Source of the DNA: Paraphysomonas bandaiensis | Lineage: Eukaryota; Protista; Chrysophyceae | Assembly: GCA_965644295.1 (NCBI GenBank) | Contig: CBFFRP010000395.1 | Location: 124,001-188,000, forward strand | DNA: 64,000 nt | Reading direction: 5' to 3' | Shown: positions 1 through 64,000 of the stretch, piece after piece | Layout: every line of letters begins with the position of its first letter | Position numbering within the stretch: the stretch's first letter is position 1 | Program-made: the position numbers and the translations under genes | Notes under the pieces: generated by a model | The model's input: only the letters and a program-made list of their open reading frames with translations | What the model was told of the DNA's origin: nothing | Database searches by the model: none

Positions 1-3000
1 CGGAGGAGGTGGTTCGCCAGGCGGTATCGGAAGAAGTGCGTGGACTCAATGCGCTTTTTAATTCGACTACAGGTCGCCATGAATTCACAAAACTGACCGA
101 ACAGCACGCTGAGCGTATCCTAGCCGCATTGGGATTGGCTGGCCATGCTCTTGCGGAGGAAACATCCAACTTAACAGGCTGTACATACGATGGACTAGAA
201 AAATGGTGGTGGGATAACCGAAAGTATTATTTCCCGTCGTCTATGCAGGAACTTAATCAGATGTCTAAAGAAAAGGTTGAGAACGAGATAGTTTCTTCAT
301 TGATGATGTTTGATGATGACTCTGATATGAGCGAACTTGATGATGGGGTTGATGCTGATGACACCCCATCTGTTCCTCTTCCTGTTCTTGCCCCTGGAAC
401 TACATCATCGGTTGCTCGACCAGGCGTATTCAAACGATTGTTCGGGTTTCGCCAGGCAGAGAAGCGGCGTATCGCTGATGTACGAGTACCCACTCCCCCT
501 CCTACTGTAGTATTAGAGAAAAAGTTAATGGATGATGCACCAAAGCAGCCGAAAGTAAAACCTGTTGCTGTTGCGGAATCGCATCCTCTTGATGCACACG
601 GATTAGAAGGCGAAATAATCGCCAGTGTGCAACATTTCAGCAAACAAGATGCGGAACTTACAGCCTACCAGAGACTGAGAAATGCATTACTTCAACGCAG
701 TAGGCTGTTCGACATTGGCACTTTTGGACAGTACCGTGCTGTCCTCTCTTTGAAGGGGTCTGTATCGTCAGTAGCTTTCGTTGAGAAAGATTCTCCGGGA
801 GTTTACTCAGGATTATCAATAATGCTAAATACAACACTGGATGACGCCAAGAAACGGCTCTTATCGAGACAGCGCGACGATAGTAATGAAAATTGGATGA
901 ATTATCGTACATGCTTGTCACGGGCATCATTTGAACGTGATTGGATGCGAAAAACCATTATTCTAATGTATGAATTATGTAGAGGAAAGAATATATATGC
1001 TCAGAATAAGGTGCGCCGTCTTCTTCCACCCGACTTGGTGTTGGAATTGTTCAACTATGGCGAAAATGTAGACAAAACTGCCGCTTGCAGCTTACTCTTG
1101 AATTTGTATGTAGACCATGACTTCGTATTCTCTGCCACTGCGATAACGTGTGAGCAAGGACAGGTACTTAGCTTTGGGGAGATTAATTATCAACCGAGGA
1201 TGGATGCAGGAATGTTATTCAATCAGATGACAAGGTATATAAACCCTTCTGATGAAATTACAGCACAGTCGTTAAGGAGGAAGCTTTGGGACTTTGTGAG
1301 ATCTCATCTTCAATCTCTTTCCCTATCTAAAGTATCAACGTCTCTCACTAAGTATAATGTTGGGTTTCTTCTACTACTTCGCAAATTATTGAGCATCGGG
1401 TTTTTTGACGAATCAAAGAAATTTTTGTCTGAATCAGAAAGTTTGGTTCGGGCTGCTCATGAAAATAAATTACTTGAGGAAGAGGGACGTAGCATATTCA
1501 CATGTGTTCGTGGACTTCATACGGAAAAGTTTGATTCGGAATACATTGAAAGAGTTTTAGTCAAAAAGATAATTGAGTGTATGGATGCACATGAAAATGA
1601 CATAGATACCATTAAACGTGGTGTACTTGGAATTCTTGGTTCTGATCGTGATTTAGGAAGAATATCTGAAGACGAGTACGAGCTGATCAATTATCGAGTT
1701 CAATCTAGTGGTAGTACTACGATAGGATCGGACAATATCGAATATGTTGATAAGTACTTTATGTCAGTGTTTGGAGACCCAAATCAAATTATGGCATTTC
1801 GTGAAGTTGTTTCAACTTTGTCACTTATTCACGATATGAAACAGGTGCATTTAGCGAAGAAAGTCATGGCAATGCTTGGCAATCCAGATAATTTCTTCTC
1901 CAAATCCCTTCTGTCATGTGATATTGACCCTAACTCATTACCTCAATCTAAGATTATTAGGTTTTCCAGCTCTGCAAAGTCTACAATATCCCATCTCTTT
2001 GAAGGCAGTATGAGCGAGAAAAAGCTCTACAGTCGTGCATTGCTTGCTGCATCTCTCCACCAGAGCAACGCGATTAAGCATTCGGTTTATGACCTACTGT
2101 ATCGTCGTCAGTCAGAAAGAATGGACTTAAAAAGAGTGCTAAATGAAATGGCTACTGTGATTTATCCTGGACAAGCTGCGCGAATACGCCTACTGAAAAC
2201 TTTTTGGGGCACAGTGTGCAAATATACGTGTGATTTGTTTAATGACACTGTGTCCCATTCATCATCTTACGACAATCACTTGAAAGAAGTTATTGAATTC
2301 TCATTTGATGCGATGAAAAGTTTATGCTACCACTCACTGAAGAAGAGAGACCAAGTCGGTACTATTTCTCCTCGTTTTCCGCAAGATAAATTGGAAGTTG
2401 AAACTCCTGTGGACGCTACCGGTGATGATGGTATTGAAATGACACGTGCAACTGTGAACGTTGAAGATGGTTCCAAGAAGAGCAACTATAATTTTGGGAA
2501 ACCGTTATCACTGCTCGGTATATCGGCAGATATTGGTAATCTATTGCCACGACCATCCCGACACGAATGTCATTTGATAGTAGGAGATACTGTCCTCCAC
2601 TGCTTGGAAGATGTTCGCAAGAAAGTAACAAGTCCCTTGCCTCATGAAAGCTCTCACACCGATTTGCTACCGTGGCAAGAACTATCATCGAATATCAAAT
2701 TTGTAGTGAACTCAACCCTTGACTTTTGCGCCGCTGTATGCACAGGTGCTATAAGTTTGATTCAGACTCATTTAGCTGAAGCCTCTGATATTGCCATTAT
2801 GTATATGTGGTCTTGTCCACCGGCGATGAAGATAGCCACATTGTTGTGCCGTTATAGTCGATTGGCAGACAAATTTCATGCGACAGATTTTCTTGAAATT
2901 GCGGCTTCAGAGATATTAGGTGTAACCCGAGGTAATGTTCCTCAACCTGATGTAGTTGGATTATTAGAGTCGATTGTAAGCAGTGGTGCCAGTGGGGATA

Positions 3001-6000
3001 GTCTCACCGATGTGTTATCTTGTGTCAAAGATATTACGCTCTCTAACGGTGCAATGCGACAGTATATTTTGTTAGAAATGCGGAAACCTCTTCGCAATGA
3101 AATTGCATTTCATGTGCAACTCTTACGTTTACTGTCGTCAATATGCTCGCTTCAACTGGGCATATATGATGATCTCCTGAAAACTAATATACCAACTGCA
3201 TTTTGTAATGGGATTTTATCGTCGTCATCTCCACTGCAGGTTAAGGCGAGTATAATAAACATATCTATGCATCTCTATTCCCATGGCGAAGTCCCCGTTC
3301 TGAATTATATCACAGATGACTTTAAGCGAATCATTGAGCTTTCTGATAGACCCGGTTTGATTCCTGACCAATTCGCTTACTGTGAAGCTTCTCTTGTGGA
3401 GTATATCAATGCCTGCATTGAATACCTGCTCCGCATTTCTTCGTTATGCGATGGGTACAATGAACTAGATGTGAAAAATCACAAAAACTACGTGTCCCAG
3501 TCGCTGCGGAGGTCAATGGTAGGCTCTATTTTAAGTCTTATAGTGGACTCTAAACCGGGTCTAGCTGGCCCAGAGAAATTGAAATCAATAGGGCCAGTTA
3601 ATCCACCAGAATATTTTAAATGTGTAACATACTTGTATGGAGTAATACGAGTACCAAACTTATATCGAGTTATTGATGGTATTGTGCGCAATCGTCGCTC
3701 AATGGAACATGTTCTGACTCTCTTTTCCGCCGCAAATGTCTGCCATATGAGAGTGCACAACATTCCCAAGGAAGTAAGTGAAGCGGATCAGCTACAAGGA
3801 CATCACCTGAAGAACGCCCTTGAGTATGCTACCAGATTAGGTATAGAACATGAAACCACCATAAGTAGAGAGGAATTTCTTCGGGTTGACGGAATCGATA
3901 TATTTGTGCGACGCGTTGGCCAAGAGTTGATGCCTACTGAACTGAGTCGTAAGAAGGTGTTATCCAGGAAACGTGAATTCAATATGAGCATGGACTATTT
4001 GCCTTATATTCCTCATGAAATTCTTGTGAAGACTCCATTGTACGAAATACTTTCCATGTACTTAAATGATGCATCGGATTTTCTTGATGGTGGTGGTATG
4101 CAGTTACTACATAATAGTGGCAGTATTAAAGAAACTCCTTCTTTGAAGCGTCTTTGTGACTTTCAGAAGTGGCTATATGGCGGTGGAAGATATATAATGA
4201 CTGTATGCAAATACTTGGAGCTGTATGCCACTAACGATGATGTTTCACGCTCCCTCCTACAGTTGATGTGTACTTTGCTGGATAATAGAATCGAATTTAT
4301 TCGGTCAAGCAAAATTCCGCTGAAGATAAAGATGATACTTGTCCAATCTGAGGTGAATAGACTTCAGCGACTCCAAGACACTATGGACGCTTTTGGAGCG
4401 TGTAATCTTATTTTATCCCTTGTGGGTAGGTCCAAATTCTCTTCGTTGGTGGAGCCGTTTGTTCAAGACATTGTTCCTCTTGGTCTTAAATTGGGCTTCT
4501 TTTTACTCGCTTCTGGAAATGACTCTGTTCAAGACTCCATAATGCAGAAGTACAAGGAAGCCAACACTTCTGGTGGGTCTGGGGGAAAAAGTAGATATTT
4601 TGTTGTTTCACTTCGAATATTATTGAGGAAAATATGCGACAAAATGGAGTCCTATTTAAAGCATCCTACTCACACCTTTCCTCTGTCCAACCTCAAGTTG
4701 TTGTGCAAAATATATGACTTCTGTGCTAGCCTTTGCAGTGGGCACAATGACAGCGCTAGAAACTTTCTTCGCGACCAAGATAAGGTTGGGGAATCAACAG
4801 ATTTAGTGTTCGATATATCGAAATCGGTAGATATGGTGTTACATTTATTGTGTAACCAGATGCGATATATTACATTCGATCAGTTTTATGAAAGGCTCGG
4901 TCCCTATGTATGGAAACATAACCCAGATGTGAAGCGTCGGTTTATTGCGTGGCATTGTAATATTGATTATGAACTTGTGTGTCAACTGATGTTAACTTTG
5001 ACGAAGGGATTCGGATCATTGACGGAGATAACGCAGGGCCCATGTCTCAAAAACCAACCGTCCGCCCTTTATTGTACCAGTCGTTGTATGGACCTTTTGG
5101 AATACGTTGGTGCTATGCAGCTGCGTGCCCAGTCAGTTAAGAAAGGGATTGTCGGGTCGCGTCCAACAGTATGGGATGCTAGGAACCCTTTACAGTTTTA
5201 CAAGCAGTACGAAAGGGAGCTATCTAAGTTGGGTAGATTTAATGACGACCCACAATCGCTTGAGATACGCGATGCTATTGAAAAGTGGTCAAGTCTGAAG
5301 AAGCGGTCGTCGAGGAAAGATGAATTCGCGCCGAAGTCGAGTAGTGATATTCTTGGAGTAGAAATCGATCTCTTATTCACAATGGCCCGTGAGTGTGAAA
5401 ACAGCTGTCTGAGGTTTTTACTCGCATTGCTTGAAGCGTCTTCTAGTCTAGTGTGCGAAACATTGATTGGGCAACTGGATGATGGAATATTATTGCAGAA
5501 TATGGAAAATCAGTACAAACTTTCGTTCGATAAGAGCGACAACTTTTCTAGTTACCGCAGTTCGTGTACTGTTCAGTACCTTACTCTTATATCCACTATA
5601 GCATCTGCCCAGCGAGAAGATCCTGAAGTTATATTGGATGACTTATTGCAAGGGTGGAAAACAGACAACGAGAAGGACGGCTACAATACTGAAAAGCTAG
5701 TTGCATCTGTTGAGATAACGTCTCCAGATGGATCTGTTCAGCGTGTATATTTCCCGATTCCGCCCTTTGTTACTAACTTTTGGAGGTACCCTGAAGTACA
5801 GAAGGCGAAAGAAGCATTGCTCTATGCTGTTAACAGAGACAGTGCGGAGGACAAGCTGGGCGACTTCTATGAGTTAATGCAAGGTCTGGTGCAGGTGATG
5901 AGGAGACAAGAAACACTGCGTTTACTTCTCACCCCGCCTGTGCACGCTCTGTTTGGAGGGAAGAATCCGATTGTTGAGATTTTCCCATTCTTGAAAGTGT

Positions 6001-7752
6001 TCAAGATGAAGCCACTATTTTTCGCCATCACATTGTTCTTCAGTATTTATTATGCCTACGATTCGTACCGAGAAAAATACCCCTGGATTCAGCCCCATGA
6101 GGTCCCTGAATTTAAGTGAGTTATTATGTGGCGTTACAACTCGTTAATTTTATCTACATCTGTAGAAAAATGTGGGACTGGCATTTGAAAGAGCTTGTTC
6201 TTGATATTTTGAAGTATGTACATATGGGTTTGGCGGCAGCATTATTTGTTCGACAGTTTCTAAATAGGTTTGTACTTTATGTGAGTAAGTTTCTGGTAAT
6301 ATATATGCAGTCCTGCTGCTGACACACTGGATCCTATTCCGCTTCCGTTTATGAATTCTGTTTTCTTAATACGATTTGTCAGCAAAATTCTGAGGTAGCT
6401 TTTTTATTTTGCTCTATTCTGACACCTTGATCAATTGGCTCTTGTTTAGCTTTTTCCGCAATGTGGTAGTTCTAGCTGTGAGTGTATGGTGGGATCTGGC
6501 ACTAGTAGGATTCAGGTTCCTCGAATTTCCGTTGTATATATTAGCTTTTCTAATTGTCCATGCAGCCTTCTGGGTTTTTTTGTCAGTCACTTCTGGTATG
6601 CTCCCGCTCTTATGGACCTCATACCCCAGATTCGGCTGATGTCATTTCTACTGGACGCAATCGCAAGAAACACGAGTCGTATATTTTACACTTTGTTGTT
6701 AGCCATTATACTATTGTACTTGTATTCCGTTATCACTATAGTTTTCTTCCCTAACCAGTATGGACTCGCGGGACATATGGCGTGCGGAGACATCATCTCC
6801 TGTTTCAAACTGCAAATAGACTACGGGCTTGTGAATCCCCCTGAATGGATTGGGGAGGGGTACATTGATCCATACGTTGGAAAGTTTTACGAAGTGACAA
6901 CGTATGGTTACGTCTTGAGTATTCTGGGTGGAACAGCATTTAACTTCACATACATAATTCTCATCAATCTCGTACTCCAAGCCATCATATCTGGCCTCAT
7001 TATTGATACTTTCGGTGAAATGAGAGCGGAGAATGAGGCAATTGAAGATGACATTAAAGAGCGATGTTTTATGTGTAGTATTGAGAGGTAGTACACCTGT
7101 ATGTGTTAATTCTTGTCAAGTAATGTCGCTTGTATCAGAGATGAATTTGAGCACGCAGACATACCATTCCATGAGCATGTGGCTGTAGAGCATAATATGT
7201 GGCATTACGTCTGGTTTTCTATCTACATAGAGTCTAAAGATCCACTCACTTACACTGGTCCCGAACAATATGTTTATGAAAATATGGTTGATAAAAATGT
7301 GGGTGTCATGTTGCACTTTCGGCTTATCTGTTGAATTCATGTTTAAACAGGGGTTTGTGCGCTTGGGTCCTATCAAGAAAAGCCTCTCTATACTACGCAA
7401 AGCTGGTAAGGTTAAAGAGGAATTTACACTCAAGGGTGTGCACGACTCGTTACAGAATATTACTACTTTGCAAACCCGTTTGCTATCAGCGACGAAGTCC
7501 TTATCTTCATCTAGATCGGCGGACTCGTCAATTGTGAAAGAGAGCGATAAACGTTTGCAGCAGGTGTCTACCTCTGTGCAACAAACCAAGTCGGATGTGC
7601 AGCAAATTATGGCGCGGTTGACAGAGCTCCGTGAAGATCTAGACAGGAAGATAGGAGATGTCACTTCTCAGATTAGTCGGAACGCTGAGCGCATTAGATC
7701 CGCTGATTCAATAGCGTCTCAATCTGATAGATCATCACCAAGAAGTACGTGA
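1..7752 (+). CDS. IP3 receptor/ryanodine receptor-like Ca2+ release channel, 5' end outside window, multi-exon at 3' end
   Basis: A 2036-aa open exon contains RIH-associated-like motifs (CSGHN..ARNFLRDQ, LTEITQGPCLKNQ, ASVEI...QRVYFPIP). Short exons then give TM helices, ILINLVLQAIISGLIIDTFGEMR, and the C-terminal CFMCSIER/DEFE...EHNMWHYVWF...DPLTYTGPEQYV signature. GT-AG introns lie near 6116-6165, 6268-6310, 6394-6449, 6515-6565, 7088-7138 and 7303-7350. Stop at 7750-7752. Confidence 0.9.
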
Positions 7753-8569
7753 TATTGCTATATTGTACTAGTTTCTTCTGTTGAAAGGATGCCTCTAATA
7801 ATTAATATTTCTTATCATTGTTTGTCGACACTGCTTCGCCTCGAGGTCACTCAGTGGAAGATATCTGAAATCAGATTATACTTCACTCTGATACTTCCGC
7901 ATCAAGAATGTTTTCGCTCTCGTTGAACGGTTAGAGAAATGCGAAGGTAAAATCGTGTGAACTAGATAGGAATTATTAAGCAGTTTTATTCAGCAAGGAG
8001 TTGTGACGAGAGATCTTTCACTTACAACCACATTAGCCAATTCACACAATCCTTCTTATAGCCTATCATTGGAAACGTGCTGTATAGTCATGATATATCG
8101 CTTCTACTTTCTTGCCTTTTATTCCTATTACATTATACTACTATCTGCTAACTTCATTATTGTATATTATGCAAACATCGACAGTGAAATACTGCATCAT
8201 CTCGAATTCTGAAGCAGTATATATGACAGCCCAAATTTTATATCTAAACGATAAATATTCACCTAATATACTGATTTTCAATTGCAAGACGAATTTTTAT
8301 CATGAAATCAAAATTTCACTGAATTTGATAATCTGAAAGAGCAAATTGTTTGTTGAAATTGCTATGTTCCTCTAAGATCTAAGATAGAGCTGTATTACTC
8401 GGTAAATACAATATGAAATACTGCAATACGTAGTCAAAATGCTGTAGTACTGTAGTAACCATGAAATGCGCAGGAAATATTAGCTGCAGAATAAGAGTTT
8501 ATGAGCTTACATCAGAACAGGAGCAGTGGATAACAAAGTTGCCGCAACCAACCTAACAACTCGCGCGAC

Positions 8570-9681
8570 ACTAAGCATAACAGGACTCTCATCTAGTTAC
8601 TATTGCATGCACCGACAAGTGCTCAACTATACAATAGGACTTAGCTACATGGGCATTCGACGAGTTGCGCGTTTAAGCCGGATCATACGCTCCTGCCCAA
8701 TCTACTTGTCCTGAAACAAACAACTTGCGGTCGGTGTCTTCGGCATATGTCTCCTGTATATGCGGCAGACCTTTAGGGCTCTCTTCAAGGAGGTGTTCAC
8801 AGCAGCAGGTAGTCTTGAGGGGAGAGTAGAGTAGCTCTAGCGCCGGGTCCTACCACGGTCACGAAGCGGTCTCACTGGTGCAGCTTTGCACGCTGACGCA
8901 TGAAACAGATGTCTACTAAAATCTATTACTAATTCAAGCTGACTCCAATGTCTTCCCTCCATTATGTGCACTCGTCCAGCACATGCATCCACCTTGCACT
9001 CTTCTCCTGAGTGACTTACGCTAGTAGGAAACCGTGCACCTTATCCGCTCGGATAAAAACCTACATAAGAAACAACATAAAAGCACTCACAAATGTACCT
9101 GACACACTGCTTGTAGAGAACAGTGCCAGAGATTTGATATAATCTCAATGACCTGGGTCAGGAGAAACCAAGAGTAGGCAGTAGACGTGTGAGAAGACAT
9201 GACAGGTCTAATTACATCATTGCCATTGCCATGCATCCATGAGGAAAGTTTGACGCATTACCTCGGTCATTGGCCACACAGATACCGAATAATGTGAACT
9301 CATACTCAGCATCAATCAGGAGACACTAATAAGTGTCACTTGTGTATAGACGTCTTTGGGCCCTGACGAATAAACAGGCAACCGGGAATGGGCCCACCTC
9401 AAGGGTAACCGGGGTATTGGGCTGCCTGCTGAAGTTTAGCATCCGGGATGTTAACCTTAAGAATTCAAAAAACCTGATGCCAGCAGATGTCAGGTATATC
9501 AACATTCTGCTTGCTCACTGCGTTTGCTTTGAGTGTATCACACAAGCCATTAGGCTACGAGTGGGCAGAACAGTATCTGCTGACTATATAATATGTGGCT
9601 CACGTTAGTTTTCCGAGAAATATCTCCGGTACTTATCCCCCAGAACACCACGAAAAGGTGTAAGTCCGACTTTGTTGAGGG
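8570..9681. mobile_element. Long, internally rearranged copy of the HDV-ribozyme retroposon family
   Basis: 8570-9320 matches 33945-34625 in reverse. About 9320-9535 is the element's 3' body in + sense. About 9538-9681 is the 5' ribozyme end in - sense. Confidence 0.7.
9596..9681 (-). ncRNA. HDV-like (ingi/L1Tc-type) self-cleaving ribozyme, most complete copy
   Basis: Minus strand reads CCCUCAAC AAAGUC GGACUUAC ACC UUUUCGU GGU GUUCUGGG GGAUAAGUA CCGGAGA UAUU UCUCGG AAAA CUAAC GUGAGCC. This gives P1 (with a 2x2 mismatch), P2, P3 ACC/GGU, a 7-nt L3 ending CGU, a P4 hairpin, J4/2 CUAA and P2', in HDV order. Confidence 0.7.
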
Positions 9682-9699
9682 GGCTACGTGTATGCATCC

Positions 9700-9975
9700 C
9701 TTGTCGGTAAGGAGTTTATCTATTGCTTCTTGAGAGGAACGACGAATAAAGGGATCAAATTCAGTGGAACTAGGTTTGATATACGCGTGTTCAGTGGTGC
9801 CGACTGGGCGGGTGACATACTTACGAGGCGCTCGACTACAGGTTGTATTGTATTCTTGTATGCTTTAGCGATATCATAATAGTCAAAGCTGCAAACTACT
9901 TTTGCAACATCTCGCTTGGCGTCCAAAAATAAGGCTGAGTATATACATCTATGCAAGAACTGGTGTGGCTACAAA
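9700..9975 (+). mobile_element. Degenerate Ty1/copia RT-RNase H fragment
   Basis: LRGTTNKGIKF...ADWAGDILTRRSTTGCIVF is followed by a disrupted S*SKLQTTFATS...AEY...QELVWL, the copia RNase H motif, with stops and frameshifts. Confidence 0.85.
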
Positions 9976-10430
9976 ATAACAACGTCATCAACACATATAA
10001 TAAAATATACACGATGAGCTTTGTGTATGGCATATAATATAGACAACGTTCTGATACACAAAAACCCAATGACTTAATAAAGCCATGTGTAGTGTTCCAC
10101 CGTGAATGTAGTGAGCACCTGAGACCATATAATGACCGATTTAGAAGTTATATTACACTCCAATTAATGATAACTAACCGGAATCCGAAAGATTTTCTCC
10201 TCTCCGGTGTGTGGGGGGGTGTTGGCCGAATTAGAACACCATTTTTCTTAGATAGCCAAAGTGCTCGATTTTTTATAAGCGTTCGAAACGTATTAAAATC
10301 AAATACTACTGGGTGAGAGAGCACGTATATCCAGATGATCCAGTCCACACAGCGACATTTTTGTGTGGTATTATCTCTGACAAGCATCTAGAAATGTTTA
10401 AAGGAGGTCATCAGAGATAAGGCGTACGAA

Positions 10431-10936
10431 TATTATATTGAAAGTCTTATTATTAGCAATAGGCGTTAAAAACCTGCACCAACTTAGTAGCTAGATGAAT
10501 GCTAGACAATCTAGTTAGACCTCTACCTGTAACTAATCAGTACACACTTTTTTTATCCTACTATTTAACTCTACGGAAGCTGCTTGTGCGTCGCCGCAAG
10601 CACCAAGGTGCGACCACTTCCGCTCTGAGTTCTTAAGGTGAACATCTCGGATGCTTGACTTCAGCAGGCAGCCCAATACCCCGGTTGCCCTTCAGGTGGG
10701 CCCTGTCCCGGATGCCCTTGAGGTGGGCCCATTCCCGGATGCCTGTTTATTCGTCAGGGCCCAAAGACGTCTACACAAGTGACACTTTTATTGGTGTCCC
10801 TTGTACCACACAAGCATTCGGCTATGCGTGGGCAGAAGAATATCTGCTGACTATGTTTGCAGCTCACGTTAGTTTCCCAGAGAGAATTTCTCCCCCAGAA
10901 CACCACGAAAAGGTGCGAGTCCGACTTTGTTGAGGG
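10431..10936 (-). mobile_element. Short non-autonomous retroposon with 5' HDV-like ribozyme, perfect 11-bp TSD
   Basis: AGGCGTACGAA occurs at 10420-10430 and 10937-10947. The minus strand begins CCCTCAAC and ends ...CCTATTGCTAATAATAAGACTTTCAATATAATA. Confidence 0.9.
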
Positions 10937-12085
10937 AGGCGTACGAAAACGATGTAGATGATATGAGAATGTTGATAGTGTTGAGACCAGCTGAAATGTC
11001 GGAGTCACACTTCTACCAGTTTGTCCTCTATTTGGTTTTTTGGTGGTTGAATATATCCGTCAGTTATATAATATTGTACTGAGAAGATTCTATCCGCAGC
11101 TTTGAATTGAGAGGGAGTGTTGAGTTTTGCTGTTTGTAAGCAATTAAAAGCTGAATTTCTGAGGTATTTGAATTGTGGCCCATTAGTTGAAGTATGCAGT
11201 AGGTAGTGGTAAACAGTATTACATGAGCTGATGATATAAATATATGAATACAATAGTAGTGAAACTGAAATATTATATTGACTGTGAAAGATCCTGTCTA
11301 TCTAAGATCTGAAAATATTAATTGGTAGTTGAGGTAATATAATTTCAGTGATATCAATGAACGATGACACATGTTGATCATAATTTTACTAATTGGTTTC
11401 TGAGTGAGTTTAACGTTCGGTTTTTAAACTTTTTACTCATCACAATATGTCAAAAGTCGATAAAAAAGCCACAATCCTTTATATCCCGTGAGTGAAACTG
11501 TAATAGATTTAGTACCAGTTATGCACATGCGAACCCAAGATTTAGATTGGGCGACTTGCGTACAAACATTATAAAAAATATGGAATCACTGTCCTACAAC
11601 TAAACTGAACTGAACAGAAGAATTAAAAATTACGGTGAATTGTAACCTTTTTGGAAGGTTATGACCCTACGATATAGTCTCTTGTCACTTCTGTGTCTTT
11701 ATCAGAAGTCGGATATTGAGTTATAGTACCTCCATCTCCTGAATAAACCATCTCCTTATCTCAACTTCCAGACGATTCGATTTGTATCTCACCAACTGAA
11801 TAAGGCAATCTAGCCTGACACTGATGCTGTATAATATGACGAGTCTATTCGAACAGTGATTACAGCAATGATGCAAGTACTCACAAAGATGTACCGATTA
11901 GCTTTTAGTAATCGCTATTTTCAATATACTAGTACACAACGATCTCAGCACAGACCAAACAACATCGCAATAGGTGGTATTCTATTAACTACCTACACAT
12001 ACGATGTGACGTACCAAATAAGAAAAGACCTATACATCTCTAAACAAATTAAAGTATTTATATATATCAAACGGTAGATACAACA

Positions 12086-13488
12086 TTATGATTTTTTTCT
12101 CTTGGAGGGCCTCGAATGGAATTTTTTCTTCTTCGTGGTTTTCGTACGTCTATTACTCTGGGCAGCATCTCGTTTTTTCTTTCTACTATTATAACTTGCA
12201 CTAGCTTTGTTTGAATGAGTATCTAATATAAACTTTTTAAAGTCAATAGTTCGGTACCCTCCTCTCACCAAATCTTGAACACATCTACACACAATGTTTG
12301 GAATTATGTAAACTGATTCCTATACAATTACCTGAAGTGTTTCTTGAGTTCAGGGTATCTGCAAGGCATATCGTCGCCTTCATCCTGAAATTCATGTATA
12401 TCTGTTGCGACACAACGGTAATTACGCGTAACACCCATTAACGACCAGGGACATACCATCATGGTCGAGTATATTAGTAGTCCCATCCGCTGTAAGGTCT
12501 ACGATCATCACATCTTCATCCACATCTTCATCCACATCTTCAGAACACACCTCCTCACCAGACCAACTCTCGTCTTCGCTACTACTCTCATCAATTTTCT
12601 TGTCTTCATCTGTGTCACTCAATTCAATGTCAGCTCCACCCTCCATTCCAGAAGAAAGGACTGCAGTTGGTGAAACCGAAGAGGAAATATTAACTTTGCC
12701 CCCACATACTTCACAGACATGTGCCCCAGGTGGATTCATAAAAGTACATGCTGCACAGGAAACTCCACTCTGCTCATTATCTGGTAGATGGTAGCGTTCA
12801 CGGCCACATATATCACACCTGTCTCATAATAACATGATTATATAATAATAAAAACACACGCAGTGTCTTACATGTTACAAGAAGAAGAATTAAAAAAAGT
12901 GCAACTAGTACATTGCCAAGTGTGATTATGATTTGCATCGTCTAAATCATCACTATAAGCCACTGCTGAACGCAATCGTTTCTTATCTGATGATTTAATT
13001 GTTCTATGTAATGAACTTTTATCAGGTGGGGTATCACATAGACCACAATCATCATCATCTTGACTAAATGATTGAATATGACTAGATACTGGTGTAGTAA
13101 TCTCATGATTATCCTTATGTTTAATATCTTTTATATGTACATCAGTATCATAATGATCATTTGGATGAATATCTTGTAGAGACACTTGATATGAAGTTGT
13201 ATGTTTAGTATGATATAAAAAAGTTTTAGATACATCTTGAAATGGCATTAATAAATACTTTGAATGATATGATGATGATTTTTGTATAGATTTTCTTGAT
13301 AATAATTGTATATTATTATCATCATCATCTATTGGTGAAGCTAATAGTGTATGATTAGGTTTATCTATTGAATGATTTGTATGATTTGTATGATTTGTAA
13401 GATGGATAGAAGATGATGATATACAAGTATTGGAAGATGATTTGGATAAAGGTTTATGTTGTGATAATGATAATGATTTTCTTTTCAT
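12086..13488 (-). CDS. Low-complexity protein with RanBP2-type zinc fingers (multi-exon)
   Basis: WQCTSCTFFN...C and SCAACTFMNPPGAHVCEVC motifs, an acidic tract and a basic C-terminal tail. ORF pieces are separated by short introns. Confidence 0.65.
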
Positions 13489-14177
13489 ATTAATAGAATC
13501 ATATGTATATAGAATGCTTTCTTAAGTTTGATATATATATATATGTATGTTCTATAGAGATGTCTATATATGGACATGTATATATATGACATCTTATTTT
13601 TCGGGAATTAATTGAAGTAAATATACTCTATATTACTGATATACAACTACGACAAGAATACAGATAATTGTTATCTCAATATTAGAGGCATCTCTGAACA
13701 AAAATATACCAAGCATGCCGATACGCAGGTGTAGGTATTCTTGTAAATATTGTAAAAATATCAAATTTAAAAGTTTAAAATTTGTCAATTTTGTATATAA
13801 TTTCTTTGTAAAAAATACAATATAGAGAATATAAATATACTATTATATATATATACGATTTTGAATGTTTTGTCCTGTATTGAAAATTTGTATTACCTTC
13901 ACATAGCATAATCTACCATACGAATTCATTTTTGTCCGATTGCAATTCATATACTCACTAAAATTACAGTATATAATAATGCTATATACAATAACCTCCT
14001 TTCAATTCCATATTTTCAGTTTTCAGATGTCGCTTTAAGATATCAAATCACAGGTGTGTGGTGTCATGGAGTACTAAAACATACATACACATACATACAC
14101 ACATATATATATATAATGAACTGAACATTCACTGATCATAGTGAACTATATCACCATTCGTTATTTAAAGAGCAAAC

Positions 14178-14700
14178 ATGGGAAGTGCTAGAGGTAATAA
14201 TGAATCTATATGAATATATCTGTATAATAGAGGGGTATATGTAGGACGTGGAGGTGCACAGGGGACTAAGTTTAGGATGACTTTAGGTTAGTTTATATAT
14301 AGATAGATAGATAGATGCTCATCATATAATAGGTCTTCCTGTTGGAGCTGTACTTAACTGTGCAGATAATACTGGAGCTAAATCACTTATGATTATTGCT
14401 GTATGTGGTGTGAAGGGTCGTCAAAACAGATTGCCTGCTGCCACTGTAGGTGATCTTGTTATGGGTGCCTGTAAGAAGGGTAAACCTGAATTGAGAAAGA
14501 AGGTACACCCTGTTGTTGTTGTTCGCCAGAGAAAGACCTGGAGAAGAAAGGAGGGTGCTTACATCTACTTCGAGGACAACGCTGGTGTTATTGTCAACAA
14601 CAAGGGTGAAATGAAGGGATCCGCCGTTGCTGGTCCTTGCTCCAAGGAGTGCGCAGATATGTGGCCCCGTATTTCTTCTAACGCAGGCTCCATCCTGTAA
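14178..14700 (+). CDS. RPL23: 60S ribosomal protein L23 (uL14)
   Basis: Exons 14178-14193, 14245-14286 and 14333-14700 splice to [38 protein letters not shown]...[19 protein letters not shown]...[12 protein letters not shown]. Confidence 0.98.
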
Positions 14701-15276
14701 ATTGCACAAAAGTACTTGCTCTAATTAACGAATAGTTCGTGACGTAATAAATTTTTGCTTGACACATGCAGCTGTGTGTAGCAGTAGTAGAGTTGTAGCT
14801 TGTTAAGTATTACCTTCACTCAAAACGAAGGGAACAATATCAAGTGGTTCCGACACAAGATTATATTGTAACTGATATAGGGTAGATGAGCTAGGTGTAT
14901 TCCACAGAATACTCAATATAGGATATAGGTAAATGCGCTGATAGTGCTCATCAGGCACTGCTGTAAGCAATGCTACAAGTAATGCCCTACTAAATCATCG
15001 ACATTAATTAATAAAACTAATGTAAACAGTTCAATTCTCTACTCATTTACTTAATTTTTCGCTGGACATGACAATGTTCCCTAGTACAAGTGTATGTATT
15101 TATGCACTTACTATTAACTTAATACGCAAGAAAACCAGAGTAAAAAATTCCAAGTAAGCTCACATCATGAAAGCGATACTCTATAGAATTATTCCCCTGT
15201 ACCAATAACATGAACTAAATTCGAAATTCCAACACACAGTAATTTCAGTGGAACTTTGAGTAATAACAAATACACA

Positions 15277-18200
15277 CTAGGTCTCCAGTTTCGCAACGGG
15301 CCTGCACCTAAATGCGAATGGCCGAAACCTGATATTCGGAGATATACCATCTTCGAGCATATGGAGCAAAGCGTGTTTATCTAGCTCGCGAAGGTATGGC
15401 ATAATGACGCGCAGACAATCGATTGGTAATGACCCGTTATTTCGTTTCGAGAAGTCTTTGAGGTACCAGGAACATATTCTTGGAAGGACCGCAGTTTTCT
15501 TTTCGGTGTCAATATGGCACGTTTCCGCTAACACAAGTGCGGTCATCTGCCCAACAGCATTCGTTATAAACTTTAAGTGGATATGAACCGCACTTACCTC
15601 GTCCATTTGTCTATCCAGGGTTTGGGGGTAATAGATAGGGACATATCCTGGAATAGATCGCGACCCACAGTTAATACAAAAATTCAACCTAAAAGTATAT
15701 TAATAAAGGATGGTAGCAAAAGTGGAAATCAAATACCGGAAATCCTTTTGCCCCAGAGCAAGACTACCTAAATTGGAGGCTTTTGCTCCAATTTTTTTTG
15801 ATAACAGGGCAGCAGATGGTTTACACATGGATGATCTGTACGACAATAGCGTTACTTTCATAATGCATATGTCGTAGTACTGACCTCAGTCCGTTGTGCT
15901 CCAGCTCGTTGATGGATATTACATCGTACGACACCAAATAAGAGACTGAATTGAAAAAGGACGCCCACGAGCTCTGAGAAACCGGAGGTCCTAGAAGCAA
16001 GAACCCGTGTAGAACCATTGAGTGATACAGGTTGAGTAGAAGTGAAATTTTCTCTTTTTCGTTGATCCCGGAAATGTCTAACGTTTGTAATGCGCTAATT
16101 CTATCCATAAACTCCACCCACAATGCAGCATCAGAAGAAGTTCCGCAAGCAACAAGCTCAAATGCTTTATCCAAAATTCCTTCCACGAGCTCATTTGGAG
16201 TCTGTGCAAGTATTTCCGATGGCAAGCCGGACGCAGGGTGAAATATAATACGGCGATAATTGAAAACCCGCCGCCTATCGAGTTTAAAACTGTTGGGACG
16301 ACCAAAGAAAATATCAGCGGACTCCATTAAGTTGGGTATAGGGTGATTCCTCAGGTCTGGTGTCTCAGAAATATGGTTACCGAGAAGTCCCACAAACACT
16401 CTTATCCACCCCTCGCACTCTTGCGTCGACCGAACCATAATTACAAACACTCGTGCAAACGTTTCGATTTGGAAGTACTCAAACCCAGGGAAGGGTGCCT
16501 CTTCTCGTGACAGTGGCCTTACACACAACACCGACTTCAAAGATATTGTCACTCCACTAGATCTTCTAGAGTCAGCATGTCTAAGTATACATACTTCAGT
16601 ACTGCTAACAAGAAGAGTCTTCTCGACCCAGTGCCGTCTCTCTGTGGCCATTGCAACACTACCTTCCCATCGTTGAGAATACTTCCCTCGAGAGACAACT
16701 GTGACAGGACTAGAATTTTCGAGGAAGGTTCGGTCTGCGTCGTTTTTCGTTCCTAGAAACTCCTCAAGCTTATTCATATGAGAGCGGGTAGAGTTACCAC
16801 TCAGTAGTGCGCGATAAGAGACCACCAATTGTCGACGCAGTTTCTCCACTTGAGACATCCGAGCATTCTTAGCCAACTTACCATACTTGCATATAGGGAA
16901 GAGTTTAGAGAACTCCTGATAGGATCGCAGCTTCGGTGTCGTATCTCTATTAGTGGTAGACAGCTCAACAGCATACGGGAATATGTACATAAATCTCTTT
17001 CGGCCGTCCTTCCGGTGGTCAGCAAACTCAATACACGCCGGACAATACCTACGCAACACATAACATTCACGATGCCACATAAAGGAAAAGAGGGTAAAAC
17101 CTGAGATCTCCTTCATTCCCTTCCATAAAGTAATCATTCGTGGGCTCTATATCCAATGATTCCTGAGAGTCTCCGATGACCCCGTCTGAAGAAAAGAGCT
17201 CCCCGATCTCTTTCCTTATCCAGCCGCGCACGCCAGTTTTCTCCCCATCCGGCTTATCCACAGAAGGGCGCCGCCACCGTTTTCCCGAGCCCATCAAACC
17301 TGTACCATCACCAGAGGATAAAGACCGCGCGCGATTTCGGTGACGACGCAAAAATCTCGGCTATAAGAATTTTTTCAATGTCGGAAAACAATACACGAAA
17401 CACGTTTACACATACCGCCTTTGCCCACTGCCTGGGACTGCGTTCCTCACTGCCCTCATCTTCCATGTCATCATCATCTTCATCTTCTTCATTGAATATG
17501 ATGTCCGTATCTTCATCAATTCCATCGTCATCCATTTCCAGGGGCTCGTCAACTTCCTCCACCTCTTCGTCGCTGGGGTCGAGGTTGAGCTCTATACCCT
17601 TGTCAGTGTCCACAGAAGTAATCTATAGTATAACGCCGTTAAAACATAGATAAGATTTCTAAACACACCCACCTTCAGATTGAAGACGTAATTTAGAGAC
17701 TTATGTGGGTGTTTATCGGCGTGTTTATCAGAGCTCTTGTTCGAGTTCGGTACCTCATACCCGACAAGGCGGATTGGGCAGCCCCCACAAAAGGTATTAA
17801 GGGTCATCTCTTTGAGCATGGGAATATTCACAAGTGTCCAGGAACACAAGTCCATATTAGACGTGTTAACACTGAAACTGTATATACTTGATGTGTCTAT
17901 CTTAATTCTGTCGACAGTAGAAGGGTTCAATCGCAGTTTCCTGAACTCCATGTCTTCAGGGAAGGGGACGCCTAGTGGAGGAGGGGTTTCACCAGCTGGG
18001 GTAACCACAATCTTATCCATTGTCGAAAAAAGAGGAGCTACAATATGCGAAATTTCATGATCGTCGTTATCCGGCGATTCACCAAAAGAATAATGTAGAT
18101 TGTGTACCATGGCCATCACGAATTGCAATATGACCCGGCAAAACGATCGGGTCAAGAGACCTAGCTCCAATTTGTTTTCTGCATCCGCTCCAACATACAC

Positions 18201-19069
18201 TTGACCCTTTGGTACCACCTTGAACTGTCCTTGGACCTGAACTTCGAACATGCGCCTAAAAAGTATCATGATACCACGCATGTCTAAAAGCATGGATTGC
18301 ATACTTTCCACTAAAGAAACTTCTGTAATGGAGATCTAAGGGGTTCGTCCTAACCACAAGCAGTGCTTCTCCCTTAAATATCTAAATACATATTCATATT
18401 TAAAAAAATCGTCATAGCAGTATATAATATACATACATCTGTTTCAAAAGGAACAGGTCGACGGCTGTTGGGGGGGCATGGTACAAAGCCCTGGGGGTGA
18501 TTCTTTGACTGCAAACTAACGTCAAGTGTGTGTATGATCGGCCGGGCATGAGAGGCTGACATCCGCCTCGCAGATATTTGTGCAGATATCTCATCACTGT
18601 CTTCCTCACCAACAGCGACTCCAGAAGTAAGAGCGTTCATTACCCACTCATGAGGAGTGACCTGCCCTTCAGAGTGCCACACACTACTCACAGCTTCGAC
18701 TACAACACCTTCTGGACCTTCAATTGTACATGAACTTCTTCCAAACTCTCCACTAATATTACTTGCTGTAACTTGACCACCACATTCTGTTACACGTAAT
18801 AGAAGATCTTTTAAATCATCTACAATAATAAATATTCTTCGTACAGATATTAATGATATTTTGGTTAATATATTTTCATCACATGTATTACTATTAACTA
18901 ATATGATAGTAGCTAAATTTGATATAACTTGTACATAATATTCATATGGTTGTTTTATACATATAAATTTAGTTTGAAATAAACCTTGAAAGAAATTACA
19001 TGCTAATTCTGTATTTTCTACTAAGATGATTGTACATTGTGAGAGTCTGATAGTAGATTTACTATCCAT
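15277..19069 (-). CDS. Multidomain protein: VOC/glyoxalase-like N-terminus, DUF1769, PH/GRAM-like region, DUF547
   Basis: TIEGPEGVVVE (VOC-like); PNSRRPVPFETD...RRMFEVQVQGQFK...LHYSFG...APLFSTMDKIVVTP (DUF1769-like); LNLYHSMVLHG...SINELEHNGLR...NFCINCGSRSIP...LPRICSWYLKDF (DUF547-like). Consecutive minus-strand ORFs are joined by short introns. Confidence 0.75.
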
Positions 19070-19624
19070 TAGTGATAGTGAGTGAATTAATTAATATGAT
19101 TGATTGTTATAAGGATAAATGTGTGTATAGGTAGAGTGTGATAGTAGAATAAAGGGATAGATATTTCATTGTATGAGGGAGTTATGATGGTATGATATGA
19201 GCTGAGTGGGATGTACCTGTATATATGTATCTATGCATGTATATATCTGTACGTATTTCTGTAGGTTGGCGATAACAGAATACAGAAGTATTTCTATGCA
19301 TACGTATGTATGTATGTATGTATGTACATGTATGTATGTATGTATGTATGTACATGTATCTATCTATGTATGTATGTACAGTACAGTATGTATCGTAGGA
19401 ATTGCAATAAGCAATGCGAAGTCGACTATAAAATTCACCTTTTTATATCCGAACAACTGAATAGATCCATAAAACTCAAGTTTTTTTGCATAAAACCTTG
19501 AAAAAGCCAAGTATTTGCTCCAAAGCTACGGTATATGTATTAGGTGTTATATGTGCTGTCTTTCTCTATATATGTACATACAGTACAGTCCATGTCATTC
19601 CTCTTAGCTAACACAACTAACACA

Positions 19625-20038
19625 ATGGTAAGAATAATAAATGGTGAAATCGTTCAAGATGATGATCCAAGAGTTCATCAATCTAATTCATCATCCTCAC
19701 ACAATATCCGACAGCGTGGAATACGTGATTTGCATTCAATACGTAACCAAACCACTCATAAGTCAGATGAACCTCGTACACCTAATAACCCAACTTATGA
19801 ACAACATAATACGAATCAAGCTCCATCTGATCCCATGTTGCCATTATCCAAGGCAATGGGTATACATGATAAGTTCATAACGATTCCTGCTGTACCGTCT
19901 TTAGGAATATCGGAAACACGGGTAGGCTTAATATACTTTGTGCTTATAGGAGTGTTGTTTATGATATTTGGCACTCGTTCACTTTTGTTTGCACTTATTA
20001 TATTCGTTATTTACAAACACAGTGAGCGTCAGACGTGA
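19625..20038 (+). CDS. FAM241/DUF4605-like small membrane protein
   Basis: Starts MVRIINGEIVQDDDPRV, resembling the FAM241 N-terminus, and has a C-terminal hydrophobic hairpin. Confidence 0.75.
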   Translation: MVRIINGEIVQDDDPRVHQSNSSSSHNIRQRGIRDLHSIRNQTTHKSDEPRTPNNPTYEQHNTNQAPSDPMLPLSKAMGIHDKFITIPAVPSLGISETRVGLIYFVLIGVLFMIFGTRSLLFALIIFVIYKHSERQT

Positions 20039-20937
20039 TAGTTTTGGCTCTCTGTATTTCATGAATACTGAAATGTATATTTAACATGACTGGAACAAAT
20101 CAATCATGTGCACGCGCTATTATTAAGTAATCATCATAAATACAGATGCAAACCTTTTGTGATATGGATGATATTGTTTAAAGTAATGACTATCAATTTT
20201 GTGAAAGCTGCATTTTAAAATGTTCAATCATTGTACTAGTCTGTATGGTGTGTGGAGATCTCACTAAATTTAGAGGTAAGGACACCCGAAAACTTTTCAT
20301 GTTCAGCAAGCATTCTTGTAAATATTAAGCAAGAAAACACTATCATTTTGTAGTCGTATATCGTTAGTGCTCTATATGAGCTGTTTGTCTTTTATCCCAA
20401 GTTGAACATTTCTACTTCGTACTACTAATTACGTCTAGTTTTCATGTAACTGAATCTGTTAATACTGGTAAAATAGCTACCCACTAGTATACTCTTGAAC
20501 TTTGTATAAAATATATAATAATATACCAATAATAAGACTTTCATATTAGTAATAATATAGTGATACAGAGCCTGAAAACTACTACTAGCATTAAAAGTCC
20601 ATCCCCTTCTAATTGACTTCCTATTTCCTAATAATGATGTCCGTTTATGGTTATTAAATATAGCATTAGACATGTTACAAGTTGAGAAATGTTTAATATA
20701 TACAGACCTTATACCATGCGATAAGATTAGATTTTTTGAAAACTTGAGAAAGGGTATAAGTTCATCTAGCCACCGAAGAAGAGATCTTGAATGGTTTAAT
20801 TCCTAGAAATACTCCAAGTAATTACATTAAATACGTCACTGACATAACATAATTTCTTTTACCATAGCACAATTATTTCTACTTTCAATATCATCTATAT
20901 AATACACACCAACTACAAAACATTACATCAATATAAA

Positions 20938-22428
20938 CTAATACTGAGGCTGGTAATAGATGTTATGTTCTCGTAACAACTCCACAAGACGTGAATTCTC
21001 CATCCTACAATCTTCAATCTCTTCTTCAGATTGTTTGAGCTGAATTTTAAGGGAGTGTGCTAACTCAGCCCACTCTGCAATCTCGTTGGCATACTCGCTG
21101 CTAAGTTTCTTCTCCTGCTCTAGCGCTTCCTCACTTTTCTCCTTGTCCTTGAGAGCCATCCACAGCATCTGATCCTTCACTGCCAGAGCATGTGCGTACT
21201 TGTCACATCGAGCAACTACCTCCAGTCTGTCAGATATTTCCTTCGGGAAGTCATCTGTCGGGAAGTCCACCTGCACTGTGACAGGTTTCGAAGCTGCACG
21301 ATCTATTGCAGAAGATATATCTGCATACTGCTGAATAAGTTCCACCATGCGGTCAGCCCGCGGAGCTGTCACCATTTCTGCTTCCCCGTCTGCCCATCGA
21401 ACGTGACCTGGACGTGAACCCGCCATAACACCCGCAGAACTAACCGTCACACCCTGTCCAATTTGATTCTCAGAATTCGCCACTTCCACGCGTTTCACTA
21501 GCCTCTCCATTGTCTCCAGTTCGTCATCTAGCTGAAGCATCTATAAAAAGAAATTAGTCAGTGGAGAATATACTATTTATAAGAATAGAAAAGGTACGCA
21601 CGCCTACCTGGTGGTGGATGGAACTCTGTCGCCTAGATTCTACAGCCCTCAGCCTCTCCACGATGCGTTCCATGTCTGCCACTGTCTCCCGCTCTATTGC
21701 TTGCCGAGCCGCTTCTACGTCACTTGATGCATTCACCAGCTGTCTGCGCAGCTGAAGAAAGGTCTCTCGCCGTGGAAGTAGCTTGCTGGTCAGCAACATA
21801 CGCAACCGATCGTACCTGTTCTTGTAAGCTTGAACCAATGGCAACACAGTGTTGCCCATAGCCTCGTGGGCCTGAACAGAAGAACGAGGGATCGCTACCC
21901 CAGCGGTTTCGTCATAGTGTGTCAACATCCTTCCTGTCACGACTTCATGTGGTACCCCCGATGTATTACCGCGATTCTTCCCCGCAAGTAGCAGTTCCGG
22001 GTGAGCAGTTACCATAGCTTCGAAATCTTTTTTGTCCAGCTTGCCATCAGCATCACTGTCAAACTTCGCAAATATAGTACCAGCATCAAATGCTGATACA
22101 CCACCATTTACTTGTGAAGATGAAGTATTCTCATCTAATTTATATTTTGCTTCTTTCCACATCTGTCGAAATGCTTCTGCACTAAGTGAGCCTGTTTTAT
22201 GAGGATCATACCTATATATATATATATAACACCATTTATATATAACAATATACATAATTAATACTTATTAAATAATATTCCAGCTTCAAAATCAGAGCTT
22301 CCTTCAGGTACTGATGTAGATACTGATGGTGATTTCCCCTTTGAGTCTTTCGAGTCTTTAGATGATGTCTTTTTACTTGATGATTTCTTTGTATCAGATT
22401 TAGATGATGATTTCTTTTTAGATGACAT
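20938..22428 (-). CDS. EF-hand and coiled-coil protein
   Basis: ATG at 22428 (MSSKKKSS...). EF-hand loops YDPHKTGSLSAEAF and FDSDADGKLDKKDF are followed by long coiled coils. Introns lie near 22212-22265 and 21542-21607. Confidence 0.8.
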
Positions 22429-23003
22429 TATTTTATTATATGATCAGATAATATTATCAATATAATACTTATATATGGTTTGATATGTATGTGTATATAT
22501 ATGGGTAGATGTGCTTATCTATATGGTTAGATCTACATATATATATGTATGGGTAGTATATATGGACTTAATGGAAGGACTGAGATTTTAAAATTCAATT
22601 ATACTGTCTATGTATTCTATGTATTTTATGTATTCTCTATAAATGAGGTATACTGCTGTAGGTTATATATACGTCAGTGAATACGTGAATACAGTATCAG
22701 AAATTTCTGACAATGTTTCAACGGTTTTTTTCTGTATAGTGTGTCACTGTATATATATGTATATGTATGAATGTATATGTAGGTAGGTACTCATATATAT
22801 GCATATATCAACCGACATATCAACTGAGGCATATATATACCACTACTGACAGTAATTAAGACATAGTTTAAGACAGAAACAAGGAGGAGTATATAGTAGC
22901 TATACCTCTTTTATAGAGATCATTGTATTATTGAATCCTTTTATTACTATCACTATCTTACTATTGTCTTCTACTGTCCTGAATAAATACATACATACAA
23001 ACT

Positions 23004-24730
23004 ATGACATCTCCTATGACACTCGCTATTGGTGAAGGTACAACACCTAGGCGAGCACTTAATTCTACTGCTTCTACTACTGGTGTAGGATATTTTTTAA
23101 AAGAATTAGATAAACTTCAAGATCAACAAATGCTATATGCGAAAAAACTTGAAAAAGAAAAACGTAAAAAACAAAAATTAGATGAACAAATTGAGGTTGA
23201 AGAATATCTTCAGTATGATATATGATGAGTTGAATTTTTATATGTAGGAAGCTAAAAACGATGTCCTTTCATTGAAAGCCGCAACAAGAGGTGGAGCAGT
23301 GATGAAAGAGGCACAATTTGCACATAAGAAAGCACTTGCTAGACTCGAAAAGAACTTGCAAATGGCGCGAATTAAACTCAGTGTTGCTCACTCGGAAAAT
23401 ACTGATACGCGGAAACAGATCGACAGTTTAAGACGAAATAAAGTTCTTTTCCTTCAAATTCGTAGAGATTTGGTATGTCATAACTTTTCAGTGGCTGTAC
23501 GTAATGTTGTGGCAGGAACTCGAGCTTGAAGGAGTGAAGCGAAAGATTCAAGACGCCCACAAAGAAATTGGAGTTGTTAATGATAACAAACAAAGAGTTA
23601 AACTTGAAAAGACTGCTATTAAAAATCAGATGATGAATGACATGGAGGAATTTGGACGAGAGCTCCAGGCTGCAAAACATAATATTAGCTCCACTCAAGA
23701 GGTCATCATTGGAACGATTCGTGATCGCATGGAGTCGTCGTACGCAACCTGGGGTGATACTAAAGGGGCAGGGGACGGTTCTCCTCGCTTTACTACAACT
23801 CAGCGTAGCAACAACCAGGAGAGTCAGTTCGACGATCACGAAGAAGAAGAGGGCGCTAGTAGTGACATCGAACATCTCCTGGCGGCAACTGGTGCGAGTA
23901 GTATCGAGGAACTCATGGCGGACTTGCAGCAGAGCGAAGAATATATATTTAGGTATGTATCGTATATATTTCTTTCCAGTATTACGTTTTCATGCTTATG
24001 CGGTGTTAGCATGTACAAGAACATTCAAAACTCTAGCCTTGAATTGGAGAGATTGGAAATGGAGAACAAGAGCCTCGAAAACAAGGCGGATAGTCAGCTG
24101 GACATGTTGAAAGAAGTGGAAGATCACAATGAAAAAGTCCGCGAGGACTTGGAAAACCACATTATGCAGATTCAGCGGTCCATTACAGACTTCGAGTCTT
24201 CCTACAATGCGAATATGCAGGTGCTGGGCACCATAGCCGAGTGTCTGATGAGCATTCTCCGAAATGTAAGCTTTTTAGCGAACTTTTCTCAAATATAGTG
24301 ATTGTGAAACTCTTAGGTTGCATCGGATGAGGATGCAGTTGACCAGCAGTTGCTTTCCTCGGGCCTAAACGACAGAAACATCGATACGTACCTGGGCGTT
24401 GTCGAGCAGCGTATTGACTATCTAATTCAGGTAACACTGGTGATAAGTTCATACACATCGAAATGTGATTGATATATGTAGATGTCCAAGGCTGCATTTA
24501 AGCAGCCATTCTCTGGTTCTGATTTCATAGGCATTAAGAATGATAAGGCCAGTAGGCGACATACACTCGTCACCCCTGCTCTGCCATCGCTGGATGGGCC
24601 AGATGATGATGATGAGCCGGACGATAATACCAAGGTGGCACCCATAAATATTAATTTGCTCAAAGATGTTATGCAAAAACGAGTTCAAAAGGGGATAGAG
24701 AAGCTTGAGAAATCTGGAAATATTGCGTAG
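23004..24730 (+). CDS. Outer dynein arm docking complex (ODAD1/CCDC63/CCDC114-like) coiled-coil protein
   Basis: Multi-exon coiled coil with LEKNLQ..RIKLS....EN...RKQIDSLRR and a late GLNDRNIDTYLGVVEQRIDYLIQ motif typical of the ODA-DC family. Confidence 0.7.
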
Positions 24731-25822
24731 TTACAGATCTATCATGTCGACTGTGGTGTGATGAAATATATCCATGTGTGTAATACCAACCGGTTGACAT
24801 TGTCGCCTTTCTATTTGTATTATGACCGAAACTATGCCAGCGACCACGAATTAATAACAAATTATTCTTGATAATACGTGTCAGTGCGTTTCAGTTCTAT
24901 GCATTATCGATACATTTTTAATTCCTGACAGTTTAATTCATTATGAGCCCATATTAGTTAATTGAGCAAAACACTAATTGACATACGCATATTCCAGACA
25001 TTCTAATTTTACATAACTTTATATACTCTATATCAATATACATTGTTTTTGCCATAATTTATCGTATTCACAAGACTGGCGTTATGTGAATTGGAAGAGG
25101 TGGAAGTTCTAGGAGGACCGTCGTCGCTCGTTGTTTTATTTGTTTTATTGTTAACTTACTCGCTACAGTTTTTCTATGTATTCTTTGAATATAGTCAAAA
25201 GACATGATATAACATTGTGCAGTTCAAGACTTTCATATGAAAGCAGTGTTCAGTCCAAGATTTAACTACAACAATCGCGATACATTATAAATTCACAGAT
25301 TCATAACTTCAGTATTGCATGAGCGTACACAAGTAAATAAGATTCACTATCTAAGAAAACAATCAGTCTATTACTGTCATGAGTAAACATGCCAACTATT
25401 TGATGTGTGATGTATTCCAGTCCTTTTCCACACGAATATGTAGCCTATTTTCATGTTTAAATGAATAAAGAATGGACTATAATTTGGAATATTAGTGATA
25501 TGTGGTATTTTGATTGTATTTTCTATTATTACTATTAGTATGGGAATATGTTGATAGGTAAGTAGTTGCATATCATGAATGGGTATATCATACATACAGT
25601 CCTATAAGAATATATCTGTGTCATGTAATAACTTTATGAATTAGTGATATTGCTAGAGATATATGGAGAGATGCTTCCTGTTTGTACATTTATGGGACAT
25701 ATCAGGCTGCTGCTTAGCTATATGTTAGTGTACATATACATGATACGTATATACTAATCCATATAATAATACACTAACTTACTTATTATTATACAATTTT
25801 CACATATGCATTACAATGTTAT

Positions 25823-25904
25823 GACTGTTTGTCCGAGTGGTTAAGGAGATGCACTCGAAATGCATTGGGAAATTCCCGCGCAGGTTCGAATCCTGCAGCA
25901 GTCG
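25823..25904 (+). tRNA. tRNA-Ser(CGA)
   Basis: 82-nt cloverleaf with long variable arm, anticodon arm ATGCA-CT-CGA-AA-TGCAT, GGTTCGAATCC T-arm and a downstream T-run terminator. Confidence 0.97.
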
Positions 25905-26057
25905 AATTTTTGTTGTACAACATTTTTGTAGGATATGAAATTTTAGCATGTTTTTGTCATACGTAATTCATAGAAATGATGGGTTTTTTACAGGAAAACC
26001 TGCAACACATGCTGTAAGTGGATATACACAGTACCCAGCCAGAGAAAAAAAGATATA

Positions 26058-26139
26058 CGACTGCTGCAGGATTCGAACCTGCGCGGGAATTTCCCAATGG
26101 ATTTCTAGTCCATCTCCTTAACCACTCGGACAAACAGTC
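26058..26139 (-). tRNA. tRNA-Ser(AGA)
   Basis: Minus strand GACTGTTTGTCCGAGTGG...ATGGA-CT-AGA-AA-TCCAT...GCAGCAGTCG, followed by a T-run. Confidence 0.97.
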
Positions 26140-27698
26140 AAGTTGTTATATGATGATGAAAACTTAGATAATATAAATACCATTATTTAATAACATATAT
26201 AGATCAATGCTTATATCGCTTTCAATCAGTGTGATCATTACAAGTGAGAACATTTCCCTGACTTACAGAGTTTATTACCAGAGATAGAGACACACATGCA
26301 TACAGTAGTTTACAGAGAGACAGAACTCAATCTCTTTTATCATAAATTCATATCTGACTGTATCTCTAGAAGGCTTTAACGTTGTCGTAATCTTAACATG
26401 ATTGTTGAATGATATCTTAGTGATGCTGTTTCGTCCGTGCTCATGTGTAGTCGCCTTTGATATACCTTCCACACATGATGTTACGATATTAGAATGTATG
26501 TCACCATGAGAGATATTAATATAATATCGCGAGGAAACATCCCATATTCTCTAAATCATTTTGTATATGTATGCATTGTTTTGATCAGATGCTCAAGTGG
26601 AAAAGTTCTGCAGTGTAAGTATGTGAACTCTGATGTGTCTACTGAACGAACAAACTCGTTTTTCACGTGTTCTGATTGATCCTAATGCTTATCTATGTCT
26701 TATCAGATATTACAAGACGTTAATATTTAGAAGACTATTGCTATTCGCTGACGTTGAGTTTGGTACAAGAGGATATATTTTCATCTACCCCATTCCGATG
26801 GTGTTAACGATTGCATAGCAATTGCGCCTACAGCCAGTTTGATACACACGAATTCACACGTGCTAATTGCGACTATTATTCTAAAAATGCACTACAACTA
26901 TACTAAAAGAACACGTATGCACGATTCCTAGAATCACCGCCTCTAATGTGGGGGCGAACGTATTAAGCCCCCAGTCCCTTGTTATGTATGAATCACAGCA
27001 TGGATTGCTGAAACCAGAGTTGTAATATGATTTAGCTATACTCCTATAATTGAGTTCATAACATGAAGTTATTGACTGCAGTCACTATTTTTTGTGAAAC
27101 ACCATCTATCCATGACACGTAGTAATACGTAGTAATCTCCTAGATACTACAGTCTTGAAATTAGAACTGTGTCCTAAGTACTATTCATACACATTTATCG
27201 AGTTAGATTAGCACAACGCAGAAGCGGTAAATAAGATTCAAGGTTAGTCTTGGTATTTATAGTAAGGATATACTTAATATTATTAGAGATAAAGATTGAA
27301 CGATAAGGCCTAATAGTATAATAGCAAGACACATTTGAACAGAGCGTTAGCACCATACACATGTGCGTATCTTGTACAGTCGCGTATCATGTATAGTTTG
27401 GTAATTATTCAGTCTATTTGGTATTTCATTGTATACGTGTGTTGTATTCACGCGTTAAGAGATATACGTGAATCAATGACTCCTAATAGCGGTCTATACT
27501 TAGACACACATGGTAACAGAGATTAGGAACATGTTGCAAAATAATATTGTGAGGTAGAAGAGACACTCTTCTAACTGGTCCAACAGTGTCATTGCAATTT
27601 CTTTCAATAGAGTAGCATACATATTAATTCAAGTGTGAATAATTACCATTGTGTAATGTAGATATTGATTAGTAAACATTTGGCACGTAATAGTAACT

Positions 27699-28165
27699 TC
27701 CTCAACAAGAAATCGTTCTCGTAGCTTATCGTGGTGTTCTGGGGGATATGTACCGGAGATATTTCTCCAGAAAACTAACTTGTGCAGAAAACATAGACAA
27801 CGGATAACGTCCTGCCCACTCATAGCCTAATGCTTGTGTCACTTATGTCATTTATGTCAACGTCTTTGGGCCTTGACAAATAAACAGGCATCCGGAACTG
27901 GGCCCAACTCAAAGGTAACCAGGATATTGGGCTGTCCTATGTAGTCAAGCATCTGAGCTGTTCACCTTAAGAACTCAAATATCCTTAAGTCAGCAGATGT
28001 CAGATATATTATCAACGTTCTGCTTTCTCGCTGCGTTTGCTTTGAGTAATAGAGCTAAAGAGGTGACGCACAAGCAGCTTTCGTAGCGTTAAATAGAGTA
28101 TAATATCAGAGTTAAGCACAGACTCTTAAACGCCTATTGCTGATAATAAGACATTTACTTATACT
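27699..28165 (+). mobile_element. Diverged copy of the HDV-ribozyme retroposon
   Basis: Runs from TCCTCAACAAG...GTGGTGTTCTGGGGGATATGTACCGGAGATATTTCTCC to CGCCTATTGCTGATAATAAG. Possible decayed TSD AATAGTAACT/AATAGAACT. Confidence 0.8.
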
Positions 28166-30032
28166 AACAATAGAACTATATAATAATACATTGCCAGCTA
28201 GCATCACAATATCAACATGGGTGTACTGATTCTAGCCGGTCGACTAATTACTTATTTTAAATGTTGGTTTATAGTTTCATTATTTCATTATGTGACTAAG
28301 CGTTGCTTTGAAAATATACAGGTGGGTGCTACTCTTTCATATTGGTCATCTTGTATTCGTGGGTTATAATGATCCAGTCCTTTATGAGAGTTATACAAAA
28401 TAAAATGCTGCAACTAGTAAGTTACTTTTGATAGACAAGTTGATGGTACCTATCGTGTTGTGTACAAAAGCAAGATGAGATGTGGCACCACCAGGGAGGA
28501 TTAGTCAGTACGCTCCAAATACTTCTCGCTTGCATGTGGTATACTTTATATATATGCGTGTTCGTGTAATGTACCTAGTATTGAATGTAGCCCACCAGGA
28601 TAAGCCTCATAATATTCCCTCCAGTAAAAGAGACAGCATTCCGAGGTGGAGCTATATTGAGGAACCCACAAAGGAGTGGGTAGACACTGGAGCAGTTGAT
28701 TCTGCATCTATTATTACTGGTAAACGTGCCAGAAGTTTAGTTGATTATCGCTTGTAAGTATTTTTAATTAGTCAAAATAGAACTTTGCAATATTATACGT
28801 AGCACTACTTATGGTAGTATGCATATATATATATATGTATAATATATAACCGTCACATTCTCACGTTTTGATCTGTAACTAATATAAAATTTATTAAATG
28901 TTATTAAAAGCATGTTTTCTTTACATCCACTACATTATCTATTGCTAAACGCTTCAAAAACTCAACTTAAATCAACTTTTTCAAAATTTCACCAGGTTTT
29001 GACAGTTTTACCAGATTTGTTGATCACAACGACTTAACAGTAATTTGTTTAAAAAAACATATTCAGATAGTACATTAATATGAAAGTTATCTGTACTGAA
29101 GAAAGAATATTAAGTTTTCTTTTAGCGGTAAAGAGATGCGAAGCGTGCCCTGTCATCATTGCCCTTTGGGACTGAGTTTATTTCACTTGACTTTTTATAA
29201 TTGCATTGTCGAAAGGATACTTGCGCTAAAGATATCGATTTTAGTGTACACTGACTGGACAACACTCTCACAGCTATGACGTACATATACGGCACTAGAT
29301 CTAAAATGCTTCATCTAAGCACACATCGTGAAATTTATATCGAACTACCTCTCCTAATATGAGCAAGAACAGTCTCATATCCGATGCAAATATGTTGTAG
29401 TAAATAATGGTAAGTGAAATATTGTTTCAGCTTTGTTGATGTCAATACGCATATAGCCAGTCGCACATATGATTCCAAGGATGTGTACGCGTTAAGTTAT
29501 GAACAAATGAACCACTATTAGAGATAGATCATTTTCATTTATCGTATAATATAGCATGGTTCTACATAATAATAACAGTTATAGTAATGGTTAACGGAGC
29601 CTACTATAATTAGTTGTATAACCAATTGTTTGATGATTATTAGTGATGGAAGCCGAGCCGAAACCGGCCGGCCAAATCGGCTTTTTTGGCCTCAACCGGC
29701 TCGGCTAAAGCCAGTTGGAATTTATATTGATTATCTCGATCTAATCTTCTAGGATAATAAGGGAATACATATGCTTCTAGGAGCACCCTCCTAAACAAAT
29801 AATATAAAGATTTAGTTTATGAGGCTATTACAAAGAGTTTATTTAGTGTGTTACTTCATCTATTAGTAACAGGGTTTTATAATCAACATTACGGCTGTAT
29901 AGTATACTGGAGGACTTCAAAATATGCAACATCCGCACCGGATTATTGGGTTTTGTTCCACCCTATGTTCCGGTGGATGTTCCGGAACAAAATTTGTTGA
30001 GACGAAAAAATCGTCTCAGCAAACTGATCCGA

Positions 30033-30756
30033 TCGGATCAGATTGCTCCGCCCTTTACAAGAGCCCTTGTGTGCTATGCATACATAAGTGAAGTGTTAAC
30101 ATGGCTATATACCGCTCCATGATGGTTGCACTGCATGCTGCTGCACATAAGAGACATTTGTTGATGAAGCTATTGGTGCTGGAACGCTTCAGATTGATGC
30201 TTAGAGAGCGAAATTATATCACAGGATTGTTGAGTGAAGCCTAGCCAACTCCATGGATGAAGATATACAAAGATGGAGACAATGGGAACTTCTCAAACGC
30301 CTCTCTATTGATGCTGACCACATTGATACAGTTCCCATCGTCTCCATCTTTCTACAAGAGACAGCAGAGTGTCCAATTCCAGGTGGGAGTAGGTTCGGAT
30401 CAGATTGCTCCGCCCTTTACAAGAGCCCTTGTGTGCTATGCATACATAAGTGAAGTGTTAACATGGCTATATACCGCTCCATGATGGTTGCACTGCATGC
30501 TGCTGCACATAAGAGACATTTGTTGATGAAGCTATTGGTGCTGGAACGCTTCAGATTGATGCTTAGAGAGCGAAATTATATCACAGGATTGTTGAGTGAA
30601 GCCTAGCCAACTCCATGGATGAAGATATACAAAGATGGAGACGATGGGAACTTCTCAAACGCCTCTCTATTGATGCTGACCACATTGATACAGTTCCCAT
30701 CGTCTCCATCTTTCTACAAGAGACAGCAGAGTGTCCAATTCCAGGTGGGAGTAGGT
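30033..30756 (+). repeat. Two-copy 362-bp tandem duplication of a PIF/Harbinger-like transposase N-terminal remnant
   Basis: Units 30033-30394 and 30395-30756 are near identical (GACAAT vs GACGAT seen). They translate LRERNYITGLLSEA*PTPWMKIYKDGDNGNF, resembling the N-terminus of DDE_Tnp_4-type proteins, with a stop. Confidence 0.7.
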
Positions 30757-31089
30757 CCGCCCTCGTCCCTCCCTCTTTTTTGGTGTAGAGCTCTTCGTAG
30801 GCATGCTGGCTTCCAAATTATTGCGGTGTATGTTACACTATACTTTAAGGCACTGCTCTGAATAGTGTCATTGGAACAAGAAACGCCCGGATTTTAGAAA
30901 CCGGCCGGGTTGATTCCAAAACCGGCTCATCTTCGGCCTAAAATAACTGGTTTTCAGATAGATTTTGGGGGATTTGGCATCAAACTACTATAAAAATGCG
31001 GATTATCTCCTCAATGCTGTGAAAAAAAGCACTTGTGCCATATATAGACATATACACAGCAGCACCCAGCCAGAGGAAAAAAAGATATA

Positions 31090-31171
31090 CGACTGCTGCA
31101 GGATTCGAACCTGCGCGGGAATTTCCCAATGGATTTCTAGTCCATCTCCTTAACCACTCGGACAAACAGTC
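31090..31171 (-). tRNA. tRNA-Ser(AGA), second copy
   Basis: Identical to 26058-26139, with shared flanks on both sides. Confidence 0.97.
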
Positions 31172-31419
31172 AAGTTGTGATATGATGATGAAAACTTAGA
31201 TAATATAAATACCATTATATTTTTGAGATATGTAACGAGTAGTATAGTAATTTTATCTGCAGTTACTTCATATGAACATCTGCATATATAGTCTACATAC
31301 ATACATACACATACATATACATATCTAGCTATCGACTTTACAGGCATATCTCTCCATATCAATACATTCCTATTTAACCAACCATAATATTCATTAAACT
31401 CTTATATATATATTTGATA

Positions 31420-32784
31420 ATGTCCAAAATTACACCAGAAGCTCGTCATATATTAGATAAAGTATTACTTGATCCTCATAATATGGCAACCCCAAAAGAA
31501 TTAGAACAACAATGTTTAGCAGCATTACAAGCATTAAAACGTGCTGATTATGATCAAAATAATATTATAACATTAAATGAAATTGGAAAATTATGTGAAA
31601 TACTTGGATTACCCATACAAGATAAAGATGATAAATTATATGAATTAGATAAGGATCAATCTGGACAATTAGAAAATATGGAGTTTTTAGAATGGTGGTT
31701 AAGAAGATTAAGTACACAACCAGGTAATGATAAACAACAAGAAGTTATGGCAAAGAATACATTTGAAATATTTGATCGAAATCGTTCGGGTGCGATTAGT
31801 GCAGATGAATTTGCGGATTTAGTGGAGTCATTAGGAGTACAATTCACAGAAAAGGAGTGTCAACAAGCAATTGTGGAATTAGATAAAGATGGAAGTGGTG
31901 AAATTGAGTGCAATGAATTTGTTCAGTGGTGGGTTAATAGGACACAGAGTGTGCGACAGGGTGGAGGACTGATTGCGTACAAGTTAAAAAGGCTGGCGAA
32001 TAAAGCTGCACAAATGTTTCACACTGATATTCACACGGCTGCGTGGAAAGGAGATCGTAATCTTGTCGCCATGTTTCTGGATTCTGAATCTCGTCTGTTA
32101 AACTCCCCTGACACTTCAGAATACGGCAATGGTTGGACCCCATTGCACTACGCTTGCTATCGTGGACACAAAGGTATTGTCGAAGAGCTTTTAAATCGTA
32201 ACGTCAATGTGAACCGTGCAAATGATGATGGCTTCTCCCCTCTTTTCTATGCGGCTCAACAAGAGCATGTTGATATTTGCGCCTTGTTGCTTCAAGCCGG
32301 GGCAGATCCCACTATAGTTGGAAGTGACCCTTGCTTTCCTGCAGTTCACCCAATGTGTCCAGTGGATCACCTAGTCGACAATGAAGAACTGAAGTCAGTA
32401 TTTTTAAAGCACGAGAAATGTCGCATTCCTGGAAGGATTGAAAATCTATCCGGAGCCTCCCTCTCTGCTGATGGTCAGCTGTACTTTGAGGTGTCTGACC
32501 TGGCAGAGGTATCGATGCTGCCTATTAAAACGTGGCGGTTATCTTCCTATATCGACGGTAATTTCTGTTCCTCAGATGATGTGTCGTCTTTTACACAAGA
32601 GAATCGTGCAAATGCGGTGACCAAAGTTAGCTGCCGGCCTAACCGAGAATTTCTAAAGAAATTAGCAATTGCGGCATCAGATAGACACCAAATCACTGTG
32701 GATGTAATAGTTGTAAATGCAATTGGTGCTGGTGAGGTATCTGAAAGTGTGGAATTAGACATGTCAGCTATATTTTCAGATTAA
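31420..32784 (+). CDS. Four-EF-hand plus ankyrin-repeat protein with possible FN3-like C-terminus
   Basis: EF loops DYDQNNIITLNE, DKDQSGQLENME, DRNRSGAISADE and DKDGSGEIECNE. Ankyrin motifs GWTPLHYAC and GFSPLFYAA. Intronless. Confidence 0.92.
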   Translation: MSKITPEARHILDKVLLDPHNMATPKELEQQCLAALQALKRADYDQNNIITLNEIGKLCEILGLPIQDKDDKLYELDKDQSGQLENMEFLEWWLRRLSTQPGNDKQQEVMAKNTFEIFDRNRSGAISADEFADLVESLGVQFTEKECQQAIVELDKDGSGEIECNEFVQWWVNRTQSVRQGGGLIAYKLKRLANKAAQMFHTDIHTAAWKGDRNLVAMFLDSESRLLNSPDTSEYGNGWTPLHYACYRGHKGIVEELLNRNVNVNRANDDGFSPLFYAAQQEHVDICALLLQAGADPTIVGSDPCFPAVHPMCPVDHLVDNEELKSVFLKHEKCRIPGRIENLSGASLSADGQLYFEVSDLAEVSMLPIKTWRLSSYIDGNFCSSDDVSSFTQENRANAVTKVSCRPNREFLKKLAIAASDRHQITVDVIVVNAIGAGEVSESVELDMSAIFSD

Positions 32785-33205
32785 GTTAGCGATGTAAGGA
32801 GATGATTTATCACTCTCTTATATTTGTAATAATATATTTGATATGTACGTGAGTGTGATGTTATTCGTGTGTAGTGGCATACGTCCTGTAGATGGTACTA
32901 ATTCTTCATGCTCGCAACTCGATGTTGCAAGTGCCGAAGGGATCCTGAACTAATCTACACTCGATCAAATGAATAAATACACTTCCTCTATAGCTATGAA
33001 TGGGGCTATTCGGAGTAATCATCTACGTGACCTTACAAAAGTAGCAATCATGCTATCGTCGAATTGGTGTGTGTCGGGTATCGGGTAGTAGACTGAAAAT
33101 ATGCATGAGTACTACATATCTCGACAGTAATCAAACTACAAAATGAACTCAGGATTAGAACACCTAAAATATCTTGACCAGTGTGGTTAGACTACACTGG
33201 CTTGA

Positions 33206-33655
33206 AGCTAGTGAATTCTGATTATTAGCAATAGGCGTGTAAGAGTCAGAACTAGTGTAACAAAACAATTTAACTAACTAGTGCTTAACTATGATATCTT
33301 ACTATTTGGCGCTACGAAAGCTGCTTGTGCGTCACCGCAAGCACCAACGAGCAACTACTTTCGCTCTCTGTCCTTAAGGTAAACTCGCCCGGATGCTTGA
33401 CTTCATCAGGCAGCCCATTACCCCGGATGCCCTTAAGGTGGGCTCATTCCCGGATGCCTCTTTATTCGTCAAGGTCCAAAGACGTCTACACAAGTGACAC
33501 TTATATAAGTGTCCCTTGAATCACACAAGAGTTTGGCTATGAGTGGGCAGAACAAAATCTGTTGACTATATATGCGGCTCACGTTAGTTTTCCGGAGAAA
33601 TATCTCTGGTCGCCCAGAACTCCACGAAAAGGTGCGAGTCCGACTTTGTTGAGGG
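33206..33655 (-). mobile_element. Copy of the HDV-ribozyme retroposon
   Basis: Minus strand starts CCCTCAAC at 33655. GGCTTGA flanks both ends (33199-33205 and 33656-33662). Confidence 0.85.
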
Positions 33656-33944
33656 GGCTTGACACTGCTAACTATGTTAGAGTTTCAGGTCAGGGGAGGT
33701 GCCATGTGCGCGTTTTTCGCCTGCAGTCGTATATGAAGCCGTAGGATAAGCTGTCTCTTCTGTTGGTAGGTGTCAGTGACTAGTGTTGGTGAATATTACG
33801 GAATCATGGATTTGACGTTGTATATATAGTTTCCTTTTTGTCTATATATGATGATGAAAACTTAGATAATATAAATACCATTATATTTTTGAGATATGTA
33901 ACGAGTAGTATAGTATAGGACACGTTGTATATATAGCTAATTGC

Positions 33945-34625
33945 GTTTCCCTTGACTGATTGATGCAGGATATGAGTTAACATTATTTGGTATTTCTGTA
34001 TGAACAATGACTGAGGTAATGCGTCAAACTTTCCTCACAAAAGCATGGCAATATATGTGATTACATCTGTTTTATCTTACCATCCGTCTGCTCCCTAGTC
34101 TTGGATCTTCCTGACTCAGGCCATTGAGATTAAAACAAGACTTTGACACTTTTCTCCAACAAGCAGTGTCAGGTATATATGTGTGCGTTTAGTAGTAGGT
34201 TTTCATAAGCGGAGAAGGTGCACGGTTTTCTATTAGCATAATATTTGCTCGGGAGAATAGTGCAAGATGGATGCATGTACTGGACCACGAGAGTACACAT
34301 ATATTTAGGGAAGACATTATTGGAATCATCAGCTTTAATTTGTAACTGGTTTTGGAAGACGTATGTTTTATACTTTGGTGTGCAAAATTGCACCTGTAAA
34401 ACCCCGTCGTTACCGTGAGAGGACCCGGCTACTCTACCCCCCTCCAGACTACTTGCTGCTGCAAACACCAACCTAAACGTCTGTCGTATATACAGGAGAC
34501 ATAGGACACGGACTGCAAGCTGTTTGTGTTAGGACAAGTAGATTCGGCTTAAACTCGCAACTCATCGTATGCCACAACGTAGCCAACTAAACCGTGTTGT
34601 ATAGCTTAGCACTTGACGGTACACA
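33945..34625 (-). mobile_element. Internal segment of the long retroposon form (duplicated at 35481-36161)
   Basis: Reverse-complement similarity to 8570-9320, for example AAGCAGTGTCAGGTA, ATATACAGGAGACATA and GGACAAGTAGATT. Confidence 0.75.
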
Positions 34626-34664
34626 TATTACAAACAACAATAGTATAACTATACAAGGAAGTCA

Positions 34665-35191
34665 TGTAGTAGTGAATGTTTCATTATTAGCAATATAGTA
34701 GAGGATGTCATATTATTAACAATAGGTGATTAAAAGTCAGAACTAATTTAGCATTTCTATTTAGTGTTTCACTATGATAATATTATACTACTTATTGCTA
34801 CGAAAGCTGCTTGTGCGTCAACGCAAGCAACAACGTGCAATCACTTTTGCTCTATCACTCAAAGCAAACGCAGTAAGAAAGCAGAATGTTGATATACCTG
34901 ACATATGCTGATGACTTAAGAATTTTTGAGTCCTTAAAAGGTGAACAGCAGCCCGGATGCTTGACTTGAGCAAGAGCCCATTACCCCGGATGCCTGTTTA
35001 TTCGTCAAGGTCCAAAGACGTCTACACAAGTGACACTTATATAAGTGTCCCTTGAATCACACAAGAGTTTGGCTATGAGTGGGCAGAACAAAATCTGTTG
35101 ACTATATATGCGGCTCACGTTAGTTTTCCGGAGAAATATCTCTGGTCGCCCAGAACTCCACGAAAAGGTGCGAGTCCGACTTTGTTGAGGG
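34665..35191 (-). mobile_element. Chimeric retroposon copy at the duplication junction
   Basis: The left part matches the 36200-36712 copy and the right part matches the 33206-33655 copy. Confidence 0.8.
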
Positions 35192-36199
35192 GGCTTGACA
35201 CTGCTAACTATGTTAGAGTTTCAGGTCAGGGGAGGTGCCATGTGCGCGTTTTTCGCCTGCAGTCGTATATGAAGCCGTAGGATAAGCTGTCTCTTCTGTT
35301 GGTAGGTGTCAGTGACTAGTGTTGGTGAATATTACGGAATCATGGATTTGACGTTGTATATATAGTTTCCTTTTTGTCTATATATGATGATGAAAACTTA
35401 GATAATATAAATACCATTATATTTTTGAGATATGTAACGAGTAGTATAGTATAGGACACGTTGTATATATAGCTAATTGCGTTTCCCTTGACTGATTGAT
35501 GCAGGATATGAGTTAACATTATTTGGTATTTCTGTATGAACAATGACTGAGGTAATGCGTCAAACTTTCCTCACAAAAGCATGGCAATATATGTGATTAC
35601 ATCTGTTTTATCTTACCATCCGTCTGCTCCCTAGTCTTGGATCTTCCTGACTCAGGCCATTGAGATTAAAACAAGACTTTGACACTTTTCTCCAACAAGC
35701 AGTGTCAGGTATATATGTGTGCGTTTAGTAGTAGGTTTTCATAAGCGGAGAAGGTGCACGGTTTTCTATTAGCATAATATTTGCTCGGGAGAATAGTGCA
35801 AGATGGATGCATGTACTGGACCACGAGAGTACACATATATTTAGGGAAGACATTATTGGAATCATCAGCTTTAATTTGTAACTGGTTTTGGAAGACGTAT
35901 GTTTTATACTTTGGTGTGCAAAATTGCACCTGTAAAACCCCGTCGTTACCGTGAGAGGACCCGGCTACTCTACCCCCCTCCAGACTACTTGCTGCTGCAA
36001 ACACCAACCTAAACGTCTGTCGTATATACAGGAGACATAGGACACGGACTGCAAGCTGTTTGTGTTAGGACAAGTAGATTCGGCTTAAACTCGCAACTCA
36101 TCGTATGCCACAACGTAGCCAACTAAACCGTGTTGTATAGCTTAGCACTTGACGGTACACATATTACAAACAACAATAGTATAACTATACAAGGAAGTC

Positions 36200-36845
36200 A
36201 TGTAGTAGTGAATGTTTCATTATTAGCAATATAGTAGAGGATGTCATATTATTAACAATAGGTGATTAAAAGTCAGAACTAATTTAGCATTTCTATTTAG
36301 TGTTTCACTATGATAATATTATACTACTTATTGCTACGAAAGCTGCTTGTGCGTCAACGCAAGCAACAACGTGCAATCACTTTTGCTCTATCACTCAAAG
36401 CAAACGCAGTAAGAAAGCAGAATGTTGATATACCTGACATATGCTGATGACTTAAGAATTTTTGAGTCCTTAAAAGGTGAACAGCAGCCCGGATGCTTGA
36501 CTTGAGCAAGAGCCCATTACCCCGGATGCCTGTTTATTCGTCAAGGTCCAAAGACGTCTACACAAGTGACACTTATATAAGTGTGCCTTGTACCACACAA
36601 GAATTTGGCTATGAGTGGGCAGTACAATATCTGCTGACTATATATATGCGGCTCACGTTAGTTTTCTGGAGAAATATCTCCACAAAAAAGTGCGAGTCGC
36701 CTTTGTTGAGGGTTGTTTTAGCAATAGGCCTTTCAGAGTCAGAACCAATTTAGTATCACAATTTGACTGAAAGTGGTTAACTCTGATATCCTACCCTGTA
36801 ACGCTACAAAAGCTGCTTGCGCGTCACCGCAAGCACCAAGGTGCA
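36200..36845 (-). mobile_element. Retroposon copy with deleted ribozyme core (to 36712), abutting a 3'-end fragment of another copy
   Basis: GTTGAGGG ends at 36712 and is followed directly by TTAGCAATAGGC...GCTGCTTGCGCGTCACCGCAAGCACCAAGGTGC. Confidence 0.75.
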
Positions 36846-37580
36846 TGTTATGTATTTTGTTGCGCAAACTGTTATGTTGGTTGCTTTCGGCAAAGGGCAA
36901 GCTTCCTATTCCTACTAATCTGATGTCATCTCTAGTAATCTCTATCTCTACTGCTATTGAATAGACTTTACAGTGCCACGTGTAGCCACCTGTCATGACT
37001 AGATGGATGGAAGAAACAGGGTATTATGTGATATGCCATATTGAGCTGGAGTATATTTCATAGTGTCACTCATTATAAAAGCAAATGTTGCATAATGGCT
37101 GGGCATGCACATATATTAGATTCTCACTAACTGAACTAACTCTACACACTCGATATATCTACAGTAGTAAGAATATATTATTTTTATAATTATAACAGCA
37201 ATAAAAAACGTTCAATTCATGAATCTAAATGCGCTCCACTTCAGATAAAATACAAACTTATTTGCTAAATAGATGATGTTGAGTGACGTCCCTTTCTTAA
37301 TTCAGATCGCCTCATCACAGTATTAAGTTTCAACAACGGTTGTGAATATAGTTGATTATCAATGCATATGAAATATATGCCTACTTATTCCATCCTTTGC
37401 GCACAATCTGTCAACAGTTTTCACCACTATGCTAAACGCTGCTACGTAAAAAAGCAAGAACATGTACCTACCTCTCAAAAACGGTACACTTGGCATTACA
37501 ACAATGTAAAATAGATAAGGCAAAACTAAATTCAATGTGACAATACAAACAACACGGCGTGACAATATTGCAACTACTAG

Positions 37581-40500
37581 CTAGCACGATTCGTCTATAT
37601 CTGTACCCGATGATGTCCACATCTGCAAAATTGATCTTAAGGAATCCATTCTTGTCGATTTTACACGAAGCCTTCAAAGTAAAATAAAATAAATAATAAA
37701 CAACAAACTTTTAATATATTACCTGCATGTTTCTATGTGTTTCGCCGCAGCATCACAGTGTTTCTTAGTTTCGAAACCAATGATCATCTGATAGAGCGTT
37801 CCCGGACTGCGAGAAGGAAGTATACTCGCCAACTTTGCCCCATTGCTATCTCCATGAGCGAAGGTAGAAGAGTTTGACACACCCACGGATGTATCCACCT
37901 GACCAACTCTATCCATCGTCTGCAGTGGGAGAGACGAGCGCACAAGAAGCTTGATATTCCGTTCATCATCACCATCTACTGCCGCCTCTACAAATAATGT
38001 ATACATCAGAACGATGACGATAATGCATTCGCGATTGCAGAACCTATGCGATGAATGGGTATCGCCAGCAGTACTACGCCTATTACATTATGTCAAAACA
38101 CAAGTTGTTAGTACTGTGGAGTACTTGCCGCTGTCAAGTTTCTTTAGCGGCACACTGAGCAGAAGGGTCGTTATCTCGTCGTATATAAAGTACACTTCTC
38201 CAACTTTTCTTGGTCTTTCCGCAGGCTTAGGGCTGTTGTTTTCAACCAATGCGGGAGAACCACCCGTGCTACTGCGTCGGCCACCTAGGGGTGTAAGTTT
38301 CCCCCTAGATACTGCCGGAGAGAGAGAAGACCGGCGACTGGATGTTGGAGTGTTTTGAGCCGAGTTTGTAGATTGAAAAGACAATCGTCCAGATTTGGCA
38401 AATTCAGAAGGGTCAAATAATGGTGATACAACACAAGATGCAAAACAATGTCGCCCACCCATCGCAATAGAATTTCCTGTGTTGAACTCTTAATCTAATG
38501 GAACAGCATAGCAACACATACATACCAACAGCATATTTATCTGGCACACCGGCATACTCGCTGAATTCAGATACACTACCGTCAATCAAACCTTTCGATA
38601 AATCCTCTGAACAGAAATGTGATTACAGAAGCAGACTTATACGCATAAGCATCCACCTGCAGACGACGTTGCACTACTCGACTTCGATAGTTTCAATATG
38701 CATCGGAATAGTGACCTCAGCAAGAGAAACATCTGGACTTCACGCCGAGCTTTCTCAACCTACAACGACTTATTTTCGTCCAGCAGAAGTGATTGAAACG
38801 AGACCAACCTCACTAGTCGGGATCGAGTGATCTGTGCCTATTCGTTGAAAGAGGTGTGTAGTGGGGGGTAACACGAGGACTACATCACTGCTCATCTTCT
38901 GTAGAGTTGCTTCCCATTTGGGCTGCGCAGCCGCTGCGCGTCGTATCTCCTCTTCTAACTGGCCCAACAACGTGTCTGACAGCCACCCTACAATTGGTAA
39001 TCAGCTTAATCAGCGCTACGATTATGCAACTTACCGTTTGCCCTAGCGAGTAATGCTTCCGCAGTTGTTTTCACAGCCTGACGGACTGATCGAAGGCAAA
39101 ACCTGGAAGAATATTACATCAGAAGCATTTATCGCTATATATATTGCTGACATTATCTTATCTGGACAAGTCCATGTATCAGTGGAGGGGGCTGCTTTGC
39201 TTGCAATGTGCGCCATTCGAACTAGATCGTAGATTGTGACCGCAGCCACCTGAAGCTGGTGAGAATAAGTAACACGAGAGAGACTTCCGTACCTGTAAAA
39301 CAGGAAGTGACCGCTTGTGAGCAGTCTGGAGGAGGTTGAGTAGAGCGAGAAAAATGCCACGTTGGTACTCCAGTGAAACAGTAGAACCGATGAGATCATC
39401 GGGTAACTCAGCACCGTTCCCTGATATTTCAGATAGTTGGGTTATGGTGGCGCTAAGAGTCATCATATCTGCCACGGAGAGGGTATCTGCATCGCAGGAA
39501 GGTATATCTTCTTCAGGGTTCATCTCTGCGCTCCCTGATCGACCCCTAATAGCCACGGGATCTGCTGCCTCACTTCCGTATGTGTATTCGTCCATTTCCC
39601 CCTTATAGTCTATCATGCCTTCCGCGTCAAGTGCATTGTTGATATCGTTCTTCAACCTAGACTCGGCGTTGTCATCACCACACAGGACAGTTGTTGTAGG
39701 TAGTGTTTCTGGTACTGGGAAATCATCCACAGAGAGTGATGTTTTGCAAACTGGCTCTCCGGGCGGGTCCCATATTTCTAGCAATTCCAACGGTTTCAAA
39801 ACTGATGCAGTGGCAGCTGCTCCCATTGCAAAATTCCCGGTATCTCCAGCAAGGAAAGGGGCGCACGAGGAAACGTCCTGCCGTACGACACTATCGATTA
39901 GCAGACACGACAAAAGAACTATTCGGTCCGCTCCACTACCCATTAGTCGAACAAGTGCCTCGCGATAGGGATTCAGGAAAGATGGTGCTCCAGTTGTGTC
40001 ATAAGCAGAAATTTCCGGGACAGATTGTACACACTGACGATTAGGGTCAAGTGACTCCGATGTCGCCATATTGCTACCTTCACACCCAAAGAGTACGTTC
40101 TTCCGATGCTTCTCGGAGACTGGGTGAAAGAGAGCTACCTTAAGCGCTCGTCGCAATTGTTTTTCTTTCACAGTACGAAAAGTCTGCATACGAACACTTA
40201 GCACCAAAGAAGAATGACATTGGACGAGTGCATACCTGTATAAGGAGAAATAGTGCAACCGTGATGCATAAACCGGGCTCATCATCATTCGTATCTGCAG
40301 CTGGCGACAATGGGGTTGATGGGGTATCCTTATACTCAGTAGTTTCCACAGACGGGAGAGGAGTTACAGATATTTCTTCAGCACCTTCTTGTTCTGCCAC
40401 ATCTCCCCTTTCCACATTGGAGGATGTAGTCTCAGGCCTGCGTCTAGGGTCCGTGACTTGAGTGTATCGAAGAAGGGGGTCCAACAACACAGGATAAATA

Positions 40501-41654
40501 TAGTGGGCAACTATGTGCCGAGAAAGAAATCGAGTTAACTTGCGAACGTTTAGTCCAAAGAGATCTTGCAAATAATACAGCCAATCCTCTAATGCATCCA
40601 GCGACCCTTGCACCTGGTGTTCAATGCGCTCACCCATTCGACCTTCCGTAAACTCCTTTGTGTTAGGGCGTCCAGCATAAAGATTGTACTCTATACACAA
40701 CGACTGAATAGAATTGTGATGTGCTTCCAGCTGCCCTACAACCTCTGTTGCAAAAGAGAGCAAGATGTCGTCCTTGAGGGAATACTGCCGAGCTTTAATG
40801 TCCTCTATCTTGAAGATGTTAAGAATGGTAGACTGGGCACCAGTCCGCACCATAGGATCTCGGTACTTTAGAAACTCTATCGCGCGCGATAGTAAAGGAA
40901 AAGTCCCACTCTCTTCTATGAAAAAGAACTGCACCGTCTGACTATTCAGTCGTAGAGACAGGGACTTCATAAACGAGATGAAGATATCACTCAATTCATC
41001 CTCTTCAAAGTTATAGGGGAATCGAATTATATCATTAATGTAGTTGTTTGAGAGAAGGTAATACAATGATGTGTCATTCCGAACACATTGACAGAGAATA
41101 CTCAATGTTTGCAATATCTGAATGTATACCTGGCATCGATACAAAATATAATGACACTCATGACATGCAGCAATGGATAGCAACTTGCCTTTGGAGGACA
41201 GCCGCAGGAAGAGCGCATAATTTCCAGAAATAAAGACAACATATTCTTCTCACAGAAGAAACTGCAAAAAAATGAATATAAATCAAACAAATGTGCAAAA
41301 TAATGCTTACTCAAATAGCAACTCGCTCTTACTGTCACCATACACTACCATTTCAGCCAGCACTACAAATAATTTATGAATTTAAAATAAATCATATATA
41401 TTACAATAAATTTCATTACCTCTGAGTACTTCTACAACAAGTTTTTCATTTTCAATAGCAAGATCTTTATTTTCAACTAATACTTTATGTAGATTCCTAT
41501 ATATATATATATGTTACATCATCTCATCTTCTAGTATATATATATATGTATACTTTAAATGTGGTAATGTAAATTTTGTTGCACCATCAGGTACTGGTGG
41601 TGATGATGATGATACTGTTTTATTTGTTCCAACTGATGTTATTCTACGAAACAT
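37581..41654 (-). CDS. CLEC16A: CLEC16A/TT9/GOP-1 family (FPL domain) protein
   Basis: Spliced N-terminus reads FTLPHLK...VVEVLR..AEMVVYGD...FFCEKNMLSLFL...IQILQTLSILCQCVRNDTSLYYLLSNNYINDII...FISFMKSLSLRLN..TVQFFF....TFPLL...DPMVRTGA. Many short introns; stop TAG at 37581-37583. Confidence 0.9.
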
Positions 41655-42135
41655 GATCTAATAATATGAAATCTATAGATATAATCTATGAAGATATACT
41701 CTAATTAATGGATATTAATATAAATGTATAGAGTTTGTTTTTCTATTGAATTGAATGAATGTAATGGAGAGTTTATTGGAACATAGAGAATGAATGATAT
41801 GTGGGGTATATATATGTGTAGATGGTGTGAGAGTATGTTGGAAGGAAATGAATGACCTGCTTGCTATACATACATACATACATACATAGCGATATCCACA
41901 ATACAGCTAGAGTATACATACCTATCTATATAGGCATATAAAACCTGCATACATACAATATATATGTACCTGCATACATACATACATACATACATACATG
42001 CATACATACATACATACTGTACTACGTATATATAAACACTGCTATACATCACATATACAGGTAATAAAAACCTAATTTTCATGCAAAAAATCTGATTTTT
42101 CAGTTCCAAACTATGGAAACAAGAAAAAAAGGAAT

Positions 42136-42208
42136 TGCTCTAGGATGGGCTCGAACCATCGACCCTTGGCTCATAAGACCAATGCTCTAACCACTGAGCT
42201 ACAAGAGC
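42136..42208 (-). tRNA. tRNA-Ile(TAT), intronless
   Basis: Minus strand GCTCTTGTAGCTCAGTGGTTAGAGCATTGGT-CT-TAT-GA-GCCAAGGGTCGATGGTTCGAGCCCATCCTAGAGCA, with a T-run downstream. Confidence 0.95.
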
Positions 42209-43329
42209 TAGGAACATTAGTGAAGGGAATTTTCGAGGTGATTTTCACCACTGATATTATAAAATATAAATGCAGTAAATTATAATATGAGTATCTATAG
42301 AAGACGTACAGAATGAGTATTATAGTAGACGTATGTGTTAGTGTTATGGGTATGCGGTATATCTCTATATGAACATGGTCATTACAATGATACGAGAGAT
42401 CACAGTACTACTCATTACACATCACCCTATTGCCTATACATATATATATATATAGAGAGAGAGAACGATGCAATGAAGTTGTTAATAATACCCTCTATAC
42501 AGTACATACAGGTACTCATATGACTGTATCATGTACATAACTCTGTATGATATCCTCTACATATATCTTCATATCAACACAGTGCTTACATATATCTATA
42601 TATGACATAGATAATAATGACTAATCAGATGATTAACATAATATCCTGTTATCACAAGAATCACCTCTATATTCAGAGATTGAGTTGAAGTCTTGCTGTA
42701 CATACATACATACATACATACTTACATACATACATACATACATCTATATTCATATAATCATCTCATCAGTCTCTATCATATATATCTATGTATCATTAAT
42801 TGTACACACCTTCAATTGGTGTCTATAATACGACTACTAATATCTTAGAGAGGATTTGAGGACACAGTTTTATTGGGTATGGCATCAAGGAGTATTGTAT
42901 AGCAATCTTTAAACGATACTTGAGTTCGCTGCTTGAAATGTTGTGAAACAACAAATGAGAACTCAAGCAATGGTATAGAGAACTGTATTAAGTAATAGTA
43001 TGAGAACGATAGACTGATCAGCACTTGAACTATACATATCCCTAGATATGTTCCATTGATTTATGTTGTTCCCTAGGTATGGCATGCACATATCAGCCTG
43101 TGAGGTATTAAATTATGCACCAACATATCTAACTATGAATTCATCAATGTTAGAATTCGATATTACACGCAAGGTAACCTTGCTCAACACGTTATCTTTA
43201 TGTTTCAACTTGTGATGTTGCACTCAACGTGCTTGCAATGAAGTATTATAGTTACTAATACAAACACTTCACAACATTGTCACAGAAACTTTGTTCTCAT
43301 TCGCATATGCTTATCACACCAGCCCATTT

Positions 43330-43759
43330 CCCTCAACAAAGTCGGACTCGCACCTTGGTGTTCTGGGGGATAAGTACCGGATATATTTCTCCGGAAAACT
43401 AACGTGAGCCGTATATATAGTCAGCAGATTTTGTTCTGCCCACTCATAGCCTAATGCTTGAGTGTGTGGCACTAGGTAGACGTCTTTGTGCCTTGACAAA
43501 GAAACAGGCATCCGGGAATGCGCCCACCTCAAGGGCATCCGGGGCATCGGGCTGCCTACTTAAGTCAAGCATATTAGCTAGTTTACTTTAAGAACATAGT
43601 GCAAAAGTGGTTGTACCTTGGTGCTTGCAGTGACGCACAAGCAGCTTTTGTAGCGCCAAATAGTACGGTATCAGAGTTAAGCACTAGTTGGTTCACTTGT
43701 TTTGTTACTTTAGTTCTGACTCTGACACCCCTATTGCTAATAATCAGACATTCACTGCT
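43330..43759 (+). mobile_element. Copy of the HDV-ribozyme retroposon with decayed 12-bp TSD
   Basis: Starts CCCTCAAC at 43330. Flanks are ACCAGCCCATTT (43318-43329) and ACCAGTCTATTT (43760-43771). Confidence 0.88.
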
Positions 43760-44095
43760 ACCAGTCTATTTTATATCTACTAATATTATGTATATATATA
43801 GAGAGTGAGTGGAGAGATACATCAGAAACTGATTTCACTTCCTTTGTTACTATGCATAATACCCCATTTACCCTGTACAACTATGTGTTTCTTCTCTCCA
43901 CATATTGGATGGGTATACTTAAGTAACTGGATCTCTCAATAATGAATTTGTATAATTATAAACAACATCTCTCATCATTCATTGGTATTCGTTTCATTAA
44001 TATTCTCTCAACGGATTTCACTTACTTCACTACTCAACTCTGCCCCATACTGACAGCGTAACTAATCACTGCGTGCGGCCCTCTTTCGTCAGCAT

Positions 44096-45714
44096 TTAAC
44101 CTCTTTGCACCACACCCGTGTCTTTCAACATTTGCATTATGCTTGGTTTTCTGGGGTCTTCAAATGTGGCCAATGCTACCTGATTCTCGGATGCCATATA
44201 CACAATACCTGGAAGCATACAGAAGTTATCTTACACATTCATTCACACATATTATATGCTACACGCACATATATGCAGAGGAAATTTGGCAGGCCTAAAC
44301 AAAGGTGTATGAACAATATGGGCGGCGTCGGTGAATTCGATGTGGTGGTACACATTCGCCCAGTTCGTGATGATACCAATGGAAGCTCTATATTTAGTGT
44401 CAAGACAAATTTTTGCATATATATGTACGTGCGTATGAGATACGCAAAGTGAACTGAATTGTATGAATACATGCATTCACACCTTGTCCTACGAATAAAT
44501 CCTGGGCAGAGGGGTTCCGAGATAGTTACAGATCTACGATAGTTGGAGAGACTCTTCCGTATGAGGTGGGGGGCTGAGTAATCCGGTGGTTGGTAACCTG
44601 ATCCATAGATACAATTGGAATTAAAACAGGCACCAAGGTGCGCACTGCAACGCATATATGCTCATGCACACGCGCATATGTACAATATACTAACAAATGT
44701 ATACCGATCATATTCTCGTAGTTGCCAGCAAGGTCAGAAGTTAGGCCATCAATACGGTTCCTAAAATTGATAACCATGAGGCCAACATCTGCCTGTAAAT
44801 TTTTTGTCAACAAAAACAAACAAACATATATTTACATGTTACCTTGATGGTCCTGAAGTACATGGAGGTCAATAAGTCATTCGTGGATACAAAGTCCACT
44901 CCAGTCTCTCCAGCTAGTTCGTCCTTATGTTTCTACATACGTATATGAATAGAATATGACAAAACATAGGAACCGCCTACCTGTTTCTGACTATCGATCC
45001 AAGTGGATGACACTAGACCGGTTTTCATAGTTGCCGGTTTGCTTGTAATCAAACCTTAAGAGACATTTATATAACGAACATGGTATAAAAGTAAGTATAT
45101 ACAACACATACCTCCTATTAAATTCATAACAGTACCCACACTGGTAAAATACTTGGTTTCTTCTTTAGTTATAGACTGAAAATTGACAAGTCCAGAGTGA
45201 TTACGATCGGGTGTCAGAGAATACGCTGTGGCATTCATGCTCAACATGCTATACATTGATAGAAAGTATCTCCATCACCAACCACATGTGACAGTGACAT
45301 AACGATAGCAAACTTCTCAGCTTCCATATGTACTAATGTTAATTTAAATATAGGTTCATCCTTATTAACTAATTCAGATCCTTTTTTAACCTCATAATGT
45401 ATCAACCAGTCGAGATTGTCGTTAGTATGTATAGATGGCAGGTCCTCTTGTGTGATGATATCATATGTACTCATCACAGGACATGATGAGTATTTTAATA
45501 CAATTTTACCCTTATATTTTACAAGTCTTCCTTCTATCCATGGGTTTAATTGTATGATATCATTCAAACGAGTTCTTATGAACTCATCTGGTGCAGTGCC
45601 TGTGTATACAGTAGCTGTTGATATAGAAGCAAGACTCAAGAAATCACTTGTAGTTTCATTATTTAATAAGGGCAGATATATTGGTTCGGCATCACTTACT
45701 ACTTTGGAGGACAT
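44096..45714 (-). CDS. HXXXD (BAHD/condensation-like) acyltransferase with an apparent 1-nt frameshift
   Basis: LNPWIEGRL, SLSHVVGDGDTFY, VSTNDLLTS, INFRNRI...AGNYEN, YQPPDYSAPHLIRKSL and ITNW motifs lie across short-intron exons. The frame breaks near 45256. Confidence 0.75.
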
Positions 45715-45941
45715 GATATTGTTTAAGGGATATGGTTATATGTATGTTTATACTAGATGAGATGTATATATGTGGATAGTATATGAGCTATTTAGCCAGG
45801 ACTTTCTAGTACGGCTACACGGTACAGAGGTACTTCTCACACCACTATCTTTTAGGTAGGAATTTTCTTGTCAAATTCTGGGGCGGTAGTTTCTGAAAGC
45901 AAGAGTAGAAAAACCGGTTTTCATTTACTGTATGTACTGTA

Positions 45942-46109
45942 CACTGGGGGTTGTGCATATCGATTTCATCGATTTGTTCATCGTTTATTTCATCGAAAAA
46001 TCATCGTTTTTTCATTAAAAAGTCACTTTTTTCACTTTTCACTGAAAAAACGATGATTTTTCGATGAAATAAACGATGAACAAATCGATATGCACAACCA
46101 CCCCCAGTG
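45942..46109. mobile_element. 168-bp foldback MITE with long TIRs and TA flanks
   Basis: TA|CACTGGGGG-TTGTGCATATCGATTT...TGTTCATCGTTTATTTCATCGAAAAATCATCGTTTTTTCA is mirrored by TGAAAAAACGATGATTTTTCGATGAAATAAACGATGAACAAATCGATATGCACAACCACCCCCAGTG|TA. Confidence 0.85.
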
Positions 46110-46841
46110 TATGCTGTAATCCACTTTCAAATATTCATAAAAGTGGGCTATTTTGTATATAATGTACTAGTCATTATGGGGTGCTCCACCCCTCCACAGT
46201 GACAAGAATCCGCGACAGGAAATCGCGATATACTGAAGGTTTCTAGCATAAAGTGTCAGTATTTATACAAACCCCCCTTTTTTTACTCTAGAAACTCTAA
46301 TCGACATCCCTTGCATTATATACTATCATATGCTCACATAACTGTAGAGTATAAATGCGCACACGGCATAGAAGAGCATCTTCTTTCGCATGACGTCTCG
46401 CTCCCCTGTTGCCGATAGACTCTGATGTTTGGTAAGTAACTGTTGCTGCTACAGGAGTATGAATACAGTGCTCAGAGAATGATTGAGAGCAGTTGACCCG
46501 CCCTGCATATTAGATTCACAGGGTGGACTCTATGGAGCATGGGAACTCTTTAAAGCGTGAGTGCAGCTTAATGATGTATGACTACTTTGCTGCTGTAAGA
46601 GCCAATTCTGTAACCGTAGGGGTGTACAGTGTATATAGTAGTGATTTTAGTAGCGAGGAGAGACGTACAGCAACAGTGGTAGAAGCAACATGAAGATAAG
46701 AAAGTCAAAAGACAAAATGATTATTAGTTTCAAGAAAGGGGAATGCTCCAGCTATACGATGAGATATGGTGAATTATATGGAGACTTTGTTAATACAATG
46801 AGTTTTACATTGTATTATGTAGTTCTCAAGTTCGATAGCTC

Positions 46842-47100
46842 TTAACAAAGACTACTTGCACTATGGCGCTGTAAAAGAAATTGATCTAGAGTTAACTGGG
46901 TTTTTGTATGCTTTGTAATTCTTCTTTGACGGATATCGTTATGCAACTTCCTTAAAGTAGCTAAAATATCTGAAGGTTGGCCTTCTTGTATAGCATAATC
47001 AATTACAGTATACGAAGTATTCTCTGCTTCTTGAGAACTTATATTTCTTCTTTCAACATCTACAACGTCTTCCTCCATCACGTGCGCATCAGACATAAGA
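46842..47100 (-). pseudogene. Possible pogo/Tigger transposase C-terminal remnant
   Basis: ISSQEAE...LRKLHNDIRQRRITKHTKTQLTLDQFL resembles the C-terminal helix and QxTLDxF PIP-box-like ending of pogo-type transposases. No DDE core is visible. Confidence 0.4.
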
Positions 47101-49120
47101 ATATAAGAATGTCTGTATGGCGGCCATTCCGATCGTCCTTCAGATAACCACACATGTTCCATCTTTGACACCATTGTTTCTACACAATCTAAAATTCTTT
47201 CCGCTAGAGGCCTTCCATTTCTCACAAAGCTCTGATTGCTCTTTAAGAGTTCGTGACTTCCTGCTTTCAGGCTCACGACGCTTCATTGTTCATTCAATTC
47301 TTATAATATCATCTACTGCTAACATTGAGTATAGTGATGATCCAAGATACAACAAGAATTATGTGGTCCGTGAAAGAAAATCGTAATATATAGTGCAACA
47401 GCGATATAGGAATCGCATTATATCGCGAGTGCGCTGTGTACGAAGTATACAGCAGTACTGCCCCATTCCGAGGGCGTGGCCATAGTGTAGGCTGGCTGGT
47501 GCCCCACCTATAACACCAAGATATAGCACTGATTCTACTACCCATCCACCCGTGTGCCAACTTAGCTGACCACATAGATCACGAGCAGATTCTGTTGCCC
47601 CCCCACCTGTGTTAACCTTTGCTGAGATTACGCGGGATTTCTCATAACTATGCATGATTTATATATATGTAATTCACGCAGATTCTAGTAGGACCATGTG
47701 TACCTTCCCATCATTACCTAACAAAGATTACGCGGGGATTCTCGTGACCATGCATGACTCAGTATAGGTCTAGTGTGACATTGGCACCCCCCCTCCCTCC
47801 CCTAGAATGCGCGGGGTTTCTCGTAATCTCATATAGGCTATGCAAGTATAGTGTAGATATAGCTAGAGTTTTCTTGGTGCCGACACACAAAGAATACGCT
47901 GAGATTTTTATTAATAATCTATACCATACTTAGCTTAGTCAACACTAACACTTCACTAGGGTACGCTCTCAGAATGGGGCAAGTACTATATGCTAATATA
48001 CTCTCTGAACAGTAGTATCTAATGTCAGATATGTGCACTATATAGAGTTTCTATGTAAAAATCGTGGATTTTGCATAGACACTGCCACTTTATGCATTGC
48101 GAGCGGCCTGGCTGTACAGCAGTGTGTGTACATTCCCTGAAAACAATTCTAATATCGGCTAATTATCTACTACTGTTTAAGTTACTTTTCCGTCAGAGGT
48201 GGATGTGCCACCCAAGAAACGAACGAGGAGGGTGTCGTCACCCCCGATTCTACCCTTAAGGGGAAACAATCGGTGCACTGTCGAGATAATGTATGTATGA
48301 GTTTATTTTTTATTTTTAATGTATGTTACATATTACACCAGGCTGTTACTGCGGCGGATCTACCTCCGGATATTAGTAGTGACGAGGAGCACGAGAATCA
48401 CGAGGAGTTAACACCAAAGGTTCTCGTATCCCAACGCCTTTTAAAGGGGTGTGTGGCAAACTTCACCATTCTTCACCGTCTTCGCATCTGTATATACATG
48501 GGTACGATTCAGAAGAGCAAAAGAAGCGAGTGGACAAGAGGACGAGACCAATTTCCCATGGCCGTTCTTTTGTGTGTACAACATGCGGGTTTGTCGCAAA
48601 GAATTTGAATGGACTTGGTGTTCATAAAGGTGGAAAAAAACATAAGTGAATTGTGTGTTCTTCCCTATAACTAATACAGCATATTATGTGTTGCTTGTTT
48701 TGTGTGTTTTGGTATGTGCATATATATAGTGCTGGAGGGTGCCCCATACTGACAGCGTAACTAATCACTAGTGAATGCGGCTGAGTGTTGCGACCGCGCA
48801 CCTCTACCTATGTACACATTGCTTAGTTCAGCGTTCAGCGCTTCCCCACCCGGGTTCTCACTGCATATTCAGCGCTAAATACCGTGTGATAACGATGTAG
48901 CTAGTTGGGTTCAGTAGGTAGCTAGCAAATAACGTATGGGACTTAATCAAGTATTAGTTAGATACCCACCCGGATCTACCGAAGTGCGCGCTCAGAATGG
49001 AGCAAATTCACTTACAAATTACTACGTTAGTAGTGGTGTCTATTTGTCAACAGCTAAGGAATAAAAAGAGTAGACAAAGGACAAAGTGTGTAAATGGGTT
49101 GGAATGTTACTTATGTTGAA

Positions 49121-49188
49121 CTTCGACATAGTTATCAGGCCGCAAATATGACATGATCACTGCATACCGTCATTCACTACGTTCGAAG
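49121..49188 (-). promoter_or_regulatory. SECIS element in the SELENOT 3' UTR
   Basis: Minus strand CUUCGAACGUAGU GA AUGAC GGUAUGCAG UGAUCAUGUCAUAU UUGCGGCC UGAU A ACUAUGUCGAAG. This gives helix 1, an AUGA/UGA quartet and helix 2, beginning ~22 nt after the stop codon. Confidence 0.8.
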
Positions 49189-49210
49189 CACGACAATAAA
49201 CCTTATACGC

Positions 49211-50037
49211 CTACAACTTAATATTAAATCTGTTCATTATCTCCACAAGCTCGTCCCCGTTTGGAAATCTTCCAGTTTGAAGCTTACTGAAGACAAGATC
49301 ACCTATGCGTAATAATAAGGCCCTGTTGACACATCTCAACGTTTCATTATTACCATTTACGAATATTTCGAACGCCCCTGTGGTCAGCATACTGTTTCCT
49401 AAATTGTTAAGCACAAACAGTGCACCTGAATACAATACACATGAGTAACTAGAATGTCTTTTACACGCGATAGTTACCGAAGGATGTCATTTTATTGTTT
49501 TTCATATATACGTAAAAATCAGGTTCAGGGATTCCCAAGTTCGCGAAAATTTGGTCTCCCAACATAAGAAGTACAAGTCCTCCAAAAAAAAGCAGCGATG
49601 TAGCGGAGGCGATATATTGTGACGATAGAGGCGGCGGGTAATTCTCCCCGTCAATGAAGCCAATAAGGTCACTGTTGCGGCTTTCCAAGAACGATCGAAG
49701 TTCCAGGAAATTCCGCCGCATGCCTATCAGGGAAATTATTCAATGCGCATAGTATAGTGTTATCAACGACATACCTCATGAGGTACAGTACTGTACAACT
49801 ATATGAGTACTATGATCAGGTTTGTTATTATTCATTTTTCCTTGACGTCTTGCAATAGTTGAAAACTCATCATTTTCAGTTTGTGTATTTCGTCGACTCA
49901 TAACACTAACATCTTCATATCCATATTACATATAAAAAAATTACAAAAAAAACATGATTAATCATCATAATATTACCCGTGATACATAATATAGATATGA
50001 AACCAAGTAGAGAAGCACATATCTTCATAGACACCAT
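49211..50037 (-). CDS. SELENOT: Selenoprotein T (Rdx family), Sec encoded by in-frame UGA at 49776-49778
   Basis: Signal-peptide exon, then HIVVQYCTS(U)G|MRRNFLELRSFLE...IDGENYPPP...LGNSMLTTGAFEIFVN|GDLVFSKLQTGRFP. This is the CxxU motif and the SelT hallmark sequence. Confidence 0.93.
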
Positions 50038-50742
50038 GATGTTATAGTGGAGCTCGTTAAGAGGCTTCTAATGTATTATGGTTTAGATTATGAATGTAAA
50101 GAGTAGAAAGGGAATGTAGAGTATGGTAATGAATGGTGAGTAGAGATGGTTATTATTGTATATATATATGTGGAGTTGTTTATATGTTATGGTCACCTAT
50201 ACAGGCACATACCACATACTGCATACATACTCTATACACTACACACATACACACATACACACTTCCATACATTCCATACACATATTCTATAGGAATTCCT
50301 ACACACATATCCATACATCCACTATCTAACGTATATTTTATATGACATTTCATATACTGTATATAAATACCTTGATTTTTGAGTATTATATAGAAAATAT
50401 TGACTTTTCCAATAAAAAGAACACTACCCTCAAAACCTGCTGATGATGCTGTCAAAATTTGAATCTCGAATTTTGAAATGTATGTATGTTGTAGTATTGT
50501 GTATATCCAGCAGTAGTGCTATATATATGTACACATGTATACTGTGTGTATGGTATGTACAGTACTGTATATACAGGCATTGTGTTGTCTCTCTCTATAT
50601 GCATATGATCATATATACATACACGAACTACTAGAACATTACATCTTATCTATCAATACACCATGTTGTCATCCATCTAACCCCCCCCCCCCCTTCCTCC
50701 CTCTCTCTCTCTCTAGACACTCCTATATCATCATAATATAAC

Positions 50743-52543
50743 ATGGCATGTCAATTCTCTGCTCCCTATACATTATCAACACGTAATGCATATTATACAT
50801 CATCATCACAATATCTTTGTTCATCATCAGGTTCACATTTAACTATACGTGATGTTGTTACTTTAGATATCATCCATATATATACATGTATAGATAAGAT
50901 TGATAAGATTGAAGTATCACCTGATTCAGCATATATATTATGTGCAATGTATAATAGATGTTCTATACAAGTTTTTTCACTTGCAGAAACACAATGGCGT
51001 TGTCGTATTAATGAAAGTGTTGCGGGTATTGTCTCTGCTACATGGGCTCCTGATTCTCGTCATATAATTGTTGAGTCCGACTTTGGAATACAATTAGCAG
51101 TGTGGTCTCTCATTGAGAATGTATCTTATATCATAAATTCTCCAAAACCTGGCAGTGGAAACTATTCGTTTTCTGACTGTGGAAGGTTTGTGTTTTGGTT
51201 TGTAATGAGTGGCATAACTAATTGTGTGGATATTAGGTATTTTGCAGTTGGCCACCGACTAGAGTGCAAAGATCATATTGGTGTGTACTCGACAGGACCC
51301 TGGTCTGAACTGAACAAGTTCCGCAGTCGCAGCACAGACATGGCTGGGGTACAATGGACTCCAGCTGGCACACATATACTAGTCCAGGACACCCACCTGA
51401 CTTACCGCGTGCTTGTCTACACGCCTAGCGGAGAGGTCGGCTTACTCTGTTGTGTGTGCCAGCGCATTGTTTCTTATGGTATGTCGTGTATTCAGGTACT
51501 GGCGCAGTACGAGGCCTATCAGAATGCTTTGGGTGTCCGCACGTTGTCTTTTTATCGTCCTTATTCTTGTCCCGCGTCTACTGATTGTGATGAGCCTCTT
51601 CCTTGCCCGAGTCCTTTGCTAGCAATTGGATCCTATGATGGACAAGTCCGACTTCTTTCCACACATTCTTGGAAACTTGCATTCGTGCTACCGACGTCTC
51701 ATCCAGGGGATATGCCTGAAAGCATGGCAGGAAGGACGGTCTGTACTGTTGAAGTCATTGACTCTGGCGCAGGGGAAGGAGGCGACACGGCTTCATCTAT
51801 GTCCTTTTCTTCTGAGCTTTCCACAGTTAGTGCTAAGTAAGTGTATTTTGTTGATATTCATTTCACTTCTGACTGAATTGTTGTGCCACCTATGATGAAG
51901 GCGTACGAAGGAACAAGCTGGTGTACTCGGAAATGCATACATAACCAGAAATCTAAAAGCTTTACCCAAGCTCGCACAGTCTACCCAGCTACCTAAGAAT
52001 GATATGTTGCCTCCTAAGTTTGGCGTGAGTTGGTTGGGGTGGAGTGCGTGCGGCACATTGTTAGCTGTTCGAGAGGACTCCCATCCTCGCTGCCTTTGGA
52101 TTTGGCATGCTCTGGAGGCCCGTCTTTGTGACCTCCTTGTGCAGTTGGATACTATTGTATGTGCGAGGTGGAGACCTGACTCTGACGGTCTATCAGGGGA
52201 GCGCACCCCTCTCTTGGCCTTCTGTTGCAACACTCCCCGGGTTTACTTCTGGACTCCTATGGGCTCCTCCTGGGCGGACCTGCCACCCATCAGCAACAAG
52301 CAGCAAACGCCCAGTGTGCCGGCTGCAAAACCCCGTGGACTACGCGGTGGAGCTGCTACTCTGGCGGCTTCTGCACCGCCAGATACAACGACAGAACTGA
52401 ATGTGCAAGGCTTACGATGGAGCACGGATGGTAAGCGACTCCTACTGATTGGAAAAGACAGGTTTTGCTCATGTGACGTGACTCTGGACGCTTCTACTAA
52501 TGAGGTTGACGTGAGTCATGAAGCGGAGGATGTTTCGGCTTAG
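50743..52543 (+). CDS. WRAP73: WD-repeat protein WRAP73/WDR8
   Basis: LTIRDVVTLDII..YTCIDKID...QWRCRINESVAGIVSATWAPDSRH...AYQNALGVR...LAIGSYDGQVRLL...PPKFGV...DSHPRCLWIW. Confidence 0.9.
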
Positions 52544-52939
52544 TGTGCACTACGGTGTAGCAGTGACTTGTTGTTCCATTGAATTATACCTATTCATTTT
52601 TTGTAGTAGCACTATTCAGAGTTCATAGCAAACCCAAAATAATAACTATTCTGTATTTCATATCAGTCCATAGTCAAATTTCTTCGGTCACATTTTTGTG
52701 CATTGCGTATGGCCACAGTGAATCTATTTACTTTGGGTTAATATGTCTTTAAAAATTAGGGTTAGGATTAGAAAATGTTGGAAAAATTATTGTGCTATCA
52801 TCTCTAAGATAGTGGTGTAATATAGGACGATATAATAAACAGTGGTCTATAGTCAACAGTCAACAATACTGTATGATTAAGCAGCTGTGACACTGAAGTA
52901 TCACTACGATTCAATATGCGTAAGTCAATTATCTGATGT

Positions 52940-53035
52940 CTATGTTTGCGGCTAACGTTATTTTCCAGAAGAAATATCTCCAGTATTTATCCCCCAGAAT
53001 ACCACGAAAAGGTGCAAGCCCGACTTTATTGAGGG
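52940..53035 (-). mobile_element. Ribozyme-only 5' fragment of the retroposon (a 3'-end fragment lies near 53090-53135)
   Basis: Minus strand CCCTCAATAAAGTCGGGCTTGCACCTTTTCGTGGTATTCTGGGGGATAAATAC... Confidence 0.8.
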
Positions 53036-53614
53036 TGAATTCAGTGAATGACAAATAAGAAATGAGATGTTGATTATAATTTTAACAAGGTAGTGAATGT
53101 TTTATTATTAGCAATCAGCATGTAAGAGTTAGACCTATTGTAGCATTGCAAAATATTTTAGTAATCGATTATTGAGTGAGTTCAACGTTAATTTATTTGA
53201 GTGTTAACTTCCAAATGATAACATGCATATGCAAAATATATGCTATTGCTAATACCAGTCTTATGGTTATACCCTTAACCACAGGAGCAAAGTTTGACTG
53301 CTCCTCCTTTTTCTCTTGGAAATTTCCATCTGCTACCAGTCGAGCCTTGTATTTTCAATAGTTTCCAGAATATCTCGCTTCACTGTGTGCACATATTTGG
53401 CCCTTACCAATTTTACTTCTCTCGGAGTGCGAACAATTTTAAGTACACGTCTCTTCAGCAATGAAGTCTTATCTACTTCCCAAGCTTGTCTCCACTGTTC
53501 GAGCTGTAGAGGTCTGACAATTACCCAACATTCTTATTAGAGCGACTTAAATGCATTTTTTACATTGATTTTTTTATCTGTTCATGTTTTGCTTCTTGGC
53601 AATACTTCCGATAT

Positions 53615-54060
53615 CCCTCAACAAAGTCGGACTCGCACCATGGTGTTCTGGGTGATAAGTACCGGAGAGATTCTCTCTGGGAAACTGACGTGAGCCGCAA
53701 ACATAGTCTGCCCACTCATAGCCGAATGCTTGTGTGGTACAAGGAACACCAATATGTGTCACTTGTGTAGACGTCTTTGGGTCCTGACAAATAAACAGGA
53801 ATTCGAGACAGGGCCCACCTGAAGGGTAACCGGGGCATTGGGCTGCCTGCTGAAGTCACCTTAAGAGCTCAGAGCGGAAGTGGTCGCACCTTGGTGCTTG
53901 CGGCGACGCGCAAGCAGCTTCCGTAGCGTTAAATAGTAAGATAAAAAAGTGTGTACTGATTAGTTACAGGTAGAGGTCTAACTAGTTTGTCTAGCATTCA
54001 TCTAGCTACTAAGATGATACAGGTTTTTAACGCCTATTGCTAGTAATAAGACTTTCAATA
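53615..54060 (+). mobile_element. Copy of the HDV-ribozyme retroposon with 11-bp TSD
   Basis: TACTTCCGATA occurs at 53603-53613 and 54061-54071. Starts CCCTCAAC; closest to the 10431-10936 copy. Confidence 0.9.
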
Positions 54061-54286
54061 TACTTCCGATAAGTTGTGAACACAATATAAAGAGTACAGT
54101 TATGAACGAAGAAGCTAATAATGGAGCAATCCTAATGATAGTTATTTAAGAGCACATTGAATAAAAAATAATGTGTTCTATAGGATCACTCTGCTATATC
54201 GAAAAAAGAAAGAATTAAAAATAGTAACATATCTTGTCTGCTACAGCACAGCAAATAAAAATATCTATTTCGGGAGAATCATACAC

Positions 54287-56822
54287 TCAAAGCCCATGTT
54301 TCTGTTTTCATCGTGAGGAATTTGAAGTCAACAGAATATAAAACATACCTTACGTTGGAGCTCTGTACGCAATAGCACGCTACAACCTAGCATAGGGCAA
54401 ATAATTGGTGGCTTCGATCGCATTTTACGCGCGATCGTTCTCTCATGCATGGCTCTCCGCTGCAAGATATTGCTCAGAATCTTACATGGAGACTATGATA
54501 AAAACAGACCTTGTATAGAGCACGCCAATTATGAACCGAGTACCTCGGATCGCATGGTATGCACTTCATGGCGGTCTTTATCTCACCAGCAGCAACTCTT
54601 AATGCAGTCTTCGCGGACTGGGACGAATAGTCGCTGAAACATGGGCATTGTGCTTCGTCTGCAGAGTCCGTTTTTTTCTTACGGTTTGAATTTGCAGGCG
54701 CCTTAGATGGGTGATATATAATTTTCCACCTACTGGAGTACTTCTCACGCCACAGCTGTCCACATGTCGAAGCAGAATTAAAAAGTTTATTTACACAAGC
54801 CAGTCGACAAACCCTTTTAACCGATACAAATTCCATAATTAATACGCAAACGTCATATGGCATTCTCTGAGCAGGAGAAACGCGTTGTATAGAGAGACTG
54901 GGCTCTGACACATCGTCGTCATACATTTCATCTGTACTGTGATTAGAGAGTTCCGTGTAGAATCCGTATGCAGCTTCCTCAGATATCATAAAGCTATGAA
55001 TTTTCGGCATTACACTACGTGATGCCCATTGTTTGATTAGATCAGCAAATAGTACTGCACAGTCAGGATGAGACTTGTGTATCATAGTCAGGTCAAGGTC
55101 AGAGATTTCATTAATCGGTGTCTTGTTTCTATTATTCCTCAGTACATATTCACAGCTCACAGAGAGACCATACGCTGGGAGAACAAAGCTTGTCAAGTAG
55201 GCGGCTAAAAGAGGGTGCATATAGTGCAGGCAGTAAGGCTCTTCTCCATCTTTACCATCGAAGAAGATTAGAAGAGATCCACGAAGCGTATCCGACGATG
55301 AAAAATACTCCATAACGTCATCATGGCGAACGATAAGTGCATAAGCCAAGTGATTGCTCAAAGCTGAATATATTGCTTCAAATGTTGATATATGGTTCGA
55401 GCTGGCAAAGTGCGATGCAATGAGAGATACACCTTCACAAAGAGTAGACAGACTGTGAGTGATTGAGCCTTGGGAGAAATCGATGTGAGAAATAATAGAA
55501 GCAATCAGACGGCTCGTTGTCATTGCACTAATATGAAACTTTGATTCCCCTAATCCAGCGCAAACATGGGCTACAACTGACATAAATACACTGCATAGTG
55601 CACGCAGGAGTGACACTGAGAAGTTGACAGGAGAAGTTTGTATAGCCACTAGCCAGAGCACCATTGCGTCTAAATCGCTAACGACACGTCCACGCTTCAC
55701 AGCAAGGTTACATTCCCGCCTCAAAGTGGAAGCACCTGGAAGAGCCTGCTTGAGCGTCCCAATAATGTGCGCCTGCAACATCCGACCGAAGGCTCTCGGG
55801 CCTTTGCCACAAAGAGACCAAGCTGACACCCGCCGCCAACATGCGCCCGACAAGTGGTCGCTAAGTCTCAATTGTTCTTGCCACACAGAGTACTCGTCTC
55901 GTAGCCACGTTGCACAAAGAACAGTGCGCGAAAGACCATTTATTGTGATGGACGAAAGACAGCTTGATCGTGTTACTTGTGGAGAGTGTCGTCCAGCACC
56001 ACTACCATGTTCTTCTCGCAGATGATCCATCAGGGTGTATCCAGATGCCATATCTAAGCCATATCGTAAAGCCATACGAGAAGGCTCTCTGCTTCTATTC
56101 CCATCACTATACAGTTTCCGTGTGGCCCGATGCTGAGCATAACTGAGGTGATCCACTTTACACCCACTCATTGTAATCGGTTTACTAACTAAATTCTTAT
56201 AGGCATCTATAATATCCATAGAATTAGTCTGAGAAAGAAGACATAACAATAGCTCGACCCAAGAATAACAAGGGAATTTATCGGCAATAATACGAAACAC
56301 TGAAAATACTATAAACACTCTATTAGTGGCCATCAGTGGAGAGCTGACCTGACATACTGACATCATATGTATTAATTCAATTTCAATATGTTGTATAATA
56401 TTACTACAAGTGATATTAGGATATAATGATAGTAATTCAATAAAATCTTCAAGTAAATATTGTATACGTGCTAAATCTTCAACTGAATTATCAGGTTGTA
56501 ATATAGAGCATACTATACGTATGTATATTGATGATATAACTGGTATATAAGTGGGATGTTGTGAAGCTATACATAATAATGTATGTGATATCATACATGC
56601 TCTACCCGTATGAAAGCATGCTTTTGAATACCAGTGAACTGAATGAACGAATGAGTTGATTATAGAGATATAAGTGTCACTATGTATGGGAGTGTGTGTG
56701 TGTGTATTATGGAATATAGTAATGAGACAGTTGCATGATTTATGAGCTATAAGAGGACATGTAGAGGTTGATATGATGGTTAAATGAGACTTGATAGTGT
56801 CTGGTAGAGTAAGAAGGGACAT
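54287..56822 (-). CDS. Helical protein with C-terminal F-box and Cys/His-rich tail
   Basis: The 782-aa exon contains RMPYDVCVLIMEFVSVKRVCRLACVNKLFN...LWREKYSSRW (F-box). Predicted small 3' exons give CPMLGC...KHGL. Confidence 0.7.
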
Positions 56823-56924
56823 ATCTTGATGTTAGTTTGTTATATGAGTGTATTGGGAGGATAGTGTGAGGTGTTCTATTAATAGAGACGGGTGTACATC
56901 ACTGGTACATACTAGAGATGCATG

Positions 56925-57595
56925 TATGGTATATATGACTGTATGGTGTACCTCCGTATATATGTATGGTATATAGAGGTACTGCTGTATGTGTACCTCT
57001 GTATATATGTATGGTATATAGAGGTACGGCTGTGTGTGTACCTCTGTATATGTATGATATAGAGAGGTACTGCCCTATGTGTACCTGTATATAGTATGGT
57101 ATATAGAGGTACTGCTGTATGTGTACCTCTGTATATATGTATGGTATATAGAGGTACGGCTGTGTGTGTACCTCTGTATATGTATGATATAGAGAGGTAC
57201 TGCCCTATGTGTACCTGTATATAGTATGGTATATAGAGGTACTGCTGTATGTGTACCTCTGTATATATGTATGGTATATAGAGGTACTGCTGTATATGTA
57301 CCAGTCCACTACATACATACTGGAGCGCATGTATGGTATATATGACTGTATGGTATATAGAGGTACTGCTGTATGTGTACCTCCGTATGAATGGCGTATA
57401 AATGTAAGGCGTGTAGAGTATAGAGGTACTCCTGTATGTTTTTCTCCATTGACATGTATGGATGTATGGGGTATATAGAAGTACTGTTGTATATGTACCT
57501 CCGTATACATGCATGGCGTATAGAGTATAGAGGTACTGCTGTATATGTACCTCCGTATACATGCATGGCGTATAGAGTATAGAGGTACTGCTGTG
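56925..57595. repeat. Minisatellite of ~43-bp hairpin monomers with a 130-bp higher-order unit
   Basis: AGAGGTAC-N10-GTACCTCT recurs, and 56971-57100 is repeated at 57101-57230. Confidence 0.9.
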
Positions 57596-57919
57596 TGTCA
57601 GCAATGGATGGTACACTACTTTCCATTTATAAACCCAGAGAAATACAAACAAACCCCCCTTTTTTTCTCCACAATTACAATATTTCCAGATATCTAATCT
57701 AGATATCTAGTTTTTCACATATTTATCCACTATCTCTCATATAAATATCAGTATACAACCGTTGCGATTGTTTGAATCATTGCATACTATGCATAGTCAC
57801 CTCATCATCACACTATACTTTAATATACTCATATAACCACATTATTTAATTGCATTAAACATATCAAGATCATCTTCTATTGCATTACATTCTCTAAAAC
57901 GATCTTCTTATAAGATAAT

Positions 57920-59220
57920 ATGAAATTTTCAATGGAAGAATTCGTACAATATGAGAATATAGATAACATACAAGGATCAATAGTTTCATATGATACAGAT
58001 GCTGTACTTGATTACGGATGGGTATTACCTGTTAGTGGTTCTATACTTACATTACGATTTTTTTTTGTACTTACAAATTCAGTATTATTTACGACTTTTT
58101 TAGCCTATGCGAGCTGTACATACAGAGGATTCTCATCATTCTGTATTCCTGTTCCTGAGAATGATTTCAAGAATCTTACTCTTGGAGCTGTTGCAGCATT
58201 TGTAACTATTATATTTATATCTCAATTAATCACACGATGGTGGAATATTCGCACACATCTACAGGGTATTATAGGGAAGGGAAATAATGTAATGATAACA
58301 TTAGCAGCAGTGTTCTCATGCACTCTTGTTAATGTTGATTCGAAAATTGAATTCGACGCCCGACGTGTGCAGCAGCAAATATATAGATACTTGAATTTAG
58401 CCCATGCGTTGATGTATAAGAACGCTAACAAGGAGAAAGATTTAACAGATTTGTTGGATCGTGGAGTTATAACCGACAATGAATTAGCATATTTGACTCA
58501 GTTAAATGGGCTGAATCCTAATATTATATACGGATGGATTCAAATTTTAATACAACGACTAGCGTTTGGAGGTTTGCTTGGTGATATGTTAGGCGAAGGA
58601 GCGGTTGCACTGAAAACACTTATGGATGACGTGGAGTTCATCAGGGGAAATTCGTCAATGGTTTTAGTCTATATTACTACGCAGCTTCCGTATGCCTTCG
58701 TACAGGTGGTTGCCGTCGTGGTGTACACGTTCATTGTCCAGGCTATGTTTGTCTCTGCTGGTGTCATATCCTATGGACTGAAATATAATTTCACGAGAGA
58801 TGTATTTTTGGGATACATTACGTTAATTCTTATGTGTTTCGTGTTCATTGGACTGGTTACAATTTATCGTCTTCTTTCCGACCCTCTCGGCTCTGACGCT
58901 GCAGATTTCCCAAAGCGAAAGTACGTATACGTATCATCTTTCAAACTACCATGTTTATGTAACTAATATTTAGGTATATGAGAGATTGTGAATTCGGATA
59001 CAAAAATTTAATGTTAGCAATGCATGAAATCGCAACCCCCAAGTTCCTGACGGCTGGAAATCTGTCTTTCAAAGACTCAGACATTACGATGTTACAGAAA
59101 AAAATGTCGGAGCGGTCGGAAAAAAAGGGATTAAATCGTCGTCTTAGTGCCCCTCTTTATGAAAATTATAAGGATGGTGTCGACGCTGTAAGTGTGCCGG
59201 AGGAAGTCAATCAGGTCTGA
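57920..59220 (+). CDS. Bestrophin (RFP-TM) family anion channel
   Basis: TM segments with ITRWW, YRYLNLAH, ITDNELAYL, QLPYAFVQVV and LSDPLGSDAADFP. Intron near 58922-58973. Confidence 0.85.
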
Positions 59221-59804
59221 TGCGATTGTATATTATACCATACACTTTCTAGTAATTAATTCACTCTTGTGATGTTGAAATAATATTAAATTTATAAAAA
59301 AGTCAATTATCATTCAGTTCAGTGTCTGAAAATTCAACTTCTTATTCAACATATCAACAAAAAAAACAGAAAAAGGGAACTTAACCAACATTATTTTTTA
59401 TACAACTCGACGTACTGCCCCTCGAAACTACTTCACAGCTTCACAGACATACTAATACTACATACACTCGTATATTAAAAAATTTGAAGTTTTGTCTTAT
59501 GTGTTTTATTTTTGTGCCTAGCCCTATTACTATGGCTAAAATATTTGTACTAATATATGACATGCCCGAAATATACTGGTTGTTAGTAGCGATTTTGAAC
59601 TTTTCCTATATGGCGTATGGCGTCACCACCACTCTAGAAGTGATGTAACAGCTTACCTACTTTCTGTTCCTATGAGCTCCATGAAAAGATTACGTACATA
59701 AGAATAAATACTGTATAGTCATTATATTTCACATTTCACCATCATAACATAATTGTAAAACACTTCTAAAACTACCGCATCATCCAGATGCTACAGCAGA
59801 ACGT

Positions 59805-62800
59805 TTAATGCTTCATGGTATGGAACCAGTTGTCTATTCTTCTTGAGACCGTATTAAGAGAATTTTTAATTTCAGCAATAAACTTAGCATTAGCCTGTTC
59901 AGTTGTAAGCTCAAGGGAGAGCATTTCTCTCAAGTAACTGATATCAGACTTCTCGAGCAGCTCAGGCATCGCAGCAGGAACCATTAAAATAAAGAGGTTG
60001 ATAAAGAGGTCAGCTCTTCTTCGAAGCATATTATAAGCCTCACAGCACATACGTTCGAAATCATGATAAGTCGCCCCTTGTATCTTTGTATCCCGCATTA
60101 CATAAGCCATTTCCGGGGTAAATACAAAAGGAGCCCGTTCCCGATTAAACCCATACTTCTTCTTAAAATTTCCCAGGAAGTGACCAAAATCTATGTGGAA
60201 GAGATGCCCAGATTTAGAGACCATTATGTTGCCTGCGTGCCTGTCTCCGATGCCTAGAACGTAGGTTGCCACACAATACCCTGCACATGTCCTCACAAAG
60301 TTTTCGACAGCGCATGGGTACAGTCCATGCTGGTTGTTCTCGCGCAGATATAGGTCAATGGGCGTACTCGAAAAGGCCCCAGTTAGCTTGCCGCCATATC
60401 CTGTCATAATATTTGCAGTCGTGTCTGAATCAATCACAACCTCTATCATGCCAAGGTCTTGACCAGTGGAGCAACACTTATACGGCTTCAGTTTAAGATC
60501 AAGTGAGTTTTCAGTAATGCCCGGAATACTGCGCGAAGAATCTGTTCCCCGCCATATAGAATCCATGATACGTAACAGCTGCAGTGTAATTTGATCCTGT
60601 CGTAGATCGTCCCCAGACTTGAATATCGTGTAGAAGTCTTTGCCATATGGGTCTGCATTTTCAAATACAATCCAAAGTGGCAGTTTCTTCGAGTCCATCA
60701 CTTTGCACTTTTTGTACTTAATTCCTCTGCACTCAATGCGAGGAGTCAAACAAACACAAAACTGAGATGGTAATGCTCCATCAAGTACTTCAAGCTCTTT
60801 CTTAGCTTCCTCGATCCTTCTCTCCTTATTAGGAATAGTTTTAATTTGATCCGCGATGACCTTAATTTTGTCATTTACGAATGCCTGCTTTCGCAGAGAT
60901 GTCTCATGTGGACCACAGTTGAGAATGTATAGGTACAATAATGTACCAAATCTTTCAAGTACTCCAGCACAGTGCATTTCGCTCTTAAGCATCCAAAAGA
61001 GGTGGTGACCTATTAGTAGCGGTGATCGTAGCGCCCGTCTGAGAAGAAGTCGCGACAACGGGGAATCATGGAATGCTTCGTACTTTAATACCTGCACCAA
61101 TTGAAGAAGGAACTCTTGCAACTGTGCATCTGGCAAGCGGTCTACAACACGGATAGCATACTCCCTAACCACAGGGTCGCAAAAACATATATCCAGCAGT
61201 CCGAGAGCCATTTCTGGCGTAATCTCAGCCCAGAGCACCAGGCAGCGGTAAGCCTCCTCAACATGTGCAGGGACCGCCCAGTTGACTGCACGCAGGAACT
61301 TGGGCAAAAAATTAGGATACCGAGAGCAGAAATGTCGGTACTTCCACAGCAGTAGTTTGTCGGCGTGTGTAAGAGAATATAAGGTATCTTTCTTACCAAT
61401 TACCTCTAACTGCTTGCCATCTGCAGCACTTGGTTGTTCGTAATCTGTGATAGGCTTTGGTTGCGAAGCTATAACCTCATTTAGGGTCTTTATTTCGGCA
61501 ATCACAGGAACGGAGTATGAGTCGAAGACCACGTGTAGGGCACCCGCAGTGCAGACGCCATTTCCCCCAGGCATGCCACATGAAAGATTGAGAATCTCTG
61601 GCATTGCTTCATGTTTGAACTTTACGGGATCCATGGCTATTTGTAGATTCTGGTGAGGGAACATATTCAATACTCTCTCCCCTGTCACCAGATGTCGTTT
61701 GTAGTCTATCAAAGTGATACAAACACCAGCGATCACAGTTCGAGGCGGAGAAGGCTGTCCAGGAACTGGTCGCATGGACCCGACTAAAGTGAATGCTATG
61801 CGGGTTGTTGGTGGTAGGGCAGCTACCTCCAGTTTGGTATCAATCCAAATCTGAGGGAATCGTGGGTCGGAAGAGAACGGTACGGGTCGTGTCATGCACG
61901 GTGAGGAAAGTAGAGATTCGTCATTAAAATACAGATTTACTTCCACTTGCAAAAGATCGCAAGCAATAGCATGTGGACAGTCAGATACCCCTTGAATTAA
62001 CACCCGAAGTGGCCAGTTAATGGAGCTCTTTAGTATATTGCTTGTCAAATAATCACCGGAACTAGTTGAGTCTTGGACTAGGAGCTGCGCCTCATCCACT
62101 GTCCAATCGTCTCCATCAGGACGAGGAGTCGCTTTGTCGTACTCCAAGTACCTCGAGCTAGACATGCTCATTATTGGGCCAACATCCATAAGCTCAGCTG
62201 GCAACAGCTTCACTAGCAGAAGATCTAATTTTTGCTAAGGAACACACGTGAGTTGGTATACAGCAAATTGAATATTGTCTACCTTATCTCGTGCACAGTT
62301 GACTGCACACTCATAGTAACCGAGTGGAAAGTCGGAATGTAGCAGATACTCATGATACCCTACTACCTTGAATATGTACCCCTCCATACCGTTTTCGTCA
62401 AGCGCCCGACCGTTACGTATCTGAAATTTCTTGAAAAGTCCTACCATCATCTTTCCGACTGTGTCCCCAAGTGTTTGTCGCATGGTAATGGAGGATATGG
62501 TATCAGCGGAGGGATCGTCAGACATGCCTTTCGGGAGTCGTAGCACAACTTGTAGAGCTGACGACTCGGAAAAAGGTTGCTTGACATCCATATATTCCGG
62601 ATAGTTAAGCATCGCAGCGTAATCAGTGCTAACCTGAAGCCCCCGCCTGTCAATCCACTGGGTAAGTCGCTCCTTAGTCGACAACACGTAGTCGGAGAAG
62701 AAGACGTCGCGATTGGGAACATCATCAAATCCAGCTAGTTTCTCCGTCTCATCCACTGGAGTCCGTTTCTTCTCTGCTTCGAGTGTAATTTTCTCAAAAA

Positions 62801-63281
62801 TTTCGTTAGTTTGATCCACTTCAAAGGGATTACACCAAGTCGACACATCGCTCAGTGCATCAACATAATAAGCTTGGCCAGAATCAGGGTGTAGCTTGAC
62901 CGTCCATCTCTCCATACAGACACTTTCCTCTGCTGTCGCATCGTCTGCTGCAGTGTCTCGATCGGTCTCTACACTCACAACAGACCTCTCACTAGACTGT
63001 CTTTCGGGCTTAATTTCTCCTTTCTCACTCACTGTACTTTCAATCTATACATTCACATATTATGACCCATCACATATATAACACACAACATATATACATA
63101 CACATCTATATATACATACACATCTATATATACATACATACATAGTGCTGTATCTATCTATTTCTCATACCAGTTTGTTAATCGTATCTGCAGATAGATA
63201 CCAACTCGATGACTGTGTTTGTGAATTATAGAAATATAAATCACGTCCTGAGCTAGTAGGGACATAAGGGTCTTGAACCAT
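59805..63281 (-). CDS. Class I-like phosphoinositide 3-kinase catalytic subunit with N-terminal WW modules
   Basis: Ras-binding-like region (YIFKVVGYHEYL), C2, helical PIK (LPKFLRAVNW, LLQLVQVLKYE) and kinase domain (MDSKKLPLW, FKSGDDLRQD, CAGYCVATYVLGIGDRH, HIDFGHFLGNFK, RERAPF). An extra 37-codon exon at 63171-63281 splices in frame; the true start may be further upstream. Confidence 0.93.
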
Positions 63282-63419
63282 AGTGATATAGAGATATACG
63301 GGTGCCCTAATGTGATGTGAGGACAGTGGTGAGGTGTGATATTAGGTTAAGGTTAGTGTCAAGTAGTTATGTGTGATATAGTTAGCGAACTGCTGTATAT
63401 ATATGTACACAGCAGTATG

Positions 63420-63825
63420 TATACATACATACATACATACATACATGCATACATACATGCATACATACATACATACATACATACATACATACATACATAC
63501 ATACATACATACATACATACATACATACATACATACATACATACATACATACATACATACATACATACCTACATACATACATACATACATACATACATAC
63601 ATACATACCTACATACATACATACCTACATACATACATACCTACATACATACATACATACATACATACATACATACATACATACATACATACATACATAC
63701 ATACATACATACCTACATACATACATACATACATACATACATACATACATACATACATACATACCTACATACATACATACCTACATACATACATACATAC
63801 ATACATACATACATACATACATACG
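63420..63825. repeat. (TACA)n microsatellite
   Basis: About 400 bp of near-perfect ATAC repeats. Shorter arrays occur at about 19300-19380, 41865-42015 and 42700-42740. Confidence 0.98.
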
Positions 63826-64000
63826 TACAGGTACAGTACTATGATATGATGATATGTTATCTCTGGCATGTAATTGTCATATCCACCCCCCCCACAACAT
63901 ATCAATCCTCCTCTAACCAATGAACCTATACATACATTTCCTTCTAACTATCTCTCTATTCATCTCTCCATATACTCTAGCTCATATCCCTGTCCCATTC

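Follow-up and report, generated by a model that had tools for sequence, protein, structure and literature searches.

A candidate HDV-like ribozyme head with an atypical P1 on SINE-like, LINE-tailed retroposons of Paraphysomonas bandaiensis

The first 86 nt of an abundant non-coding retroposon in the genome of Paraphysomonas bandaiensis probably constitute an HDV-like ribozyme head, which tops a SINE-like element with a LINE-type tail, carries junction motifs of the L1Tc/Pr77 type and has an atypical P1; we hold this reading with modest confidence. The copy described below lies on the minus strand of the window, that is, the whole stretch of 64,000 nucleotides that was analysed (Table 1). The strategy of placing a ribozyme at the head of a retroposon is already known from R2, L1Tc/NARTc and SIDER; new are the host lineage, the very high copy number, partner LINEs in which no head was found, and a P1 defect that is conserved. 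No prior description in this lineage was found within the literature searched, in keeping with what the preliminary description had supposed.

Read 5′ to 3′ on the minus strand, the window copy opens with CCCTCAAC (9681 to 9674), the P1 5′ strand, followed by AAAGTC, and continues with the P2 5′ strand GGACTTAC (9667–9660), ACC (9659–9657), TTTTCGT (9656–9650) and GGT (9649–9647). The P1 3′ strand GTTCTGGG (9646–9639), a GG and ATAAGTA come next, and the hairpin CCGGAGA-TATT-TCTCGG (9629–9613), the stretch AAAA-CTAA-C (9612–9604) and GTGAGCC (9603–9597) complete a head of 85 nt that excludes base 9596; the family consensus is one base longer, at 86 nt. The helices succeed one another as P1-P2-P3-L3-P3′-P1′-(P1.1)-P4-J4/2-P2′, which is the nested double pseudoknot order of HDV, and all the motifs named in the preliminary description (P1, P2, P3, L3, P4 and J4/2) are present on this strand in that order. 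P1′ stands directly after P3′, the arrangement that fixes the cleavage site in HDV-like ribozymes (PMC3774820). Scored against R1, a covariance model of the 86-nt head, the window head reached 107.7 bits.

Table 1. Features of the candidate head in the window and positions of related copies (window coordinates).
Feature	Position	Strand	Remarks
Candidate HDV-like ribozyme head	9597..9681	-	Cut predicted just 5′ of base 9681; family starts here
P1 5′ strand CCCUCAAC	9674..9681	-	Partner 9639–9646: 3 bp + U-U/C-C + 3 bp
P2 5′ strand GGACUUAC (family: GGACUCGC), bulged A	9660..9667	-	Partner 9597–9603
P3 ACC/GGU with loop 3 UUUUCGU	9647..9659	-	U...G spacing as in the HDV U23/G28 signature (PMC3386971)
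P1 3′ strand GUUCUGGG, then GG	9637..9646	-	GG with loop-3 U's would give P1.1 as G-U only
P4 hairpin, one C deleted in window copy	9613..9629	-	Flanks AGUA and AAAA (consensus GAAA)
J4/2 AAAA-CUAA-C, candidate catalytic C at 9608	9604..9612	-	C-U-A-A at 9608–9605
P2 3′ strand GUGAGCC	9597..9603	-	From sequence and pairing over copies
Old copy of the ~1.2-kb family	8538..9681	-	92–93% identity to young copy L012:1501–2714 (BLAST)
Segment equal to family positions 154–392, inverted	9322..9535	+	Inversion in window copy only
~510-bp short-family copy, same head (P4 partly deleted)	10436..10936	-	11-bp TSD TTCGTACGCCT, LINE-type tail
Decayed head copy	27699..27786	+	85.2 bits; closest relatives only 78%
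Decayed head copy	33576..33655	-	Repeated at 35112–35191 by a 1,536-bp tandem duplication
Decayed head copy, loop 3 deleted	43330..43410	+	Model match
Decayed head copy	52950..53035	-	C8U together with G36A: P1 pair C-G to U-A
Decayed head copy	53615..53696	+	Model match

Antigenomic HDV has a P3 of ACC/GGU and a CUAA junction, and both recur in the head. Loop 3 reads U-N4-G-N, its U and G being the first and sixth bases, and this conserved HDV spacing and the helix order are further points of likeness to the antigenomic ribozyme (PMC3386971). In J4/2 the motif C-U-A-A would present a candidate catalytic C followed by one base and then by two A's, as in antigenomic HDV, where C76 is catalytic, U77 is extruded and the two A's form an A-minor contact (PMC3386971). 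The head differs from antigenomic HDV in that the loop-3 C's that make P1.1 there are U's here, and also in the lack of a G-U wobble at the cleavage site, in the mismatched P1 and in the absence of a match to RF00094. The HDV-type families of Rfam gave no match at E ≤ 10 on 9300–10000 or on the intact consensus, and no ribozyme family was detected in the whole window at gathering thresholds; the HDV-type models are family-specific and do not encode the pseudoknot.

The head marks the 5′ end of a dispersed repeat, as the preliminary description had proposed, and does so with single-base precision. When 9500–9700 was compared with the genome of origin, an assembly of 62.6 Mb in 669 contigs, 2,404 first-look candidates emerged, with matches beginning at query base 19–20, which corresponds to 9682/9681 of the window. 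All 89 copies inspected, comprising 29 fetched loci and 60 extra copies chosen over the full score range of 150 scored model matches, start with CCCTCAAC after unrelated, AT-rich flanks, and 9681 is the exact start of the family. Genome-wide, model R1 returned ~6,800 first-look candidates, and each of the 150 that were scored was full length at 101–120 bits. A perfect target-site duplication (TSD) of 11–18 bp adjoins base 1 with zero added bases in 20 of 22 complete 1.2-kb copies, and this independently defined element start is exactly where cleavage is predicted.

In the 89 copies, base +1 is C throughout, and the base before it is A in 39, T in 25, G in 15 and C in 10. A C at +1 is unusual for polymerase transcription start, and a +1 C after any base fits a processing site better than a polymerase start. 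This observation counts against a rather unlikely but serious alternative, namely that the head is an internal promoter or start-site element, or else a signal for the LINE proteins, with the RNA starting at base 1 and the fold being a relic or coincidence that does no cutting. A start site with a downstream promoter would explain the precise 5′ ends and the conservation equally well, the head has no Rfam match, and the corresponding 77 nt serve L1Tc as promoter and ribozyme alike (PMC3383444, PMC4748587). Yet a promoter would leave the correct placement of the U...G and C-U-A-A signature nucleotides unaccounted for, and it sits poorly with the rarity of HDV topology at base 1 in shuffled sequences and with the point at which common sequence variants set in, both described below.

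A real difficulty for the HDV-like reading lies in P1, and it lends weight to the promoter alternative as well. Positions 4-40 and 5-39 are unpaired in 80 of 80 and 79 of 80 distinct copies, respectively, and P1 lacks the ~6–7 continuous base pairs expected of HDV-like ribozymes; the UC/CU mismatch in an 8-nt P1 that had been called atypical is indeed a central U-U and C-C in essentially every copy. Mismatches in P1 are uncommon in HDV-like ribozymes, and mismatches of the U-U and of the C-C kind have separately been invoked to account for in vitro cleavage that is lost unless Mg is raised (PMC3774820); two P1 mispairings were considered a severe deficiency by the authors of the L1TcRz study (PMC3383444). 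The conserved double mismatch is thus a real argument against efficient cleavage (PMC3774820, PMC3383444). P1.1 is weak too, with only two G-U pairs possible and 96% of cells pairing as wobble, and the same G's can extend a slipped P1. The earlier claim of a self-cleaving ribozyme is supported in part, by the position of the motif at the TSD-defined first base of a young and highly abundant family, by the HDV order, the loop-3 U...G and the C-U-A-A, and by the motifs in common with L1Tc; self-cleavage itself is a prediction, and the P1 mismatches count against its efficiency.

Predicted energies suggest other registers for this stem. A slipped P1 (CCCUC/GGGGG) and a bulged form (CU bulge, AAC/GUU) are more stable than the canonical register, at −6.1 and −5.1 versus −3.8 kcal/mol, and dominate the predicted ensemble; the slipped P1 takes up both G's after P1′ and therefore competes with P1.1. 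These energies, and the persistence of the mismatch in practically every copy of a family that has evidently thrived, would accord with a self-cleaving head of a non-canonical kind, in which either a slipped or bulged P1 works without P1.1 or a ribozyme of another class cuts at its own 5′ edge, "HDV-like" being only approximate. Such a head is nonetheless improbable: the slipped form breaks the direct P3′-P1′ succession of HDV-like ribozymes (PMC3774820), the signature nucleotides of L3 and J4/2 are specific to HDV, and neither hatchet nor any other Rfam ribozyme family was matched.

How far the fold could arise by chance depends on whether it is anchored. Of 20,000 dinucleotide shuffles of the consensus, 6 equalled or surpassed its HDV-type topology when the fold had to begin at base 1, and the same loose descriptor, unanchored, had many unrelated matches within the window. 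The fold alone is therefore unconvincing without an independent anchor at the element start, and the unanchored HDV descriptor is too permissive to be suited to a genome scan. By predicted energy each helix is favourable taken singly, with −13.1 kcal/mol for the consensus P4 hairpin, and the energy of the nested fold is ordinary (z = −0.97). That ordinary energy and the unanchored matches are what might be expected if the resemblance were accidental and the head no more than the structured, functionless 5′ end of a repeat, which is very improbable given the anchored result, the near invariance of the head over thousands of copies and in two families with different bodies, and the junction motifs that it has in common with L1Tc.

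The distribution of variants suggests constraint on the head. Among the variants listed from two DNA runs (contigs, 85% likeness), those of at least 10% share within the head affect P4 or the G-run only, namely the P4 loop, two C-to-U changes in P4 that keep G-U pairing, a one-base insertion in P4 and a one-base deletion in the G-run. Past base 86, where P2 ends on its 3′ side, variants of 25–83% share set in at once, together with several indels; among the variants listed this is an indicative result, and it counts against the promoter alternative. Over 80 distinct sequences, 88.6% of cells pair, and P2 is paired in 96% of cells. Double-sided changes were seen in 5 pairs as compared with 1.8 expected (1 of 500 shuffles), each in a single decaying copy; the alignment used was fitted to a model holding P2, P3 and P4, and CpG decay explains the changes in P2 and P4.

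The family offers little depth for such comparisons. The most diverged head copy has no relatives closer than 78%, which indicates that there are no old subfamilies and that all copies stem from one nearly invariant master lineage, and only dispersed singletons and CpG transitions distinguish the 60 extra copies. Usable covariation in P1, P2 and P3 is lacking because of this single master lineage and CpG decay. An apparent covariation in P2, where the family has CG and the window copy TA, was rejected as CpG decay on both strands, and CCGG sites in P4 were treated likewise. No relatives were found in JGI metagenome contigs with a pattern that fixed loop 3, J1/4 and J4/2 and left the helices free.

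The element is a SINE-like non-autonomous non-LTR retroposon, being non-coding, flanked by variable TSDs and provided with a tail shared with LINEs. Copies of the 1.2-kb family are 97–99.7% alike, contain no ORF above 93 aa and end in ...TCAGATTTTCAAT(A) with no poly(A). The 3′ end of this family has only ~175 candidates, and in two DNA runs the depth over the first ~390 nt exceeds that over the remainder of the element several-fold, from which it follows that the head is common to a more abundant short family. The head in fact tops two non-coding families of ~510 bp and ~1.2 kb with different bodies. Rfam and tRNA searches revealed no tRNA, 7SL or 5S likeness in the head; a pol III SINE was rejected on this ground and on that of T4 runs inside the element.

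Both families end in TAATAAT(C/A)AGA(C/T)TTTCAATA and possess a GGT(C/T)GC...GCACAAGC stem-loop. This tail recurs, together with the stem-loop, just after the stop codon, in the 3′ UTR, of LINEs encoding an AP endonuclease and a reverse transcriptase (L045 and L047), which makes the elements SINE-like passengers of these LINEs that would use the LINE proteins. With filters off, the head model had no match in five LINE loci (L043–L048), and no head was seen at the 5′ ends of, or upstream of, three APE and RT LINE types (L045/L048, L046/L109 and L047, the 5′ end of L047 being outside the fetched stretch). As the partner LINEs examined lack it, the head would not be a general LINE recognition signal, which weakens the signal variant of the promoter alternative; its absence from these LINE 5′ ends also tells against the ribozyme reading. 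LINEs of the L048 type start at L048:4353 and have tandem monomers of ~165 bp at this end. A head located 6 kb upstream of the L109 LINE was rejected as a LINE head and belongs to a separate 1.2-kb element.

On the preferred HDV-like reading, the life cycle of the element may be pictured as follows. With no upstream promoter of its own carried along, the element would probably be transcribed within longer host transcripts, in which its first 86 nt would fold as an HDV-like double pseudoknot composed of P1, P2, P3/L3, P1.1, P4 and J4/2 with the putative catalytic C. Cleavage would fall immediately ahead of the first C, so that the RNA would have a precise 5′ end and retain the whole ribozyme. 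The 3′ tail, a copy of sequence in the 3′ UTR of resident LINEs, may then recruit the LINE endonuclease and reverse transcriptase, and target-primed reverse transcription would copy the RNA to its very first base, giving rise to the TSDs of 11–18 bp.

A close counterpart is L1TcRz/Pr77, found in L1Tc, NARTc, ingi/RIME and SIDER, where an HDV-like fold occupies the first ~77–86 nt of a non-LTR retroposon and of its non-autonomous derivatives, as proposed here (PMC3185411, PMC3383444, PMC4035085). GGUG, AGUAC before P4 and GAA-N-CUAA after P4 are common to both. L1Tc positions 1–15 and 27–77 were rebuilt from published primers for this comparison, which is one of individual motifs; L1Tc also begins with CCC, and on these points the L1Tc/ingi signature given in the preliminary description was sound. 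In L1TcRz, too, the cut falls ahead of a C at +1 that opens a C-rich P1 (CCCUGG, as against CCCUCAAC here), and P1.1 is weak; the cut here is a prediction. The two differ in P1, which is a clean 6-bp helix in L1TcRz and comprises 8 positions with two central mismatches here. The autonomous LINEs carry the head in L1Tc/ingi, whereas the tail-sharing LINEs examined here are without it. L1Tc ends in a poly(A) tract and the present elements in a specific tail, and the host of L1Tc is a kinetoplastid, in contrast to the colourless, silica-using marine protist considered here.

The HDV-like ribozyme of R2 releases the element RNA from a co-transcript (PMC3774820, PMC3414825), and the same role is predicted here. 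R2 is site-specific in 28S rDNA and often includes 28S bases in P1, whereas insertion here is dispersed. The R2-derived SIDEs keep the ribozyme head and the 3′ end recognised by the reverse transcriptase in a non-autonomous derivative, an organisation likewise predicted for the present families; a SIDE, however, is an internal deletion of R2 whose head and tail come from one parent, and here no head was found in the partner LINEs. Small self-cleaving motifs on non-autonomous retroelements are also represented by the hammerhead SINEs of Schistosoma, by twister variants in non-LTR elements of S. mansoni (PMC8501958) and by retrozymes (PMC4918200), all of which differ in belonging to other ribozyme classes, the retrozymes also in having a circular-RNA life cycle.

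A bolder proposal, which is conceivable although we regard it as doubtful, is that SINEs of a stramenopile-like protist took up an active L1Tc-type ribozyme as their 5′ module, the original LINE being left behind, and that this ribozyme tolerates two P1 mismatches. If this were true, a ribozyme would stand in place of the usual pol III promoter of SINEs, the Pr77-type ribozyme would be either ancient and pre-kinetoplastid or horizontally spread, and the accepted sequence rules for HDV-like P1 stems would widen. Should the head cut at all, the genome would hold thousands of HDV-like ribozymes, many of which could cleave read-through host transcripts in the manner proposed for Leishmania SIDER; the families would exemplify a SINE that joins a ribozyme head to a LINE tail and lacks any pol III part, and they would provide a natural test of the tolerance of HDV-like ribozymes to P1 mispairing. 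Should the head not cut, it would teach caution, since an HDV-like topology in the right position would then be insufficient for calling a ribozyme.

The window copy itself is old and rearranged, and probably dead, contrary to the preliminary description, which had taken it as active or recently active; its identity of 92–93% to a young copy speaks to its age. Its last ~38 nt and its TSD are missing, as is one C of P4. In 28 of 29 other loci, the segment corresponding to family positions 154–392 follows immediately on the first 150 bases and is oriented the other way; in the remaining locus, L028, an insert splits the segment.

Twenty sequencing runs, including marine metatranscriptomes, contain the element or part of it, and contigs from poly(A) and cDNA RNA libraries cover it nearly perfectly. 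Some of the RNA-library contigs stop at base 1–2 and others run on upstream; such contigs cannot show RNA starts. As contigs cross the 5′ boundary, cutting, if any, would be incomplete, or DNA is present in the libraries. The genome contains at least seven silicon-transporter loci, and no genes for light-harvesting proteins were found in it, which bears out the earlier suggestion of a non-kinetoplastid host. Silicon transporters without light-harvesting genes fit Paraphysomonas, though they are no proof of it.

The window copy of the 1.2-kb retroposon family carries an inversion of a 214-bp segment (window 9322-9535) corresponding to family positions 154-392. Of the 29 other loci that were compared, 28 have this segment right after the first 150 bases in the opposite orientation, and in the remaining one, L028, an insert splits it. 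Close to both ends of the inverted segment stands the short motif AGTCAGCAGAT...TTCTGC. In the head region, downstream of the candidate ribozyme, the young copy at L012 contains a ~27-nt unit (GGCATCCGGGA..GGGCCCACC) twice (L012:1690-1770, family positions ~190-270). The presence of one or two such units in different copies accounts for the 214 versus 241 bp length classes, as well as for many of the joints that skip 54-55 in the sequencing-run contigs. At the other end of the element, the tail of a copy at L009 (L009:2688-2700) ends in TTTTCAATTCAAT with the terminal TCAAT present twice, a doubling that hints that the reverse transcriptase slipped on this tail during priming.

The LINE encoding AP-endonuclease and reverse transcriptase, which has the retroposon tail in common, starts at its 5' end with tandem ~165-bp units (L048:4353-4720; other copies C32, C44 and C207). 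At some loci, its first 398 bp, about two such units, are repeated upstream as further tandem copies, an arrangement that recalls the promoter monomers of mouse L1.

A tandem duplication with a unit of 1,536 bp occupies window 33370-36159. Within each unit the head and the body-like segment are divergently oriented, unlike the layout of the 1.2-kb family (see the table).

Coordinates of the duplicated heads and bodies, tRNA genes and microsatellites in the window
Feature	Window position	Strand	Remark
Head, 1,536-bp duplication	33655->33370	minus	one per unit
Head, 1,536-bp duplication	35191->34851	minus	one per unit
Body-like segment, 1,536-bp duplication	33942-34623	plus	74% to family positions 376-1106
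Body-like segment, 1,536-bp duplication	35478-36159	plus	74% to family positions 376-1106
tRNA gene	25823-25904	plus	
tRNA gene	26058-26139	minus	
tRNA gene	31090-31171	minus	
tRNA gene	42136-42208	minus	
(GTAT)n microsatellite	~19280-19330		
(GTAT)n microsatellite	~41980-42050		

Regarding the host, at least seven silicon-transporter loci were found in its assembly (C348, C406, C398, C150, C298, C149 and C405), several of them with two half-domains in tandem in a single frame, and a search of the whole assembly for light-harvesting protein genes found none. Judged from this gene content, the host is a colourless silica-using protist.

On the plus strand, a long open frame of 2,036 aa (window 9-6119), which extends past the window start and includes a RyR/IP3R-homology-associated domain, precedes an exon that encodes an ion-transport domain (6486-7091). 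Together they make up an IP3/ryanodine-receptor-like channel gene, whose closest database relatives (63-65% identity) are without names. Three of the four tRNA genes encode long-arm tRNAs of 82 nt that are nearly identical; two of these three genes form a head-to-head pair with a spacing of 150 bp. Retroposon heads were found a few kb or less from the tRNA genes. The two (GTAT)n microsatellites gave most of the false matches of the loose, unanchored HDV descriptor.
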